Shown here: positions 1 through 64,000 of the stretch, piece by piece
How positions within the stretch are numbered: the first letter of the stretch is position 1
How the letters are laid out: each line of letters opens with the position of its first letter
Assembly: GCA_963663965.2 (NCBI GenBank)
Contig: CAXXFK010000042.1
Coordinates: 64,001-128,000, forward strand
DNA from: Sedimentisphaerales bacterium
Lineage (GTDB): Bacteria > Planctomycetota > Phycisphaerae > Sedimentisphaerales > SM23-30
Direction: 5' to 3'
Length of the DNA stretch: 64,000 bases
Program-made: the position numbers and the translations under genes
Notes under the pieces: model-generated
The model's database searches: none
What the model was told of the DNA's origin: nothing
What the model saw: the letters and a program-made list of their open reading frames with translations, nothing else

Positions 1-2048
1 GAGGTTTTTTTGACGTTGTCATTCATCGAGCCGATCTGGCCGGCGATTTCGCTGGTTACGGTGGCGGTTTGAGTTACCCCTTGATTCACTGAATCGGAAT
101 CTTCGGAGGTCTGGGTAATCTGGCGGGCGACTTCCTGAGAGGTTACATTCTGCTCTTCCACAGCGGCAGCTATCGTCTGGGAAATCCCGTTGAGATTTTT
201 AACGACGTCCTGAATTTCCTTTAAAGAGTGGGTGGAGCGATTCGATGAATCCTGAATGGCTTGAACCCGCTGGGCGATGTCTTCAGTTGACTGGGCGGTT
301 TGCCGGGCCAGTTCCTTGACTTCGTTAGCAACGACCGCAAAGCCCTTACCCGCATCGCCGGCCCGGGCGGCTTCGATGGTAGCGTTCAGGGCAAGCAGGT
401 TGGTTTGTTCGGCAATGTCCTGTATGACTTCAACGACTTTGCCGATTTCGGTCGTTGCCTGAATCAACTGGCTCATATCGGTGGCGCTACTGTCGGCCAG
501 GCCGGACGCCTTGTTGGCGATACTCGAGGCCTGCTCTGAACTGACAGCAATTTCATTAATGCTGCTTGACAGTTGTTCGATCGTATCGGCGGCGTTACGT
601 ACCTTGGCGGACATCTGACCGGTAATGTTCGATATGTTATCCATATTGCCGGTCATGGTTGAGGTTGAATGGGTTATCGTTTCGGACTGGCTGGTTATCT
701 GGGTGGTTTCTTCGGATAGCGCCTGGGAGGTGGTGGAAAGCTCCGTGGAGGATGAAGCCAGCGATTGGGCGTTCTGAAGGATCTGTTTGATGATCGATTG
801 CATGTTTTCGATAAAGAGATTGAAATAGTGAGCCAGATCTCCGATTTCATCACGGGACAAAATTTGCAGGCGACGGGTCAGATCGCCTTTGCCCTGGGCA
901 ATATCCTTGAGCATGGTGACTGTGGAGTTGACCGGTTTGATAATGCGACCGGCTATCAGGTATAAACAACCCGCAGTGAGGACTGTAAACAATAATACCA
1001 GGGCGATACTGCTGCGCGCGAGTGAGTATTTCTGATCTTTCCCGCAATCCTGCAAGGCGAGCATTTCGTTTTGGAGCTGGGTGATATCCTGGGCCAGCAT
1101 AACGACCCCGATGGTCTGGTCAGAGAAATCCTTGACAGGGAAAGTGCATACCTGAAAGTTATCTATTGGCTGCAGTGAGGACATGCTATCCAATCCATTA
1201 TCCAGCAAAGCTCCGTTGACCAGAGGTGACGTGATTTCAGGATTGGTGGAGGCGATGAAGATATAGCGGTCATCAATCTGGGGATTTTTTTCGGGATCAG
1301 CCAGTTTAGTGGCGATATCAAGGAAGTCTTTTTTCATATAGACCGCCAGATGCTGATCTTCGGTCAGATTCATTTTTTTAAACAAAGAATCAAAGGAAAG
1401 CAGTACTTCATTAGAGCCCAGGTGATTGCCTGATTCATCCTGTATCGCGGTCAATCCTCGGATCACGAAACCGCCCCGGCCGATTTCGATACCCATGATG
1501 GGATCGTGATTGCCGCTGTTGATCTGCATGACGGTTTGGCGGAAGGAAGAGATATCATCGGAAACATCGATTTTCTGGCCATCCCGGGTGGTTTGCCAAC
1601 CCTCGCGCCAGAGCCGCACCAGGCTGCGGCCGTTGGGCAGATGGAAATGTAATTGGAAATCCGGGTGTCCGGTATTCGATTTGTATCCGGCAATGATGGG
1701 TGCGAATAGCCGGCGAAGCTGATCGCGAGCTTCCTGGCATTTGGGATCGGCTTCATCATCGATATTGCCGGTATGGGCCAGTTGATACGCTTCAACTACC
1801 TGCGGCATACGAGAGAAGAACGCCGCTTCTTCAAGCGCTTTCTGGCTCATTCGATCAATGTCGTTATTATAGGAGTTATATATAGTTTGGGCGTTGCTTT
1901 GGAACCGATCATGATAGATTGTCCGGGTTTGCTCAAATCGCCGATCCAGCAGGGAGGAAATGACATTTTGAAACAGGAGGTAACCAGTCAGGCAGGTAAG
2001 TAAAATCATTACGGTGCTGGGAAGAATGATTTTGGCTTTTAGTTTCAT
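1..2048 (-). CDS. Methyl-accepting chemotaxis protein (dCache-type sensor, HAMP, MCP signalling domain); 3' end runs off the window
   Basis: Manual translation from ATG at 2048: [23 protein letters not shown] (TM1), [16 protein letters not shown]...[10 protein letters not shown]...GIEIGRGG (Cache-like), second [23 protein letters not shown] (HAMP), [37 protein letters not shown] (MCP signature). Absent from the ORF track because no stop lies in the window. Confidence 0.93.
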
Positions 2049-2317
2049 GGTCTCTCTTCTTTCTGTTTAATTAGGCACAATTAAAATTGATTGGAATCAG
2101 AACGCCGTGCTCTCAAACTATTTTTCGACATTACAGCTGGGAAGGATTATGTTTCATATGGATAATTTTTAATTTTCGATGATCTGGCAGATATGTGTTG
2201 AAACTGAATTTTTTTTTAGCCCTTGGTATGTCATAAGAAACAAATATTCATGAGAGAAAATAAGAAGGCCCGATATAACCATTTATATTTAACAGAAAGC
2301 GTAGTGCTCTGTAAAGA

Positions 2318-2980
2318 TTAAATATTCGGATATAGTGATCTCAATTTACACCTGGCATCTTCCACTTTAAATTGCCAGTTAACGCCTCGTTGCTTTTCGT
2401 TGGAGTGGGTGGCCCATGCTTTCGTCTCTTTTTTCAGCCTATCCATGTCGGTCATTTTTCGATCCTTCAGACATTGCCGGGTCATCGCACTCAGTTCATT
2501 TTCGGCCACATTGAGCCAACTGCCATGCTTGGGCGTGTAATGAAATTCAATTTTTTCCACATACCGGCGCGCCTGCTCCGGAGGAAAAACCTCGTAAAAA
2601 GCTCCCTTGGTATGAGTATTCAAATTGTCGCACACCAGAAGCACTCGTTTCGCTTGGGCATAGCGGCCCTCCAGCAACTCTGCCATTTCAACGGCCCAGT
2701 CAACCTTTTTCCGTTGTGGACGAACGCTCACCCCACGCCAGCCGGATTTTGGTTCTGTGAACATGAATAGGCTGGCGGTTCCGGCACGTTCATATTCATA
2801 GTCCACTCGACGAGGATGATGCAAGGTCGCGGCCATCGGAGTGCGAGTTTCCTTGAGCAATTGCACCGGCTGTTCATCCATGCAGAGCGCCGGAAAATCC
2901 GGGTCATACGGCAGGGAATAGACATTCAGGACATCTTCCATGCACGCGACAAATTCACTGTTTTGCGCCGGCGGTATCAC
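2318..2980 (-). CDS. IS630 transposase, catalytic DDE part (orfB; probably joined to orfA by a -1 frameshift)
   Basis: Motifs CMDEQP, DYEYERAGT, VCDNLNTH, HYTPKHGSWLNVAENE. The frame continues upstream as KNEITNRKIQYWVIPP to the A7 run at 3012-3018. Confidence 0.9.
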   Translation of the reverse strand: MIPPAQNSEFVACMEDVLNVYSLPYDPDFPALCMDEQPVQLLKETRTPMAATLHHPRRVDYEYERAGTASLFMFTEPKSGWRGVSVRPQRKKVDWAVEMAELLEGRYAQAKRVLLVCDNLNTHTKGAFYEVFPPEQARRYVEKIEFHYTPKHGSWLNVAENELSAMTRQCLKDRKMTDMDRLKKETKAWATHSNEKQRGVNWQFKVEDARCKLRSLYPNI

Positions 2981-3003
2981 CCAGTACTGTATCTTTCGGT
3001 TCG

Positions 3004-3444
3004 TTATTTCATTTTTTTAAGCGTCGTGGCAACGGTGGTGTGACTGATGGATTCTACGATTCCCAATTCCACCGCTTTGTCGGCGATCAAACGCAACGAC
3101 CAATTACTGTAACCTTCCGGCGGATCGCTCAGCCTCAGGGCAATGATCTTTGCCTCCTGCTCGCCATCCAGCAGCTTGGCGCGAGGCGGCGTGTCACGCT
3201 GCTTACCGTTCAATGTGATGTCAAACCCTCTTTCTACCAGCGATTTACGAACTTTGGTTACGGTCCTGAGACGACACAAAAAAGCGTCGGCAATTTGATT
3301 GCAGGACCAGTTGGGACCGTCCGCATCCGCCTTAAGCAAGATTTGAGCCCGTTTGACTTTTTGCGAGGTGCCCTTGAGTTTTGTAACAACTTCAAGCAGC
3401 TCTTTCCGTTCTGCGTCAGTGAGACGAACGATGTACTTTTTCAT
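3004..3444 (-). CDS. IS630 transposase, N-terminal HTH part (orfA)
   Basis: MKKYIVRLTDAERKEL...RAQILLKAD...PPEGYSNWSLRLIADK...ISHTTVATTLKK; GGAG RBS before ATG 3444. Confidence 0.9.
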   Translation of the reverse strand: MKKYIVRLTDAERKELLEVVTKLKGTSQKVKRAQILLKADADGPNWSCNQIADAFLCRLRTVTKVRKSLVERGFDITLNGKQRDTPPRAKLLDGEQEAKIIALRLSDPPEGYSNWSLRLIADKAVELGIVESISHTTVATTLKKMK

Positions 3445-3753
3445 AACAAACTCCATAAATATTCGGTTTATGGAGTTATTATCGGACATGCTATATAAGA
3501 ATATTTAGTTTTTACAGAGCAGTAGGCATACTAGCTCACATTGTTAATTAATAACGATATTGTCGATTATCGCTGATGTGACGATACTATGAATAAAAAG
3601 GGAATTTGATGAATGAGACCTGGAATGACATATTAATATGTTTTAATGTGACCAGATAACTAAACGAATTTTGGACCAATAGCCAGTAAGTAAATAAACC
3701 TAATGATTAGCAAATCGATTGAATGGAGATCGATGCAACAAAAATTTGATCTG

Positions 3754-4899
3754 CTAATTTAGCAGATTTTCCATCAGGTAGAGACCGGATTTGCCGGGGC
3801 AGAGCAGGTCGATATCGCCATCTTTGTCGATGTCGACAGCGGCGGTGTTGATGCCGAAGCCGACGTTGTCATTTTCGGAGATGGTGTGGCGAGTCCACTG
3901 ACTGGCGTCGGTATTGAGGGTATAGTAATAGACGCAGACCGGGTCGTTGCCGCCGGGATCATGGCCGTTATGGGCGCGATGCCGTTTGCCGGTGACCAGG
4001 TCTTGACGACCGTCGTTGTCGATGTCGACTGGAATCAGGAAGTGGGCCTGGGACCAGGATTTGTCGATTTCAAAGCGTGTCCAGGAGATTTTGCCATCAT
4101 CCTTTTTGTCCTGTCGGAGCCAGAACAAGCCGTAGCCGTGGCCGTTGCCATAGACGATATCGGCACGGCCGTCGTGATTGACATCCCAGACCAGAACCGG
4201 CGCCGAGGCGGAGCCCAGATCGAAACCATCGTTAAATTGCCAGTTATCATCGGGATTGCCGGTCTGGCGGAACCAGCCTTTGGCGGCGACGATATCGCAT
4301 TTGCCATCGCCGTCGATGTCGCCGGCCCCGATGCCGTGGGAAGCGGACTGGGCCGGCAGTGGGTGTTTTTGCCAGCGGATGCCATGGGGTGAGGCAGGAT
4401 CTTTGGTAAACTCATACCAGGCGCTGGGCGAGGGGACAACGTTGGGCAGGATATCGGGTTGACCGTCACTGTTGATATCGGCGATAAGAGCGGTTTCCAT
4501 ATTGCCGGGTTGATCGATGGGGATGACTTCCCAGGGCTTGTCAGATGAGCCGGGGTTGTGGAGCCAGAAAACCATTTTGGAGTGCCAGGCGGCGTTGACG
4601 ATGTCGGTATAGCCATCGGCATCCAGGTCGATAGGCAGGTTGGCGAAGTCGTGGTAGTATTCATCCTGTTCGATGACATCGCGGACAAAGTGTTTTTTCC
4701 AGGTGGGGGCTTCGTACCAGAAGCCGCCACAGAAGATATCCAGCTTATTGTCGTGATTGAAGTCGGCTATGGTACCGGCTTCGAAGCGGGATTCGGCGTT
4801 AATAATGTGTTTTTTGAATGTGGCCGGCTGGGCGGCGGCCAGGGGTAAACTCAATACAGCCAGTCCAAAGATAACCCATGAAATTGATTTTGCGTTCAT
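3754..4899 (-). CDS. Secreted FG-GAP/VCBS repeat protein
   Basis: Signal peptide plus repeated DxDxDGxxD motifs (DLDADGYTD, DINSDGQPD, DIDGDGKCD, DVNHDGRAD, DIDNDGRQD, DIDKDGDID); start set at ATG 4899 after GGAG. Confidence 0.85.
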   Translation of the reverse strand: MNAKSISWVIFGLAVLSLPLAAAQPATFKKHIINAESRFEAGTIADFNHDNKLDIFCGGFWYEAPTWKKHFVRDVIEQDEYYHDFANLPIDLDADGYTDIVNAAWHSKMVFWLHNPGSSDKPWEVIPIDQPGNMETALIADINSDGQPDILPNVVPSPSAWYEFTKDPASPHGIRWQKHPLPAQSASHGIGAGDIDGDGKCDIVAAKGWFRQTGNPDDNWQFNDGFDLGSASAPVLVWDVNHDGRADIVYGNGHGYGLFWLRQDKKDDGKISWTRFEIDKSWSQAHFLIPVDIDNDGRQDLVTGKRHRAHNGHDPGGNDPVCVYYYTLNTDASQWTRHTISENDNVGFGINTAAVDIDKDGDIDLLCPGKSGLYLMENLLN

Positions 4900-5047
4900 T
4901 GATCGAACTCCAAATATTGGTGAGATCGTTGTGTTGGTATTTATCAATTACCTGATTAACGGAAATCTTAGCGGATTATTACCCGGAGAGTCAATCGATT
5001 GGTTATAAAAGCCCAGCAGTTATGCCGGGTGGGCATAGCGTGCCAGG

Positions 5048-6274
<1,227 letters not shown>

Positions 6275-7621
6275 TCAGTAGGCCCGGACCAGGATAGCTC
6301 CGGGGTAATAGTGTTTAAGGATGTCAACCGAATTGGATCCCTGGAGGGCCATTTGCTGAGCGCCCCACTGGCACATCCCGACACCATGGCCCCAGCCGCG
6401 TCCGTTGGTGAATCCCCAGGAGTCGCCCAGGTCTTGAAAGTTGAACCAGCAGCTCTGAACGGCCCGGCCGGTTGGGTCGACGGTGAGTCTTAAATCTTCG
6501 GCCCGAAGCCGCATGGTCCGGCCTTCCAGACCGGTCAGGTTGAAAGACTGGATCCGGCCTTGTTCGTTGGCGGCGGCAATCTGAATATTTACGATTTTGA
6601 TCAGGTCCTGGAGGAACGGGTAATTGTCGATGAGGAGTTCGGCAACTTTTTGCTTGGGAATACGAACATCCTTCCAGGTGAATAAGTCTTGCGGGGCAAT
6701 TTTTTCACAATACGGACAGGACACCCCGGAAAGCGGTTTGAGAGAATCGCCGAAAACCTGGCGGGCATTCTGGGTATGGCCGCCACAAATCGCGCTGTAA
6801 TAGGCCGGGAAGAGTTTTTCTTTGCCCGCAGGTCCATAAGCCAGCACGATTCCAGTTGTATCTTGGGTGACCTGGGCGATCCGGGCATTTTCGGCGCCGA
6901 TGCCTTTGTACATCTGGCTGGCCTGAGTGGCCCGGACATCATAAAGGCTGGTTTTGTCACGAAGATTCAACCAGTAAAGGGCATAGGTGCGCGAAGCGAC
7001 GCACTGGGCGCGCAAGGCGGCGATTTCCCAGTGACTGTAGGCTTCGGAGCCGACCACTCCCAGTAAATAGTCTTCGATATCCAGATCATTAATAATATGG
7101 AATAACGAACTATCCGTGGGGGTTAATTGAATTGTGCCTCGATACAGAGCCGTGCCGGTTGATTCAGCATTCGTTTTGAGTGACACGGCCTGATTGGGAC
7201 CAGGACGTAATTCCAGTCTGGCGACGCTGAATACCTGCCATTCTTTATTGTCCAGTCGAGTCATGGTCCAGGCGCCGTATTGGCGCGACATCTGGTAGCT
7301 GACCCCGGGCAGGAGGGAGTAAAGCTGGGAATTTTTTTCCGGATCGAAAATCGCCGTAACGGGATTGGCTGATTTCAGCGGGACCGTCAGAGCGGAGGGC
7401 TGGTCGCAGCCCAGAATGATCTCGTGTCGGTTTTCCTGCAACAGGACCCTGACATTGGAGCGGGGTTGGGATTTGATATCGGATTGGGTGGGCGCGTGAG
7501 AGGATTCGCCGGATTTGAACTCGCAACCGAGCGCCCAAACCGTTAAGGCGATCATGCCTAGAATGGCATGAAGATAAGAGGCGGATCGATCCGAGAGGTT
7601 TTCGATAAATTTAACGTTCAC
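6275..7621 (-). CDS. SpoIID/LytB domain protein (probable peptidoglycan lytic transglycosylase-like)
   Basis: YRG...INDLDIEDYLLGVVGSE...ALRAQCVASRTYA, SQMYKG, YYSAICGGHT, GWGHGVGMCQWGA, ILKHYYPG. Confidence 0.9.
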   Translation of the reverse strand: MNVKFIENLSDRSASYLHAILGMIALTVWALGCEFKSGESSHAPTQSDIKSQPRSNVRVLLQENRHEIILGCDQPSALTVPLKSANPVTAIFDPEKNSQLYSLLPGVSYQMSRQYGAWTMTRLDNKEWQVFSVARLELRPGPNQAVSLKTNAESTGTALYRGTIQLTPTDSSLFHIINDLDIEDYLLGVVGSEAYSHWEIAALRAQCVASRTYALYWLNLRDKTSLYDVRATQASQMYKGIGAENARIAQVTQDTTGIVLAYGPAGKEKLFPAYYSAICGGHTQNARQVFGDSLKPLSGVSCPYCEKIAPQDLFTWKDVRIPKQKVAELLIDNYPFLQDLIKIVNIQIAAANEQGRIQSFNLTGLEGRTMRLRAEDLRLTVDPTGRAVQSCWFNFQDLGDSWGFTNGRGWGHGVGMCQWGAQQMALQGSNSVDILKHYYPGAILVRAY

Positions 7622-7647
7622 GCCGGTGGTGTTCCAAGATTGCGCGG

Positions 7648-7686
7648 AAAAAAGAAAACCCGGCAGAAACGGTTCATGCCGGGTTT
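7648..7686 (-). terminator. Intrinsic terminator after the TPR/alpha-CTD gene
   Basis: AAACCCGGCA...TGCCGGGTTT stem with an adjacent A-run (U-tract on the minus strand). Confidence 0.6.
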
Positions 7687-7701
7687 GGGGATTTTATCGG
7701 A

Positions 7702-9042
7702 TCAGTCATCCAGTTTACGCAAAGAGAGGTTTTTCTGCCCCAGTTTCTGCTGGACTTCGACCAGACTGGTCTGGCCAAAGTTTTTGCATCCGAGCAGTTC
7801 GGCTTCGGTACAATTGCATAAATCACGGATAGAAATCACGTTGAGGCGTTCGAGGCATTTGCGCGACCGCACGGACAGTTCGAGGGAATCGATCGGTTTG
7901 TCGAGCAATTCCTGATCGGCTTTCTGGATATTGGCGGCCTGTTTTTTGGCGGCGCCTTTTTTGTTGTCTTCGAGCATCTGACCCAGTCGCAGGCCTTTGG
8001 TGCTGAGAATCTGTTTGATTTCCAACAGGCTGGTTTCGCCGAAGTTTTTGTAAGCAAGCAATTCGGCTTCAGTCACTTTCAGGAGGTCTCCAAGCGTGCG
8101 GATATTCATTTTTTTGAGGCAGTTGCGCGAGCGGACAGACAGTTCGAAGTCGGAAATGGGTATTTCCATCACTTTGTTGCGATGATCCGTTCTGCGTTCC
8201 TGATCTTCATCGTAGAACATGGTCATGCTGGATTGGAGGTCTTTCATGAACATATTCGCGCGCGGATGGTTGGGGAACGCTTTGAGGACTTGAGCGACGC
8301 ACTCGCTGGCTTTATAGAATTCGCCGCAATCTTCATAGAGCACCGACAGGTTGAGCAGGGCATTAATGGGAGCGCTGGGTGAATTGCCGATACACTGGAT
8401 ATAATATTCGATCGCTTCCTCTTCACTGCCATAAAGCGAACTGATATAGGCCAGGTGGAAGAGGGCTTCGGTATGGTTCGAGTCGAGTACAATGGTCTTT
8501 TTGAGGGTCTGGATCGCGTGGGTATGTTCGCCATTGTCATCCTGGATACGAGCCAGTTGATAATGATATTCCGCACGGAACTCGCCAACCCGTGAAACCC
8601 GTTTGAGTTTTTCAGCGGCTTCTTCGAGACGGCCTGACTGACGCAGGCAATTGACAATCGTCATGGCAGTATCGAAGCTGTCGGCGCCTTTTTCTTCGGC
8701 GGTTTCAAAGGCCTGGATCGCTTCGGCGAACAAGTTGGCTTTTTCAAGGGTGCGTCCTTTTAAGGTCAGGGCGGTAGAGGTGTTGCCGGCTTTATCCAGC
8801 CAGGTGGCCGCCTGTCGCCACTGGCACAGGGCAAAAAACCCCTGGCCGATTTTCATCGCCATCGACGGGTCGCTTTCCAGATCAGCGCCCCGGGCAGTGA
8901 TGGTATCGTTGAGATACTGGGAAAAAGCTTCCTGTTCGATTGCGTTACTGCGCACTTTGTTAATCAGCAGGTCGAACTCTTCGTTTGACAACGGAATGTT
9001 ATTAGTCAGCAATTCGGTGATAGTCATTTCCTGAACTTGCAT
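7702..9042 (-). CDS. TPR-repeat protein with two tandem RNA polymerase alpha-CTD-like domains
   Basis: N-terminal TPR-like helices, then ISDFELSVRSRNCLKKMNIRTLGDLL..TEAELLAYKNFGETSLLEI and IDSLELSVRSRKCLERLNVISIRDLC..TEAELLGCKNFGQTSLVEV; no alpha-NTD. Confidence 0.88.
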   Translation of the reverse strand: MQVQEMTITELLTNNIPLSNEEFDLLINKVRSNAIEQEAFSQYLNDTITARGADLESDPSMAMKIGQGFFALCQWRQAATWLDKAGNTSTALTLKGRTLEKANLFAEAIQAFETAEEKGADSFDTAMTIVNCLRQSGRLEEAAEKLKRVSRVGEFRAEYHYQLARIQDDNGEHTHAIQTLKKTIVLDSNHTEALFHLAYISSLYGSEEEAIEYYIQCIGNSPSAPINALLNLSVLYEDCGEFYKASECVAQVLKAFPNHPRANMFMKDLQSSMTMFYDEDQERRTDHRNKVMEIPISDFELSVRSRNCLKKMNIRTLGDLLKVTEAELLAYKNFGETSLLEIKQILSTKGLRLGQMLEDNKKGAAKKQAANIQKADQELLDKPIDSLELSVRSRKCLERLNVISIRDLCNCTEAELLGCKNFGQTSLVEVQQKLGQKNLSLRKLDD

Positions 9043-9450
9043 CGGCCGCTCCAGAAAAAATCAAATTAGTTATAACAGGATCCACAAAATCCAATTTTCG
9101 ATAAACGGAATATTATAGCGGCTTTTATGGGGAATGCAATAGCATTTGAAGGGTATAAAGGGCGATTTGGGCTTACCAGGCAAGTTTTTTGTGCATTTAA
9201 AGTTAATTTTTTTGATTTATTTTGAATTTTGCCATCCGATTTGGCTTGATGAAAGCAAAGGGATAAATGAACATTTACAAAAAATGTACCGTAAGCAGGA
9301 AGAAAATTTAACTGGAAAAGTACAGTTGAAAGAAACCATTGAGATTTCGGTAATCAGTTTATAATTTATGGCGGTGATTGGAATTATGTGGTATTATAGA
9401 AAAAGTGATCTTTACGCTAAAGAAGAAATAAATCGCCAAGAGAATGTAAC

Positions 9451-10332
9451 TTGTTTAAGAAAAAGAAATTAAATAATGTTGCGGTCTTGCCCACCCTGAT
9501 AACGCTGATGAACGCGGTCTGCGGGTTTGCCTCCATCCATTACGCGGCTCGAGGCGGTTTGGAGCGAATGCCCATGCTGCATGGGACGATCCATATCAGT
9601 TTTTTTGCGTTGGCGGCATGGATGATAGTTATCGGCATGGTGGCGGATTCCCTGGATGGATTTGTGGCGCGCCGTGCGGGACTGGCCAGTGAATTTGGTG
9701 GTCAACTCGACTCGATGTCTGATTTTATAACGTTTGGAATAGCGCCGGCATTTTTGATGCTGAAGGTAGTAGAGTCCGAACTGGCAGATATCATCGGTCA
9801 CATTAACCCGTTATTCGGGACATTATCGGGCAAGTTGTTCTGGTTGATGGCCGCAATGTATGTCTGTTGCGCGGCGTTACGGCTGGCGAGGTTTAATGTT
9901 GAGAACTCGCTGCCGGAATCGGCTCATCGTCATTTTCATGGATTGCCTTCGCCTGCGGCGGCGGCGCTGATTGTTTCAATGGTATTATTATACAGCGATA
10001 TCGTCCCGGAAATTCAAGTGGAGATGGGGCGAACGGCGGCACGAATCGGTTCGAATATCATTATTTACCTGTTACCGTGGATGACATTGGGAATGGGGTT
10101 GCTGATGGTCAGCCGGGTGCCGTATACCCATCTGGTCAATAAGGCGATAAAAGGACGTAAACCCTTTGAGTATATAGTATTAGCTGTTATTATTACCCTG
10201 TTACTGTTTTGGAAATTGCAATTAACCCTCGCTGGATTGAGTATTATATATATCTTCAGCGGTTTATTGCCGTGGTTAAAGGCCGGTTGCAAGGTCCCGG
10301 AAGCCGGCTTTGAAGAATCCTGCAATGCATGA
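9451..10332 (+). CDS. pssA: CDP-diacylglycerol--serine O-phosphatidyltransferase
   Basis: LPTLITLMN, DSLDGFVAR...SEFGGQLDSMSDFITFGIAP, ALRLARFNV, FHGLPSPAAA, LMVSRVPY. Confidence 0.9.
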   Translation: MFKKKKLNNVAVLPTLITLMNAVCGFASIHYAARGGLERMPMLHGTIHISFFALAAWMIVIGMVADSLDGFVARRAGLASEFGGQLDSMSDFITFGIAPAFLMLKVVESELADIIGHINPLFGTLSGKLFWLMAAMYVCCAALRLARFNVENSLPESAHRHFHGLPSPAAAALIVSMVLLYSDIVPEIQVEMGRTAARIGSNIIIYLLPWMTLGMGLLMVSRVPYTHLVNKAIKGRKPFEYIVLAVIITLLLFWKLQLTLAGLSIIYIFSGLLPWLKAGCKVPEAGFEESCNA

Positions 10333-10439
10333 GGATTTGAAAATTTCTCCCAAGCAGGTATAATAACAGAGTAAGGTAAATTCAGATGACAGGCAAGTGT
10401 CCATCATAACCGGCGCCTAGAAATAGCGGAGGTTTAATC

Positions 10440-11189
10440 GTGCCTGAGAAGATCATCGGAAGTATTGAGACCATGAGCCTGAGAAGGAAAAAATGCCGAC
10501 AAGCGACAGGGTGGGCAGCCCTATTGATGATTATAATAATCATTTCCGGATGTCATACTGTTAAATCGGGATCAGGAGATCGTGTTTACCGTTCACAAGA
10601 CGGGCCAAGCCAAAATGAATCCCAACAATCCGGGGTAGACTCTGTTCAGTCACCTGAGCAGAAAACGCTTTCTGATGCCAGTCCCCGGCAATTGAACAGT
10701 TTGATTCCTGACAAGCGACATTGGAAATCGAGACAGGCCAATTCCGATGAGATCCCAATCGTCCAGCGGAGCAAGGTTTCCGGGAAGGCGCCACGAGTAC
10801 TTGAACCTGCTATCCACTGGGGCAGGATGGTTCATATCGTCCAACCAGGAGAGACCCTGACCTCAATATCGACAAAGTATTATGGCACAGGGAGTTACTG
10901 GCAGATTATTTTTAATGAAAATCATTCCCGGCTGACTTCGCCATCAGCAATCCCGGTGGGAGAAAGATTGTATCTGCCGGTTAATCCCGGAAAGGGCGGA
11001 GGGGGTATCGTCCTTGTGCCGTTGAGCCGGCCCGATTTTTTTATTGTGGGCGCGGGTGATACCCTCTATAAGATTGCCGATTTATTTCTGGGAGATGGCA
11101 ACCAGTGGCAGAAGATTTATGAGGCCAATCGCTATCAATTATCGAGTCCTGAGGATATACAGGAAGGATTATCGCTGGTGATTCCGTGA
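10440..11189 (+). CDS. Lipoprotein with two LysM domains
   Basis: Lipobox-like IIISGC; HIVQPGETLTSISTKYYG...W..IFNEN and VGAGDTLYKIADLFLG...WQKIYEAN. Confidence 0.85.
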   Translation: MPEKIIGSIETMSLRRKKCRQATGWAALLMIIIIISGCHTVKSGSGDRVYRSQDGPSQNESQQSGVDSVQSPEQKTLSDASPRQLNSLIPDKRHWKSRQANSDEIPIVQRSKVSGKAPRVLEPAIHWGRMVHIVQPGETLTSISTKYYGTGSYWQIIFNENHSRLTSPSAIPVGERLYLPVNPGKGGGGIVLVPLSRPDFFIVGAGDTLYKIADLFLGDGNQWQKIYEANRYQLSSPEDIQEGLSLVIP

Positions 11190-11345
11190 TATCGGAGAAT
11201 CTTGTCAGATAATCCCGGCATTGTCTTGAAAAACAGGGTAATAAATACTAGCATACAACCGTTTGTCTCTTCAGTCCATCATGATGGCGGGGGATAATAA
11301 TTTTGCAGTGAATCCATAAAGAAAAATTGAGACGAATCGAGTTTT

Positions 11346-13826
11346 ATGAAAACGAGCGTATTTGAAATCGTTATCGCCATCCTGTGTCTGGCACCGTTTA
11401 GTTGGGGGAGGGAATTTTATTTAACGACGAACTATGCGGAATCTTTTACCCAGGGCTACCGAATTACGGTCAATGATCTTTCCATCGATGGTAATCCGTT
11501 GCGTTTGGGTGGGGTGACCTATAAACGAGGTTTGGGAACTCATGCCAACGGTGAGATCGTGTATCGATTGGGTGGCGCGGCAAAAAGATTTTCGGCGCTG
11601 GTCGGTATTGATGATGAAACGAACAAACTGGGAACCGTCATATTCAAGGTAGTGGCTGATGGCAAAGAGGTATTTAACAGCGATGTCATGAAGGGGGGGG
11701 ATCCTCCGAAGAAGGTTGAACTGGATATCAGCAATGTCAATGAATTGCGTTTGATTTGCGAGGGGACGGATGACCGGATCAGTTACGATCATGCCGATTG
11801 GGTAGAGGCCAGGATTGAAACGAATGACAAAGATTTAATCGCCCGCATTCGCGAGGCGGAACAGATCAATTACCTGAATTTGAAAGACCGGGCGGAAGTC
11901 GACAAGTTGCGGGAGGGCGATCAACCGATCGAACTTAAAGCGGCGGATGGCAGCCAGGTGTTGAGTTTTTATCCCCAGGCCGGGGTGTATGATATTTACG
12001 CCGGAAATGAAAAGATTACCGGCGCCCGTTTGGCCGTGAATGGGGAAGAAGTACTTCGGCAAGGAGAGGTTCAGGGCGCCGCCGATCATCTGATCGTTCG
12101 CAGCAAGCTGAAAACGTTTGAGATCGAAACCTGTTTTGGGCAATACGAAAAGCATTGGTTGAGCTTACAGGTAAAAATCAAAAACAGCGCGGATAAACCG
12201 CATCCGCTGAACAGTTTGATTTATCTGCTGGGGAATCTCGATGGGATTTTAAATGGTAAGCCGGTTCCAGATCTGCGGATATTTACGGATTCCTACAGTA
12301 TGTGGGATGAGATGCCGGGTCATCAGGAAATCGGTGAAAATATGCGTAGTGGGAAATATATCAGTTCGATATTCAGCCCGGATTACCCTCAGGCCTGGAC
12401 GATCGGATTCGCGCCTCCGCAAGACTGGCCGGGGACAATCTCGACTCACGGCAATGCCAACGAACTGCGCGTGTTTATCGATTTATTCGGCAAGCCGTTT
12501 ATGATCGGTCCGGGTGAAGAGGTGGTCTTCGACCGGATGATTCTTACCGGGCAATTCAACCTGGTGGATGGATTGCTGGCCTATGGCGCCTGTTATCGCC
12601 CGCATTTTGACCTGGCGAACGTCAAAAAGATACACGGCTATAACAGCTGGGAGTATTACAAAGGGGATATTAACGCGGAGACGATGGGCCAGGCCCTGAA
12701 GGATCTGAGCGCCTGGGAACCGGCGCGGGAGGCGATGACCTATTTTGTATTGGATAATGGCTGGAAAAACGCCTATGGAGACTGGACGTTTATCAAGGAG
12801 AAATGGCCGGCGGGCGGCAAGGCCTGGACCGATAGCGTCAACCAGGCCGGGTTAGCGCCGGGTATCTGGCTGGCGCCGTTCTGGATGTCGCCGGAATTAA
12901 CCCATGAACTTAATTTGCGGGACTATCCCCCAAACGAATCCGATGGTCTGGCAAAACTGCGGGTACTGATCGATCCATCGGATCCTGGGTTGCGTGATCG
13001 AATTTGTCGTCAGCTTCATGAATTGAGGGAGATGGGATTCCGATATTTTAAGACTGATTTTCTCTTTGATGTCTATAAAGGGAATCGCGATTACAAATAT
13101 TCCAAATATGCTCCGGAACGCGTGATGCGTGAATTTATGCAGGCGATCCGTCAGGCGATGGGTGAGGATGCGTTCTGGCTGGCCTGTGGTACGGTCACAG
13201 CGCCCTGTGCCGGATTAGTGGATGCCTCGCGAGTGGGGATGGATATCAAAGCCAGTTGGGGATGGTTGCGGGATACCATTGTGCGACGTAATGCCGTCCG
13301 GTTCTGGATGCATGGCAATCTGTGGTTATGCGATCAGGATTTTCTGGTCGTGCGCGGACCGGATTTGTGGAAAAAGGGCTTTGAGGAGCCCCTGGCAGTG
13401 GATGTAGCGGCCCCGGGATTCAGCCTGGATGAAGCGAGGACCTGGTGCGCCTATACCGTGATAACCGGCGGACCGGTTATCTGGTCGGATCATCCGGCTG
13501 GAATCACTGATGCCGGCCGCGATCTGGTCGCCCGGACATTGCGCCACGGCGGGGGTCATGCCGGCATCCCTCTTGATCTGGAGAAAACGAACCTGCCCAC
13601 CCGGTGGGTTCGCAGAGAGTCGGACCGGATCTATCTGGCGTTATTCAACTGGGATGAAAAAGAGGCAACTTTTGCACTCACGCCACAAGAAGTACCGGAA
13701 TTAGGCATCGTTAAAGAAGCCGTGGGGATTTTCGATGATAAGAAATATGATATCAATACCGGCCGGTTGGAAACCACGCTCAAGCCGCATCAATCCTTAT
13801 GTGTTTTTATTGCTAAGGGACCGTAA
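11346..13826 (+). CDS. NPCBM/NEW2 domain + alpha-galactosidase-like (GH27/GH36 clan) glycoside hydrolase
   Basis: Signal peptide; RGLGTHANGEIVY...FSALVGIDD...DHADWVEA (NPCBM); GYNSWEYY, FVLDNGW, PGIWLAPF, GFRYFKTDF, DASRVGMD. Confidence 0.8.
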   Translation: MKTSVFEIVIAILCLAPFSWGREFYLTTNYAESFTQGYRITVNDLSIDGNPLRLGGVTYKRGLGTHANGEIVYRLGGAAKRFSALVGIDDETNKLGTVIFKVVADGKEVFNSDVMKGGDPPKKVELDISNVNELRLICEGTDDRISYDHADWVEARIETNDKDLIARIREAEQINYLNLKDRAEVDKLREGDQPIELKAADGSQVLSFYPQAGVYDIYAGNEKITGARLAVNGEEVLRQGEVQGAADHLIVRSKLKTFEIETCFGQYEKHWLSLQVKIKNSADKPHPLNSLIYLLGNLDGILNGKPVPDLRIFTDSYSMWDEMPGHQEIGENMRSGKYISSIFSPDYPQAWTIGFAPPQDWPGTISTHGNANELRVFIDLFGKPFMIGPGEEVVFDRMILTGQFNLVDGLLAYGACYRPHFDLANVKKIHGYNSWEYYKGDINAETMGQALKDLSAWEPAREAMTYFVLDNGWKNAYGDWTFIKEKWPAGGKAWTDSVNQAGLAPGIWLAPFWMSPELTHELNLRDYPPNESDGLAKLRVLIDPSDPGLRDRICRQLHELREMGFRYFKTDFLFDVYKGNRDYKYSKYAPERVMREFMQAIRQAMGEDAFWLACGTVTAPCAGLVDASRVGMDIKASWGWLRDTIVRRNAVRFWMHGNLWLCDQDFLVVRGPDLWKKGFEEPLAVDVAAPGFSLDEARTWCAYTVITGGPVIWSDHPAGITDAGRDLVARTLRHGGGHAGIPLDLEKTNLPTRWVRRESDRIYLALFNWDEKEATFALTPQEVPELGIVKEAVGIFDDKKYDINTGRLETTLKPHQSLCVFIAKGP

Positions 13827-13844
13827 ATAAATAACCCCTTCATT

Positions 13845-13975
13845 TTTCATTCCGGCTTGCCGCCATCTTCATCCGCTTCTCAATCGCGAAATCCTCGATA
13901 TCGATTAGCACTGCCTGCGGTTTCGCTCACTCGGCGCGACTGAATCTGACGACAATCTGTGCGATAAATGCAGCA
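13845..13975. repeat. Palindromic intergenic element (REP/MITE-like)
   Basis: Nested inverted segments such as GCGAAA(TCCTCGA)...(CTGCGG)TTTCGC in a non-coding interval; single copy in the window. Confidence 0.35.
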
Positions 13976-13989
13976 TTTATTTATATACG

Positions 13990-14194
13990 GACCCTAAACC
14001 GGCAGTGCCGGAACCAAACAGGGTCACAGCGGCATCCGCCTCCCTGCTGAGATTTCTTTGCCATTTTGCGCAAGATTTCACTCGCAAGACCCTAAACCGG
14101 CAGTGCCGGAACCAAACAGGGTCACAGTGGCATCCGCCTCCCTGCTGAGATTTCTTTGCCATTTTGCGCAAGATTTCACTCGCAAGACCCTAAA
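13990..14194. repeat. Two tandem copies of a 98-bp dispersed repeat plus a terminal GACCCTAAA
   Basis: Units start at 13990 and 14088 and differ by one base; GACCCTAAA recurs at 14186; a third copy lies at 59476. Confidence 0.95.
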
Positions 14195-14280
14195 TGACAA
14201 TTAATCTGTCATTAAAGTTGAGTTTGACAATCTGAATTTCAAATAAAACCATAAGCGATTGAGTCGCCAGAAAGAAGATC

Positions 14281-14949
14281 ATGTCGCATCATAAACTGTC
14301 GTATGAAGCCGTCCTGTTCGACCTGGATGGCACTTTGCTGGATACCCTGGCGGACCTGGGTGAGAGTGTCAACCGGGTTCTGGAATCCTTAGGTTTTTCC
14401 GGACATTCTATTGATTCATACCGATTCAGGGTGGGAAATGGCGTCAGGAAGCTGGTAGAACGCAGTTTGCCCCCAGACCGTCAGGAGGTATTTGAGCAGG
14501 CGTTAACGATGCAAAAAGAGCATTATCGCCGGTTTTGTACTGTTCATACCCGGCCTTATCCCGGTGTTATTGAAATATTGAAGTCATTAAAGGCATCTGG
14601 ATTGAAACTGGCGGTGCTTTCAAATAAACCGCATGATTTAACCTGTTATCTGGTGGATTATTATTTTGGTGATCAAGGGTTTGACCTGGTTTGCGGGCAT
14701 CAAGACGGGAGGGCATTGAAACCCGATCCCGGCAGTGCCCTTGGGATTGCCGCCGCTCTTGGGGTCAGGCCTGATCGGATGGTTTTTGTGGGGGACAGCG
14801 CTATGGATATGGAGACCGCACTGGCCGCAGAGATGGTACCGATCGGGGTATTATGGGGATTTCGTCCTAAAAATGAATTAATCAAGGGGGGGGCGGCCCG
14901 GTTGGCGGCGAATTGCGAAGATCTCCTTAAGTGTATTTTAAGTACTTGA
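14281..14949 (+). CDS. HAD-family hydrolase (phosphoglycolate phosphatase-like)
   Basis: FDLDGTLLDT, AVLSNK, KPDP, FVGDSAMD. Confidence 0.9.
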   Translation: MSHHKLSYEAVLFDLDGTLLDTLADLGESVNRVLESLGFSGHSIDSYRFRVGNGVRKLVERSLPPDRQEVFEQALTMQKEHYRRFCTVHTRPYPGVIEILKSLKASGLKLAVLSNKPHDLTCYLVDYYFGDQGFDLVCGHQDGRALKPDPGSALGIAAALGVRPDRMVFVGDSAMDMETALAAEMVPIGVLWGFRPKNELIKGGAARLAANCEDLLKCILST

Positions 14950-15300
14950 TGGATAAAGAGTTAATGTTATTTAGTCGACAGGTTAATCACTGCTTTAATA
15001 AAATTAATTAAAATTATAGTTGTCTTTTTACGATAAATAGGTTTAAAATAAGTGTGCTTGAGTATCTTGTTTTTTAGCAATACACGAAGAATTTCAGTGT
15101 ATTTATGTGAGACCTATATCGGCTGTTACGAAAACGGGTTTACGAACGACAGGATTTCCGGCTATCCAAGTTAATACGTGTATAAACAGCGTCACATTAA
15201 TTCGTGAGTTGTAATTTATTGGAAAATGCCTGTTGTTCGGCAGATTCCTGGTTTTATTTCGATTTTGCACTTTCCGTAAGTGCTGGAGGTTTCACCCGTT

Positions 15301-15606
15301 ATGAGTAACATTTATGTTGGCAATCTGAATTTCAAGACCACTCAGCAAGATCTGGAAGACATGTTCGGTGAGTTTGGTCCGGTCAAGAGCGTACGTATCA
15401 TTACTGATCGTGACAGTGGTCGCAGTAAAGGATTCGCTTTTGTTGAAATGGAATCAAGTGAAGACGCTGAAAAGGCTATTGAAGCCATCAATGGAAAAGA
15501 TATTGGTGGCCGCACTTTAAAAGTGAACGAAGCCCGACCCCGTGAAGAAAACAACAGTCGCGGGCCACGTCGTGGCGGTGGCGGCGGCGGTCAGCGTCGT
15601 TACTAA
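15301..15606 (+). CDS. RRM-domain RNA-binding protein with Gly/Arg-rich tail
   Basis: IYVGNL (RNP2), KGFAFVEM (RNP1), LKVNEARPR; GGAGG RBS before ATG 15301. Confidence 0.95.
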   Translation: MSNIYVGNLNFKTTQQDLEDMFGEFGPVKSVRIITDRDSGRSKGFAFVEMESSEDAEKAIEAINGKDIGGRTLKVNEARPREENNSRGPRRGGGGGGQRRY

Positions 15607-15623
15607 GACTGACTAAAAAAACG

Positions 15624-15672
15624 AAAAGAAAACGTCGACTCAACAAGATTGGGTGGGCGTTTTCTTTTTTTT
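15624..15672 (+). terminator. Intrinsic terminator after the RRM gene
   Basis: AAAAGAAAACGTC...GGCGTTTTCTTTTTTTT. Confidence 0.65.
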
Positions 15673-15993
15673 AAGGGAGCTGTGAAATGCAATCTGAAAA
15701 GGATTGGCCAGCCATTCGGGAGGAATTTGAATAAGAAACCGATGGGCTTGGTGTGGGCGTGATGTTTTCATCGAGTTATGATAAAAAAGAAAACATCGGG
15801 ATAACTTTGGTTATCGCGATGTTTTCCGGAGGGGAGAAAACTCATTTATCATATCGAAACAATAAGGAAAGAGACTTTAATCCGGGCCGATTTTCCAGCT
15901 TTGCAATTGATTATAGTGTTACAAGAATCAATAAAAAAAGTTGAACCATGTAAAATTTTAAATTTTACATTGATATTGATCGGTGAAGCGCAT

Positions 15994-16026
15994 AAAAAAA
16001 TCCCGCAGATCATCGATCGCGGGATT
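15994..16026 (-). terminator. Intrinsic terminator after the small coiled-coil gene
   Basis: A7-TCCCGC...GCGGGA hairpin. Confidence 0.6.
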
Positions 16027-16060
16027 AAGTTACGCGAGAAAAAGTAATTAGCAGTAAGGT

Positions 16061-16327
16061 TTATTTATTGTTATCCGATTCTTCCAGCATTTTTCGAAGA
16101 TAGGAATTTTCGCGGCGGGTCGCTTCCAGATCGAACAGGAGATATTTAATACTAAGCCGCAAATAATCCAGAGAATCCTGCAAAGAGGACACGCTTTTTT
16201 TCAGCTGGTTATGTCTTTCTTTGGTTTCTTCGGCCAATTGTTCGAGTTTTTTTCTCTGGGAAGGGGGCAGAGAGCCAATTTCTTTGACCAGATCATTTAA
16301 CTTCTTTTGGAATGTCGTTTCGTCCAT
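16061..16327 (-). CDS. Small coiled-coil hypothetical protein (planctomycete-type)
   Basis: MDETTFQKKLNDL...SLDYLRLSIKYLLFDLEATRRENSYLRKML; GGAG RBS before ATG 16327. Confidence 0.8.
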   Translation of the reverse strand: MDETTFQKKLNDLVKEIGSLPPSQRKKLEQLAEETKERHNQLKKSVSSLQDSLDYLRLSIKYLLFDLEATRRENSYLRKMLEESDNNK

Positions 16328-16421
16328 TTTCTTGCTCCCAGGCATAAATGGTTTATATTCAATTTTTTGCCAGAGGCTTACGCTCTCCTCCAACGGTATA
16401 ATAGCTATGGATTATATTTTT

Positions 16422-16437
16422 TGCAAAAGATGTGCCA
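16422..16437 (-). promoter_or_regulatory. Sigma-54 (-24/-12) promoter
   Basis: Minus strand TGGCAC-ATCTT-TTGCA, about 95 nt upstream of ATG 16327. Confidence 0.7.
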
Positions 16438-16897
16438 GTTGGAATAAATATTGACTTCGCGGTCTAAGGCAGTCAAATACAATGCTTTAGCATAAGTGGG
16501 ACTGGCAAATATTCGAACATGTCGACAAATGCCTTTGTGAGGCAATGTTGATGGAAATCAACATGAGCAACAGGTTTAAAAGACGAAAAAATACGTAACT
16601 ATTTAATCGATAATCTGTTAAGTAGTTATAGCGTGTGGAAAGGAAAAGCGATCCAAAAACGACATGATTCGCTCAGCATACATAATTAATCCGAAGCTAT
16701 GCAAATATCAAAGAGCATCTAATTCAGATTAGCTGATTTTGCTGAAACTCCAAACGCAAAAACTTAAATTTTCAGCGATTTTTATGTAAAATATTTAAGT
16801 GTTTCATAACTGTATTATTATCAATTAGTTAAATGATTTATTGCTTTGGCTTAGGGGTGTAAAAGGGAGAAATGGGAGACGGAAAGGGAGGGGGTAT

Positions 16898-17719
16898 TCA
16901 GGGCATTGGAGAGAAAAGTTGGTTGAATTCCGCGGTAATGTCTGTTTGACGCATGAGCGTTTCGCCAATAAGAACGGCATTGAAGCCATGGTCAATCAGC
17001 AATTCGACATCCTGCCGGGTTTTGATACCGCTTTCACTGACTAAAGGAATGATCCCGAGATACTTTTTAGCCACATTGATAGAATGGCCAAGATTAACAG
17101 TCATGGTTTTCAGATTTCGATTATTAATACCAAGTAGCCAGTGAGGCTGTTTTGGGGCAGAGATTTTCAATAATCGATCCACGATGGCAGTAGATTGGAG
17201 GTCATGAATCTCGAACAGGACCGCCAGATCCATATCGGCGGCGAGCAAAAACAGGTCTTCCAAGGGCTGGTACTGGTCAAAAGCCTCAGCAATCAATAAG
17301 ACGGCATCGGCTCCAGCCGCGCGCGCCTGATAAATCTGATAAGGATCGATGATAAAATCTTTGCGTAAAAGGGGGGTATCGACGGCTGATCTTACCTGAC
17401 TAAGGTATTCCAGTTTACCCTGGAAATATGGTTCGTCCGTAAGGATGCTGATCGCGTCGGCCCCTGCATGCAAATAGACGCGGGCAATGGCAACCGGATC
17501 GAAATCCGGACGAATTAAACCCGCCGAAGGCGAGGCTTTTTTAATTTCAGAGATCACATTAATACCCCGACGATTCGATTTCGTTAGACTGGCCAAGAAG
17601 TCTTTTGTTTTGCTTTGATTGTGAATGATGTTAACAAGAGAGTCCTGAGAAACTTCTAATTTTTGGTTATGAAGTTCCTGTTGTTTGGTAAGTAATATTT
17701 TGTGTAATATATCAGTCAT
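16898..17719 (-). CDS. trpC: Indole-3-glycerol phosphate synthase
   Basis: ISEIKKASPSAG, ISILTDEPYFQG, LLRKDFIIDPYQI, GADAVLLI, GINNRNL, VSESGI, VLIGETLMR. Confidence 0.97.
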   Translation of the reverse strand: MTDILHKILLTKQQELHNQKLEVSQDSLVNIIHNQSKTKDFLASLTKSNRRGINVISEIKKASPSAGLIRPDFDPVAIARVYLHAGADAISILTDEPYFQGKLEYLSQVRSAVDTPLLRKDFIIDPYQIYQARAAGADAVLLIAEAFDQYQPLEDLFLLAADMDLAVLFEIHDLQSTAIVDRLLKISAPKQPHWLLGINNRNLKTMTVNLGHSINVAKKYLGIIPLVSESGIKTRQDVELLIDHGFNAVLIGETLMRQTDITAEFNQLFSPMP

Positions 17720-18149
17720 ATCAGATTAAGCCAAACTAACAAATTGTAGTATTCAGCAGGATTAAGTGGGCAAAAAACGATAAATCGCATCTAATTGAAA
17801 ATTAAACATTGTAATGTCCATTCTAATGGATCTGGAAAAAAAGCCAATATTTTTCAATAAATTATTTAATCCGGCCAATATAGCTAGAAATAAAACTTAT
17901 ATTTTGTTTTTTTCTGTTGCATCAGCAAATGAAATTTATTACAGTGACATATAGTTTTAGGTTAAAGAACAAATTTTTATTGAAAATCAGAGTTGGTGGT
18001 TTTGCTGATCGCAGAGATGGTTGTGGCAAATAAGTAATAGTTTATCAAGTATAGTATAGCCAGTATTTACGTGATTGATCTGTGTTCATATTGGTTTCGA
18101 ATGCGGTCAATGCGGATTTGGAAATCAGACTATCGGGGATAAATGGATT

Positions 18150-20459
18150 ATGACAAGCCTATTGCCTATCAGCTGTTTATCGGGCAAGTTTGAGGAGGAA
18201 TGTGCTTCCATTGCTCGGGAAATAGGATTTGATATTCTGGATACTGTTAACTGGACTGAATTAACGGTCAATCACATTGTTGCCCTTGAACCAGATTTAA
18301 TCGTATTGGATGGGCGGGCTTATGCCAATCAAGCATTCGATATCTGCCGTATGTTAAAATATCATCGGCATACAAGGATTATCCCGCTTTTAATAATATG
18401 GTCAGAAATACCCGCAGGTTATCCCGCCAGTTTGATTGAGGCCGGCGCCGATATTGTTGCGAGCGGTGAAGATAAGAAATCAATACTAAACCAAACGAAG
18501 GTTTTGATTCGCAGCAGGTCTTATACCAGGCATTTCCGGAACAATTATACCAATTTAATCCAGTCAATCAAACAATTGCGTCATCAATATTTACAGGCGA
18601 ATAAAGACAATCAGAAACTGATGGATGTGTCTGAGGCAATTGTTATTACATTATCATCGGAAGGTTTAATACAAAAAGTAAACCAGAAGGCGCTGGAAAT
18701 CCTGGGAGAAGAGGAGGAGGCGATCATTGGCCGACACTGGATCAAGACTTATGTTGTTTCCGAGAAACGAACCCTGGTGGAATCGATATTCGATCGATTG
18801 GGGCATGAGAATCAGGAATGTCAACTGGAATTGGAGCATAGCATCCTGACACAAGAACGCGGCGAATGTGTCCTGTTATGCCGCTATTCGCTGCGAGAGG
18901 ATATCTATGGCAATCCTGCCGGATTGATTCTGTCGGCCCAGGATATCACATTGGCAAAGCGGATCGAAAATGCCTTATATGACAGTGAGGGCCGCTATGA
19001 ATCAATGGCGCGAATTTCGCCAGTGGGCATATTCCGGGTAGATCCCACCGGTCATTATATTTATTTCAATGAACGCTGGAAGGCGATTACCGGACTGGAT
19101 CAGGAGGTTGCGTGGGAGAAGTACTGGATCGATACCGTTTGTGAACCAGACCGGGACGAGGTACAGAAAAACTGGAGGGCCTTTGTCCAGGGAGAAAAGG
19201 CATTCAGTATGGAATTCCGGCTTTGCGATCTGCCCAATCAAGAAATCTGGGTTAATTGTCATCTGGTCGCGGAAAAAGACAAAAAGGGCCTTGTGACCGG
19301 ATATCTGGGAACGATCACCGATATATCGGAACGCAAAAAAGCCGAAAAGATGTTGCGCAATTATGAGAACACGGTCGAGAGTACGGAAGATATGCTGATC
19401 GCGCTGGATCAGGATTATCGTTTCCTGATCGCCAATCAGGCGTTCCTGCGTTATTTTAATTTACGCAAGGAAGCGGTGATCGGTAACCGGGCCGGAGAGA
19501 CCCTGGAGGAGGGGTTTTTCGACAAAAATATGAAACCCAATCTGGATTTGTGTTTAAAGGGTAAATTTATTCAATATGAGCGGCCCTTGACATTGCCACA
19601 TGCAGGGAAACGTTTTGTGAGCGAATCGATGTTCCCGTTGACCGATCAGAGCGGTGAGGTTTGTGGAATCGTAGCTTCTATTCGAGATATAACAGATCGC
19701 AAAACAGTCGAAAAGCAGTTGCTGGATTATCAGTCTCAACTGAAAAAGTTATCAACAAAATTGTCACTATCGGAAGAGCGTGAGCGCCGCCAGATTGCGG
19801 TAGAACTCCATGACCGAATCTCTCAGACACTGGTCTTTGCCAAAATGAAGGTGGACTTATTACAAGACAAACCTTTAGTGGGGAAAGATCGCAAGGCATT
19901 ACAAGAAGTCGCGGATCTGATTCATGAAACGCTGGATAACGTTCATCGATTAACTCATGAGTTGAGTTATCCGATTCTGTATGAGATGGGATTCGAAGCG
20001 GCAGTAAGCGCCTGGGTGGCTGATCATATCGAGAAGAAGCATAAATTGCCGGTTGACATCTGTGATGACGGGAATCCCAAACCGTTAAGTGATGAAGTCC
20101 GATTGATCTTATTCCGAGCCGCCAGGGAATTGCTAAATAACGTAGTGAAGCACGCCCGGGCCCATCGAGTGCGTATTGTGATTCAGCGTGTTGGGCATCA
20201 GATTGAATTAATTGTTGAGGATGACGGTATTGGATTTGGGGGGTATGATCGGAATGTCAATCCAGAATTAGGCAGCGGATTTGGCTTATTCGATATCCGG
20301 GAACGTTTGGAGCAGGTGAAGGGTAATATCGTTATCAAATCAAATCCGGGAGAAGGGACAAAAGTTATTGTCAGAGCCCCGTTAAAAGGATATACTGATA
20401 AGCTTGAGGAACGGGCCGTTTATGGCCAGGCAGAAAAACGTACCTCAGATTTACATTAA
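18150..20459 (+). CDS. Cytoplasmic sensor histidine kinase (degenerate receiver-like N-terminus, three PAS domains, HisKA_3 + HATPase)
   Basis: PDLIVLD...FDICRMLK; three PAS/PAC ends (QDIT, TDISERK, RDITDRK); EERERRQIAVELHD; ELLNNVVKHA, DDGIGF, GFGLFDIRER. Confidence 0.92.
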   Translation: MTSLLPISCLSGKFEEECASIAREIGFDILDTVNWTELTVNHIVALEPDLIVLDGRAYANQAFDICRMLKYHRHTRIIPLLIIWSEIPAGYPASLIEAGADIVASGEDKKSILNQTKVLIRSRSYTRHFRNNYTNLIQSIKQLRHQYLQANKDNQKLMDVSEAIVITLSSEGLIQKVNQKALEILGEEEEAIIGRHWIKTYVVSEKRTLVESIFDRLGHENQECQLELEHSILTQERGECVLLCRYSLREDIYGNPAGLILSAQDITLAKRIENALYDSEGRYESMARISPVGIFRVDPTGHYIYFNERWKAITGLDQEVAWEKYWIDTVCEPDRDEVQKNWRAFVQGEKAFSMEFRLCDLPNQEIWVNCHLVAEKDKKGLVTGYLGTITDISERKKAEKMLRNYENTVESTEDMLIALDQDYRFLIANQAFLRYFNLRKEAVIGNRAGETLEEGFFDKNMKPNLDLCLKGKFIQYERPLTLPHAGKRFVSESMFPLTDQSGEVCGIVASIRDITDRKTVEKQLLDYQSQLKKLSTKLSLSEERERRQIAVELHDRISQTLVFAKMKVDLLQDKPLVGKDRKALQEVADLIHETLDNVHRLTHELSYPILYEMGFEAAVSAWVADHIEKKHKLPVDICDDGNPKPLSDEVRLILFRAARELLNNVVKHARAHRVRIVIQRVGHQIELIVEDDGIGFGGYDRNVNPELGSGFGLFDIRERLEQVKGNIVIKSNPGEGTKVIVRAPLKGYTDKLEERAVYGQAEKRTSDLH

Positions 20460-20474
20460 TTCAGGATTAATATC

Positions 20475-21128
20475 ATGGGAACGAAGATATTATTAGCCGA
20501 CGACCATGAAATCGTACGATGCGGATTAAAAGCGATCATAGAAACCAGGCCGGACCTGGAGGTTATTGGTGAGGCGGGGAATGGCCGCGAGGCCGTATCA
20601 ATGGTGGATGAATTAAGACCGCATATTGTGATCATGGACATTACGATGCCGGATTTAAATGGTTTGGAAGCTACCCGGCAGATTAAAGATAAGCATCCCG
20701 CCATCCGGATTATTGCTTTATCCATGCATCATAATAAACGGTTTGTAGTTGATATGCTGAAGGCCGGAGTTTCAGGATATATTTCTAAAGCAACTGTTCA
20801 TAATGATTTGCTGCTTGCTATCGGCGCAGCAATGGCGGGGGAAGTATATTTAAGTTCAAAGATTACCGGTATTGTGGCGGAAGATTATATTACCGGCCAA
20901 GCAGGTGGAGAAGCAGTACCCGCATCCGTCTTGTCTCCACGCGAACGGGAAGTCCTTCAGTTGATTGCGGAAGGAAAATCCACGAAAGAAATCGCGTTGC
21001 ACCTCCATGTCAGCGTAAAGACAATCGAGTCGACTCGACGCCAAATTATGAATAAATTGAACATATTCAATGTGGCAGATTTGACAAAGTATGCAATTAG
21101 CGAAGGCTTGACAACGCTGGAATTTTAA
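20475..21128 (+). CDS. NarL/FixJ-family response regulator
   Basis: LLADDH, IMDITMP, LSPREREVLQLIAEGKSTKEIA (LuxR HTH). Confidence 0.95.
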   Translation: MGTKILLADDHEIVRCGLKAIIETRPDLEVIGEAGNGREAVSMVDELRPHIVIMDITMPDLNGLEATRQIKDKHPAIRIIALSMHHNKRFVVDMLKAGVSGYISKATVHNDLLLAIGAAMAGEVYLSSKITGIVAEDYITGQAGGEAVPASVLSPREREVLQLIAEGKSTKEIALHLHVSVKTIESTRRQIMNKLNIFNVADLTKYAISEGLTTLEF

Positions 21129-21410
21129 GAGGGTACGGGGAGAAAGAGCCTTAATTCCGGTTTTGAGATAAGAACGGCATTTATAAAATATCTGTTTAAA
21201 TATATGTTGCTCAAGAGTGTGAATGTCGGGTTGTGTTTTTTAAGTCATTAATTTATAGTATTTTGTGGTAAATCGCATCATTGATGGTCCAGCCATCATA
21301 TATAGTGTGATGGGTCATAAAAAGAGTTTGTATTTATACAGGTTTTTCGGTAGCAAGATTAAGGGATTCCCTGTATTGATATATTTCATCAGGGTCGATA
21401 TGATATATGT

Positions 21411-21490
21411 AACAATAAGAAAACCGGGCTTGATGCATGCTATCTGGCTTTCCCTCAATCCCCGACCTCCAGATAGCATGCGATTTTTTT
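21411..21490 (+). ncRNA. Candidate small RNA of about 80 nt
   Basis: TTGATA-17nt-TATGAT promoter at 21376-21404; perfect 13-bp stem GCATGCTATCTGG/CCAGATAGCATGC with a C-rich loop followed by a T-run; no credible ORF. Confidence 0.4.
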
Positions 21491-21638
21491 ATGCAAAACA
21501 AAAAAACTGAGATTAGCTTGTTTTCGGTTCGATTCGGGATATAATCAATGCAATTGTGTGGCTGTTTGTAACTCTCTATAGTTTAAATAGATATGGCTTA
21601 TATGGCTGATGGGGCATTGAAGCGCCCATTTCGAAGTT

Positions 21639-23429
21639 ATGAAATCGATAAAACTCGTCATTTATCCAGAACAAATTGAAATAACCGCAGAACCGGGCCA
21701 GACGATTGCTGAGGTATTAAGAAACTCGGGATATGGTCTTGAAATGCCCTGCGGCGGTGCGGGAACCTGTGGGAAATGTCTGGTCCGGATCATTGAACCG
21801 GAAAGTATTGTCAAGGCATGCCAATATCATGTCAGTCATGATTTAGAAATTGAATTATTGAGAAAAGATTCAATCCGTAATCAGATCCTGGCGGATTTTC
21901 ATTTGGAGGGTATCTCCATAGCGCCTATGGTGCAAAAGCTTGAATTTCAAGTAACGCCGCCGGATCTCGACGATTTAAGGAGCGATGCCAGACGGATAGA
22001 GGACACACTGTCCCGGTTGTTGAATCGACCGATATCGTTTCAGCCAGAAGCGTTACGGAGCATGCCGTTGATATGCCGGGATGCGGATTGGATGATAACG
22101 GCAGTTGTCTGCAATGATATGATTATCGCGGTCGAACCGGGTGACACTACCGGGTCGTTATATGGAATCGCCCTGGATATTGGGACGACAACGCTGGCCG
22201 CCGCATTGATTGATTTAAGCAACGGCGGGATTCTGGCGACTGCCAGCGATACGAATCCACAACGGGTTTATGGCGACGATGTGATCAGCCGAATCGACTA
22301 TACCCGCGACTATCTGGACGGACTGGAACAGATGCATCAAGCCATTATCGATGCAACCAACCGTTTAATCGGGAAGTTGTGCCGGGAATGCAACATAGAA
22401 CATCATCAGGTCTATGCCCTTACCGCCGCCGGCAACGCCACGATGCAGCATATATTCTGGAACGCGGCGGTTCATCAGATCGGTCAGGCTCCTTATGTAG
22501 CCGGTTTCACGAGTTCGATTATCTGCGATGCCGATCATTTGCAGATTCAAATCAATCCTCATGGCAAAGTGGTCATACTGCCCGGGGTAGCCGGCCATGT
22601 GGGGGGGGATACCGTGGCTGTGGCATTGACAACGAATTTAAAAAAACTGGGTCCTTTAACGCTGGCCATTGATATTGGCACCAATGGCGAGATTGTTCTG
22701 GCCGGACGCGGGCGAATTCTGACATGCAGCACCGCGGCCGGGCCCGCATTTGAAGGGGCGCGAATCCGGCATGGCATGCGGGGGGCAACTGGCGCCATTG
22801 AACGGGTTCGTTTCGAAGATAATATCCAAATGCGGACTATTGGCAGAGTGTCTCCCAAAGGGATTTGTGGCAGCGGTCTGATCGATATTGTGGCTGAAAT
22901 GCTGCGGGTGGGGATGATCGATGCCAGCGGCCGTATGCTTGAGTCTCATGAATGGCCCAAATCAATCCCAAGCGGCTTTAAATCAAGGCTCATCCATCGT
23001 GACGGACAACCCGCGTTAATATTAGCGGATGCCACGGAAAGCGCCAGTGGTGAACCCATCCTGATTACTCAGCGGGATATCCGTGAAACCCAATTGGCCA
23101 AAGCAGCCATTCGTGCCGGCATCGATGTGTTGTTGAAAACCGTTGACGCTGCAATTGACAATCTGGACAGGGTTTATCTTGCGGGCGCTTTTGGCAACTA
23201 TATCGATCCGGCGAGCGCCCGGGCAATTGGATTGTTGCCAGATATCGAATTGGATCAATTTGCACCGGTGGGGAATGCCGCAGGGCGCGGCGCGGCGATC
23301 GTATTGGCCAATCGGGATTCCTTATCCCGGATTGTTGAACTGGCGGAGGAAATGATGTATGTTGAACTGGCGGGGGGAGTGGGATTTCAGAATATTTTTA
23401 TGGACTATATGGGATTCGAACGGGGATGA
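21639..23429 (+). CDS. ASKHA-domain ATPase with N-terminal 2Fe-2S cluster (RACE-type reductive activator of corrinoid proteins)
   Basis: CGGAGTCGKC...C; DIGTTT, NPQRVYGDDVISRI, DIGTNGE, STAAGPAFEG, GICGSG, ITQRDIRETQLAKAAIRAG, LAGAFG. Confidence 0.9.
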   Translation: MKSIKLVIYPEQIEITAEPGQTIAEVLRNSGYGLEMPCGGAGTCGKCLVRIIEPESIVKACQYHVSHDLEIELLRKDSIRNQILADFHLEGISIAPMVQKLEFQVTPPDLDDLRSDARRIEDTLSRLLNRPISFQPEALRSMPLICRDADWMITAVVCNDMIIAVEPGDTTGSLYGIALDIGTTTLAAALIDLSNGGILATASDTNPQRVYGDDVISRIDYTRDYLDGLEQMHQAIIDATNRLIGKLCRECNIEHHQVYALTAAGNATMQHIFWNAAVHQIGQAPYVAGFTSSIICDADHLQIQINPHGKVVILPGVAGHVGGDTVAVALTTNLKKLGPLTLAIDIGTNGEIVLAGRGRILTCSTAAGPAFEGARIRHGMRGATGAIERVRFEDNIQMRTIGRVSPKGICGSGLIDIVAEMLRVGMIDASGRMLESHEWPKSIPSGFKSRLIHRDGQPALILADATESASGEPILITQRDIRETQLAKAAIRAGIDVLLKTVDAAIDNLDRVYLAGAFGNYIDPASARAIGLLPDIELDQFAPVGNAAGRGAAIVLANRDSLSRIVELAEEMMYVELAGGVGFQNIFMDYMGFERG

Positions 23430-23479
23430 TTTGATCCGGTTTGAATCAGGCTCGGCGGTAACAGAGAGAAAAAACCAAA

Positions 23480-25360
23480 ATGAACAAGAACGAATTTATT
23501 GACAGACTTAACAGCCGGGTGTTACTGGGCGATGGGGCGATGGGAACCTTATTGTATCAGTCTGGCGCATTTCTGAATACCTGTTTCGATGAACTGAATC
23601 TGGTCAATCCCAAACTGGTGGGTAAGGTGCATGAAAGTTACATACGTTGTGGCTGCGATTTGATTGAAACCAATAGTTTTGGGGCGAACGAATTCAAGCT
23701 GGGGAAATTCGGTCTGGCCGACAAGGTTGAGCAGATTAATCGAGCTGCCGTAGAATTGGCCCAAGAAGCCGCCGGGCGCGACAAGGTGTTAGTGGCCGGA
23801 TCCGTAGGGCCGTTGGGGGTTCCCATGACGCCATTTGGCCGCCTGGAGCGGGACCAGGCCTTCAACGCTTTTGTGCGTCAGATTCGTACGCTCATCGAAT
23901 CGGGAATCGATCTGTTGATGCTTGAGACCTTCAGTGATCCTCAAGAGATACTGGTGGCCCTGGATGCCGCCGCAGAGTTGGGGGATATCGCGACCGTCGC
24001 GCAATTGGTGACGAATGAATTTCAAGAAACAATCTACGGTCAGAAAATCCAGGATGCCCTGGGAATGGTGGCGTGTCATCCGGCGGTAGCGGCGGTTGGA
24101 TTGAATTGTTCGGTCGGGCCGTCGACGATGCTGAGCAGCCTGGAGTTGATTCGTCCGGTTACTGACAAACCGCTGTCATTACAGCCCAATGCCGGGTTGC
24201 CGCGCGAAGTGGAAGGGCGTAAAATCTACATGAGTACGCCGGAGTATATGGCGGAATTTGCCAAACGGTTTCTGGAAAAGGGGGTACGGATCATTGGCGG
24301 TTGTTGCGGGACAACACCGGAACATATTCGCGAGATCATCAAGGCGGTTCGTTCGGTTGATAAGGCGACCGGGGGTGTTTCGATCAAGGCGATTCGAGAT
24401 TGGGGGAGTGAACTGACCAAAGATCGTCCAGTGGGTCAGGATCCGGTTCCGCTGGCGCATCGTTCGAAATTCGCAGCCAAACTGGCTAAGGGTGAAAAAG
24501 TGATTTCCGTTGAAGTGACACCACCCCGAGGGGCGAATCTGGATTCCATTCTCGAAAAAGCCCGGTTGTGTCATACTCATGATGTCGACGCGATCAATAT
24601 TCCGGATGGTCCTCGCGCCAGTTCACGCATTTCGCCGATGATTACCGCAATCCAGATTCAGCAAGAGGTGGGAATGGAAACGATTTTGCATGTCTGCTGC
24701 CGGGACCGAAATATTATCGGGATCCAGTCTGATATGCTGGGGGCGCAGGCCATTGGATTACGGAATATGTTGTTTATTACCGGGGATCCGCCAAAACTGG
24801 GCGATTATCCGGATGCTACGGCCGTTTTTGATCTGGACGCGATCGGGTTGACGGATGTGGTGCGTGGATTGAACCGGGGGATCGATATTGGTGGAAATGA
24901 GTTTCAACCGCCGTTATCGCTGGTTTTGGGCGTTGGCGCCAATCCGGTGGCTTCCGATCTGGAGCGTGAGATAGAACGCTTTAAATTGAAGGTTAAAGCC
25001 GGCGCGGAATATGCCATTACACAGCCGGTGTTTGACACCCGGTCGTTATTCGCTTTTATGGATCGTGTTGCCGATGGCCATATCCCGATCATCGCAGGGA
25101 TCTGGCCTTTTGCCAGTTTTAAAAATGCCGAATTTATGGCCAATGAAGTACCGGGCGTTGTGGTGCCAGAAAATCTGCTGGAGCGTATGTCACTAGCTCA
25201 GACCCGGCAGGATGGTCTGAAGATCGGTGTGGAGATTGCCCAGGAGCTTATCGCAGAAATATACGATCGAGTCGCCGGTTTTGCCATTAGCGCCCCCTTT
25301 GGAAATGTAAAAATCCCGCTGGCAGTCATGGGGAAAATATCCGCTGATCAAATCGCGTGA
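23480..25360 (+). CDS. Bifunctional homocysteine S-methyltransferase / methylenetetrahydrofolate reductase (YitJ-like)
   Basis: GDGAMGT, ETNSFGAN, GLNC, PNAGLP, GGCCGTTPEHI, then an MTHFR-like region (HVCCRDRN, TGDPPK, ITQPVFD). Confidence 0.92.
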   Translation: MNKNEFIDRLNSRVLLGDGAMGTLLYQSGAFLNTCFDELNLVNPKLVGKVHESYIRCGCDLIETNSFGANEFKLGKFGLADKVEQINRAAVELAQEAAGRDKVLVAGSVGPLGVPMTPFGRLERDQAFNAFVRQIRTLIESGIDLLMLETFSDPQEILVALDAAAELGDIATVAQLVTNEFQETIYGQKIQDALGMVACHPAVAAVGLNCSVGPSTMLSSLELIRPVTDKPLSLQPNAGLPREVEGRKIYMSTPEYMAEFAKRFLEKGVRIIGGCCGTTPEHIREIIKAVRSVDKATGGVSIKAIRDWGSELTKDRPVGQDPVPLAHRSKFAAKLAKGEKVISVEVTPPRGANLDSILEKARLCHTHDVDAINIPDGPRASSRISPMITAIQIQQEVGMETILHVCCRDRNIIGIQSDMLGAQAIGLRNMLFITGDPPKLGDYPDATAVFDLDAIGLTDVVRGLNRGIDIGGNEFQPPLSLVLGVGANPVASDLEREIERFKLKVKAGAEYAITQPVFDTRSLFAFMDRVADGHIPIIAGIWPFASFKNAEFMANEVPGVVVPENLLERMSLAQTRQDGLKIGVEIAQELIAEIYDRVAGFAISAPFGNVKIPLAVMGKISADQIA

Positions 25361-25422
25361 TACGTTTGAAAAGGGTCCCAATCAGGGATGCAGGCAGCGG
25401 TAACCCGGTGGACGAGATCCAT

Positions 25423-25452
25423 AAAAAAGCCGCAGTCAGGAACCGCGGCTTT
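25423..25452. terminator. Terminator between the convergent YitJ-like and rpiB genes
   Basis: AAAAAAGCCGC...GCGGCTTT. Confidence 0.6.
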
Positions 25453-25476
25453 CTATTCATTGCAGATGACTAAACA

Positions 25477-25917
25477 TTAGTCATGTTCGGCTTCCATCAT
25501 TTTTTCCACCCGTCTTTCATGGCGACCACCTTCGAACTCGGTCATAAGCCATGTTTCGACAATACGGGTGATCAGGGGATCATTCATTAGCATGGCAGGC
25601 AAGCATAATACGTTGGCATCGTTATGCTTACGAGACATTTGTGCCGTTAATTCATCATGACAAAGGGCGGCTCTGACGCCTTTGACTTTATTGGCGGTAA
25701 TAGACATGCCGATCCCACTGCCGCAAATTAGAATACCCCGATCGGTATCTTTGGAAGCTACCGATTTCGAAGCGGGAATGGCATAATCCGGGTAGTCACA
25801 ACTTTTCGACTCATTGGCGCCGAAATCGATAACTTCGTGTCCAAGCCTGCGTAACAATCCTTTGATAAGTTCCTTGGCTTCATATCCTCTGTGATCACAG
25901 GCGATCGCAACTTTCAT
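25477..25917 (-). CDS. rpiB: Ribose-5-phosphate isomerase B
   Basis: CDHRG, DYPD, ICGSGIGMSITANK, RKHNDANVL, FEGGRHERRV. Confidence 0.96.
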   Translation of the reverse strand: MKVAIACDHRGYEAKELIKGLLRRLGHEVIDFGANESKSCDYPDYAIPASKSVASKDTDRGILICGSGIGMSITANKVKGVRAALCHDELTAQMSRKHNDANVLCLPAMLMNDPLITRIVETWLMTEFEGGRHERRVEKMMEAEHD

Positions 25918-25946
25918 AAATAAACCTTTCTATGGTGTGGCATCCA

Positions 25947-27059
25947 TTACCCCAACCGTTGACTAACGCCTTCGGCTATCTGGATAGCACATTGTCGATA
26001 AACATCAAAACTCTGGCCGATAGGATCGGCAATTCCCTTATTCTCAAGGAGCAACATTGTATAATCTCTCGCCTGCGGTTCCAAATCAATAATTGCCCGG
26101 TAGTGTGGAAAATCCATGGCAAAAATGAGATTGGCTTTTCTAATTAAATCTACAGTTAAAACGCATGCTTCATGTTGACTGATATCAATGCCAACGGTCT
26201 GGCAGGCCCTGATGGCTTCGTTAGTAGCTGGAGCTCCTGGAAAAGCCATGATACCTGCTGAAATGATGTTATATCCCTTTTGAGGTAATTGGTCAATAGG
26301 GCATCCAGTTTTTTGCGCCAGGATGGACCGCCCAAATCCTGCTGCCATAGGAGAGCGACAGGTATTACCAGTACAAACAAAGATAATTGTCATTGGATGC
26401 AGTTTTTTCAGATAACTGTCTGGAACTACTCCTTCCCTTAAGACATTGATCTGATTCTCATTGAGGTCAACAATCGTTGACGGTCCTTTATATCGAGTTT
26501 CCCCGCTATCGATTATCAGATCGATTTTTCCATTTAATTCCTCCATTACCTGTCCGGCAGAGACAGGTGGAATCTTGCCGGCAAAATTCGCGCTGGATGC
26601 CACTATCGGGCAGTCAATAGAACCAAGCAACAACTTACAGAAGGGATCATCCGGATAACGGATACCAATCGTATCCCGATAATAAAGTTCGCCGGGATTT
26701 AAATCTGGTTTAACCGTAGTCAGATGTTGTATTTGAGATTGGGTTAAATGGGAAATTACCGTTACCGGCCCCGGCCAGACTTTTGAAAAGAAAAATTTTT
26801 CGTAGAGATTACGTTCCGGCAGATAAAGGCTGATATCTTCGGACCGTCCAATATGTAATGTGAATGGCTTGGCATCAGATCTTTCCTTTAAATGACGAAG
26901 TGCAGCCAGGGCATCAGGATGATTGGCGCAAGCGCCCACGCCATAGACGGTTTCGGTAGGAAAAGCAACCAATGAGCCGTCCATCAACGCTTTGGCGGCG
27001 GATTCAACGGCCAATGGGATATCTGAGTCTTTTTTGATTTTTAGAATTCTGGTTTTCAC
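25947..27059 (-). CDS. Fusion of threonylcarbamoyl-AMP synthase (Sua5/TsaC) and a low-molecular-weight phosphatase
   Basis: VAFPTETVYG, KER..KP, WPGPVT, SSANF, PSTIVD; then FVCTGNTCRSPMA, SAG, IADPIG. Confidence 0.92.
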   Translation of the reverse strand: MKTRILKIKKDSDIPLAVESAAKALMDGSLVAFPTETVYGVGACANHPDALAALRHLKERSDAKPFTLHIGRSEDISLYLPERNLYEKFFFSKVWPGPVTVISHLTQSQIQHLTTVKPDLNPGELYYRDTIGIRYPDDPFCKLLLGSIDCPIVASSANFAGKIPPVSAGQVMEELNGKIDLIIDSGETRYKGPSTIVDLNENQINVLREGVVPDSYLKKLHPMTIIFVCTGNTCRSPMAAGFGRSILAQKTGCPIDQLPQKGYNIISAGIMAFPGAPATNEAIRACQTVGIDISQHEACVLTVDLIRKANLIFAMDFPHYRAIIDLEPQARDYTMLLLENKGIADPIGQSFDVYRQCAIQIAEGVSQRLG

Positions 27060-27244
27060 TTATGTGATGTAACTTGTTAAATCAGTTATAATTATGAGCT
27101 AGTATTCTGCTTGTCTGGCATAGCCTTGGGGTATCTTTTCCGCGGCACCCTCCTACCTGTTAAGATAGAAAAAATAATGCCTGGGACAATATCTGTCAAG
27201 CATTATCCCAGGCGTTACAATCAATCGGTTATCGTTATTGGAAG

Positions 27245-30200
27245 TCAGGGTTCCAGGTCAATAATGACCCGGAAACCGGTGCTGTTGCTGCAAGATACAG
27301 GCAGGCTGCCATCCCGGTATGTGACGCGGCAATAAACGGGCAAACTACCCCAGCTGCCGCCGCGGATTATTTTTTCAGTTCCGTTTTCCGGACCAATGGG
27401 ATCTTGTTGTTGATCGGAGGTATAAGGCCCTAACCAATCACGGCACCATTCCCAGACGTTGCCCGTCATATCATTCAGTTTAAACAGTCCCTGAGGGCCA
27501 TAGAATCCAACCGGGTTCGTATAAGGAGGTTGGGAGAAACTGGCAGGATTACACGGGCCGTAATAATTAGCCAGCGAGCAGTTGATGGTATTGTTGCCCC
27601 ACGGATAATCGGCACGATTGATCAGGAAGCCGCCATGGGCTGAAAATTCCCATTGCGCTTCCGTGGGCAGCTTATACCCGTAGAAATCGCAGAACGCTTT
27701 AGCGCCATACCATGACACGGAAGAAACCGGATGATCGCCCATATGGAGATTGTCACGAGTCGTGACTTCATATTTACCGGCGATATAATCAATCTGGCTA
27801 TCGGAATCGGCCAGGCTGGTTCGGAAATAGGGTCTGGCACGATCGACATCTTTACGATCATAAACAATGCCGTTTACGATTTTAATCAAGTTCGCGGACC
27901 GGGCTTCGGTCAGGTACTGAACATACTGATAATTGGTGATTTCATTTTGCGAAATATAGAACGGTTTCAGGGCCACCAGGTGATCGGGTTTTTCAATGGC
28001 CAGCGGCCAGCTGGGATTGGTGTTGCCCATCAGGAAAGTTCCGCCGGGGATATAGGAGAATTTCATGCCAACCGGCGCTCCCGGAAATTCGCAGGTGTCG
28101 AGTTTGCCGTTGTAGTTGATGTCGTACCCTTTGCCATAGTTCATTTCGCACAGGTCGAGCAGTCCGTTGCCATTGCAGTCCAGGTCACTGTTGGCTTGAA
28201 TTTCAATTTCATCAATCAGGCCATTGTCATCGCAGTCAATATTCATGTCGTAAGTCAGCCAGTTCTGCGCCAACTGGAAGAGGTCTACAATGTCAATTGT
28301 GCCATCATGGAACCAGTCAGTAACATAACAGGGTTTTCCGTCGCACTCAACTTCATTCCAATGACGCACCATCAGATCAAAATCCTCGAGATCGACGAAT
28401 GGGTCAAAGACAAAAATCTGCATGGGAATGACATGGTTATTAACCATGTCAGAAATCACCAGAGAACAGGTATGATACCCAGCTTCCAGTCCGGTTGTGT
28501 CGATTCGAATAACCACCTGGGTTACGTCTCCCGGTCCCGTGGTTACGCCGGAAGCCGGTTCGATGGCGTTTATCCAGCTGCAATGGTCCGCGCTGACCCG
28601 CCATCGCTGGGTTTCACTGGTGACGCCATAGATCTCGAAGGTGAATTCATATTGCCGTCCCATGGCTACCCGGGCAGACCAGATAGGCAAGCCGTCAACG
28701 GCTAACGGGAACAGAGATTGCCAGGATAATTTGGGGTAATCGTAAATCGGCTGGAGCCAGATGGTATTAAAATCGGTGGCAGAGATATTCCACCCCGCTT
28801 CGATAAACGTCGCGATCTGTTTCATCTGGTCGGTGGTCAGTCCAATGCCGCCACTACTGATGTCCAATCCGCTCAGTTCGACATCCCAGAAAGAGCTGTT
28901 AATCTTGCCAGGTTCACTAAAGCCGCACAAGCCACCGGTTTCATCCGCCATGGAATTCAGCGTGTTTGCCGCATAACACTGGGCAATCGATCCGGAATTA
29001 TAGCCGCATAAGCCGCCGACCTGAGAACCATCCTGAACAATGATTTTGCATATTGAGTAACAACTGGTAATTTTGCCTGCGAGGTTTTCTCCAACCAGGC
29101 CGCCAATCTGGCTGGATCCGCCAGCCGGCATCGTGATAGAACCACTGCTGAAGCATGAGGTCACGGAACCCTGATTACGTGCGACCAGAGGGCCAACGAA
29201 ACTCGAACCGGCACAGGCCTCAATTCTTATGGAATCAACGCCAAGGTTTTTAATGGTGGCCCCAGAGCGCAGGACGCCAAACAAACCCAACAGATCATGA
29301 CTGGATTCATCGTCGCAATCCGGGAGAATACGCAGGTTCCGCAAAACATGGCCATTACCATCAAAGTGACCACTGAACGACGGTTGGCCTTGCGCCGCAA
29401 TGACGGCTTGAGTAAAGATTTCTCCACCCAAATCCAGGTCATTCAGCAGGATAAAATATTTATTGAAATCTTCAAACGTAGTTGACAGTTCTTTCAGGTC
29501 ATTCACGGTTAAGATGCGATAGGGGTTGAGTTCGGTTCCGGTTCCTCCGGAATATTTCCGGGCAATACTGAATTTAACCGTTGGGCCCGGATCCGAAAGC
29601 ACTTTGATATACAATCCGGATGCCGTTCCATTCCACCAGTCGCTATTCGGGTTTGTGGATTCGTCGAAAAGATTGCGTTTCGTATCAAAGCAGTCGCTGC
29701 TATCTCCGCCATTGGTGCCATGTTCGAGATCGAACCTTCCATCGGCCTGTTCGACGGACACCAGATAATGTTTTGAAGGGGTCATCTGTTCGTCATCATT
29801 ACTGCCATCTTCATCCACGTGCCAGATAATCAGGCCCTCATCAGGCACATCTTCATTGCGTCCGGTTCTCAGTCTGCTTTCAATCAGGAAAAATTCTTTT
29901 GAATTGTTGGGATTCTTATATCGATAGGTTGTATTGGAATTGGCGGTGTGGGTCAGAACTTTTTCCGCTACGGTTGAAAGGTCGATGAAATTTTCCCAGC
30001 CCAATCGACCGCGGAAATAGGGGTTCGGCAAAATCGGATTACTACTATGACTTCCAGAGGCCATAATACAGAAGTTTCCAACACCGGAAGATTCGTAGCC
30101 ATAGTCATATAAATCAGGCCAGCCGCAGACCATGTGGCCATTTTCATGGCAAAACGTGCCAATTTGAAGGCTTGATCCGATATTCGTCATTTGGTATCGA

Positions 30201-31171
30201 TTTAATATGACGCCATTGGCGTTATAATTGCCAATCCCGCTGGCATGCGGCCAGAGCCCTTTGGCCCAACCGGATTCCGGATTGCCGGCATAAAAGAAAT
30301 TAATGGCCCTGACCTGACCGTTGTCATTTAAAGTCAAAGGACTAAAATCGAAACCGGTTTGGCAGAGATAATCCAACGCTTCATAAATGAGTTCTCTGGC
30401 GCGTCCATTATCGGGATTATCATAGTAATATTTGACGTGTTTAGCCGTGTAATAATTCGTTACCAGGTTGGTGTAGGTGAGTTTGCCATAAGAGGCGGCA
30501 TAATAATAGTCTCTGACAGAGCCATTGTTATTGAATTGAGTATATCCCACCTTGTTACAGTAATCTTCAACATCAGATTTGGTAATACTCGATTTGACAT
30601 CGGGGAAGTTAATTAATATGGTTAATCCGACCACCTCATCCGGCAGGGGGGCAGGAGTTATCGAATCCGCAGCGAACTCGCTATCGGGAGAGGCGGCAAA
30701 AAGCGCATTGTCCGCCTCAATCATCTGGGCGTCCAGAATTTGCTTTTGTTGCATGGCTTTTTCCCGGACAATATTTCCCGGTAAGCGCAGATGGTTTTCC
30801 AGAGTCTGGATTTTCTGGTAACTGTATAAGTCGTCCGGATTGTCCGGAGGGGCGGCTTGTATAACCGATTGACCGGAGTATATGATCCCCGTTGATACCA
30901 GTTCATTACCCTCTGCAGAGAGTTCTGCGTAACAAATCCAATTGGTTTCCGGGTCGCGAATCAGGGTATAGCCATCCGGAGTTTCAACGAACTGGTAATA
31001 TTCATCCCCCCAAACCAGAACATCCACTAAGGAGTCGTCAGGTTGCCTGAATTGGAATGGATCACCGAGATGGGGTGCCGCAAAAAGCGGTGGGCAGACC
31101 ATTATGGCGAAACATAAAATTAGAAATGATGACACGAACCAACGATTGATGTATACCTTATCAGGCATCAT
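27245..31171 (-). CDS. Secreted multidomain M6-family metalloprotease (GLUG-like, dockerin/EF-hand-like and FGE-sulfatase domains)
   Basis: Signal peptide; WGDEYY pro-region; FCHENGHMVCGWPDLYDY zinc motif; FSGHFDGNGH and GGLVGEN repeats; DCxxNGxxDxCE repeats; LPTEAQWEF...DMTGNVWEWC..RGGSW. Confidence 0.88.
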   Translation of the reverse strand: MMPDKVYINRWFVSSFLILCFAIMVCPPLFAAPHLGDPFQFRQPDDSLVDVLVWGDEYYQFVETPDGYTLIRDPETNWICYAELSAEGNELVSTGIIYSGQSVIQAAPPDNPDDLYSYQKIQTLENHLRLPGNIVREKAMQQKQILDAQMIEADNALFAASPDSEFAADSITPAPLPDEVVGLTILINFPDVKSSITKSDVEDYCNKVGYTQFNNNGSVRDYYYAASYGKLTYTNLVTNYYTAKHVKYYYDNPDNGRARELIYEALDYLCQTGFDFSPLTLNDNGQVRAINFFYAGNPESGWAKGLWPHASGIGNYNANGVILNRYQMTNIGSSLQIGTFCHENGHMVCGWPDLYDYGYESSGVGNFCIMASGSHSSNPILPNPYFRGRLGWENFIDLSTVAEKVLTHTANSNTTYRYKNPNNSKEFFLIESRLRTGRNEDVPDEGLIIWHVDEDGSNDDEQMTPSKHYLVSVEQADGRFDLEHGTNGGDSSDCFDTKRNLFDESTNPNSDWWNGTASGLYIKVLSDPGPTVKFSIARKYSGGTGTELNPYRILTVNDLKELSTTFEDFNKYFILLNDLDLGGEIFTQAVIAAQGQPSFSGHFDGNGHVLRNLRILPDCDDESSHDLLGLFGVLRSGATIKNLGVDSIRIEACAGSSFVGPLVARNQGSVTSCFSSGSITMPAGGSSQIGGLVGENLAGKITSCYSICKIIVQDGSQVGGLCGYNSGSIAQCYAANTLNSMADETGGLCGFSEPGKINSSFWDVELSGLDISSGGIGLTTDQMKQIATFIEAGWNISATDFNTIWLQPIYDYPKLSWQSLFPLAVDGLPIWSARVAMGRQYEFTFEIYGVTSETQRWRVSADHCSWINAIEPASGVTTGPGDVTQVVIRIDTTGLEAGYHTCSLVISDMVNNHVIPMQIFVFDPFVDLEDFDLMVRHWNEVECDGKPCYVTDWFHDGTIDIVDLFQLAQNWLTYDMNIDCDDNGLIDEIEIQANSDLDCNGNGLLDLCEMNYGKGYDINYNGKLDTCEFPGAPVGMKFSYIPGGTFLMGNTNPSWPLAIEKPDHLVALKPFYISQNEITNYQYVQYLTEARSANLIKIVNGIVYDRKDVDRARPYFRTSLADSDSQIDYIAGKYEVTTRDNLHMGDHPVSSVSWYGAKAFCDFYGYKLPTEAQWEFSAHGGFLINRADYPWGNNTINCSLANYYGPCNPASFSQPPYTNPVGFYGPQGLFKLNDMTGNVWEWCRDWLGPYTSDQQQDPIGPENGTEKIIRGGSWGSLPVYCRVTYRDGSLPVSCSNSTGFRVIIDLEP

Positions 31172-31411
31172 TCAACACCTCCAATGCTAAAGAACTTTAT
31201 GTTAATACTACATTTACTCATATTTTACCAATTAAAGGCATAATAGCCTAATAGAAAGTGGATTTTTCAGTTCTGAAATTACAGTTTTTTTCAAAACTTT
31301 TACCGGGTTTGATGAACAGCAAGCAGGATACGATTGTTTTATACAATATAATATGTTATGTTTTTATTCAAAGTCCGTTTTTTAGCAAAATTATAACATG
31401 GAATTTACATA

Positions 31412-32017
31412 ATGACTCATTATATTCAAGGTGTCCTGTTCGATCTGGATGGTACGCTAACCCAACAATGGTTTGATTTTGATGTGATCAGGGCGGAATT
31501 AGGTATAGAGGAAGGTCCTATACTAGAGGCAATCGAACAGATGGATTGTGATAAGAAGGAGAAGGCGCTGGCTACCCTGCATCGCTGGGAGGCCCAGGGT
31601 GCAGAGGAGTCGCAATTGAATCATGGGGTACAAGAAATGCTGAACTGGTTACACGCCGAAGGGATAAAGACCGGTCTGGTCACGCGAAATCGCCGTCAGA
31701 ATGCCGAACGGGTGAGTGAATTGCACGGATTGACGTTTGATTGCATTGTCAGTCGAGAAGATGGGCCGGTTAAACCAGATCCTTTTCCGGTTTTGCGGGC
31801 TTGCGAAGCGTTGAAATTGAACCCCCGGCAGGTGCTGATGGTAGGAGATTTTCTTTTTGATATGCTGAGCGGGCGTTCAGCGGGAGCCATTTGTGTTCTG
31901 ATTACAACCAGTGATAAGCATTGGAATTATCATGAGGCTGCCGATTATGTCATCGATCAATTTGAAGAATTGCCAGAGTTAATTAACCGACTTGAATCTG
32001 ATGCTACTGTCCGCTAG
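31412..32017 (+). CDS. HAD-family hydrolase
   Basis: FDLDGTL, VTRN, KPDP, MVGDFLFD. Confidence 0.9.
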   Translation: MTHYIQGVLFDLDGTLTQQWFDFDVIRAELGIEEGPILEAIEQMDCDKKEKALATLHRWEAQGAEESQLNHGVQEMLNWLHAEGIKTGLVTRNRRQNAERVSELHGLTFDCIVSREDGPVKPDPFPVLRACEALKLNPRQVLMVGDFLFDMLSGRSAGAICVLITTSDKHWNYHEAADYVIDQFEELPELINRLESDATVR

Positions 32018-32064
32018 AATGCTGGCCTAAATAATTTCGATAATTAAACAGGAAATACATTATT

Positions 32065-32946
32065 ATGGATATTATACAACTGTCTTATGGCAAAAATACC
32101 CCGGTAATCCGGTGTCTTGATCATGGTTTTGTGAGGTTAATAGACTGTTCTCCCCGGATATTGAATGATGGTGAAGTTTCTGCGGATTATGCCATCGCTG
32201 AAGCGGCGCGTTGCAGTTATATGCGCGGCAATAAAACGGTGATGGATGATCGCAACCTGATACGGTATTTAATGCGGCACAAACATACCTCGCCTTTTGA
32301 GATGATCACCTTTAAATTCCATTGGAAACTGCCAATATTTGTCGCCCGTCAGGTGATCCGGCATCGGACGGCCTCGCTCAACGAATTAAGCGGAAGATAT
32401 TCCGAGTTGCCGGAAGAGTATTTTATGCCAACTACCGATGGGTTACGTGCCAAAGGGGGATTGAATAAGCAGGGATCTTCCGGTTCGATTGAGGGGGAAT
32501 TAATCGACGAGCGATTAAAAGCGATGGGAGAGGTTCAGAAACAGTGTTTTGAGGTGTATCATGATAATCTGGATGCGAATGTGGCCCGTGAAATAGCCCG
32601 ATGTGTTTTGCCGGTCTCGACTTATACCGAATGGTATTGGCAGATGGATTTGCATAACCTGCTTCATTTTATGGATTTACGATGCGACAGCCATGCCCAG
32701 CAGGAAACCAGAGTCTTTGCCGAGGCGGTCCTTGAGTTGATTCGCCCGATTGTGCCAATTACCATTGAGGCCTGGGAAGATTACAGTCCGTATCGAGGAG
32801 GGATGATGTTGACCCGGATGGAGGTGGAGGCACTGAAGGCGATGTTGGTTAATAGTGAATTTCAGCCAGTGGAATCTGGCAGTAAGACAGAGAACGCGGA
32901 GTGGAAAGATAAGGTTGGGCGCCTGGGAATTGGTTTTTCGGAATAA
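32065..32946 (+). CDS. thyX: FAD-dependent thymidylate synthase
   Basis: HTSPFE, PIFVARQVIRHRTASLNELSGRY (RHR-x7-S), AREIARCVLP, NLLHFMDLR...HAQQE. Confidence 0.96.
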   Translation: MDIIQLSYGKNTPVIRCLDHGFVRLIDCSPRILNDGEVSADYAIAEAARCSYMRGNKTVMDDRNLIRYLMRHKHTSPFEMITFKFHWKLPIFVARQVIRHRTASLNELSGRYSELPEEYFMPTTDGLRAKGGLNKQGSSGSIEGELIDERLKAMGEVQKQCFEVYHDNLDANVAREIARCVLPVSTYTEWYWQMDLHNLLHFMDLRCDSHAQQETRVFAEAVLELIRPIVPITIEAWEDYSPYRGGMMLTRMEVEALKAMLVNSEFQPVESGSKTENAEWKDKVGRLGIGFSE

Positions 32947-32964
32947 TTTTGTATTCACTCGATT

Positions 32965-33008
32965 AAAAAAGGCGATTCGGGAATATATCCGCGACATCGC
33001 CTTTTTTT
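32965..33008. terminator. Bidirectional terminator
   Basis: AAAAAAGGCGAT...ATCGCCTTTTTTT between convergent genes. Confidence 0.7.
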
Positions 33009-33023
33009 CTAATATTTTCCGCT

Positions 33024-33740
33024 TTATTTGATTTTGCGACGCAAAAGCGCTATTCCGGATAAAGCTAATCCAATGGCTGAGGGAACAGGTACGGTGATGG
33101 TTGGATCGGACTGGTACAGAATTAAATTGACATTGTCAACGCCAACAGAGGTTAAGTTGTCCAACTGATTATCGGCATATAGGGCATAGGTCAGATTGTA
33201 ACTGCCCGATTCCAGCCACTGATATCCTGATTGCCAAGGGGTGCCATAATACTGGGGGACTGGTCCGGGATCGGCATGATTGGTCCATATGTTATAAGTT
33301 GTCTGGTTGTTATTACCTAAATTAGTCAAAATGGCCTTGAAATAATCGGATTCCGCGTCTGGTCCGGTTGTCCATAAATTCATTGCGACCGAATACAGAC
33401 CAGCCTGATCAACCTGGAACGAATCGCTAATCAACTGGAGAACATAATCCGGGCCGTCTGTTGCCTCTTCACCGCCAGAAGGAGAAAAGAAGTTTTCCTG
33501 CAGATAGGCGACGGTCGAGGTGGGATCAACGTAATTTCCACCTTCGGGGTAGAACGTGTGATAGATCTGGCCGGGATGGAATGATTCGCCGGAAGAGTTA
33601 TTGATAATATAGGAGTTGAATGTCCAATTTTGGACTTCATAGCCTGTGAGATCAAAACCGGCGTTTGGAATATCGATATTTGCCCATAGTCCTGATACTG
33701 CTATTAGAAAAACGATTAAAGCCAGCATGTTGTTTTTCAT
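33024..33740 (-). CDS. Exported protein with a PEP-CTERM/VPLPA-like sorting signal
   Basis: Signal peptide; C-terminus VPVPSAIGLALSGIALLRRKIK. Confidence 0.8.
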   Translation of the reverse strand: MKNNMLALIVFLIAVSGLWANIDIPNAGFDLTGYEVQNWTFNSYIINNSSGESFHPGQIYHTFYPEGGNYVDPTSTVAYLQENFFSPSGGEEATDGPDYVLQLISDSFQVDQAGLYSVAMNLWTTGPDAESDYFKAILTNLGNNNQTTYNIWTNHADPGPVPQYYGTPWQSGYQWLESGSYNLTYALYADNQLDNLTSVGVDNVNLILYQSDPTITVPVPSAIGLALSGIALLRRKIK

Positions 33741-34282
33741 TTTTATGCCCACATTGAATGTTAATTACTTATGCAGTTTTTAACAAAAACCTAAATCACC
33801 ATTCAAGTTTAATCCCAACGAAGGGTTAAAGTCCAATAATATTTTTGTTAAAATAGGGAAAAAGTGAATTTTTTTGCTCTTTGCAGGAATATGAGTCATA
33901 ATTGATTAAGTATTATTGATTTTTTGTTATAAATTGAATAAAGAAAGCAGGTGGTGTTATGATATAAATTGGCGCGGTCCGATGATATGCGGAATTGATG
34001 ATCATCTGTCCTGTCCGAACAAAAATGTTGGAGTCTGTGTTTCGAGTTTATATATATCACTTTGCTATTATTTTATTCATATTAAAATCCCGCTAATGAA
34101 ACATATCCTTTCCTGACGTTTAACAGGTCAGTCTGATCGGTCAATCGGTATCTTCGGTTGTTATTTAATTTGTTTTACTGTCTCCTGTAATCAGAACAAT
34201 GCTATTGGTGGGTTCTAATTTCCTGAAATGGGGGGTTCTCCGGGTATGGTTTGGATATATTTGGACAGGAAAGGATGTTGTG

Positions 34283-35203
34283 ATGAAAATAGAGCGTAAT
34301 GTCTTCGTTAAGGATGTGGTGGTAGTGTTATTTATATTGGGATTAATTTTTATAATTATATTACCTCTTTTAGGTCGATTTCGGGAAATGGGTGTTTGTA
34401 GAATCCAATGTGCTTCGGTGTTAAATGGGATTTCCAAGTCGATGGTTCTTTACGCAAATGACAACCGGGGGGCATACCCTTATGTCGGTCCCAAAGATAA
34501 TATCCATATGACATTTGGTATGGGATTGTATAACGAACCGGGCAAATTGGATACCTATCCACGCTGGGTTGATCCCGAATTCAATGATTGGGAACAACAG
34601 GCAACGGTGGGAGCCAGTTTGTATTTGCTGATTAAGTATACCGATCTGGTCCCCAAGATGTTTATCTGTCCATCTAGTGATGATGATCCGATAAAATTGG
34701 AACCGGCTATGATGACGCGGAGACGGATCTTTCCGGATGGACCACCTGTTGAGACTTATTGTGACTTGAATGATTTCCCTTCAATGCGAAATTTGAGTTA
34801 TTCTTACAATGATCCCTGGAAAAATCCTATAGATGATAGTGCCAATTCCGGCTTAGCAGTGTTAGCCGATAAAAGTCCAGCCTTTGATACTGAAACCGGC
34901 ATTCGCAATCTGGCTGCTGGTGATTTTCCTGCGCCACAGGTTGGGGACAGGGCGATGGACTGGTGTTCGACAAAACATAAATCGCAGTATGGCAATTCTT
35001 TAAATCATAACGGCGAATGTCAGAATGTGGGTTATGCTGATACCCATGTCAAAAAGGAGGAAACTCCATTGGTTGGAATTGAAGAGGATAATATCTTTAC
35101 CCGGTGGCACAGGACCGGTGAAAATGAACAATGGGATATCATTATTGGACGGTGGGATCAGGGGCACGCGGAAGATTTTTTTGACTCTTATCTGGGAAAT
35201 TGA
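34283..35203 (+). CDS. DUF1559-like prepilin-type protein
   Basis: Hydrophobic N-terminus, LPLLGRFRE...CASVL...YANDN, FICPS, H-X9-DG-like end HNGECQNVGYADTHV. Confidence 0.75.
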   Translation: MKIERNVFVKDVVVVLFILGLIFIIILPLLGRFREMGVCRIQCASVLNGISKSMVLYANDNRGAYPYVGPKDNIHMTFGMGLYNEPGKLDTYPRWVDPEFNDWEQQATVGASLYLLIKYTDLVPKMFICPSSDDDPIKLEPAMMTRRRIFPDGPPVETYCDLNDFPSMRNLSYSYNDPWKNPIDDSANSGLAVLADKSPAFDTETGIRNLAAGDFPAPQVGDRAMDWCSTKHKSQYGNSLNHNGECQNVGYADTHVKKEETPLVGIEEDNIFTRWHRTGENEQWDIIIGRWDQGHAEDFFDSYLGN

Positions 35204-35440
35204 GGTATAATATAAATAGAGAAATGTTAAATTCAGAAATAAAATTTATCACACCCAGAAGGACCGGCAGCATGATGAGCAACAACTCAATGAAAGGAGG
35301 TGGGGCCTATGACATAACCTTTTAATAGCAGGTATTTACTATCAGGAATGATGGCCTGCTGATTAAGAATCGCCCCTTATTTTGTATGGAATTATATATT
35401 TCTTAAATATTTTATTTTTGCGACTTAATCGACAGGTGAC

Positions 35441-35477
35441 CAGGCACGACCAAGAAAATGATCGTGCCTGTTTTATT
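35441..35477. terminator. Intrinsic terminator
   Basis: CAGGCACGA...TCGTGCCTG-TTTT. Confidence 0.6.
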
Positions 35478-35531
35478 GATTGAGCAGTAACACATAGTCT
35501 GTTAGAAATTATACGGATATAATGGAATTGT

Positions 35532-36050
35532 TTATGATTCAGTCAGATTTTTGGTGAAAATCCATTTATCATCGTTCGGAGCGTAGAAATCTTTGACGAC
35601 GGCGGCCATGAGATAGCCATTTCGCTCATAAAAGGCCCGGGTTGGGAGGTATCTTTCCGCACCGGAGGTTTCTATGACGATTAAACGTCCCTTCTGGTGT
35701 TTAATTTTCTGTTCGGCAAATTGCAGTAGTTTCGAGCCGATTTTGTGGCGCTGCCAGGTGGGATCCACCACAATCCAATAGATATCAAACGTTCCCAGCG
35801 TACAGGGGGTCGCGCCAAAACAAATCCATCCAGCCACTTGATGACCCGTTTCGGCGACATAGGATTGATAGTTACAATCGGGTTTTTCCATGGCGGCGTC
35901 GTCAAAAACTTCACAGGCGATTTCAACTTCGACCGGCCGGAAGAATCCGGTGGCTTTTACGCTGTCCAGAACGGCAGGATGGTCTTCAATGCCTGCTTTA
36001 CGGATATTGAATTTTGTGTCGTCAAGTTCTGAAATAAGTTGAGTTTTCAT
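35532..36050 (-). CDS. GNAT-family N-acetyltransferase
   Basis: TGFFRPVEVEIA, GWICFGATPCT, DIYWIVVDP..QRHKIG, IETSG, TRAFYERNGY. Confidence 0.9.
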   Translation of the reverse strand: MKTQLISELDDTKFNIRKAGIEDHPAVLDSVKATGFFRPVEVEIACEVFDDAAMEKPDCNYQSYVAETGHQVAGWICFGATPCTLGTFDIYWIVVDPTWQRHKIGSKLLQFAEQKIKHQKGRLIVIETSGAERYLPTRAFYERNGYLMAAVVKDFYAPNDDKWIFTKNLTES

Positions 36051-36079
36051 AAAGAGGGTGTTTCTATTAAGTTGGGTGT

Positions 36080-37108
36080 TTATGCAAAAGGCATATTGTT
36101 TTGTTGAAACCTTTGCCGGGCATTTTGAATCATACTAACCACAAATTGTTCATAGCTGATATTACCGGCGGCCAGCGCCGCGGCAAATCCGGCTTCCGGT
36201 GATATGTCAGGATTGGGATTCACTTCAAGAATGAAAGGATTCAGATCTTTATCCAGTCTGAAATCAACCCGGGCATAATCCCGGCATCCCAGTTGCTGCC
36301 AGGCAGCCAGCGCCAGATTTTCCACGATTTGAGCCACAGGGCTGGGTAAATCCGCAGGGATTTTACGAGGGGTGTGATGGTAACCAAATGAGCTGGTATT
36401 CCATTTGGCATCGTAATCCACGATTTTTGGCCGGTCATCCTGAAAAGCGGAGAAATCAATTTCGGCCAGGGGCATCACCAGGTATTCTCCATCCAGTTCG
36501 ATGACCGAGACATTTAACTCTCGGGCGGGAATATACTGTTCGATAATGACAGGTTGTTCAAATTGCCGCCATAACTGCTTTAGTAATTGTGACGTGCGAT
36601 CCAGCTCAGATGGCAACGTGACGACTGAATCCGAGGTAATTCCCTCGCTGGCGTCGCAAAACTGGGGTTTTAAAATATAACGGCCGGGAGTGAATTGGTT
36701 CCAGGGTATTGTTTCATCCGGATTTAAGGTGAACCCTGACGGACAGGGCAAACCGGCGTTCAGGAGTATGGATTTGGTATATGTTTTATTCTGGCTGAGT
36801 AAAAGCGTTGGTGAATCATTGCCGGTGCATGATTTACCGTAAACCTGGCAAAGCGCCGGAACATAACAGGCCTGATTGATGGCGCCAACGAATTCTTCCG
36901 CCAGATTAAAGCAGAGTGTTTCTGTACGGTCGGGCAGGATTTCAGCCAGGTGGCGTAAATTGTCAACCTGGATGGGAGTACAATCGAACCCGGAGAGTGT
37001 AAGGGCATATTCCACCGCGCGTACCTGGTCCATGACTCCGGCGCGGCTTTCGTAAAGCGGGTCATCTTGTGGGCCGAATGAGTTGTAAATGATCAGGACA
37101 CTTTCCAT
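36080..37108 (-). CDS. D-Ala-D-Ala ligase-like ATP-grasp protein (paralogue 2)
   Basis: FNLAEE, NKTYTK, ILKP..DASEGI, EQYIPARELNV, YDAKW, ARVDFR, LEVNPNPDI; start set at ATG 37108, overlapping the upstream gene. Confidence 0.88.
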   Translation of the reverse strand: MESVLIIYNSFGPQDDPLYESRAGVMDQVRAVEYALTLSGFDCTPIQVDNLRHLAEILPDRTETLCFNLAEEFVGAINQACYVPALCQVYGKSCTGNDSPTLLLSQNKTYTKSILLNAGLPCPSGFTLNPDETIPWNQFTPGRYILKPQFCDASEGITSDSVVTLPSELDRTSQLLKQLWRQFEQPVIIEQYIPARELNVSVIELDGEYLVMPLAEIDFSAFQDDRPKIVDYDAKWNTSSFGYHHTPRKIPADLPSPVAQIVENLALAAWQQLGCRDYARVDFRLDKDLNPFILEVNPNPDISPEAGFAAALAAGNISYEQFVVSMIQNARQRFQQNNMPFA

Positions 37109-38109
37109 TGTCTGATTCCGCGGGTTCCGGCCCGTTGAAAGGCGCTTTCCAGTATTGAACCGATTAAGGTCTGATAGCTCATGCCTTCCTGAGTGGCGAT
37201 CATGGGCAGGTCGGAATGGGTAGGATGTAAACCGGCAAGAGGATTCACTTCGATAAAACACGGCCGGCCGTTATGGTCACAACGGATATCGACACGACCG
37301 GCATCGCGGCACTCCAGAACCTGGTAACTGCGAACCGCCAGATGTTCCACTTCATCCCTCAGAGTCTGATTGTCCAGCAGGGGATGATAGAAGATTCTTG
37401 ATTCGCATTCTTCTTTGTTGAGATAGGAATAGATCGCCGGTTCGTTTCGGGCCAGCATTTCAATTTCCATGGTTCCAATGGCCCTGGCCTGGGCGCCGGT
37501 ACCAAGAATGCCTACCGTGAATTCGCGGCCGGGAAGAAACTCTTCGACCAGGGCTGGTTGACGATAGGTTTCGAGTAAATCGGCGCAGACCGTGCGCAAT
37601 TGCTCCGGGTTGTCAATTTTGGAATTCTGGTCTACCCCTTTGCCCGTGCCTTCGGCCAGGGGTTTGGCAAAGAGCGGGTATCGCAAAACCATTCCGTTCA
37701 GATCGGCTAACGTTTCAATGACGTCAAAAGCAGGCGTCGCCAGACCCTGTTGCGCGACAACGCGTTTGGCCATGGCTTTATCCAGGGTCAGGGCGCAGAC
37801 CAGTGCATCTGAAAACGTATAGGGGATGTCATACATATCCAGGAGAGCCGGTACAAAGGCTTCCCGACAGCGTCCGCCCAGTCCCTCGGCAATATTAAAA
37901 ACCATATCCCACCGGTGGCCGGCAACGAGCCGCATATTCAAGACCTTGCCATTACCGATGCGTTCGGTGAGATAGCCGCACGCTTCGATGGTTTCTTCCA
38001 GTGCGGTGATGGTTTCTTCTGAATCAAATTCCGCGACTTCAGCTTCGCTATAGCCCAGCGCCAGATAATCTGTTCTCAAGTCGTAAACCAGTCCTATTAA
38101 TGGTTTCAT
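37093..38109 (-). CDS. D-Ala-D-Ala ligase-like ATP-grasp protein (paralogue 1)
   Basis: AEFDSEETI, FNIAEG, DKAMAK, FAKPLAEGTGKG, EEFLPGREF, GRVDIR, IEVNPLAGL. Confidence 0.9.
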   Translation of the reverse strand: MKPLIGLVYDLRTDYLALGYSEAEVAEFDSEETITALEETIEACGYLTERIGNGKVLNMRLVAGHRWDMVFNIAEGLGGRCREAFVPALLDMYDIPYTFSDALVCALTLDKAMAKRVVAQQGLATPAFDVIETLADLNGMVLRYPLFAKPLAEGTGKGVDQNSKIDNPEQLRTVCADLLETYRQPALVEEFLPGREFTVGILGTGAQARAIGTMEIEMLARNEPAIYSYLNKEECESRIFYHPLLDNQTLRDEVEHLAVRSYQVLECRDAGRVDIRCDHNGRPCFIEVNPLAGLHPTHSDLPMIATQEGMSYQTLIGSILESAFQRAGTRGIRQWKVS

Positions 38110-38192
38110 TTTTGTTCCCTGTAAAATTAAGTATTGGTGAAAAAATGCTGCTATCTTTCGTTTATTAAAGTTGAGCCCGGTTATCCGTATGA

Positions 38193-39920
38193 TTATTTCA
38201 AAACTTCGGCAAATCCCTGAAACAGCGCGGTGGCGCCCATTCTGAGGTTTTTCAGATTATAGCCGCCTTCCTGAACGACCAGTGTCGGCATTTTGAGAGA
38301 CGCCAGAGTCTGGCCAATCGTTTTCATGGTCTGCCCGTTTAATCCGAAAGCCCCGGTCGGATCACCTTTCATAATGTCAAATCCCAGACTGACGACAAGA
38401 AACAACGGGGCAAATTTGCGGATCTGGATAATCGCTTTATCCAGGGTTTTAAGGTAAGCATCAGCACCGGCGTTGTCCGGCAGGCAGTAATTATGGTTAA
38501 ACCCTTTGCCGGGACCTTCCCCGGTTTCGTCGGCAAAACCAGAAAAGTAAGGATACGCCTCATTGGGATGGCCGTGGATCGAGAGGGTCAGGACGTCATT
38601 CCGGTTATAAAAAATATCCTGTGTTCCGTTGCCATGATGAAAATCGATATCCAGCGTGGCGACTTTACCCTGGCGGGAAAGTAACTGGGCGGCAATGGCT
38701 GCGTTATTGAAATAGCAGAAACCGCCAAAGCAGCGGTTTTCGGCATGGTGGCCGGGCGGGCGGCAAAGGGCATAGGCAACTCGACGCCCGCGTACAATTT
38801 CTTCAGACGCTGTCAGGGCGACATTGACGGCCAGCCGGGCGGCGTCGAACGCATTGTGGTCCAGCGGGGTAAAGGTGTCGATACAATAGTAACCCGCTCG
38901 AACAGCCAGATCATGCGGTTTACGTTCCGGCCTGCGAATAGGAAACACATAAGGATAAACCGGCCGCTTGGGTTTCAATTTCTGACAAACTGCTTTTAAA
39001 TAACGTACGAAATCTGCGTCGTGAACAGCCAGGATGTATTCCTGGCCAAAGTTGCGAGGCGGAATCGCATCAAAAAGCCCGGTTTTATCCAGCGCGGAAC
39101 GAATCGCCTGGACCCTGGCCGGGCGCTCGACGTAGCCGCGATCCTGAACGTGATGGACTTCATGGCCGATGCCGCATACCATGATAAATGGTTTTTGCAG
39201 CCGGTCGAAGCGTTTGGCAGGGGCTACAACTTCATTTTTGATGTAGCGGGGTTCACGAATACGCACGGGATCATCCGTAACCGACTCGACGACTTTTTCG
39301 ATATAATCAGGTGTTACCAGGTGAGAATATTTTTTTATCAGTATGGTACGCATGACGGAACGGCAGACATTGCGGCGAAGTGGCTTACCCCGGTCCAGAT
39401 CATCATAAAGCAGATGAGGCGCCGGAGAGTCGTCAATCGGTGTTTCGTAGGCTGTTCCTGCTATTGGCCGGACACCGTACCCTTCATAGAAGCGCAAACG
39501 TAGCTGGTTTTCTTTAAGGATTGCCGGATCAGTTACCAGGGCTGGATCGTCGGGCAGCGCTTCGAGATACAGCCCCTGGCAATCGATTCGTTTGAGGTAA
39601 TCGCGAGTGGCTTCATAGAGAGCGCCGCCGGAGCCACCACCACGGATATCACGACGAACCGCGATAAAATCGAGCCAGGCACAACGCATATTGGGAAAAT
39701 AAATGAACAGGGAAAAGCCAGTGACCTGTCCAGGCGCTTTTTCACAGACCAGCAACAAGGTCGTGTAACCGTACTTGATGGGATTTTCGAGCAGGTCCGG
39801 GATTTTATCGGCGTAATTGGAAACAGCAGAAAAATTCTGGCGAAAAATCTCCTGGACCTGGGCGATACGATCTTTATCAACCGGCAAAACAGTTTGATAG
39901 ACTCTGGCAATTCTGATCAT
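38193..39920 (-). CDS. GNAT-like domain fused to a histone deacetylase / acetylpolyamine amidohydrolase domain
   Basis: N-terminal WLDFIAV..DIRGGGSGGALY...RLRFYEGYG; C-terminal RPPGHHA, GFCYFNN, DIDFHHGNGTQ, SLGFD, QEGGY. Confidence 0.88.
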   Translation of the reverse strand: MIRIARVYQTVLPVDKDRIAQVQEIFRQNFSAVSNYADKIPDLLENPIKYGYTTLLLVCEKAPGQVTGFSLFIYFPNMRCAWLDFIAVRRDIRGGGSGGALYEATRDYLKRIDCQGLYLEALPDDPALVTDPAILKENQLRLRFYEGYGVRPIAGTAYETPIDDSPAPHLLYDDLDRGKPLRRNVCRSVMRTILIKKYSHLVTPDYIEKVVESVTDDPVRIREPRYIKNEVVAPAKRFDRLQKPFIMVCGIGHEVHHVQDRGYVERPARVQAIRSALDKTGLFDAIPPRNFGQEYILAVHDADFVRYLKAVCQKLKPKRPVYPYVFPIRRPERKPHDLAVRAGYYCIDTFTPLDHNAFDAARLAVNVALTASEEIVRGRRVAYALCRPPGHHAENRCFGGFCYFNNAAIAAQLLSRQGKVATLDIDFHHGNGTQDIFYNRNDVLTLSIHGHPNEAYPYFSGFADETGEGPGKGFNHNYCLPDNAGADAYLKTLDKAIIQIRKFAPLFLVVSLGFDIMKGDPTGAFGLNGQTMKTIGQTLASLKMPTLVVQEGGYNLKNLRMGATALFQGFAEVLK

Positions 39921-39949
39921 AATAACACCTCTGGCACATAAGATGCCTG

Positions 39950-41338
39950 TCAGGCATCGATCAGATAATGGTTGTTGGCACAGGAGGTATTTTTGCCCGT
40001 ATTTTTCTGGCGCCGATCCAATCGCTGGGTATGGGCCGGCTGGATCACATCGGCTTTGCCGGTAGCCAGTTCCCAGACCCCGGTTGTCTGGTTCGGATTA
40101 GAACCGGCAGGGGTTTGAGGCGCCATGTCATAGCCGGGTTCTGGATAGCTGACCAGCAGGCCTTCGTAATTACGCAATACGGTATGAGTCGGGCTCATGG
40201 AGACGACATAGGTCGGCGTTACCGGGAGTTTGCCGCCACCGTGAGGGGCATCAACGACAAAGGTGGGAATCGCAAAACCGGCAATTCTGCCACGTAGATA
40301 TTCCATGATTTCCATCCCTTTACGGACCGAGGTGCGGAAGTGTTCCACGCCCCGAACCAGATCGCACTGGTACAGGTAATAAGGCCGGACCCGGGTACGG
40401 ATCAAATTACGGCATAACTGTTCGATAATCAGCGGATCATCGTTAATGCCACGCAAGAGAACGGTCTGGTTGCCCAGAGGGATGCCGGCATCCGCCAGTT
40501 TGGCGCAGGCGGCGCGGGCTTCTTCGGTCAGTTCATTGGGATGATTAAAATGGGTATTGATCCACAAGGGATGATATTTTTTCAGCATGGCCACCAATTC
40601 GTCGGTAATGCGCATAGGGAGTACGACAGGCATACGGGTCCCGATACGGATTACCTGAACGGATTCGACCGCTCGCAACGCGCTTAAGACGGATTCCAGC
40701 GCGGAGTCAGACATGGTCAGGGGATCTCCACCCGAAACAATGACATCGCTGATTTCGGGGTGATTGCTGAGATATTCCTGAACCTGGCGCAGACGGCGGG
40801 GGGAAATCGCATTTTCGCGGGTACCGGCGATGCGTTTGCGGGTGCAATGACGGCAATACATGGAGCACATGGTGGTGGCAATGAGTAATGCCCGGTCCCG
40901 ATATCGGTGTACGAGTCCCGGAACCGGCATGTCTTCATGCTCTTCCAGCGGATCGTCGGTCAGGCAGGGGGGATCGTACAATTCCTGGATATTGGGTACG
41001 CTCATGCGAAAGATCGGATCAGATAAATCGGCCTGCTGGATCAGCGAGGCGTAATAGGGGGTAATGGCCATGGGGTATTTGTCGACGACCTTTTGGAGTT
41101 CGGTTCGCCCTGGCAATCCGACCAGATATTTTGACAGTTGTTCCAGACTACGGATACGATTGCGCAACTGCCAGCGCCAGTCGTTCCACTGGCTCGATTT
41201 TTTACATAAAGGGGTATTTCCCGATGGGCAGGTGGAGGGCGTCGAGTTCGCCCTCTGTGTACTCGGAGGTTCTAAAGGTTCGGCAGACGCGTCAGTCTCG
41301 ACCGATTCAATAACGACCGTTTGTGTTTGCTGTTGCAT
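39950..41338 (-). CDS. KamA-family radical SAM/PLP aminomutase (lysine 2,3-aminomutase-like)
   Basis: WNDWRWQLRN, DPLEE, HRYRDR, CSMYCRHCTR, SGGDPL, RIGTR, THFNHP, NQTVLLRGIND, PYYLYQCD, DAPHGGGK. Confidence 0.93.
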   Translation of the reverse strand: MQQQTQTVVIESVETDASAEPLEPPSTQRANSTPSTCPSGNTPLCKKSSQWNDWRWQLRNRIRSLEQLSKYLVGLPGRTELQKVVDKYPMAITPYYASLIQQADLSDPIFRMSVPNIQELYDPPCLTDDPLEEHEDMPVPGLVHRYRDRALLIATTMCSMYCRHCTRKRIAGTRENAISPRRLRQVQEYLSNHPEISDVIVSGGDPLTMSDSALESVLSALRAVESVQVIRIGTRMPVVLPMRITDELVAMLKKYHPLWINTHFNHPNELTEEARAACAKLADAGIPLGNQTVLLRGINDDPLIIEQLCRNLIRTRVRPYYLYQCDLVRGVEHFRTSVRKGMEIMEYLRGRIAGFAIPTFVVDAPHGGGKLPVTPTYVVSMSPTHTVLRNYEGLLVSYPEPGYDMAPQTPAGSNPNQTTGVWELATGKADVIQPAHTQRLDRRQKNTGKNTSCANNHYLIDA

Positions 41339-41365
41339 GGTTGGGTGTCCCTCTGTCAATGTTAG

Positions 41366-42052
41366 TTATACGGTACCTTGATTAATTAAAAAGGAATATA
41401 AACTTTTGACAAAACTCTGTCGTAAAGGCTTGATACTTGTCTCAATTTCATCGGCGTCCATGCCTATCATTGCAAACGAGAAGAAACCGAAAACGAATCC
41501 TGCCACCGCGCAGGCAAATCGTCGAATTCGGACAATATCCACTTTTTCCGGAACATGGGGAGACAGGATCGTTTCCAGCAGTTCCAGATATCGATTGAAA
41601 GGCTCTTCCAACTGGTTGGATATCAGCCGGTCCAGTTTGAGGAACAAGCGGCCCTGGAATAAAAGAATAAATTCTTCATTATGGTTCAGAAAGAACCTGT
41701 AATGAACGTTAATAATATGGTCAAGAATGTCTTCGATCGATCGGGGATCGGTCATAGACTGAATTTTATCGATTAACTTGTCAATGGCTTCAGTCACTAG
41801 AACGGCGGTGATTTCTGCTTTATCGGAAAAGTGGCGGTAAAAGGTGCCTTTGCCCAGATCGGCCTTTTGGGTAATATCTTCAATCGTCGTGGCATCAACT
41901 CCGTAATCACAAAATGAGTGGAGCGCCGCATCCAGTAATTTTCGCCGGGTTTTCATGGTCCGTTTATCGGACCTGGTGGCTGGGCGTGAATCCTGGTTGA
42001 TTTCGAATAAGTAGTTTTCAGTTGTTTGTTTATTTTCTGTCATAGTATTCAT
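41366..42052 (-). CDS. TetR/AcrR-family transcriptional regulator
   Basis: TRRKLLDAA...TTIEDITQKADLGKGTFYRHFSDK. Confidence 0.93.
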   Translation of the reverse strand: MNTMTENKQTTENYLFEINQDSRPATRSDKRTMKTRRKLLDAALHSFCDYGVDATTIEDITQKADLGKGTFYRHFSDKAEITAVLVTEAIDKLIDKIQSMTDPRSIEDILDHIINVHYRFFLNHNEEFILLFQGRLFLKLDRLISNQLEEPFNRYLELLETILSPHVPEKVDIVRIRRFACAVAGFVFGFFSFAMIGMDADEIETSIKPLRQSFVKSLYSFLINQGTV

Positions 42053-42059
42053 CAGTACT

Positions 42060-42119
42060 AAAGTGACTGATTGGTCACTTTGATAATGACTATATAGTCA
42101 TTTCTGACCATTTAGTCAA
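42060..42119 (-). promoter_or_regulatory. Three TGAC-N6-GTCA operators overlapping the tetR promoter
   Basis: Palindromes at 42064-42077, 42087-42100 and 42105-42118; minus-strand TTGACT-17nt-TATATA lies within them. Confidence 0.8.
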
Positions 42120-42267
42120 CTGGCTTTAATTGATTTTTTTAAAATTTATTGTAAATAATTGCTAGAGCAGGTTTCCTGGTCAAATTAATCCATATAATCA
42201 TCATGGATATAATTGTAAGAGGGTGTATTGGTAGGCCCAAAACAGTGTCTTAGATTCCCATCGACGC

Positions 42268-42313
42268 AAAAAAATAAACCGCTTATTCAATCTGATGAAA
42301 AAAGCGGTTTATT
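42268..42313 (-). terminator. Terminator after the YeeE/YedE pair
   Basis: AATAAACCGCTT...AAGCGGTTTATT with an adjacent A-run. Confidence 0.65.
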
Positions 42314-42418
42314 GATATAACCTTTTATATATTATAATGTTATGATTATCTTGCTGTTTTTGTCAAAATTCAGGATAAAAGCAAGATATTCTTATTGATT
42401 CTGGTTCAACTTTGATAT

Positions 42419-42952
42419 TCAAGTTTTGCGAGATTCCAATCGGGCTATAGTAAACAGTAAGGCGATGATGCCTGTTACAAAGATTGTTATAACAATCCAA
42501 TGGTTAATGTTTAATAATTCGGGGATGGTTTTGTTGCCCAGATTGCCCCATGCCAGGAGATTGGATTTCAGCATAGGATAGATTTCGGCATAAATGGCAG
42601 CGCCAGTGAGCATCCCTAATACTCCCCATAAGGCATGCCAGCGACCTTCGCCGATGGCGCCGACGGCAGTACCGGGACAATAGCCCATGATGGCCCAGCC
42701 GATACCAAACAGGATTCCGCCTATTGCCTGGGCGCTTACTACTGTTGATTTCAGGTCTAACTCAATCAGACCCATGTCTTTCAGAAGGTAAATGCCTATG
42801 ACACCGACAGCAATGGCTGAAAACATGAATTTAATGATGGTCATATCTTTTAACAGCAGAAAGCCTACCTGTTTTTCAAAACGCAATACCTGGGCTTTTT
42901 GTAAGAGAAATCCAAAGATAACGCCGGTGATCAGTCCAATTATGAGTTCCAT
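42419..42952 (-). CDS. YeeE/YedE-family sulfur-compound transporter subunit
   Basis: GLITGVIFGFLLQK, GGILFGIGWAIMGYCPGT. Confidence 0.88.
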   Translation of the reverse strand: MELIIGLITGVIFGFLLQKAQVLRFEKQVGFLLLKDMTIIKFMFSAIAVGVIGIYLLKDMGLIELDLKSTVVSAQAIGGILFGIGWAIMGYCPGTAVGAIGEGRWHALWGVLGMLTGAAIYAEIYPMLKSNLLAWGNLGNKTIPELLNINHWIVITIFVTGIIALLFTIARLESRKT

Positions 42953-42954
42953 AA

Positions 42955-43494
42955 TTATTTACCTCCATTATAGATGAGTTTGGCTGTAATCATTCCACCT
43001 GCCATAAAACCACCCATGGCGATCAGGCCGCTTAAGGCTAATTGCATCATGCCGCTCATACCGTGGCCGCTGGGGCAGCCACCGGCCATTCTGACACCAA
43101 TAATGGCAATTATTCCGCCGATAAACGCTCCGATGGCTCTTAGCGCCACTTTATTCTTAAAACGATCCTGCCAGATGGGGGGGACGAGTTCGTTTTTAAA
43201 CTGGCCGCCTAGTGTCGATGAGATTAAAGAACCAACAAAAATACCGGCTACCAGCATCATCTGCCAGTCGATTTTGATTTTGGTCTTCTGGAAATAGTCA
43301 TTCTGGGCCACATGGTTCGGGGTGATCTGCTGTTCGATCAGGCCGGTTATCCGTACGAAGGTTGTGGAAGTGCCCAGATAGTGGCCTTTGTTCAATACTT
43401 TAGTTGTTATCAGTACCGACAGGATGGCCAGTAAACCTGCTAACATACCGGTCAGGTAAGGGTTCCAGGCTTTATTTTGATTTGCTTTGTCCAT
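42955..43494 (-). CDS. YeeE/YedE-family sulfur-compound transporter subunit
   Basis: WNPYLTG, LGTST, DWQMMLVAG, GVRMAGGCPSGHGMSG. Confidence 0.88.
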   Translation of the reverse strand: MDKANQNKAWNPYLTGMLAGLLAILSVLITTKVLNKGHYLGTSTTFVRITGLIEQQITPNHVAQNDYFQKTKIKIDWQMMLVAGIFVGSLISSTLGGQFKNELVPPIWQDRFKNKVALRAIGAFIGGIIAIIGVRMAGGCPSGHGMSGMMQLALSGLIAMGGFMAGGMITAKLIYNGGK

Positions 43495-43556
43495 GGGTTG
43501 TGCTCCTTTAATTGTTATATTAACAAGAAAAACACTAATCTATTGTTGATTGTTAT

Positions 43557-43572
43557 TGCATTTAGTGTGCCA
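43557..43572 (-). promoter_or_regulatory. Sigma-54 (-24/-12) promoter of the YeeE/YedE pair
   Basis: Minus strand TGGCAC-ACTAA-ATGCA, about 60 nt upstream of ATG 43494. Confidence 0.6.
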
Positions 43573-43757
43573 AATTCAATGATTAAGTTGAATAAAAATA
43601 TAAACGCCTTAAAATCAGCATTTTATATTTTTTTAGCCTATGATCTTAACTGGTGTATGCGCAAACTATGATTAATGCAGGTGGATAAAGGTGTAAACCT
43701 GAGAATTAAATATGCAATTGTATTGTGGTTGACAAATTTCTGGGTGGTACTTTTGGT

Positions 43758-43797
43758 GTAATATATATTTGACACCATGTAATATGTGTGTTACTAT
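43758..43797 (+). promoter_or_regulatory. Sigma-70-like promoter overlapped by two GTAA-N8-T(G/T)AC boxes
   Basis: TTGACA-17nt-TACTAT; boxes at 43758-43773 and 43779-43794, upstream of the membrane protein/XRE pair. Confidence 0.55.
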
Positions 43798-43841
43798 AAA
43801 AATAGTGATACTCAAAATGTTCTATGACGGGAGGCTAAGCC

Positions 43842-44279
43842 ATGAAACAGAAACAGGAAGAACTAATCAGTTTGGCGGTTTGTGGGTTGTTTCCGATGAT
43901 TGTTGGTTTTTCGATTATTGTTACGATCTGTTATGACGGGGTGGGATTCAAGGCCGGAATTATGATGCTAAGCTGGCTGGCTGCGAGTGCTTTTATCTGG
44001 GTTGTGCCTGATATTTTGCATAAAATGGGTTTAAAAAAAGAGGTATTGCGTGATGAACGTGATGCTCAGATTCATAAAACGGCTGCCCTGATGGCTCATG
44101 TGGTGGTCTGGATTGGTCTGTTGGGCGCCAGTTTGCTGATCTGGGGCCGGGTGGGCAATGGTGGTTCTGTGCCGATTGAGGTATTGATGTTTTTGTGTGT
44201 TGGCGGTGTGATGCTGTTTCAGGTGGCTTTGGTGATTTTCAGCATGGTTCTGGAGGAAAGAGGATTGAGGCATGGCTGA
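43842..44279 (+). CDS. Four-TM membrane protein (DERD motif, DUF2178-like)
   Basis: Hydrophobic segments and LRDERDAQIHKTA; overlaps the downstream XRE gene. Confidence 0.75.
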   Translation: MKQKQEELISLAVCGLFPMIVGFSIIVTICYDGVGFKAGIMMLSWLAASAFIWVVPDILHKMGLKKEVLRDERDAQIHKTAALMAHVVVWIGLLGASLLIWGRVGNGGSVPIEVLMFLCVGGVMLFQVALVIFSMVLEERGLRHG

Positions 44280-44487
44280 AAGTAAATTGCGTAATCATAT
44301 CAGGCGGTTGCGTTTTGAGCATAATGAGATGACTCAGCTTCAGTTGGCTGAACAGGTCGGGGTTACGCGTCAGACGATTATTGCGATTGAGGCGGATCGC
44401 TATTCGCCTTCGCTGGTGCTGGCATTTAAAATCGCGCGGTTTTTTCATCGACCGGTGGATGAGGTTTTTGAATATATAGACGATTAA
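44272..44487 (+). CDS. XRE-family HTH transcriptional regulator
   Basis: MTQLQLAEQVGVTRQTIIAIEADRYSPSLVLAFKIARFF. Confidence 0.93.
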   Translation: MAESKLRNHIRRLRFEHNEMTQLQLAEQVGVTRQTIIAIEADRYSPSLVLAFKIARFFHRPVDEVFEYIDD

Positions 44488-44682
44488 TGGGTTGGTGGGG
44501 GGTGAGTTGCCGGGCGGGGCAATTTTGCGTAAAAGTGTGGCATTACGAAAGTTAGTTGACTGAAGGTATGGGATTTCTTATAATCCTAACCTTTGTGTAA
44601 GAAAGATAATTTACTATAGCGGCGACAGGTGGCTGGGGTGGTCCAACGGGATTCGTCGCAAGGTGTTGAGAATATATAGCTT

Positions 44683-45732
44683 ATGATAAATTCACAGACA
44701 GTGAAAGCGCTTGCCGAGCATGTGGGCGGCATCGTGGAGGGGGATGGTGACCTGTTAATCCGGGGGGCGTCAACTTTGAGTGAGGCCGGGCCGGATGAAA
44801 TTTCGTTTCTGGCCAATCCCAAATACGAAAAAGAGTTACAGACCACAAAGGCGGCTGTTATTGTGGTTAATGAGAAAATTCCGAATTATGGCCGGACAGT
44901 GATCCGGTGTAAGGATCCTTATTACGCGTTTATGCAATGTGTGGTATTGATTCATGGGCATCGGGAACATGAAAAGATCGGGGTCAGTGAACGGGCGAGC
45001 ATCGATTCATCGGCTCAAATCGGCGAGGGGGTGGATATCCATGATTTTACGGTGGTGTCGGCGGATGTGACAATTGGCGATCAGACCTGTATCTATTCCA
45101 ATTGCACGATCGGGCCGGGAACGAAGATCGGGAAAGAGTGTATTATCTATCCGAATGTAACGATTTACGATGGGTGTTCGATCGGGGACCGGTGTATTAT
45201 TCATTCCGGGACAGTGATCGGTCAGGATGGGTTTGGGTTCGCGACGCATGACGGTGTTCATCATAAGATCCCGCAGATTGGCGGGGTAGTGATCGAGGAT
45301 GATGTCGAGATCGGGGCAAATTGCGCGATTGACCGGGGGACGCTGGGGGATACGGTGATCGGTAAAGGGACGAAGATGAGCAACCTGATCGCGATCGGGC
45401 ATAATACCCGGATCGGGGCGCATTGTTTGCTGGTGGCCCAGGTCGGGATCGCCGGGAGTGTGAGTGTGGGGAACTATTGTGTGTTTGGCGGGCAGGTAGG
45501 CGTGGTGGGTCATATCAAGATTGGTGACCGGGTGAAGATCGGGGCGCAGTCGGGCGTGACGAATAATCTGGATGATGGTCAGATGGTGATGGGATCGCCG
45601 GCCTGGCCGATGAACGAGGCGAAGCGGTCGATGATGATGATGAAAAGCCTGCCGGATATCCGCAAGAAACTCAAGGATCTGGATCGATCGTTGCGGCAAT
45701 ATATTGGCGAGAGTGAAGACGAGACTGAATAA
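44683..45732 (+). CDS. lpxD: UDP-3-O-acylglucosamine N-acyltransferase
   Basis: [15 protein letters not shown], hexapeptide repeats, [36 protein letters not shown]. Confidence 0.96.
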
Positions 45733-45805
45733 GGGGCGTGGCCGCGGTGATGATATCGAGTGACATGAGATCAAAGATAAAAACCATTTTGGACCCATTA
45801 CCGGG

Positions 45806-46669
45806 TTGAGTATGCAGCGGGTGGAACAGGATAACCGACCGGTATTTGGATTGATCGCGGGGCAGGGGCGGTTGCCGTTTCTGGTGGCGCGTGGGGCGCG
45901 GGATGCGGGGTACCGGGTGGTGTGTGTGGGGTTTCGGGATCAGGCTGAGCCGGAGTTGATGGAGGCGGTGGACCGGTTTTACTGGGTGTCGCTGGCGCGG
46001 CCGGGGGGGTGGATCCGGAAGTTGACCAAGGAGGGGGTACGGGATACGATTATGGTGGGACGGGTGGCGAAGAAGCGGATTTATACGCCGTTTCGGCTGT
46101 TGACGTATTTGCCGGACTGGCGGGCGATTCGGGTGTGGTATGGGCGGCTGAGCCAGAAAGATAAGCGAGATGATACGTTATTGAAGGCGCTGGCGGATGA
46201 ACTGGCCAGCGGAGGTGTTATTTTGAACGATTCGACGCAGTTTTGTAAGGACCAGATGGCGACTGAGGGAGTGATGACCCGGACGCAGCCGGGTAAGGGG
46301 GTGGCGGGTGATATCGAGTTCGGGTGGGAGATTGTCAAGCGGCTGAGCGATCTGGATGTGGGGCAGGCGATCGCAGTGAAGGAAAAGGATATTATCGCGG
46401 TGGAGGCGATTGAAGGGACGGACCGGATGATCGAGCGGGCGGGCGAGTTGTGCCGGGCGGGGGGCTGGACGCTGATCAAGACGGCGCGGTCGGATCAGGA
46501 TATGCGGTTCGATGTGCCGACGATCGGGGTTGGGACGATCGAGAAGCTGCATCGGTGCAAGGCGACGTGTGTGGTGGTGGAGGCGGGCAAGACGATTATG
46601 ATCGACAAGGAAGAGACGCTGGCGCTGGCGGACCGGTATAAGATTGCGGTGGTGGGGCATCGGGTTTGA
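45806..46669 (+). CDS. lpxI: UDP-2,3-diacylglucosamine diphosphatase LpxI
   Basis: GLIAGQGRLP, LDVGQ, AVEAIEGTDRMI, QDMRFDVPTIG. Confidence 0.92.
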   Translation: MSMQRVEQDNRPVFGLIAGQGRLPFLVARGARDAGYRVVCVGFRDQAEPELMEAVDRFYWVSLARPGGWIRKLTKEGVRDTIMVGRVAKKRIYTPFRLLTYLPDWRAIRVWYGRLSQKDKRDDTLLKALADELASGGVILNDSTQFCKDQMATEGVMTRTQPGKGVAGDIEFGWEIVKRLSDLDVGQAIAVKEKDIIAVEAIEGTDRMIERAGELCRAGGWTLIKTARSDQDMRFDVPTIGVGTIEKLHRCKATCVVVEAGKTIMIDKEETLALADRYKIAVVGHRV

Positions 46670-47194
46670 GGCTGGAGAGGCAGTGAGGGGCTGGAATTGT
46701 AAGGGTTGATGGGGTAATCAGGCAGGGGAATCCGGGCCGGTCGGAATAAGGTATCACCTGGGAACTGCTATGGGATCGGTTTGTTTACACTTTGCTGAAC
46801 AGGCGATGGTAAGGTCTTGGATTTCAATGAGATGGATGATAAGGTTAGGGGAATTGGCTTCGTTTAGATTGGGGTGGCGGTAGTCAAGAGGGGGGTAGCA
46901 GGTAGAGAGAAGCAAGCAGGCAGGTAGCAAGCAGGGAGGAAGTAAAGAATCAGGAAGAGGACTGGAATGGGGGGCGAATAATGGTCGTTGGGTTCGTTTG
47001 GAACATGTTGTTATATAAGAGGTTAAGGTTGATTTTGCGGATGTTGGATTGGGCGGGCAAGGTTTGTTGTGGGCGGCCCAGATATAGTTGAAGGCTTTTG
47101 GGATTGACCGAATGGGTGGCCGGGGGTAATATGCTGGGCGGTTTGAAAGTTTTAAAGATTACTTAGATGGCGAATTTGAAAGGAGTATCCGGTT

Positions 47195-47985
47195 ATGGCT
47201 ATTGCGGTATCGATGGTGATGTTTGATGGGCCGGTCAAACTGGCGGTTGGCAAGATTACACAATACTTGAATGAGATCTGGGCTGACCTGCCGAAAGTTG
47301 GCGGGGCGCAGGAGCATGATAATATGGTGGCGTTTCAGCTGGGGGAGGCGGACGTGGCGCTGGGAGTGATCGCGGCGCCGATGCCGTGGGATGAGTTGGA
47401 GAGTGTGTGTGAGATGAGTCCGTTGTGGCCGGGGGCGGCTGAGGTGTTGAAGGAACACCGGGAGCATGTGATTGTGACGGTGCGGGGTGAGCTGGATCCG
47501 GTTGAGTTGTCGGGATTGCTGACGCAGGTGACGGCGGCGGTGATGGCGAGTTCGGAGGCGGCGCTGGGGGTGTACTGGGGAAATGCTTCGATGGTGGTTC
47601 CGAAGGATATGTTTATCGAATTTGCGGTGGATATTCTGCCGCAGGGGCCGCCGCTGTTTGTGTGGGTGAACTTTCAGGCGGGGCCGATGGAGGAGGAGGG
47701 GGTCAGCGGCGGATTTACAACGGGACTGGAGGCGCTGGGGCTGATGGAGTTGGAGACGGAGAACGCGACGGAGTCGCCGGGGAAATGAAGGAGCGGCTGG
47801 TGGACCTGGCGGGGTACCTGGTGGAAAACGGGCCGGTGATTGGCGATGGCGATACGGTGGGGCGCGATGAGGATGAGAAGATACGGGTGGTGTACGCGGA
47901 ATCGGCGTTTGGCAAGGAGGGGGAGGTGATGCGGCTGGAGTATGGCGATGGGGAGGAGAAGAAGGCGTGGTGGAAGTTCTGGTGA
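47195..47985 (+). pseudogene. DUF4261-like protein split by a single-base frameshift
   Basis: ORF 47195-47788 ends ESPGK*; the -1 frame continues EMKERLVDLAGYLVENGPVIGDGDTVG...KKAWWKFW. One extra G in GGGG at 47779-47782 would restore a single ORF. Confidence 0.7.
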
Positions 47986-48545
47986 GGGGGGGCAAGCCGC
48001 GACCAAAGAAGAAATTTCACACGAAGCCGCCAAGCCACAAAGGGAAACGGCCAGACTGGTTGAGTTGGAGTTGGAAAGTGGAATACGAATTTTCTCTGGG
48101 CGATTAGATTTGACCGCAACTCCCTAAAAGCTTCAAGAGATCAAGATTTGAACCACGAAGCCGTCCTCCTGAGGCGGATCTTCGACCTTCGGCTACACGA
48201 AGAGCGCCTGCGGCGCTACACGAAGGGCCGGGGGCCTGGTTGAGGAATTGATTCGGATTGAAACTTTGAACAGAAAAAAGGACCATTTACTATGTAATGA
48301 ATAAAACTTATAATACATGTTCTTTGAAACGACGCGAAAAACAAGAGTATGAAGGATAGCATTACGAATTAGTACTAAATAAAACAGGGATTAATGGATG
48401 TCTGATTTGACTACCCTGTGATGATTATAAAGATTATTAATATTAAGAATTATGATCTGATGGAGAGGGATTGATTTCACAGGTATACAAGATTGAATAT
48501 AACCATATTGGTAATAAATTAACTATTTCAATAATGAATCTTTAA

Positions 48546-50924
48546 GTGAATATGCCATTATTAAGATATAATTTGGATATGCTGGGATGGTATGAGTTTG
48601 AACATTTATGCCAAACTCTACTCAAACATAAATTAAGTTTAGGAATTGAAGCTTGGGGAGGAACAAATGATTATGGACGAGATGCGTATTATACTGGAGA
48701 ATTAAAGTATCCAGGAAATGAAATCCAAAAGGGCCCATTTCTTTTTCAATGTAAGTTTATAAACGGAGCTAATTCTGCCTCAGCTAAGATTGAAAAACCT
48801 ATTTTAAATGCAGTTAAAAAGGAATGCCAACAAATTACAGATCGTCTAACAAGCAATAAATGGACAATTATTCCAACAGTGTATACTTTTTTGACGAATG
48901 CTGTTTTATCTTCAACTCTTAGAGAAAAAATAAAATCTCAAATAAAAGCAGTTTTACCAAATTCTGATATTGTCTTACTAGGTGGAAATGATATTTGTGG
49001 GTTCATTGATTTGACATCTGGCATAGCACGAAAATTTCCACAGATATTATCTCTTAATGATTTAGATATATTACTTGAACAATGTGTTAACCGGGACATA
49101 TTAAATAGGAGTGAGGCTGCAATAGAAGAAGCAAAAGAGATTAGCAAAGTATTTGTACCTACAGAAGCTTATTCGAAAGCCATTAAAACATTAAGAGAGC
49201 ATTTTTATGTAGTTCTTGAAGGACCACCTGAAGTTGGGAAAACTGCGATAGGAAGGATGATAGCGTTGTCATACTTACCAGAAGGATGGGAAGTAATCGA
49301 ATGCCAAGCTCCGAATGATTTCCTAAAAATATATAACAGGACACAAAAACAAATATTTATCACTGATGATTCTTTTGGTCGGACGGAATATAATCCTGAG
49401 AGGGTAAGGCTATGGCAAGATGATTTACCTGCAATTCTAAGAAAGGTCAATAAGGACCATTTACTTATAATGACCAGTCGAAAACATCTTTTGGAAATGG
49501 CAAAAGAAAAGCTTGATATTCCTGGATCTCATGAAGACTTTCCAAAGCTTTCAGAAGTGTTAATAGATGTATCACAGTTAATAAAAATTGAGAAGACTTT
49601 AATGCTTTATAAACATATGAAACAAGTTAAATTACCTGAAGATATCAAAGGTGTTGTTCGAGTATTTGCTGAAAAAGTTATTATGCATTCAGGATTCACG
49701 CCAGAACGGATTAGAGTACTCTCAAACAAAGTCAAAGCTGAAAAATTTTCTATTCAGCTAATCGATAATATTTTGAGAAATCCAACAGATAGAATGAGTA
49801 AAACATATCGAGAGTTGCCCGTAGCGTATAAATGGTTTATGGTATCTGTATTAATTAATCAATCAAATTATTATTCAGCACAATACCAAAACACGAAAAG
49901 GTCTTATGAAAAATTGTGCCCATTAGAAGAATTAGTAGATTTTGAAAAAATAATTGCACAGTTATCTGAAGCTTTCATAAAACTTAAAGAATACATTGGA
50001 AGCAATAAGCCTCAAATAGATTGGGTGCATCCGAGTTGTGGCGATATGGTTTCTAAAGAATTATCTTCATGTGCTATAGATCGAAAGCAATTTCTAGAAT
50101 TTTGCGGAGAGTCTGGACTAATGTTTGCAGTTTCAGTTGGTGGTGGAGATGTTGGACAGAGAGTATTGCCTTTATTAATAAGTTCGAAAGACTGGGAAAT
50201 ATTTGAGAAACGATGTCTAGCTTGTTATAATACAAATCTTCTAAATCGCATTTATGATTCGGTTCAACAATTATCCAAAACCCCAAACCATTATAAAGAT
50301 AAAGCAAAGCTTGAAATATTATTAAAAAAATCCTTGATAACAACAATAATACATATCAATGATAATGGAAGCATGTACAATAATCATATAAATATTTTTA
50401 GAATTGTTAAGCAATATTCAAATGAAAAACTGCCTCCTATAAATTATTATGAAGCGTGGTTAAGTGTGGCTGATTCTGCAATTGGGATTTTAAATGACGA
50501 TTATAAGGAATGGCATAAATGGGGTGACATAGACCATTTTATTTCTTTAACCAAAGTCATTTTAGAATATGATCCAACGTGTTTTGAAACGAATAATATG
50601 CGGGATAAATGGCAGGAATTTATAGCCACCTTGATCAAGCGAGGATTAGAAGTTTCTAATTATCAAATGTTTGAAGATGATCATGAAATGGTACAAGAGT
50701 TGTTTGAATGTTATGATGAGAGTAGTAAGCTTTTTAAAGATATATCTGCAATGATAGAAAGTGATGATGTTAAAGAACAGTGTAAAACTATTAGCAATAA
50801 TTTTAATTGTTTAATGGATGATATATCAGAATATTTACCATACGAAGGCGATGTTGGTAGTGATGAGAGTAGGGCATATTATGATAATGATTTTAGTGTG
50901 CAAAGTATTTTTAGAGACTTGTAA
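48546..50924 (+). CDS. Restriction-endonuclease-like N-terminus + STAND-type (nSTAND3-like) P-loop NTPase; candidate defence protein
   Basis: FEHLCQ...GTNDYGRDA...FQCKF (PD-(D/E)xK/Mrr-like); Walker A GPPEVGKT; Walker B IFITDDSFG; IMTSR; markedly AT-rich compared with its flanks. Confidence 0.75.
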   Translation: MNMPLLRYNLDMLGWYEFEHLCQTLLKHKLSLGIEAWGGTNDYGRDAYYTGELKYPGNEIQKGPFLFQCKFINGANSASAKIEKPILNAVKKECQQITDRLTSNKWTIIPTVYTFLTNAVLSSTLREKIKSQIKAVLPNSDIVLLGGNDICGFIDLTSGIARKFPQILSLNDLDILLEQCVNRDILNRSEAAIEEAKEISKVFVPTEAYSKAIKTLREHFYVVLEGPPEVGKTAIGRMIALSYLPEGWEVIECQAPNDFLKIYNRTQKQIFITDDSFGRTEYNPERVRLWQDDLPAILRKVNKDHLLIMTSRKHLLEMAKEKLDIPGSHEDFPKLSEVLIDVSQLIKIEKTLMLYKHMKQVKLPEDIKGVVRVFAEKVIMHSGFTPERIRVLSNKVKAEKFSIQLIDNILRNPTDRMSKTYRELPVAYKWFMVSVLINQSNYYSAQYQNTKRSYEKLCPLEELVDFEKIIAQLSEAFIKLKEYIGSNKPQIDWVHPSCGDMVSKELSSCAIDRKQFLEFCGESGLMFAVSVGGGDVGQRVLPLLISSKDWEIFEKRCLACYNTNLLNRIYDSVQQLSKTPNHYKDKAKLEILLKKSLITTIIHINDNGSMYNNHINIFRIVKQYSNEKLPPINYYEAWLSVADSAIGILNDDYKEWHKWGDIDHFISLTKVILEYDPTCFETNNMRDKWQEFIATLIKRGLEVSNYQMFEDDHEMVQELFECYDESSKLFKDISAMIESDDVKEQCKTISNNFNCLMDDISEYLPYEGDVGSDESRAYYDNDFSVQSIFRDL

Positions 50925-51033
50925 GATTTTTTGCATTTAGCATTGTGAGCTAAAATGTAGTTCTTTCATTTATTGAAAATAAGGGAAGATATTCCGATTA
51001 GGCCCAGAAGAACCCGGATTTTGCTTTGCTCAA

Positions 51034-51057
51034 AATGGACCAACAAGTTTGCCCATT
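51034..51057. repeat. REP-like palindrome type A, degenerate copy
   Basis: AATGGACCAACAAGTTTGCCCATT, related to 52265-52286. Confidence 0.55.
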
Positions 51058-51103
51058 CTCTTCTATCGGCTAGCACATTAATTATTGTTGTGGGATATTT
51101 GGT

Positions 51104-52114
51104 ATGAAATCAGGTAATGATAAAGTTCGCAAGATATTTATATCAAGTCAGGATTTAGGAAACTGGGATGTGATTAAGTTTTTGGAATCGCTTCATTCGT
51201 TGGGGATGATTTATGAATATGCAGATGATTATTGTGCAAATATTCAATCGGTCATAGCAAGGAATGATATTTTTGTTGCGGTCATATCTGAGGCTTATAT
51301 TCGTTCTAAAGCAATGGCAGAGCAAGTGCAATATGCTGTTCAGTTATGGGAGGAATACAAACGGCCGTTGCTTTTTATATTTAGGATAGATAAAACACCT
51401 TTATTTCATGATTTTGGGGTTTTAACGCATACAGCCCAGGAATTGCCAATGAAGCCCGGAAGAGCCGCCGCAAAACTACTGGTTGCAAAGGGGAAGAAAC
51501 CAATAGAAATACTTAAATCGGGGATAGATGCGCCTGACTTTCAAGAATATATGGAAATACTTTCACGCGAGATGGGATTGGCAAGATTTACAAATCATGT
51601 CGAGTCTTCCACGGTATTGCGTATTTTATTTAGGCCGACATTTGATCCAGAATGCGTGGTTGAAATAAGATGGAATGAACAAAATGTGATAATGGTTTTA
51701 ATTTCGATGCAAACGAATGTCGAGCAGTGGGAATGTTATGTGCGTCAAAGCCGATCAGGAAAATGGCATCCACTAAAGCCTGCCCCCGATCCACCAGAGT
51801 TATGGAAAGAAGAAATTGTTTTACCCCATGATGTATTATTTGAATTGAAGTGGATGATCATTGATTCAACCTGGAGAGAGGCAATGAATGCTCAAGCTTC
51901 ATCAAGAACTAATTCTATTTGTGATGGGATGGGGATGGATATCGATATGTATAGCGGGGGGAAAGTCAACTCAATATTTTATAATTGTCCAGATCTCGGC
52001 ACGCCGATTCATACATTCGTTAGTCATGTTTTAATATTAGCAAAATCAGAATTCATATTGCCGAAAAGTAAGGCTTTGATTGAAAAATTATTGAGGTATA
52101 CCGTATGGGAATGA
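51104..52114 (+). CDS. Protein with an N-terminal TIR-like domain and an unknown C-terminal domain
   Basis: KIFISS...IQSVIARNDIFVAVISEAYIRSKAMAEQVQYA...LLFIFRID pattern. Confidence 0.6.
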   Translation: MKSGNDKVRKIFISSQDLGNWDVIKFLESLHSLGMIYEYADDYCANIQSVIARNDIFVAVISEAYIRSKAMAEQVQYAVQLWEEYKRPLLFIFRIDKTPLFHDFGVLTHTAQELPMKPGRAAAKLLVAKGKKPIEILKSGIDAPDFQEYMEILSREMGLARFTNHVESSTVLRILFRPTFDPECVVEIRWNEQNVIMVLISMQTNVEQWECYVRQSRSGKWHPLKPAPDPPELWKEEIVLPHDVLFELKWMIIDSTWREAMNAQASSRTNSICDGMGMDIDMYSGGKVNSIFYNCPDLGTPIHTFVSHVLILAKSEFILPKSKALIEKLLRYTVWE

Positions 52115-52264
52115 AAATTCCTGGTCGCTCGAAAGGCAACATTTTACTTGTCAACTATTTGTTTCCCGGCGAAACGGGAAAATTCAAATGTAAAGAGTAA
52201 ATTTTTGAGAAAGTGAATGATTTTAGAGTTGATTTCTATTCCAAGTGATTCTGATCTGATCAGC

Positions 52265-52402
52265 ATGGGCAAACAAGTTTGCCCATCTTCTTTTCGTTTT
52301 GTGATAAAATGATAACGGGTGTTTTTTCACGCTGAAGCGTGGGCTCCGTACATTGGTTTGGGGTTGGGAGAGAGACGCGAGGCGTTGCGTCTTTACGTGG
52401 GG
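52265..52402. repeat. Cluster of REP-like palindromes (types A, B and C)
   Basis: ATGGGCAAACAAGTTTGCCCAT (52265-52286); CACGCTGAAGCGTG (52328-52341); GGTTGGGAGAGAGACGCGAGGCGTTGCGTCTTTACGTGGGG (52362-52402). Confidence 0.65.
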
Positions 52403-52577
52403 GGGATGGTGTTGGGTGGCGATTATTTGGGTTGGGATTTTTGTTTGATTGGTTGGGGAGATTGATTATAATGAGGGTCAGGACAGGGTTGTCCGGCGCT
52501 GAGTCAGGAAGACGGACCGAATACATAAGATATTGTTTGATCTGTATATCTGTCTGTCTTGATTTTCAGGAGTTGTT

Positions 52578-54134
52578 ATGAGTACTGAAGAAAACGGGCG
52601 TGAAACGGTAGAGGCAAGTGGTCCGGAAGAGAAAGAATCGAAGCGCGAGGCGGGCCGGCCGGGACGGGGGCCGAAGCGTCGATTGCGGCGGAGTTGGGGG
52701 GGCTGGATTGGAGTGCTGACGCGCCGGGGGCTCTGGCTGGGGTTGGTGGCGGCGGTGGTGGCGATACCGATGGTGTGGCGGTTTATGCCGCAGCAATACG
52801 AGGCGACGGTGGCTGTTCAGATCAAGAAGATAATAAACAGCTTCATTTTTGGTGATGAGACGACGGATCGGCCGATGCCGAATTATGAAAGTTTTCGGAA
52901 TACCCAGGCGGAATATCTAGTCAGTCCACTTGTTATGGATGAAGTGGCTAATCAATTGGGAAAAGAGAAAATCTCTCTAAATATTTTAAGGGCTAAACCT
53001 GATGGTTTCTTTCGATTATTGAAAGAAATCTGGATACGTAAAGACTTGTCGCTCTGGTTCCGGGAGAGTTCTGGACTTGAGAATCGACTTATGAAGCTGG
53101 TCGATAACGGGACGATTGTTGCGGTTCCGCAACCTGACAGCGAAATGATAACAGTGACAATGAGGCATACAGATCCAGACGAGGCGCTGCGAATTGTGAG
53201 AGCGATTTGTATGGCATATATGCTGAAGATTGTCAGGCCGATGGAAGTTCATGAGACTGGGAAATTACGTGATTTACATGTTGAAAAGGATCAGTTTTGC
53301 AGATCTATACTGAATTTACGGGAAAGGATTCAGGAAATTGCTATGAAATATGGCACAGGCGATCTGGAGCGGTGGCAGGAAGTTACGATGGAACGCAAAG
53401 TGGCAATTGCTAAGAGAGTCGGTGAACTGGAACGGGAAAAGGTCGCTATCGAAGGTGAGCTGGCTAAACTGGAAGGACAGAATGGTACGGAATCGTCGAT
53501 TCCAGCAGTAGAAGATGAACTACTCAAGCAGGATTATATTAATAAGGATCCGCAGGTACAAAGCCTGATCCGAAATATCATTGAAGTACAGGAGCAGCTA
53601 ATTAAGGCTCATGAAATACTAAGTGAACAAAATCCGGAGCTGTGTCGGCTGCAAAACAGGCTGGTTCTATTACAATCAGCGTTGAATAAACGTAAGACGG
53701 AACTGGAACAGAGCTATTATGAGTTGCGGATGGGGGGGGCTGGTGCGGTAAGCAGTGTAGCTATGGCCCAAGCGATCAGGGAAGAGCCTATGCGATCGAT
53801 CAAAGAGCAGTTGGAGAACCGCGACGATGAGCTTGACAAGTTAAAGACAGAATTAGAAAGACTGGAGAAAGATTATAAAAACGCGGGCCGGGATTTATTG
53901 GAAATGTGGCAACGGCAAGATGACCTGACAATTCTTAAGCCAATATACGACAGGATAATGACTCGAATATATCAATTGGAAATTGAATTGTCAAGACGGC
54001 CGGGCCGGATTGAGGTGCCGTATGAACCGACATCAAATGCGTTGCCTGATCTGCGCGGGTGGATTACGTTCTGGCTGGGTGGTGGGATTGGGGTGGCGGT
54101 TGTTGGGATCTTTCTGTTGCGGAAGGTTGGTTGA
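52578..54134 (+). CDS. GumC/Wzc-N-like polysaccharide co-polymerase-type membrane protein without a kinase domain
   Basis: N-terminal TM, QYEATVAVQI, FRNTQAEYLVSP, SEMITV, long coiled coil, C-terminal TM. Confidence 0.65.
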   Translation: MSTEENGRETVEASGPEEKESKREAGRPGRGPKRRLRRSWGGWIGVLTRRGLWLGLVAAVVAIPMVWRFMPQQYEATVAVQIKKIINSFIFGDETTDRPMPNYESFRNTQAEYLVSPLVMDEVANQLGKEKISLNILRAKPDGFFRLLKEIWIRKDLSLWFRESSGLENRLMKLVDNGTIVAVPQPDSEMITVTMRHTDPDEALRIVRAICMAYMLKIVRPMEVHETGKLRDLHVEKDQFCRSILNLRERIQEIAMKYGTGDLERWQEVTMERKVAIAKRVGELEREKVAIEGELAKLEGQNGTESSIPAVEDELLKQDYINKDPQVQSLIRNIIEVQEQLIKAHEILSEQNPELCRLQNRLVLLQSALNKRKTELEQSYYELRMGGAGAVSSVAMAQAIREEPMRSIKEQLENRDDELDKLKTELERLEKDYKNAGRDLLEMWQRQDDLTILKPIYDRIMTRIYQLEIELSRRPGRIEVPYEPTSNALPDLRGWITFWLGGGIGVAVVGIFLLRKVG

Positions 54135-54183
54135 TGGTCTTTTACAGAATGGGGGCCCACAATAGACGTCCGTATGGTGGGAT

Positions 54184-54285
54184 GGTTGGGAGAGAGACGC
54201 GAGGCATCGCGTCTCTACGTGGGGCATTTGAGATTTGAGAGATCAGCCTTTTGTCTTTAAGGAGGGATAGCACGCTGAAGCGTGG
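54184..54285. repeat. REP-like palindromes (types C and B)
   Basis: GGTTGGGAGAGAGACGCGAGGCATCGCGTCTCTACGTGGGG (GTAG-type on the minus strand) and CACGCTGAAGCGTGG at 54271-54285; match the copies at 52328-52402. Confidence 0.7.
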
Positions 54286-54308
54286 ATTCCTTACGTGGAG
54301 TTCGAACT

Positions 54309-55673
54309 TCAGCTGAAGCGTTGGCTGAGGCGGTTGAGGATGGTTTCGGTTTCCCATTGGGGGTGACGGGAGCATTGGGCGGTTTCGCTGGCGGTGTTGC
54401 CCAGGTTGATGACGATGCCGGATTTTTTTTCGATGGTGTTCCAGGAGCAGAACTGGATATCGTGATGTTCTGACATCTGAATGATCTGGGCGCGGAGAGC
54501 GGGCCGGCCGCGATTGGCGCGGAGGTAAGGGGGCGCGACGGGCGGAACGCCGGGCAGGCGATGGTTGAGCAGGCCGTTGCGGTCGAGGCGATCGAAGTGG
54601 CCGTCTGCAACCAGGCCGAAGCGGATATCGATTTCTTTGAGCCGGGTGGCGATTTGGGGATCGATCACGGCGCAGCCAGTCAGGTCGCAGCCGGTGAAGT
54701 TCCGCATGAGATTGAGTTTGATGGCCCAGTCGAGCCGGTCGGAGACCGCTAGCGGTCCGGCGGCCAGCAGGTCCAGGGTTTCCTGCCAGAGTTGGCAGGC
54801 ATAACCGGCCCAGGGCGGCAGGTGTTCGGAGTGAAGGTGGGCGCGGACGATATCGAGATAGCGGCGCTGGATGCCCAGGGCGCTGTCGTGGGCGCCTCCG
54901 GCAAGCCGGACAGTCCGGGTCAGATCGAGGGTGGCGGTGAAGTCATTGAAAACCTGTAGTTCGCTATTTTCCAGAAAATCCACCGGTGGGCGAGAAAGCA
55001 AGCCGGCTTCGATCAGTTTAAGGATCAAGGCCGTGGTCGCGTATTTTAAAAAGAGAGCGGTTTGCGAAAACAGGCTGTCGCCGTGATTGATGTGGATCGA
55101 ACAGCGCCGATCCGGTTCGCGGCGGATGCAGGTGTCGATAATGGTGCGCTGTTTGGGGCCGTTGACACCGGTGAGATGGCGAACACGGGGTGACAGGGTG
55201 AACCAGGCGTTATCCATATGTTTGTAGTCGAGGCCGCCCGATCCGGTATAGATGATCCGTGAGACGAGATGGGGCATGATCTGCCGGGCGTAGGCACTGG
55301 CCTGAGGGCGGGTACTCTGGTAATTTTCGTGGCAGCCCCAGGTGTGACCGAGGTAATCGACATTGGTCCGGATCAGCTGGAATTCGCATGCCTGTGCTTC
55401 GCGGGCGAGGATGTCTTCGATGACTTTGAGGTTGTAGATGAGGTCCCAGGGATTGAAACATTCGCAGGTGCAGCCTTCGGGATGGTGGCCGGCGTCGATG
55501 TAGAATCGGCCCCACTCCCAGAAGAAGCCGTTGGGTCCGGGCAGGGTATGGTAGTTGGCCTGGCAACGGGACAATAGCCCAGGAGCGAGGCGCTCCTGAG
55601 CTTTACGGCTGTACCCGAGAATGCCGAATTCGCGTTCTTCACCAAAACAGCACATGGATTCAATACGGGTCAT
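54309..55673 (-). CDS. PafA/Dop-family (Pup ligase-like) protein
   Basis: FGEEREFG (GxExEFG), GRFYIDAGHHPEGCTCEC, TNVDYLGHTWGCHENY, LVSRIIYTGSG, SPR, HINHGDS, LKYATTALIL, ALGIQRRYL, LDWAIKL, C-terminal W. Confidence 0.87.
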   Translation of the reverse strand: MTRIESMCCFGEEREFGILGYSRKAQERLAPGLLSRCQANYHTLPGPNGFFWEWGRFYIDAGHHPEGCTCECFNPWDLIYNLKVIEDILAREAQACEFQLIRTNVDYLGHTWGCHENYQSTRPQASAYARQIMPHLVSRIIYTGSGGLDYKHMDNAWFTLSPRVRHLTGVNGPKQRTIIDTCIRREPDRRCSIHINHGDSLFSQTALFLKYATTALILKLIEAGLLSRPPVDFLENSELQVFNDFTATLDLTRTVRLAGGAHDSALGIQRRYLDIVRAHLHSEHLPPWAGYACQLWQETLDLLAAGPLAVSDRLDWAIKLNLMRNFTGCDLTGCAVIDPQIATRLKEIDIRFGLVADGHFDRLDRNGLLNHRLPGVPPVAPPYLRANRGRPALRAQIIQMSEHHDIQFCSWNTIEKKSGIVINLGNTASETAQCSRHPQWETETILNRLSQRFS

Positions 55674-55828
55674 TCGCCGGACTCCTGCTCGACGCGTTCG
55701 CGCAGGAAGGTCTGGCTGTCGGACGAAAGGGCATCCTGGATGATCTGGCTGCCCATCTGCAACAGGGACGTTTCATTCTGACGATTGACATCGGTGCGAC
55801 AACATTTTTCACTTTCTGTCATAGGCAT
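55670..55828 (-). CDS. Pup/UBact-like small protein modifier, 52 aa (not in the ORF track)
   Basis: Manual translation MPMTESEKCCRTDVNRQNETSLLQMGSQIIQDALSSDSQTFLRERVEQESGE*; AAGGAG RBS 8 nt upstream; its TGA overlaps the ATG of the PafA-like gene (ATGA). Confidence 0.85.
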   Translation of the reverse strand: MPMTESEKCCRTDVNRQNETSLLQMGSQIIQDALSSDSQTFLRERVEQESGE

Positions 55829-55876
55829 GGGTAATTCTCCTTAAATGACATGGTTGGGATTAATAGACAGGTAACA

Positions 55877-57670
55877 CTATGAATTCGGATCCGAAACGTT
55901 TAAGTTATCGATCATTTGTAACAGGCGCTGGTTGAGCAGATGAACGCAGGTTTGCAGATCAGGCTTGCCGTAGAACCAGTCCAGAGGGTAGCGGATTTTG
56001 AGATCGGCGAGTTCGGCGTCGATACGGCTGTTGGCGAAACGGTTGTAACGGGTGAACAGCAGCCGCTGCTGGACGCGGGGCAGGAAATAGCGCAGCAGGA
56101 TTTCCCAGCCGGGCCGGTCGCGGTAGTCGGAAATGTCGGGATATCCGCAGACAATAGCCGGGGAGAGGCTGTCGCCGGAGTATTGCCGGCCGAGGAAAGC
56201 CACCAGCAATTCGGCAGAATAGCTGATGGTCAATGATTCGGGATTAAAATGGTCGGACCGGATCAGATCAACGGCCATCTCGTTACGGTAGTAATCGAGA
56301 ATGGGGATCAGGCGCTGATGCATGTCGTGCATTCTGGTGATCTTGTCGGGTGTGGCAATGAGGATGAGTCTCAGACCGGGCTTGCGCCGGCATTCATGAT
56401 GGAGCAGCGAAATGGTTTGGGGATCGATCGGGGTATCCGTTTTTAAAACGTGGGATTCCGATTCGAATTTCCGGCGTGTTTCGCGACATTCATATTTGAC
56501 GCTCTGGCTGGTGGTGAGCTGTTCGATCCGGGTGAGGATATCGGGCAATAAGGGGTGGACGGCTGCCTGTGTTTGCGCGTTCTGGCGGGCCAGTTTGTAA
56601 TAGCGCAAGGCGGTTCTTTTTTCGCCGGACAGATCGCCCAGTCGGTGATAAACCGGGACAAAGAATCGGTGGCCGGCGCAGCAGGTACGCCTGAGAATGC
56701 TCAGCGCGCGGCTATAGCATTTGCGCGCCAGGGTGTGGTGTCCCGTGCGGTAGTACCATTCGCCGCGCAGGCGGAAGTAGACGGCGAAGTCCGGATGGTT
56801 TAATTTGCGGTAGGTCTGCCAGAGCAGTCTGCCGGTATTTTTCAGGTATGCCCTAGTGGTGAGGATGGCATCAGGTCCCTCCAATTCGAGCTTGCATTCC
56901 GCCAGGGTCAACATGGCGCGGACCACCTGAGGGCTGGCCATGGCGTAGTTTTTGATGAAATGAGCGAGCGCCTGTACGGACAGGGTTTGGGCCTGCCGCC
57001 AGTTGCCGGCGAGGGCATGGAGTTCGGCGATGTGGTGCTGAATTTCCATGGTGCGTGAATGGTGGGCGCCGTAGCACTGGACGAAATCGGCATGGGCCTT
57101 ATTGAGAATGAACAGGGCATCGTTGTAATAGCCCAGCTCGACCAGCAGGCTGCCCAGTCGGTAAAAGGCGTGTGCCGTATTGCTGTCTCGAACGGGGTAT
57201 CGGGTATTATAGTACTGAATAGCGGGTTTGATCAGTTGGTAGGCGGCTTGGTAGTCGCCATAGCGGGTGTGGATACAGGCCGCATTGACCTGATAAAATG
57301 CGCGGTTCGAACTGCTGTTGGGCATGCCGAGTACCTGGGAGATTAAAACCACGGCCTGGTTAAACTCGGCCAGTTCCATCAGGCAGATACTCAGGTTGTT
57401 GAGATAGGTCGTATCGTTGGGCGTCTGCTCGAGAGCCTGGATATAGGCCTGGGTGGCTTCGGTGAGATGGCCCGCCCGTTTGGAGGACAGTCCCAGCCAG
57501 TTGTAGATATCCGCCACGCCGGAGGGCCGATCGTCAGGCGGAATGCGATAGAAGCAGGCCAGCGCCATGCGGTAATAGCGGGCAGATTTGCGGAATTCGC
57601 CACGAGTAAAACATTCTCCGCCCGCACTGCAGCAGGCAGTCATACGCTCCTTTGGGGTTACCATAGACAC
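55877..57670 (-). CDS. TPR-repeat protein with a C-terminal DUF4062/TIR-like domain
   Basis: Multiple TPRs (IYNWLGL..K..G...EA..AY..AL, YLNNLS, AFYRLGSLL..LG.Y..AL, HPDFA); C-terminal LRLILIAT...LLVAFLGRQY...YP....YRDR..WE resembles DUF4062. Confidence 0.7.
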   Translation of the reverse strand: MSMVTPKERMTACCSAGGECFTRGEFRKSARYYRMALACFYRIPPDDRPSGVADIYNWLGLSSKRAGHLTEATQAYIQALEQTPNDTTYLNNLSICLMELAEFNQAVVLISQVLGMPNSSSNRAFYQVNAACIHTRYGDYQAAYQLIKPAIQYYNTRYPVRDSNTAHAFYRLGSLLVELGYYNDALFILNKAHADFVQCYGAHHSRTMEIQHHIAELHALAGNWRQAQTLSVQALAHFIKNYAMASPQVVRAMLTLAECKLELEGPDAILTTRAYLKNTGRLLWQTYRKLNHPDFAVYFRLRGEWYYRTGHHTLARKCYSRALSILRRTCCAGHRFFVPVYHRLGDLSGEKRTALRYYKLARQNAQTQAAVHPLLPDILTRIEQLTTSQSVKYECRETRRKFESESHVLKTDTPIDPQTISLLHHECRRKPGLRLILIATPDKITRMHDMHQRLIPILDYYRNEMAVDLIRSDHFNPESLTISYSAELLVAFLGRQYSGDSLSPAIVCGYPDISDYRDRPGWEILLRYFLPRVQQRLLFTRYNRFANSRIDAELADLKIRYPLDWFYGKPDLQTCVHLLNQRLLQMIDNLNVSDPNS

Positions 57671-57702
57671 ACACTCCCCTGGAAATAGTATAGAGTTAGT
57701 TG

Positions 57703-58005
57703 TTATTCAGTCGGGTAATAGCTTTCAATCAGTTTGAGTGAGCGGGCCGCCCGGCCTTCGCCGGGATGGCGGTCCAGAAACACTTTTAAAAGCGACTGGC
57801 ATTGTCGATATTGTTTTCGGTATAATAACAATGCCGCCAGAAGATCGGTATACCGCCAGTTGTCATCTGACGGTTGGTTCGATGTGGCACGCAGCATATC
57901 GATCGCCATATCGAAATGGCCATGCCGAATCAGTGTTCTGGCCTGGCGATACAGGCTGAATAAATTTCCCTTGTTCATCGTTGATACCTGTTTATAATTA
58001 TTCAT
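57703..58005 (-). CDS. Small TPR-like helical protein
   Basis: LYRQARTLIRHGHFDMAIDML...LLAALLLYRKQYRQCQSLLKVFLDRHP; co-oriented first gene of the operon. Confidence 0.65.
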   Translation of the reverse strand: MNNYKQVSTMNKGNLFSLYRQARTLIRHGHFDMAIDMLRATSNQPSDDNWRYTDLLAALLLYRKQYRQCQSLLKVFLDRHPGEGRAARSLKLIESYYPTE

Positions 58006-58299
58006 TGCGATAGAAAACTTACCGTTGCTTATTGCAACACTGATGGTATACTAAACATAAAGTTTTTTGAGAAGCTCTTAAGCAAGTTCTAAATAAATTA
58101 ATAGCAAGGAAACGGGCCCTTGCCAGTCTTAGTATTTCGCCTGAGTCGAAACGCTTTAAGCCAATCGATATTTTGCCTGAAAAGGTCGAAAATAATCAAT
58201 GTTGACTTTGGCAGATGAGAAGAAATTATCGTGATTGGCCGCAATAAAGGTGATTATAAGCGAGGTTCATGTAAAAAAAATAAAAAAGGGTAGAGAATC

Positions 58300-59406
58300 A
58301 TGAAAATTGAATTCTGTCTGCAGGAACTGATCAAGAAGCATAATATCAATTCGTACGGTTTACAGCGCAAGCTGGCGGAGAAAACGAAAAAACACACCCA
58401 GACCATCGCTAAAATAGTGAATAACCAGGCGTCGGCGCTTTCGGTAGAGACCCTGGAAATTATCTGCGAGTGGCTGGTGGATAATGGGGTGCCGGCCAAG
58501 GATTTGCCGCAGGCCTTGTTCAAGCAGACATCGTATGGCTTGTTTGATGCCCTGACCCACAAGAAAAACATGATCGTTTACCTGGGTGAGTCTTGTCAGC
58601 AGAGCCCGGACAAAGGGCCGGCGATTCGCTGGATTTCGCGTCGTGACGCCCAGGTGGAGAATCTGATTGTCAAGGAACTTTCCAGACAGTCCGCCCCTTT
58701 GACGATCGAGACGCGTTATGTTTCGGCCACGTTCAAGTATCATCCGGAAATGAATTATGAGGCTGAAGCGGCCAAGGATATTGAGAATTCCCGGGTATTG
58801 TATCAGGATATGGCGGGCCGGGTCGATCAAAGCGCCATGGTTCTGATCGGATCACAGCGGGCCAATTACCTGGTGGAACATTATATTGCCAACATGTTTC
58901 ATTGCCGGCCGTTTCAGCCGACAGCCAATCCGGGGGAAGAGGTGCCGTTTTATATCCGCTTCCGCAGCAAAGATCCGAATCTGGCCAGCGTATTTGGCGG
59001 GGCTGAATTGCCGGGGGGGTATGATGAAGATACGGATGAGGCCGGGATTCTGTTTCGTAATACAGAGAACAAGTGGGTATTCTGGCCGTGGGAGGAAAAG
59101 AAGCAATATGTCGCCCTGGCGATTGTGGAGTATACTCCGGGTCCGCAGAATATTGTCGTCTGTCTGTTTGGCTTTTCAGGCATGGCGACTGAATTGGTGG
59201 GTGAGTGTTTGGTTCGACAGGAGATCGATGGATTGTGGCCGCCCAGGATTCAGATTAAAAAGAAAAAGTATTCGATTGTGCTATGCAAATTCACGGTGCC
59301 GGAAGGATTCGATCTGGAAAACAACAAAGATTTTAATCTGATCGATAAAGAATTTGTCAGTCTGAATCATGAGATAGTCAAAAATCATATGAAGACCAAT
59401 AAGTGA
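58300..59406 (+). CDS. Cro/C1-type HTH regulator with a large uncharacterised C-terminal domain
   Basis: LQELIKKH..LQRKLAEKTKKHTQTIAKIVNNQASALSVETLEIICEWL; divergent from the TPR-Pup-PafA operon. Confidence 0.75.
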   Translation: MKIEFCLQELIKKHNINSYGLQRKLAEKTKKHTQTIAKIVNNQASALSVETLEIICEWLVDNGVPAKDLPQALFKQTSYGLFDALTHKKNMIVYLGESCQQSPDKGPAIRWISRRDAQVENLIVKELSRQSAPLTIETRYVSATFKYHPEMNYEAEAAKDIENSRVLYQDMAGRVDQSAMVLIGSQRANYLVEHYIANMFHCRPFQPTANPGEEVPFYIRFRSKDPNLASVFGGAELPGGYDEDTDEAGILFRNTENKWVFWPWEEKKQYVALAIVEYTPGPQNIVVCLFGFSGMATELVGECLVRQEIDGLWPPRIQIKKKKYSIVLCKFTVPEGFDLENNKDFNLIDKEFVSLNHEIVKNHMKTNK

Positions 59407-59475
59407 AGCAACTTGTGTTTTGACGGACCTGAGCATTGGCAGTCATTGACCCAAAGCGGTAAATTAGATCAACCT

Positions 59476-59573
59476 GACCCTAAACCGGCAGTGCCGGAAC
59501 CAAACAGGGTCACAGTGGCATCCGCCTCCCTGCTGAGATTTCTTTGCCATTTTGCGCAAGATTTCACTCGTAA
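59476..59573. repeat. Third copy of the 98-bp dispersed repeat
   Basis: Matches the unit at 14088 from GACCCTAAACC to GATTTCACTCG, then diverges. Confidence 0.95.
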
Positions 59574-59671
59574 GAGACTAAAATAGCTTGTATTTTAAAC
59601 GAATTGATATTAGAATTATCAATATAAATAAAGTTTGTGAAAAGGTATCTTGCCATTGGAGGAAAGCTAAA

Positions 59672-60355
59672 GTGAATCAGTGTGTCTGGATAGTATTTTG
59701 GGCTATTGGCGGCCTGATTGGGATTGTCCACCAGGTTAATGCTACCCTGATCGGATTTGTGCTGGAAGGGCAATTACAAGCCACGCAGGCAGACTATGGT
59801 CAGTTAGATGGCGCTCGAATTCGGTTGAGTTATACGGCGGATTCGCAGGCAACGCCGACGAATACGCGATCGTTTTCGGGTGGGGTTACCTCGTTTTTTG
59901 ACGTGTTTACCATGACCTGTCAGATTACGGATCGACCTGATGGGGCTGATGATATTTTAAATCTGAGCGTCAAGAATGATCCGATGGCGATTAATTTCTT
60001 TGAATCGCAAAGTGACAATGACCGGTTCACATTCGATAGCCGAACCTGGATGCTGCCGATGGGGGACTGGGATGAGATTGAACTGGATGTCAGTTCGTGG
60101 GGAATAGAATTCAGTACCAATGGCTTTTTTGGAGGTACTGACGCAGTGCCGGATTTGACATTTTTAGATGGCATGAATGCTAATGACTGGGTGGTTAGGC
60201 GATACCCGGAAATCACCGAGGAGTCCAGTGGAGATGAATATTCGATATCAGAGATATCATTGACTTTTGTGCCGGAGCCGGCAACGATTGGGCTGTTGAT
60301 GGTGGGAGGCATTCTGCTGAGGAAGCGGTTGTTGCTATCGTCGACACGTATCTAA
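59672..60355 (+). CDS. PEP-CTERM sorting-domain protein
   Basis: GGAGG RBS before GTG 59672, signal peptide, C-terminus VPEPATIGLLMVGGILLRKR. Confidence 0.87.
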   Translation: MNQCVWIVFWAIGGLIGIVHQVNATLIGFVLEGQLQATQADYGQLDGARIRLSYTADSQATPTNTRSFSGGVTSFFDVFTMTCQITDRPDGADDILNLSVKNDPMAINFFESQSDNDRFTFDSRTWMLPMGDWDEIELDVSSWGIEFSTNGFFGGTDAVPDLTFLDGMNANDWVVRRYPEITEESSGDEYSISEISLTFVPEPATIGLLMVGGILLRKRLLLSSTRI

Positions 60356-60395
60356 ATTAAGCGCATTGGAAAAAGAAATGTGTCCTATTGAACCG

Positions 60396-61892
60396 ATGAA
60401 AACTAAGTTACTAACCGTTTTATGTTTGTCTCAGTGTCTTGTGGGGGAGTTGACCTATCCGATTGTGGATACCGGTCAGGTCCGCTGTTATAACGATTCG
60501 GTGGAAATCGTGTTTCCTGAGGTGAGTTCACCGTTTTATGGTCAGGATGCCCATTATGCGGGGAACCAACCGGCCTATCAGGACAATAAAGACGGGACAG
60601 TTACCGATGAGGTGACCGGGTTGATGTGGTTAAGCGAGCCGGGTGAAAAGATGAGTTTTGACCAGGCAGTCGCCGGCGCGTCCCAATGCCGGGTAGGGGG
60701 ATATACCGACTGGCGGTTGCCGACGATTAAGGAACTGTATTCGTTGATCCTGTTCAGTGGGACCGATCCCGATCCGAGGGCGGCGGAAACCAATGCCTTG
60801 AAACCGTTTATCGATACCCGCTATTTCCATTTCAGTTATGGCGATCCTGCCGGCGGAGATCGGATTATCGATTCTCAATTTGCCACCTCGACCCTCTATC
60901 GAAGCAGGACGATGAACGGCAACGAAACCATGTTTGGCGTAAATTTCGCGGATGGCCGGATCAAGGGGTATCCGATACATATGCCGGGGAATCGGGAAAA
61001 GATCTATTATGTGCTGTATGTGCGCGGCAACCCGGAGTATGGCAGGAACCGTTTTGTCGATCATGGCGATGGCACGATTACCGATGAGGCTACCGGCCTG
61101 ATCTGGATGAAGCAGGACAGCGGTTACCTGAAAGCAGGAAAAGATGGTCGTTTGAACTGGGCCGAAGCACTGGAATGGGCTGAGAATCTCGAATACGCCG
61201 GCCGTTCGGACTGGCGGTTACCCAACGCCAAGGAATTGCAGAGCATTGTGGATTACAACCGTTGTCCGGATGTGACGGATTCCGCGGCGATCGATCCAAT
61301 CTTTGCAGTGACTGCTATTACCAACGAAGGAGGCAAGCGGGATTATCCCTATTACTGGACATCGACCTCGCATGTGAGGTTCAGTTCCGATACCGCGGGT
61401 GTTTATATTGCTTTTGGCCGGGCATTGGGATTGATGCAGGATCCGCGCACCGGCCGGAGAACCCTGATGGATGTCCACGGCGCGGGGGCCCAACGGTCCG
61501 ATGTGAAGGCCGGCGATCCGGATCAACTGCCCCAGGGACGCGGACCGCAAGGCGATATTATGCGGGTAACTAATTTTGCCCGATGTGTCTGCGGCGGGAC
61601 GGCCGATCCTCAGACTTCCGGGCCGGCTTTGGAGACGCGATCACCGCAGCAGGGAAACCGGCCGGGAAATCGATGGGGCCGACCCAATATGGGGCCGCCG
61701 ACAGGGGGGATGGGTGGTCCGGTGAATTGGGGAGCCCTATTTGTCCAGAGGCTGGATCGAAACGGCGATGGAAAAGTATCCCGGCAGGAATTTGACGGGC
61801 CGCCAGATCATTTTGGCGTGCTGGACAGGGATCATGATGGATTCTTAAGTCAGGATGAAGCGCCGGGACCGGTGTTTCGACCGGGGCCGTAA
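60396..61892 (+). CDS. Secreted DUF1566 (Lcl C-terminal-like) two-domain protein with an EF-hand tail
   Basis: YPIVDTGQ; two copies of D..DGT(V/I)TD..TGL.W...DWRLP..KEL; DRNGDGKVSRQE and DRDHDGFLSQDE. Confidence 0.85.
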   Translation: MKTKLLTVLCLSQCLVGELTYPIVDTGQVRCYNDSVEIVFPEVSSPFYGQDAHYAGNQPAYQDNKDGTVTDEVTGLMWLSEPGEKMSFDQAVAGASQCRVGGYTDWRLPTIKELYSLILFSGTDPDPRAAETNALKPFIDTRYFHFSYGDPAGGDRIIDSQFATSTLYRSRTMNGNETMFGVNFADGRIKGYPIHMPGNREKIYYVLYVRGNPEYGRNRFVDHGDGTITDEATGLIWMKQDSGYLKAGKDGRLNWAEALEWAENLEYAGRSDWRLPNAKELQSIVDYNRCPDVTDSAAIDPIFAVTAITNEGGKRDYPYYWTSTSHVRFSSDTAGVYIAFGRALGLMQDPRTGRRTLMDVHGAGAQRSDVKAGDPDQLPQGRGPQGDIMRVTNFARCVCGGTADPQTSGPALETRSPQQGNRPGNRWGRPNMGPPTGGMGGPVNWGALFVQRLDRNGDGKVSRQEFDGPPDHFGVLDRDHDGFLSQDEAPGPVFRPGP

Positions 61893-61898
61893 ATTTTA

Positions 61899-61932
61899 AG
61901 GGTACCTCTAAAGCCGTTTTTAGAGGTACCCT
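61899..61932. terminator. Hairpin between convergent genes
   Basis: AGGGTACCTCTAAA-GCCGTT-TTTAGAGGTACCCT, perfect 14-bp stem. Confidence 0.7.
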
Positions 61933-61938
61933 GATCGA

Positions 61939-63513
61939 TTACTGGATAGATCCAGTTGTACGGATATCGAATAAGCCCACATCCACGCCCTGGCCACCAC
62001 TGGTTTGCCGGCATTTGACGGCTATGGTATTGTGACCTTTGTGGAAAAGTCCCAGTTTTTCCGCAGGGACCGGCCGGTCGATATAGTGTGGACTCCAATC
62101 GGTTCGATGCAGAGCCAGTTTGCCATTGATATAAATCCAGAGTTCCTCATCGTGATAGAGCCGGAACTGAAGATCGGCGAACTGGGTGGAATCTAATTGG
62201 AACTCTTTTCGCAGCCAGATTTCATTGGTATTCCACTCGGTCGCTACGTGTAAATTGGGTGGGTTATTTCCGCCGAAAGCGCCCGGACCGGTTTGCCATT
62301 GACTATCGTCAAAGTCAGGGGCCATCCAGTTGTCTTTTGGCTCTTCGATCGTATAACGCCAGGATTGCGAGATCAGTTCAGACGTTGGCAAGAGGGTATC
62401 AATGACAGGGATTGGCTGGTTTCCCGAGCGTTGTTTCGATTTGGCGGCCTGTAGATAAAATTTGAATTGTTGAATTTCCGCGTCACAATAGGGGGTATAA
62501 TCCGAATGATAGAGATCATGCTGCCAGACGGCCGGTTCGGGGTCGCCGGGCTGATGGCCCCAGTTCAGATCGGTCTGAGTTTTGCCGTTGACCAGACCCC
62601 AATGCAGACAGCCCACATTTTCATGGAAAAAGACGGGCAAACAGGTCGTGACGATGGAATTCCTGCCCCGGTTGAGCCATTCGGTGCAAATCATCGGGCG
62701 TCCCTGGGATTTGAGCACCTTGATCTGGTTGAGCAACGAATAACCCGGAGAGTAATTGTGGAAGGTGATGATATCGGAATTTTCCATGATGACCTGATTG
62801 AGCTTGCGAATGCCGTTGTAACAGCCAACGGTCAGGGGTTGGATGGGATTGATCTGCCGGGCGCAGGCGAATACCCGCTCGGTCAGCGTGATCGAAATTT
62901 CACCCAGTCTTGCGTTGGCGGGTTCGTTATATAAATCCCAGCACAGGATTCTCGGATCAGTTTTGTGGGCATTGATGATATCGCTGACAAATCGCTCCAG
63001 CCTGGGCCAGGTGGATTGATCCCGGACCATGCCATGGCCGGGACTGGGGGTCCAGCCATTGGCGTACCAGCCTTCGACGACCTCCGGTTGCCGGCCGTAG
63101 ACCGGATCCTGAATCGGACCAAAGACACAGTCGTCGAAGAAAATGGGCATAACCTTCAAGCCGCGCTGATGACAGATTTGCAGGAATTGTTCAAAGCGCT
63201 GCTTGAACGCCTGGGGATCATGTTCCCAGACCACGAAGGAAAATACCACGCGCAGACAATTAAAGCCGACCTCCTGCGCGAGCTTCAATTCGGTATCAAT
63301 CCGTTTGGGATCGAAGCAATAGTCCATCCACATCTCGGTGTAACTAATGGCATTGGCCGGGACATAGTTAAAGCCGCAGGGCCAGGGCTGGCTGTTATAC
63401 CATTGCCAGGCCTGAGCTCGGGACCATCGTTGGGGTGTTTCGGCGATGGCCAGGGGTGTAAGCAGGCAGGCAACAATCAGGCATGCTGAGGTCATCATCG
63501 CGCGAGTTTTCAT
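61939..63513 (-). CDS. GH5-like (clan GH-A) glycoside hydrolase with a C-terminal galactose-binding-like module
   Basis: Signal peptide, GFNYVP, GFNCLRV, WDLYNEP (acid/base), ITFHNY, ICTEWL (nucleophile); C-terminal WRY...W..PDFDDSQW...IWLRKEF. Confidence 0.85.
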   Translation of the reverse strand: MKTRAMMTSACLIVACLLTPLAIAETPQRWSRAQAWQWYNSQPWPCGFNYVPANAISYTEMWMDYCFDPKRIDTELKLAQEVGFNCLRVVFSFVVWEHDPQAFKQRFEQFLQICHQRGLKVMPIFFDDCVFGPIQDPVYGRQPEVVEGWYANGWTPSPGHGMVRDQSTWPRLERFVSDIINAHKTDPRILCWDLYNEPANARLGEISITLTERVFACARQINPIQPLTVGCYNGIRKLNQVIMENSDIITFHNYSPGYSLLNQIKVLKSQGRPMICTEWLNRGRNSIVTTCLPVFFHENVGCLHWGLVNGKTQTDLNWGHQPGDPEPAVWQHDLYHSDYTPYCDAEIQQFKFYLQAAKSKQRSGNQPIPVIDTLLPTSELISQSWRYTIEEPKDNWMAPDFDDSQWQTGPGAFGGNNPPNLHVATEWNTNEIWLRKEFQLDSTQFADLQFRLYHDEELWIYINGKLALHRTDWSPHYIDRPVPAEKLGLFHKGHNTIAVKCRQTSGGQGVDVGLFDIRTTGSIQ

Positions 63514-63554
63514 ATTTTGAATCCTTTCTTTTTTATGGTTGCCGGCGGGGCGGT

Positions 63555-64000
63555 TTATTCGTTATCGCAATATAATCCCAGATCGATAAATTGGTTTGAG
63601 CCATTGCCGGAGCAATGAACACTGATGACGTTGGTTCCGGTCAGCAGGTATTGTGATACGCTTGGCTCCAGAGGGATCCGGCTATAATCATAAGAATTTC
63701 CGGGCAAAGTGGCAATCAAATGATGATTGAGATAAATTTCGGTATTGCCAGTATGAAAAACGTTCAAGATCAGGTTCAAGTAGTTCTGCCAGGGCCCGTC
63801 CAGTTCGAAGGTCCGGCGCAGCCAGATATCCGGACTGCTCCATTCGGTTCGAACGACGCTGTTGCTGGTACTGATCTGGCCAAAACCCGCGGTACCCGCG
63901 GTCCAGTGGGTGTCATCATATCCCAGCGCCGTCCATTCTGACGGGGGGGCTGTGGTTGAATAGCGCCAGGAATAAACGGCGCTGCTGATGCCCGAATCGG
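63555..64000 (-). CDS. 3' part of a gene ending in the same galactose-binding-like module (5' end outside the window)
   Basis: Manual translation SWRYSTTAPPSEWTALGYDDTHWTAGTAGFG...VRTEWSSPDIWLRRTF...GTNVISVHC...QFIDLGL. Confidence 0.8.
   Translation of the reverse strand, partial: DSGISSAVYSWRYSTTAPPSEWTALGYDDTHWTAGTAGFGQISTSNSVVRTEWSSPDIWLRRTFELDGPWQNYLNLILNVFHTGNTEIYLNHHLIATLPGNSYDYSRIPLEPSVSQYLLTGTNVISVHCSGNGSNQFIDLGLYCDNE

Follow-up and report, generated by a model that had tools for sequence, protein, structure and literature searches.

Pupylation is known almost exclusively as the pathway that feeds the actinobacterial proteasome. In the genome of a Sedimentisphaerales bacterium, a short operon carries a Pup-like tag and a PafA-type ligase beside two TPR-type genes, and the question that this locus raises is what such a pair might do with no proteasome, ARC or Dop gene to accompany it. 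We analyzed the whole stretch of DNA in which the operon lies (64,000 nucleotides, hereafter the window), the rest of the genome (7.24 Mb, 94.6% complete), and related loci. The explanation that we place slightly above even probability is that the locus is a reduced Pup-type conjugation module, which would tag proteins non-degradatively and in which the TPR proteins would act as specificity or sensing parts.

A tag-ligase operon

Four co-oriented genes and a divergent HTH gene had been described in an earlier note on this DNA, and all five open reading frames are present. On the minus strand lie, in order, the gene for a 100-aa TPR-like protein (57703-58005), which ends 32 nt before the gene for a 597-aa TPR protein (55877-57670), followed by the 52-aa tag gene (55670-55828) and the gene for a 454-aa PafA-type carboxylate-amine ligase (54309-55673). 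The successive intergenic gaps are 32, 48 and -4 nt, and all four reading frames are intact; a Shine-Dalgarno sequence, AAGGAG (55837-55842, minus strand), can be read directly 8 nt before the tag ATG, and the tag stop and ligase start overlap as ATGA, an arrangement that, as read from the sequence, couples translation of the ligase to that of the tag. The GC content of the tag, ligase and 597-aa TPR genes is 54-60%, and that of the 100-aa TPR gene is 47%, near the genome value of 48.6%. A 41-nt hairpin-bearing repeat (family D1; 54184-54224), one of two copies in the genome (the other at 52362-52402), lies just downstream of the ligase stop between convergent genes and may function as a terminator.

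On the plus strand, the gene for a 368-aa XRE-type HTH protein (58300-59406) is separated from the operon by a divergent intergenic region of 294 nt (58006-58299), the presumed promoter or operator, in which promoter-like matches are not enriched (8, versus 4.8 +/- 2.0 in shuffles). The protein matches HTH_26 at 22.3 bits (cut-off 22) and HTH_3 at 19.0 bits in Pfam, its ESM features lie near XRE-regulator clusters (score 0.85, a lead only), and it is possibly the regulator of the operon. Its C-terminal domain is uncharacterised.

The tag, whose C-terminal end is ...FLRERVEQESGE (...ESGE), was evaluated against profiles built from the tags of other loci. A 7-tag profile, from which the window tag was left out, matched it at E 1.6e-8 (runner-up E 1.5 among the window's 1443 six-frame segments), and a 34-tag profile matched it at E 1.7e-7, the sole match among the genome's 164,033 six-frame segments. 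A match so far beyond chance bears out the claim of a Pup-like tag, and by its sequence we regard the 52-aa open reading frame as a real one. The C-terminal 30 or so residues align with the family; the N-terminal MxxRER motif and Gly/Pro-rich linker (about 25 columns) are missing, so that the tag, which starts MPMTESEK, is without half of the family's conserved length. No family in Pfam or NCBIfam, including the Pup models PF05639 and TIGR03687 and the UBact model NF033388, matched it at E<=10. Its SGE ending may resemble that of UBact; by profile the tag sits in the Pup-like family and not in UBact (a genome-wide UBact scan gave no match, in a run whose controls matched nowhere either). Because the last residue is already Glu, no deamidase would be needed. 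By its profile match the tag belongs to the family of the ARC/Dop-like/tag/PafA-like cassettes as defined in this analysis, and at 52 aa, ending SGE and overlapping the ligase start, it also falls within the Pup-like tags as an excerpt of Iyer et al. (2008, PMC2588565) defines them, namely 50-90 aa with a C-terminal G[EQ] and an adjoining PafA-family gene.

The ligase matches PF03136 (Pup_ligase) at 187.8 bits (cut-off 25), with residues 48-414 on profile positions 70-440. In NCBIfam it scores higher on TIGR03686 (PafA, 142.8 bits) than on TIGR03688 (Dop, 132.3 bits), both far below cut-off; the PafA equivalog cut-off is 551.3 bits, and a true actinobacterial PafA scored 564.2 bits on the same model in the same library. 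Its PDB matches are Dop and PafA. At 59 of the 79 columns conserved at >=85% the family residue is kept, and the retained GxExE, metal/ATP and catalytic residues include G11, E13, E15, Y58, D60, H64, E66, E71, N104, D106, H115, E116, R139, R163, R176, E186, H194 and Q269. The 20 columns that differ include the NG pair at positions 53-54 and a C-terminal Pro; a 100%-conserved Arg column aligns to S192, a mismatch that may reflect an alignment shift, given the RR pair two residues upstream. By the features that discriminate PafA from Dop (Table 1 of PMC7947786), the spacing from E15 to position 53 is 38 residues (PafA reference 41, Dop reference 103), indicating that there is no Dop-loop; D60-A-G-H-H64 shows the PafA-like D-x-G-x-H spacing, with an extra residue after the catalytic Asp, and a His stands at the start of the alpha-loop (H166 in R-H-L). 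In trees, the ligase falls inside the A-type (PafA-like) clade (SH-aLRT 96-97) on a very long branch (1.66-1.97 substitutions per column), its basal placement among the non-actinobacterial PafA-like ligases being poorly supported and within no starred subclade. We therefore classify its sequence as PafA-type and not Dop-type, in agreement with the earlier note. At 454 aa it is shorter than the ligases of the relatives' cassettes (about 510-570 aa).

Complex prediction for ligase plus tag gave an ipSAE of 0.33 (best control 0.00), in runs sharing at least 74% of contacts and with a partner pLDDT of at least 49. The pass mark was calibrated on solved complexes, of which 116 of 157 reach it, and on mismatches, of which 2 of 215 do; scores <=0.60 comprise just 18 of the 157 solved complexes plus both passing mismatches, so that the support is weak, and because a solved PafA-Pup complex exists the pass may reflect likeness only.

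The long branch, the 20 changed columns and the shortened tag with its lost N-terminal motif would also fit a decaying remnant, that is, a horizontally acquired ARC/Dop-like/tag/PafA-like cassette that has shed ARC and Dop, leaving a drifting, non-working tag and ligase with TPR genes as unrelated neighbours. We think it unlikely that the operon has decayed in this way. Four intact frames, tight spacing, the ATGA overlap and a consensus Shine-Dalgarno sequence argue against it, as do the metal/ATP-binding residues and catalytic Asp, all of them kept, and the tag has retained exactly the C-terminal half that aligns with its family and ends in Glu.

Absent partner genes and related cassettes

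The window contains no proteasome, ARC or Dop gene, as had been claimed for prcA/prcB, ARC/Mpa and dop, and the search of the full 7.24 Mb came out equally empty. The operon's ligase is the only PF03136 gene in the genome (there is no second Pup_ligase), matches to the proteasome family PF00227 number zero, and no ARC-type ATPase exceeds the cut-off (best TIGR03689 match 130 versus 504.75 bits); the best AAA matches are FtsH, TPR-AAA and plain AAA proteins, none with OB domains. At 94.6% completeness, the genome sequence could still be missing a distant Dop or ARC gene.

In a metagenome survey, 67 of 80 loci hold a tag match, and in most of the 80 a tag of this family lies directly upstream of a PafA-like ligase. 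The survey thereby exposed a large family of Pup-like tags, which are listed in public annotation as hypothetical only. Among the 37 informative loci (those with at least 4 kb upstream), a Dop-like gene is found in 35 and ARC in 34, and the layout of tag plus ligase with neither is found in none. What is unusual at our locus is the absence of Dop and ARC, not the absence of the proteasome. The latter is not special, because the related ARC/Dop-like/tag/PafA-like cassettes are also without linked proteasome genes (four of seven cassette genomes have no PF00227 match, and the other three have one on another contig); the earlier note's comparison with Pup and UBact loci that cluster with proteasome genes does not hold for these nearest relatives. 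Nor is the missing proteasome the novelty, since pairs of Pup and ligase genes unlinked to a proteasome had been noted as early as 2008 (PMC2588565, in excerpt). The cassettes come from soil and sediment metagenomes and from genomes of the same phylum, and their ligases are named 'PafA2 family' or 'proteasome accessory factor A'.

The nearest relatives of the ligase share only 34-46% identity with it, and the family, order and class of the organism yielded none. Its own 90% cluster, in a collection of 5.8 billion proteins, has one member on one contig, so that there is no orthologous locus to show an arrangement kept by selection; the tag-ligase-TPR arrangement is seen in one genome only. The singleton cluster, the layout's absence from all 37 informative loci, and the lack of relatives in the same family, order and class (suggestive of an isolated acquisition) are further points in favor of decay.

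The lack of close relatives bears differently on another alternative, quite improbable in our estimation, namely that pupylation here is of the ordinary housekeeping or regulatory kind known from corynebacteria without a proteasome: metabolism would be regulated by modifying a handful of cellular proteins, another AAA+ machine would read the tag, and the defence neighbours would be coincidental. Corynebacterium glutamicum pupylates without a proteasome, and a physiological role for such pupylation has been documented there (PMC8223512, in excerpt); related cassettes, moreover, are widely distributed among soil and sediment bacteria and resemble core machinery. However, the corynebacteria retain Dop and ARC (as the dop knockouts and unfolding described in the same excerpt attest), both of which are missing from the window's genome; a core function would not be expected to lack relatives throughout the family, order and class; and the TPR protein that is the partner here may carry a TIR/DUF4062-like domain.

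TPR proteins and neighbouring genes

The N-terminal 370 or so residues of the 597-aa protein consist of TPR arrays (TPR_12 61.5, TPR_2 47.4 and TPR_19 40.1 bits, all above Pfam cut-offs). For the 100-aa protein, which had also been called a TPR protein, the gene stands and the TPR matches are all sub-threshold (TPR_14 23.2 versus 23.5 bits, TPR_6 23.0 versus 26.3 bits, in Pfam). The TPR part of the description of the 597-aa protein as TPR plus DUF4062/TIR-like is likewise secure, and its second part is a possibility: the C-terminal 215 or so residues (55880-56518) make up an alpha/beta domain that belongs to no named family and in which Pfam finds neither DUF4062 nor TIR (residues 391-597 are without a match even at E<=10). 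Three leads point weakly to a DUF4062/TIR-like fold. ESM features are nearest TIR_2 clusters (0.85, a lead only); hhalign against the DUF4062 region of locus L092 gives a probability of 13% (pairwise E 0.0022) with beta1 and GxxYG-like motifs in register; and the AF2 model of the domain (pLDDT 50.5) has a beta-alpha-beta pattern, for which the best Foldseek match is a 'cryptic TIR' (E 0.023, not significant). The architecture is shared by two full-length homologues, P0247 and P0246 (the latter 25% identical across 538 aa; pairwise E 3e-43), and in P0242 the C-terminal domain stands alone.

The neighbourhood survey for TPR/DUF4062 partners that the earlier note had proposed found the association elsewhere. 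Fused TPR domains (Pfam) occur in 5 of 119 other ligase homologues among those listed. In the locus survey, L087, L114 and L131 have TPR-fused ligases; in L092 a DUF4062 plus TPR gene lies directly upstream of the ligase and a TIR gene downstream, and in L107 a TPR_12 gene lies directly upstream. A TPR link to the PafA-like ligase family thus recurs independently in other ligase lineages, which again argues against decay with chance neighbours.

The proposal of a defence-island context survives in part. A neighbouring nSTAND3 protein gene (48546-50924), 3.4 kb away, matches the PADLOC-DB 2.0 candidate family PDC-S73 at 144.9 bits; in the same database the ligase, tag, both TPR proteins and the HTH protein match no family. 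The nSTAND3 and TIR-like neighbours have a GC content of 32% and 38%, compared with 54-60% for the tag, ligase and 597-aa genes, which points to separate acquisitions. The GC difference and the lack of database matches to the operon also fit housekeeping pupylation, and for the operon itself a possible defence role is suggested by its context; the inducible, anti-phage behaviour proposed in the earlier note would be conjectural. A stronger version, speculative and in our view unlikely, is a conflict module in which a TPR/TIR-like sensor would direct the ligase to tag phage or host proteins irreversibly, disabling them without a protease, as part of a wider, undescribed alliance of PafA-like ligases with NLR-like TPR/DUF4062/TIR proteins (L092, L105, L107 and L087).

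Proposed function and comparison with known systems

Under the favored explanation, a reduced module for non-degradative tagging, the ligase would, by homology, use ATP to phosphorylate the terminal gamma-carboxylate of the tag and then attach it to lysine side chains on target proteins. With no Dop-like hydrolase, ARC/Mpa unfoldase or proteasome, and with a tag that is without MxxRER and linker, tagging would probably not lead to unfolding or degradation and would not be reversed by a known route; it might instead block, relocate or mark the target, in the service of defence or stress regulation. The two co-transcribed TPR proteins would probably confer specificity or act as sensors, either by recruiting targets to the ligase as adaptors or by being its tagged or regulated partner. 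A narrower reading, which we hold to be very unlikely, is that the enzyme's only substrate is the tag or the TPR protein (self-tagging, a partner switch or small-amine ligation), with no general protein tagging. Strict co-transcription with one large partner and the divergence of the C-terminal and surface positions of the ligase are consistent with it, and the conserved Pup-like tag, translationally coupled to the ligase, stands against it; to our knowledge, the pairing of a Pup-like tag with its ligase has meant protein ligation wherever tested.

Because tag and ligase are kept and TPR partners added, the locus would be a natural minimal system for studying Pup-type tagging alone and how a PafA-type ligase is aimed. 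Proximity-tagging tools already use PafA, and their makers might be interested in a tag-ligase pair that is small, self-contained and equipped with an adaptor.

Ubiquitin-like conjugation in anti-phage defence is carried out by E1/E2/JAB-type systems, for example Bil and CBASS Cap2. If the TPR/TIR-like partner is a sensor, this theme of bacterial immunity would reach a chemically unrelated ligase family. The likeness is in concept only, a dedicated enzyme conjugating a small tag in an accessory region near defence-type genes; chemistry and fold are unrelated, the window's ligase is GS-type and not E1/E2, and the window contains no ThiF, E2 or JAB gene. Closer in composition are the long PafA-like ligases fused to TPR domains or neighboured by TPR, DUF4062 or TIR genes (L087, L092, L105, L107, L114 and L131, with further TPR-combined members P0022, P0063, P0096, P0116 and P0117), which combine TPR arrays and ligase as the window does. 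Unlike the window, however, these mostly have TPR fused to the ligase or a neighbour with an N-terminal DUF4062; most do not have their own tag gene alongside, and many are found close to a complete cassette. In the tree, the ligase of the window is not particularly close to the main 'long' clade.

Plesiocystis and Rhodopirellula have, as excerpted from Iyer, Burroughs and Aravind (2008, PMC2588565), a Pup-like gene adjoining a single ligase and unlinked to proteasome genes, as in the window. In those two organisms the ligase contains a transmembrane insertion of four helices and has a membrane protein linked to it (same excerpt), whereas the ligase of the window is without this insertion, its alignment running uninterrupted over Pfam positions 70-440. 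The non-actinobacterial ARC/Dop-like/tag/PafA-like cassettes share the A-type ligase clade and the tag family with the window and are likewise without adjacent proteasome genes, differing in that their tags have the MxxRER motif and linker. Compared with the actinobacterial Pup-proteasome system, the window and genome are without Dop, ARC/Mpa and 20S, TPR genes stand in the operon, and the tag ends SGE, with one extra residue before its end; the two systems have in common a small disordered tag ending G[EQ] that adjoins a PF03136 ligase with GS-like catalytic residues, and in both that ligase is of the PafA type, with no Dop-loop and with PafA-like spacing around the catalytic Asp.

Operon structure and missing partner genes

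The earlier note had placed four co-oriented genes and a divergent regulator in this part of the window, and the reading frames bear out all five. On the minus strand lie a 100-amino-acid (aa) open reading frame (ORF; 57703-58005), whose Pfam matches to TPR families are near threshold only; a 597-aa ORF (55877-57670) with TPR_12, TPR_2 and TPR_19 above cut-off; a 52-aa ORF ending in SGE (55670-55828); and a 454-aa ORF (54309-55673) that matches Pup_ligase with 187.8 bits against a cut-off of 25, the HMM check of the proposed PafA-family ligase thus being positive. The first two intergenic gaps are 32 and 48 nucleotides, and the tag and ligase genes share four (ATGA, tag stop and ligase start); on direct reading of the sequence, AAGGAG stands 8 nucleotides 5' of the ATG of the 52-aa ORF. 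A spacer of 294 nucleotides separates the operon from the divergent 368-aa ORF (58300-59406; HTH_26, 22.3 bits, cut-off 22), and a promoter and terminator scan gave results no better than those for shuffled sequence.

The genome (7.24 Mb in 42 contigs, with 5.4% contamination) contains one Pup_ligase gene. No proteasome-family gene was found in it by a search that was positive in 10 of 14 control genomes, no ARC gene reached cut-off, and the Dop-like profile matched only the window ligase, weakly. The absence of proteasome, ARC and Dop genes reported for the window therefore extends to the genome as assembled (94.6% complete). Its top AAA+ matches are FtsH, a TPR-AAA protein and a plain AAA protein, all without the proteasomal-ATPase OB domains of the ARC proteins encoded beside related ligases. 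The second-best match to the profile of those ARC proteins is a 459-aa TPR and AAA protein without OB domains (G000:C18:47770-49149 in this genome; L003:1003-2382 in the locus numbering).

Related cassettes and the tag

Relatives of the ligase belong to a conserved cassette comprising an ARC gene with OB domains, a Dop-like gene, a tag and a PafA-like gene. The cassette is widespread in metagenomes (loci L059-L138) and in genomes of the same phylum (L038-L044); examples are L060:6396-11587 and L083:6343-11680. Across the 80 metagenome loci we found a tag match in 67, a Dop-like gene in 56 and ARC in 42. Where at least 4 kb was present upstream of the ligase (37 loci, some of them near-duplicates and so not independent), a Dop-like gene was present in 35 and ARC in 34, and tag and ligase stood alone in none. 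No proteasome genes were seen beside the cassettes, either by a weak BLAST search with one reference or in Pfam scans of the neighbours at eight loci, and seven cassette-bearing genomes of the phylum have either no PF00227 match (four genomes) or a single one on another contig (three). Because the cassettes lack adjoining proteasome genes and four of seven genomes lack PF00227, the absence of a proteasome is a group-wide trait, one foreshadowed in print by findings on Plesiocystis and Rhodopirellula (PMC2588565) and on C. glutamicum (PMC8223512). The earlier description of a pupylation-like operon without proteasome genes is hence correct as to the absence but not as to its being distinctive; the distinguishing marks of the window locus are the missing Dop and ARC genes and the loss of the N-terminal half of the tag.

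These losses bear on the possibility that the locus is a decaying remnant, as does the state of the ligase, which keeps 59 of the 79 columns conserved at 85% or more in a 77-row alignment, including GxExE, Y58, the catalytic D60, H64-P-E66, E71, N104, D106, H115-E116, R163, R176, E186, H194 and Q269. Its departures include an invariant Arg aligned to S192 (with an RR pair two residues upstream), an NG pair and a C-terminal Pro. With both the losses and the retained residues in view, we consider a remnant unlikely, though not far-fetched.

The 52-aa ORF matches nothing in Pfam or NCBIfam, even at E ≤ 10, and its identification comes from comparison with small ORFs ending GG[QE] that sit between two Pup_ligase paralogues in same-phylum relatives of the ligase. 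A profile of seven tags, the window tag left out, recovers it at E 1.6e-8 (runner-up E 1.5 among 1443 six-frame segments of the window), and a 34-tag profile returns it as the sole match in the whole genome (E 1.7e-7; runner-up E 9.3 among 164,033 six-frame segments). Judged by sequence, then, the ORF is a genuine, Pup-like tag, as the earlier note had proposed. At E ≤ 0.001 the tag family numbers 766 proteins; the 120 listed members are all devoid of Pfam domains, and the only source-given name is 'hypothetical protein'. Members are 63-68 aa long: an N-terminal MxxRER is followed by a linker rich in Gly and Pro and by a helix-forming C-terminal part ending RQxGG[QE], whose likeness to the C-terminal end of the Pup encoded next to Dop in an Actinobaculum record is plain to see. 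Of this pattern the window tag retains only about the C-terminal 30 residues, with one additional residue close to its terminus, which reads SGE; SG[EQ] termini also occur in a few relatives (metagenome loci L093, L094, L095 and L119). The SGE ending, which we take to be a UBact-like feature, suggested an assignment of the tag to UBact, but this was rejected on the profile evidence, by which the tag groups with the Pup-like family ending GG[QE].

Several other Pup_ligase loci came to light in the comparison. Directly 5' of a third, divergent Pup_ligase group in the phylum are small ORFs ending ...RRRNTSGE and ...RRRNDSGQ (L046:10718-10921 and L047:8904-9188), neither with an NCBIfam match at E ≤ 0.01. 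The Actinobaculum massiliense record (L055-L058) holds five Pup_ligase-family matches, one above the PafA cut-off, one above that for Dop, and two others that were scored and fell below both. Several genomes of the phylum have JAB, TIR_2 and ThiF (E1-like) genes no more than a few kilobases from Pup-type cassettes (L038:13873-15147, L040:503-3375, L041:2727-3797 and L043:9986-10879), possibly a co-location of two unrelated tagging chemistries.

TPR partners and genomic surroundings

The linkage with TPR genes recurs at other ligase loci. TPR domains are fused to 5 of 119 other listed ligase homologues, TPR-fused ligases are found at L114 and L131, and at L107 a TPR_12/TPR_10 gene lies directly 5' of the ligase (all three metagenome loci). 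TPR-linked ligases are scattered over the tree, and the association therefore arose more than once; most of the long ones have no adjoining tag gene of their own. An alternative, that the locus performs ordinary regulatory pupylation and its neighbours are unrelated, we judge improbable.

Other arrangements occur at the metagenome loci L087, L092, L105 and L107. L087:5103-16821 has a full cassette followed by three tandem long PafA-like ligases (776, 819 and 786 aa) and by TPR and LRR/HEAT proteins. L092:4699-12648 has a ThiF (E1-like) gene, a 1067-aa DUF4062, TPR_12 and TPR_MalT protein directly 5' of a 723-aa PafA-like ligase, and TIR_2 downstream, and looks like an NLR-like/TIR conflict locus around a Pup-type ligase. 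At L105 and L107 the gene immediately 3' of a long PafA-like ligase encodes a large protein with a phosphofructokinase-like domain (L105:4538-6670 and L107:4098-6275), the one at L105 having a fused N-terminal TIR_2 domain.

The DUF4062/TIR-like domain that the earlier note had seen in the 597-aa protein was not recovered by Pfam, which found neither family in the whole protein, nor either at E ≤ 10 in its last 207 residues. Three leads point towards such a domain: ESM features place the C-terminal domain nearest to TIR_2 clusters (score 0.85); hhalign against the bona fide DUF4062 of L092 gives a probability of 13% and a pairwise E of 0.0022, and brings both the first strand and a motif resembling GxxYG into register; and an AF2 model from a four-row alignment, of low confidence (pLDDT 50.5), has a beta-alpha-beta pattern and a top Foldseek match to a 'cryptic TIR' (E 0.023; no match at E ≤ 0.001). 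Because each lead is non-significant alone, a DUF4062/TIR-like alpha/beta domain is plausible but unproven. A single-sequence AF2 model of the whole protein (pLDDT 44.4) is of too low quality for its fold to be assigned with confidence. Relatives that share the architecture of the 597-aa protein along its full length are P0246 (25% identical over 538 aa) and the similar P0247; P0242 is a stand-alone counterpart of the C-terminal domain. A word-based search with that domain returned only the 597-aa protein itself, and a phylum scan with the alignment containing the protein was dominated by TPR matches, all non-self matches falling in profile positions 13-380 or so.

The defence-island context is upheld in part. 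In its favour, the PADLOC candidate PDC-S73 aligns with the whole length of a 792-aa nSTAND3 protein (48546-50924; 144.9 bits), beside which a 336-aa protein gives a TIR_2 match short of cut-off (24.6 against 28). Against it, PADLOC matched no operon protein, and this pair (48546-52114) is low in GC (32% and 38%), whereas the genome stands at 48.6%, the ligase gene at 59.6%, the tag at 54.1%, and the 597-aa and 100-aa TPR genes at 56.5% and 47.2%. Because the GC of the pair departs from that of both the genome and the ligase operon, the region has the look of a mosaic built from separate insertions, and not of a single island. No tRNA or integrase gene lies nearby, and the papers found link pupylation to anti-phage defence in passing at most. 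Of the readings compatible with the data, a defence role is the boldest, and we give it little credence.

A Wzz-like 518-aa gene (52578-54134) was weighed as a further component and set aside: it runs convergently, its GC is typical of the genome, and it is flanked by repeats of its own. These include a 41-nucleotide hairpin-bearing repeat (52362-52402 and 54184-54224; 93% identical), of which the genome holds only these two copies, with further repeat positions at 52328-52351 and 54271-54294. Elsewhere in the window, an unusual 446-aa fusion (7702-9042, minus strand) joins TPR repeats to two RNA polymerase alpha C-terminal domains, and near the window start (2318-3489, minus strand) is a two-ORF insertion-sequence-like unit with a DDE_3 transposase and HTH_32/HTH_29.

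Proposed function and comparison with PafA and Dop

The ligase scores far below both NCBIfam cut-offs (PafA, 142.8 bits against 551.3; Dop, 132.3 against 492.3), in a library where actinobacterial PafA and Dop references score 564 and 582. In the trees that the earlier note had called for, it falls inside a non-actinobacterial PafA-like clade (support 96-97), apart from the Dop-like paralogues, from actinobacterial PafA and Dop and from a third group. It stands on a very long branch (1.66-1.97), its basal placement within the clade is unresolved, and it has no special subclade affinity. Among the matches listed from a 5.8-billion-protein collection the nearest are 34-40% identical, and the ligase forms a cluster of one. 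The ligase had no match in the genomes sampled from its family, order and class, and matches in 42 of the 401 sampled across the phylum; a search of species genomes for close-relative loci returned one actinobacterial PafA only. By sequence, the ligase is PafA-type but divergent.

Complex prediction (ipSAE) gave 0.33 for ligase with tag against 0.00 for the best control, which is weak support, with at least 74% contact agreement between runs and partner pLDDT of at least 49; because a solved PafA-Pup complex exists, this pass may reflect likeness to it. The pairing and the divergence of the ligase both bear on a further alternative, a narrow enzyme that modifies itself or a partner, which we hold to be the least probable of those considered. 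The best reading, and one to which we incline with reserve, is a Pup-type tagging module in reduced but working form. The coupled PafA-type ligase would activate the terminal Glu of the tag and join it to lysines, the TPR proteins would select or sense, and the outcome would be non-degradative, with no reversal by Dop. The observation made in the earlier note is thus confirmed and its interpretation supported in part, and the locus merits a simple co-expression test.

Measured against Table 1 of PMC7947786, the window ligase lacks the Dop-loop and is PafA-like in the extra residue after its catalytic Asp and in the His at the start of the alpha-loop. By the known Pup chemistry a terminal Glu makes deamidation needless (PMC7947786), and because the C-terminal residue of the window tag is already Glu, no such step is needed here. 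The locus is a variant of Pup-type tagging, so far in a single genome.

Follow-up and report, generated by a model that had tools for sequence, protein, structure and literature searches.

The window, that is, the whole 64,000-nt stretch of a Sedimentisphaerales (Planctomycetota) genome that was analysed, carries on its reverse strand a gene for a Pup-like protein of 52 aa ending in ...ESGE (55670..55828), referred to below as the tag, which is followed by the gene for a PafA-like ligase of the Pup_ligase family (454 aa, 54309..55673, reverse strand; PF03136, 187.8 bits). A gene for a TPR protein of 597 aa (55877..57670, reverse strand) precedes both. The small gene was identified from direct reading of the ORF, an hhalign comparison and a genome-wide HMM search, and on these sequence grounds it is a genuine gene, beyond chance.

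The tag gene and its operon

The tag ORF starts with ATG and its product reads MPMTESEKCC...DSQTFLRERVEQESGE. From stop to stop the frame measures only 56 codons, so that a longer form of the tag is impossible. An AAGGAG ribosome-binding site (55837..55842, reverse strand; CTCCTT on the plus strand) is read directly in the sequence 8 nt before the ATG, and the TGA of the tag (55670-55672) overlaps the ATG of the ligase (55671-55673) by 4 nt, forming an ATGA. The original prediction of a 52-aa ORF ending in QESGE, equipped with an AAGGAG site and translationally coupled to the ligase, was confirmed in each of these elements. Its remark on a Cys-Cys pair close to the N-terminus also held, both in that the pair is present (residues 9-10) and in that it is unusual, any Cys being found in only 11 of the 150 best representatives of the tag family described below.

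According to Iyer et al. (2008, PMC2588565), the signature of Pup is a length of 50-90 aa and a C-terminal G[EQ]. The tag has both the length and the Gly-Glu terminus, but not the canonical GG[QE], as its penultimate pair is SG. Alignment to Pup suggests that its N-terminus would be disordered and its C-terminus helical.

The 597-aa protein contains TPR repeats (TPR_12, 61.5 bits; TPR_2, 47.4 bits) followed at the C-terminus by an orphan domain that spans some 200 aa, and is likely a partner or adaptor. Pfam gave no support, at E up to 1, for a DUF4062 label in the operon. A homologue search with its C-terminal 203 aa returned only the protein itself and a sequence search of the PDB returned nothing; a weak TIR-like resemblance in the ESM Atlas (score 0.87) is the sole lead, and the AF2 model of this region (pLDDT 42) was unusable. 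On the same strand, 32 nt further upstream, a 100-aa TPR-like ORF (57703..58005), whose TPR matches all stay below threshold (for TPR_14, 23.2 bits where 23.5 are required), is the probable first gene of the operon. The operon is located in an accessory island adjoining STAND-NTPase and TIR-like genes, and PADLOC had no model for any of its four proteins. No sigma-54 promoter pattern was found within or near it, the window as a whole having 3 matches against 4.1 expected by chance, and scans for sigma-70 promoters and terminators gave results at chance level.

The PafA-like ligase and the search for its partners

In NCBIfam, the ligase scored 142.8 bits with the PafA model (TIGR03686; cut-off 551.3) and 132.3 bits with the Dop model (cut-off 492.3), falling far below both equivalog cut-offs. 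The PafA model scored higher than the Dop model for the window ligase and for 3/3 downstream paralogues of related loci, whereas the reverse was true for 3/3 upstream paralogues. All ten best PDB matches of its AF2 model (pLDDT 79.8) were Dop or PafA, which predicts the fold shared by these two enzymes. The protein retains all 50 invariant columns of a 22-sequence alignment in which it was itself included, among them those that make up the motifs GxExE (N-terminal) and YxD..H.E. The distance between GxExE and RFYxD is 45 residues, and it lies between 45 and 53 in 13 of the 15 downstream or untagged paralogues (both motifs were found in 13). With the same regular expression, GxExE was found in 0/9 upstream paralogues, and it is absent too from the second PF03136 gene of locus L070.

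In a quick tree, to be read with a long-branch warning, the ligase fell within the downstream, PafA-like clade, which was split from the upstream paralogues with an SH-aLRT support of 99; its own branch, at 2.5, is very long compared with the median of 0.61. An actinobacterial sequence (L003) intended as the Dop/PafA reference was placed within the upstream clade, its long branch being flagged as unreliable, while NCBIfam scored it higher with the PafA model, and it was set aside. Taken together, the GxExE motif, the short spacing without a Dop-type insert and the clade mark the enzyme, at the sequence level, as a PafA-like and not a Dop-like paralogue.

As for the distribution of the ligase, it was found in 0/60 relatives of the organism that were searched. 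A scan of genome contigs based on it returned one distant actinobacterial locus only, and a scan of viral contigs with the ligase alignment returned no relative. Among 120 listed homologues, five carry precomputed TPR domains, and sub-threshold TPR matches occur on two more, including the tree sister of the window ligase (P0033).

The organism's own genome, which is 94.6% complete, contains a single PF03136 gene, of the PafA-like kind; searches found no second PF03136 gene (no Dop), no PF16450 (Mpa-type ATPase) and no PF00227 (proteasome). The original prediction had proposed that a terminal Glu, ligatable without deamidation, would explain the lack of dop. This explanation failed, since all 10 testable relatives with Glu-ended tags keep a Dop-like gene upstream, and a general association of Glu-ended tags with the loss of Dop was rejected for the same reason. 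The terminal Glu is a necessary condition for the Dop-less state here, not an explanation of it. Moreover, the tag is preceded by a Dop-like gene in 38/38 testable related loci, and the Dop-less state is consequently without precedent inside the clade.

An unnamed family of Pup-like tags

The profile of small ORFs encoded before related ligases, as proposed in the original prediction, could be built from metagenomes. Just before the ligase, 53 of 80 loci have an ORF of 62-70 aa ending in G[QE], corresponding to 43 distinct sequences. An HMM constructed from these 43 ORFs, leaving out that of the window, was searched against a six-frame translation of the entire 7.24-Mb genome, comprising 158,907 stop-to-stop frames between 25 and 200 aa in length, and a single frame was matched, namely the window ORF (E 2.5e-6, 31.1 bits; runner-up E 2.8). 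Direct alignment of the window ORF to the 43 related tags with hhalign gave a probability of 93.9% (E 1.5e-7) over residues 15-51. When applied to the related loci, the HMM recognised a tag in 58/80, and in 53/72 of those having at least 230 nt upstream, both counts being obtained with a model to which 43 of the ORFs thus counted had themselves contributed. At 50% identity the family comprises 935 clusters, and its members are labelled "hypothetical" wherever any source names them.

Curated models failed to recognise the window ORF, which matched none of the families of Pfam and NCBIfam at E up to 1, and a PF05639 search of its own genome gave no matches. A word-based search of a 5.8-billion-protein collection retrieved the tag alone. 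UBact was reportedly described by Lehmann et al. in 2017 as a small tag that occurs in bacteria other than actinobacteria, ends in G[EQ] and is encoded beside PafA/Dop homologues. The window locus shares this arrangement of a small G[EQ]-ended tag and a PafA/Dop homologue. The UBact model (NF033388), however, had no match at E up to 1 either in the ORF or among the 43 related tags, and its best match in the organism's own genome had an E of 0.5, at unrelated places; the UBact-like label given in the original prediction was accordingly dropped.

Comparison with Pup, also suggested there, had a mixed outcome: direct matches to Pup were lacking, as they were to UBact, but when the 43-tag profile was compared with 177,635 PDB sequences, its five best matches were all Pup (E 0.0025-0.05), with alignments extending right up to the C-terminal end. 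The Pfam Pup model was matched by 5/43 related tags (best E 0.012). The ESM Atlas clusters nearest to the tag consist of 61-64-aa proteins and carry Pfam Pup on 33% and 16% of them (score 0.81), which is a lead only. The sequence link from the window ORF to Pup is indirect and runs only via the 43-tag profile, with E-values of 1.5e-7 and 2.5e-6 for the step from ORF to profile and of 0.0025-0.05 for that from profile to Pup.

The core common to the window tag and the family is ...I..aLS.DS..FL......G[EQ]. In both helices of the window tag the conserved hydrophobic positions are retained, while the stretch from the second helix to the terminus is longer by one residue. The tag is encoded in the same position as its relatives and is likewise tightly coupled to a PafA-like paralogue, its ribosome-binding site and ATGA-type coupling being found in relatives as well. 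In other respects it diverges from the family, which is known from loci of Acidobacteriota and other groups. Family members are 62-69 aa long, mostly start with MRxRER and have a Gly/Pro-rich middle; the window tag is 14 aa below the family median of 66. Among the 150 best family representatives, the C-terminus is GGQ in 113, SGQ in 6 and SGE in 0. The loci of the family typically hold a Dop-like gene and often an Mpa-like ATPase, the latter lying upstream in 9/17 annotated related loci, those with the fuller set, whereas the window locus has neither and carries the TPR gene upstream instead. Profile homology, Pup as the family's best structure matches, the Gly-Glu end and the single PF03136 gene all support the central claim of the original prediction, that of a divergent and ligation-ready Pup-type tag coupled to its ligase in a dop-less genome.

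A candidate reduced tagging module and its alternatives

The reading proposed here, to which we assign a probability of about 0.7, is that the TPR protein, the short Glu-ended tag and the PafA-like ligase form a stripped-down variant of Pup-type tagging, for which conjugation is predicted from sequence. The ligase would likely attach the tag to other proteins unaided by the customary helper enzyme, and with neither an unfoldase nor a proteasome involved. As the tag already ends in Glu, deamidation would not be needed, and since searches revealed neither a depupylase nor an unfoldase-protease, the modification would be irreversible and would not serve as a proteasome signal. The retained residues 15-51 would correspond to the two ligase-binding helices and the tail of Pup, while the long disordered N-terminal half, which an unfoldase would thread, appears to have shrunk from some 33 residues to 14, a shortening that would fit the missing Mpa-type ATPase. 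The TPR protein, presumably co-transcribed, is probably the selector of targets or itself the target; several related ligases carry fused TPR modules.

Actinobacterial pupylation (Pup, PF05639/TIGR03687; PafA, PF03136/TIGR03686) provides a close template, with a small G[EQ]-ended protein encoded beside a carboxylate-amine ligase of the PafA family. By way of the intermediate family, the C-terminal half of the window tag can be aligned with both helices and the tail of Pup, and the ligase is modelled with the same fold. Unlike that system, the window tag matches no Pup model and ends in SGE within 52 aa, the ligase remains far below the PafA equivalog cut-off, a TPR partner gene is present, and searches of the genome revealed neither Dop nor Mpa/ARC nor a 20S proteasome. 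Corynebacterium retains both Dop and the ARC ATPase. According to PMC13696103, pupylation occurs in that genus in a genome without 20S genes. The putative tagging at the present locus resembles it in the missing 20S, but here neither Dop nor an ARC ATPase was found.

A type closer in taxonomy was predicted for planctomycetes and Plesiocystis by Iyer, Burroughs and Aravind (2008, PMC2588565), with a Pup that is not linked to the proteasome and is accompanied by a single membrane-inserted ligase. The window shares with it the phylum, a single ligase paralogue, a Glu-ended tag and no proteasome linkage. In a sample of the phylum, an insert of about 70 aa interrupts the ligase matches of this type, and the neighbouring ORFs, roughly 48-70 aa long, terminate in ...VPGGGE. 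The window ligase lacks the insert, its match being unbroken over residues 10-408 with the PafA model (48-414 with Pfam), its partner is a TPR protein and not a membrane protein, and its tag matches the other family, whose 43-tag profile does not recognise those GGGE tags.

Several observations count against the tagging reading, namely the lack of a curated Pup or UBact match, the SGE in place of GG[QE], the extra residue, the word search that retrieved the tag alone, the want of a Dop-less precedent in the clade and the long ligase branch. The last of these, together with the absence of the ligase from the relatives, would also fit a decaying import. The locus would in that case be the remnant of a horizontally acquired Mpa-Dop-tag-PafA cluster, in which the tag and ligase frames are open but tagging is no longer functional. 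The fuller set of relatives (Mpa-like ATPase, Dop-like enzyme, tag and PafA-like enzyme) and a tag shortened well below the family median and devoid of GG agree with such decay. Against it, both frames are intact, the strong ribosome-binding site and ATGA coupling are retained as in relatives, the ligase has kept every invariant column with both of its motifs, the tag has kept the hydrophobic positions of its helices, and its terminal Glu is the one state that works without Dop. On balance, decay is an unlikely explanation.

That the small protein is never conjugated to other proteins appears rather improbable. It would instead be a regulator, chaperone or substrate mimic binding the ligase or the TPR protein, or the sole substrate, for example by addition of an amine to its terminal Glu. 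The enzyme family, of glutamine synthetase/gamma-glutamyl-cysteine ligase fold, also ligates carboxylates to small amines, as stated by Iyer et al. (2008, PMC2588565), and the Cys-Cys pair is uncommon in the tag family. Nevertheless, homology to Pup-type tags extends to the very C-terminus and the ligase groups with protein-ligating PafA-like paralogues. The resemblance to Pup could finally be a coincidence in a chance ORF of an intergenic leader, in line with the lack of curated-model matches and of homologues by word search. This is scarcely credible for an ORF which is the sole match of an independent profile among all frames of the genome, sits exactly where 53/72 testable related loci have their tag, and has both a ribosome-binding site and coupling.

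Ubiquitin-like conjugation systems have recently been tied to phage defence. A role of the stripped-down tagging variant in conflict or defence, suggested by its STAND-NTPase and TIR-like neighbours, is possible and at present unsupported. A broader scenario is doubtful: a minimal one-way module of TPR selector, short ligation-ready tag and PafA-like ligase, having shed Dop, the unfoldase and the proteasome link, might spread from phylum to phylum as part of accessory or defence islands and mark foreign or self proteins in a conflict system, as a Pup-based counterpart of ubiquitin-like conjugation systems.

Pupylation has been studied almost solely as an actinobacterial route to the proteasome. 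At the present locus the same chemistry appears pared down to a tag, its ligase and a TPR partner, and searches of the genome revealed no deamidase/depupylase, no unfoldase and no proteasome. Furthermore, current models leave a large family of Pup-like tags unnamed, with the result that the tag gene of such systems is systematically overlooked in genome annotation. If active, the module would offer a natural test case for irreversible, non-degradative Pup-type tagging.

The tag gene and its family

The Pup-like tag is encoded on the minus strand at window positions 55670..55828, by 52 codons that begin with ATG and end the product in DSQTFLRERVEQESGE. A longer version is impossible, as the stop-to-stop frame spans 56 codons. 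AAGGAG lies 8 nt 5' of the start, and the TGA of the tag overlaps the ATG of the ligase gene in four bases, ATGA; the originally predicted ORF, with its ribosome-binding site and coupling to the ligase, can thus be read directly from the sequence.

Neither Pfam nor NCBIfam returned a family for this ORF at E up to 1, and among 5.8 billion proteins a word-based search retrieved only the ORF itself. Following the check proposed with the original prediction, small ORFs upstream of related ligases were collected and profiled. At E up to 1e-10 the ligase search gave 166 homologues, with identities of 29-41% for the 120 listed, and a 22-sequence alignment was used as query for 80 metagenome loci. 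In 53 of these 80 loci a script recovered, immediately 5' of the ligase, an ORF of about 62-70 aa with a G[QE] end (43 distinct sequences). The HMM of these 43 tags detected a tag frame on the ligase strand in 58/80 loci and, among the 72 with at least 230 nt upstream, in 53, with none in 19; since the HMM derives from the same loci, 58/80 and 53/72 are counts and not tests. The detected tags end in Gln (42) or Glu (16), and in most the stop and the ligase start are only a few bases apart. Example tag genes, in the fetched series of loci L004-L083 and proteins P0123-P0272, are L006:3777-3980 and L008:3702-3902.

The actual test is the match of the window ORF, without which the profile was built: hhalign aligned residues 15-51 with a probability of 93.9% (E 1.5e-7). 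Scanned over the 7.24-Mb genome of the organism (158,907 stop-to-stop frames of 25-200 aa, six frames), the HMM matched the tag frame and no other (E 2.5e-6, 31.1 bits; second best E 2.8), a uniqueness which in practice rules out a chance ORF. The core common to the alignment, LL.aGd.aI..ALS.DSeaFL.a.rQ.GG[QE], has its window counterpart in LLQMGSQIIQDALSSDSQTFLRERVEQESGE. Compared with related tags, that of the window carries one additional residue ahead of the C-terminal end and misses about 25 columns of the Gly/Pro-rich middle; 14 residues precede its conserved core, whereas family members have about 33.

With the window ORF included, the tag profile was searched against 1.84 billion cluster representatives and matched 935 of them at E up to 1e-3, or 455 at the stricter limit of 1e-10; the 935 are clusters at 50% identity. 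Members usually start with MRxRER, end in GGQ or GGE and measure 62-69 aa. The 150 best representatives have 62-91 aa (median 66) and terminate in GGQ (113), GGE (28), SGQ (6) or otherwise (3); 95 are devoid of lysine and 11 contain Cys. Ten matches were looked up; among the 22 sequences listed for them, one comes from an Acidobacteriota MAG, and all eight that bear a name are called 'hypothetical protein'.

Pfam Pup was matched by 5/43 tags (best E 0.012) and TIGR03687 by 1/43 (E 0.011). Against 177,635 PDB sequences, the top five matches of the tag profile were all Pup (E 0.0025-0.05), in alignments running end to end and reaching the terminal GGQ/GGE. The UBact model NF033388, present in the library, gave no match to the 43 tags or to the window ORF. 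On these grounds, the family is best described as Pup-like and not UBact-like, and is missed by current curated models. The original prediction of a Pup/UBact-like tag is therefore supported for Pup but not for UBact, and comparison with the curated HMMs connected some relatives to Pup while leaving the window ORF itself unmatched. The UBact paper is reportedly that of Lehmann and colleagues from 2017.

In the ESM Atlas, the window ORF lies nearest to clusters of 61-64-aa proteins, 33% and 16% of which carry Pfam Pup, a weak lead (score 0.81). The commonest recorded phylum in the nearest cluster (61-aa proteins, 33%) is Uroviricota, a hint that phages encode some Pup-like tags; scanning viral contigs with the ligase alignment found no relative.

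The ligase, its relatives and their distribution

Seventeen long loci were annotated with Pfam, and members of three also with NCBIfam. In 9/17 the tag is preceded by an Mpa-like AAA ATPase (Prot_ATP_ID_OB plus AAA; 275.5 bits against TIGR03689 for the one tested) and then a Pup_ligase paralogue. This upstream paralogue scored higher with the Dop model, and the downstream one with the PafA model, in 3/3 tested each. A Dop-like frame stands upstream of the tag in 38/38 loci with at least about 1.2 kb of upstream sequence (28 Gln-ended and 10 Glu-ended tags), a count which leaves out 20 further loci with too short a flank. No 20S subunit genes occur in the 4-kb flanks of the annotated loci. The downstream PafA-like gene is often followed by a Clp-like AAA_lid_9 protein, whose NCBIfam matches are ClpV/ClpB/ClpA-like and far under cut-offs, and which may be an extra component of the relatives' tagging systems. 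Proteins of about 380-390 aa with this Clp-type region recur beside the PafA-like gene at L006:5768-6934, L031:5477-6640, L043:5878-7014 and L054:6199-7377.

In the 19 tagless related loci the ligases are mostly longer, about 700-730 aa. At the position of the tag, the aligned upstream DNA contains a conserved element in which about 90 nt separate two boxes, GTGATCGGnAGTG... and GGTGATTGA (L019:3830-3990, L054:3795-3990, L058:1330-1480, L065:1925-2085, L068:1230-1430, L070:3825-3985 and L061:2005-2220). It may be an operator or leader, and the open frame reading 'VFAID' across it is probably incidental.

The ligase of the window (54309..55673, minus strand; 454 aa) belongs to the Pup_ligase family (PF03136, 187.8 bits). 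The PafA model gave it 142.8 bits and the Dop model 132.3 bits, in alignments that start at profile positions 4 and 82 respectively; both scores are far under the NCBIfam equivalog cut-offs, and the pattern is that of the downstream paralogues. Its GxExE and RFYxD..HPE motifs are 45 residues apart, compared with 45-53 in 13/15 downstream or untagged paralogues possessing both, and the same regex found no GxExE in 9/9 upstream paralogues. A quick maximum-likelihood tree of 43 sequences, to be read with a long-branch warning, split upstream from downstream paralogues at 99 SH-aLRT and placed the window's ligase within the downstream clade, where its sister (93) is P0033, a ligase of 767 aa that matches TPRs weakly in its C-terminal part. 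The window's ligase has a branch of length 2.5 (median 0.61) and retains all 50 invariant columns of the 22-sequence alignment. The AF2 model (pLDDT 79.8, pTM 0.82) had Dop or PafA as its ten best PDB matches (TM 0.62-0.74), a resemblance without power to separate the two.

The source genome, 94.6% complete in 42 contigs, has one PF03136 match, and profile searches of it for PF00227 (proteasome/HslV), PF05639 and PF16450 (Mpa OB domain) found none. Together with the tag homology and the PafA-like ligase, this single gene supports the prediction of a divergent Pup-type member coupled to its ligase in a genome seemingly without dop. The ligase occurred in 0/60 relatives of the same family and order, and PF03136 in 43/401 sampled genomes of the phylum, the source genome included. 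Two kinds of system are found there. Paralogue pairs with tags of the Pup-like family make up 6/30 fetched loci (E 8e-25 to 8e-15); five genomes with such tags gave a single PF00227 match in two cases and none in three. The other kind has a single ligase, its match broken in two by about 70 inserted aa, and an adjoining ORF of 48-70 aa ending in ...Y[VL]K....VPGGGE (L091, L093, L095-L097, L102, L103 and L107), unmatched by our Pup-like profile. This is the membrane-anchored type that Iyer et al. 2008 (PMC2588565) predicted for Rhodopirellula and Plesiocystis. In the window, by contrast, the ligase is without the insert and the tag is one of the first kind.

Operon neighbours and surroundings

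Upstream of the tag, on the same strand, are a 597-aa protein and a 100-aa ORF with sub-threshold TPR matches. N-terminal TPRs are present in the 597-aa protein (TPR_12, 61.5 bits). Searches with its C-terminal 200 aa gave no homologue and no PDB match, the sole lead being TIR-like (score 0.87). TPRs are recurrent with the ligase clade: precomputed TPR domains occur in 5 of the 120 listed homologues, and L044, a related locus, has a DUF4062-NACHT-TPR gene upstream. The operon, followed by an HTH gene, is flanked by lpxD/lpxI genes and by a PEP-CTERM gene within a mosaic stretch, and its GC content is 54-61% versus 31-40% in an AT-rich block of the same stretch. That block (48546-52114, plus strand) encodes a 792-aa nSTAND3 NTPase (PADLOC candidate PDC-S73, E 1e-42) and then a protein of 336 aa that matches TIR_2 weakly, and is probably a separate defence cassette of the same island. 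Convergent with the ligase gene is that of a 518-aa protein (52578-54134, plus strand) with an N-terminal membrane segment, a weak Wzz match, a long coiled coil and a weak PADLOC LmuB match (E 1.4e-5). This gene neighbourhood does no more than suggest a defence role for the operon.

At 44000-48000 the plus-strand GC skew is extreme, with values of 0.36-0.49 where most of the window has 0.1-0.16, and both the coding and the intergenic sequence of that strand are very G-rich there. A G-rich frame there (47195-47788, plus strand) apparently resumes in another frame to about 47985, and the break may be a frameshift.

A probable variant of Pup-type tagging and its alternatives

PafA is described as joining the gamma-carboxylate of the terminal Glu of Pup to lysine, while a Gln-ended Pup requires prior deamidation by Dop, which also removes Pup (Iyer 2008, PMC2588565; PMC13696103). 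The comparisons made here support the operon being a variant of Pup-type tagging, predicted to combine a Glu-ended Pup-like tag, a PafA-like ligase and a TPR partner. Such a tag would be ligated directly. As no Dop was found, the mark would be permanent, and as no Mpa or proteasome was found, it would not be a classical degradation signal; a non-degradative role is consistent with the disordered N-terminal half being mostly lost (14 residues against about 33). The TPR protein would select the target or be the target.

That the operon is a decaying import whose tagging system no longer works seems improbable to us, even though the ligase has a long branch and is without counterparts in the organism's relatives, and the Dop-less state is without precedent; frames, ribosome-binding site and coupling are intact, the invariant residues of the ligase are kept, and the terminal residue is the one functional without Dop. 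Less probable still is a regulatory peptide that is not conjugated, or an acceptor of small amines.

A planctomycete Pup with a single ligase and no proteasome linkage was predicted in 2008 (Iyer et al., PMC2588565), and some Planctomycetes are described as having a single Dop/PafA homologue (Hecht et al. 2020, PMC7947786). The literature searched contained no account treating the large Acidobacteriota-type family of tags as a group, none of a derivative of it that lacks Dop and Mpa and has a TPR partner, and none connecting Pup ligases with phage defence. A figure legend of Iyer et al. 2008 (PMC2588565) names Solibacter usitatus, and the supplement of that paper (Additional file 1) may therefore already contain acidobacterial members. 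The interest of the tag-ligase variant would rise if conjugation and a role in conflict proved true.
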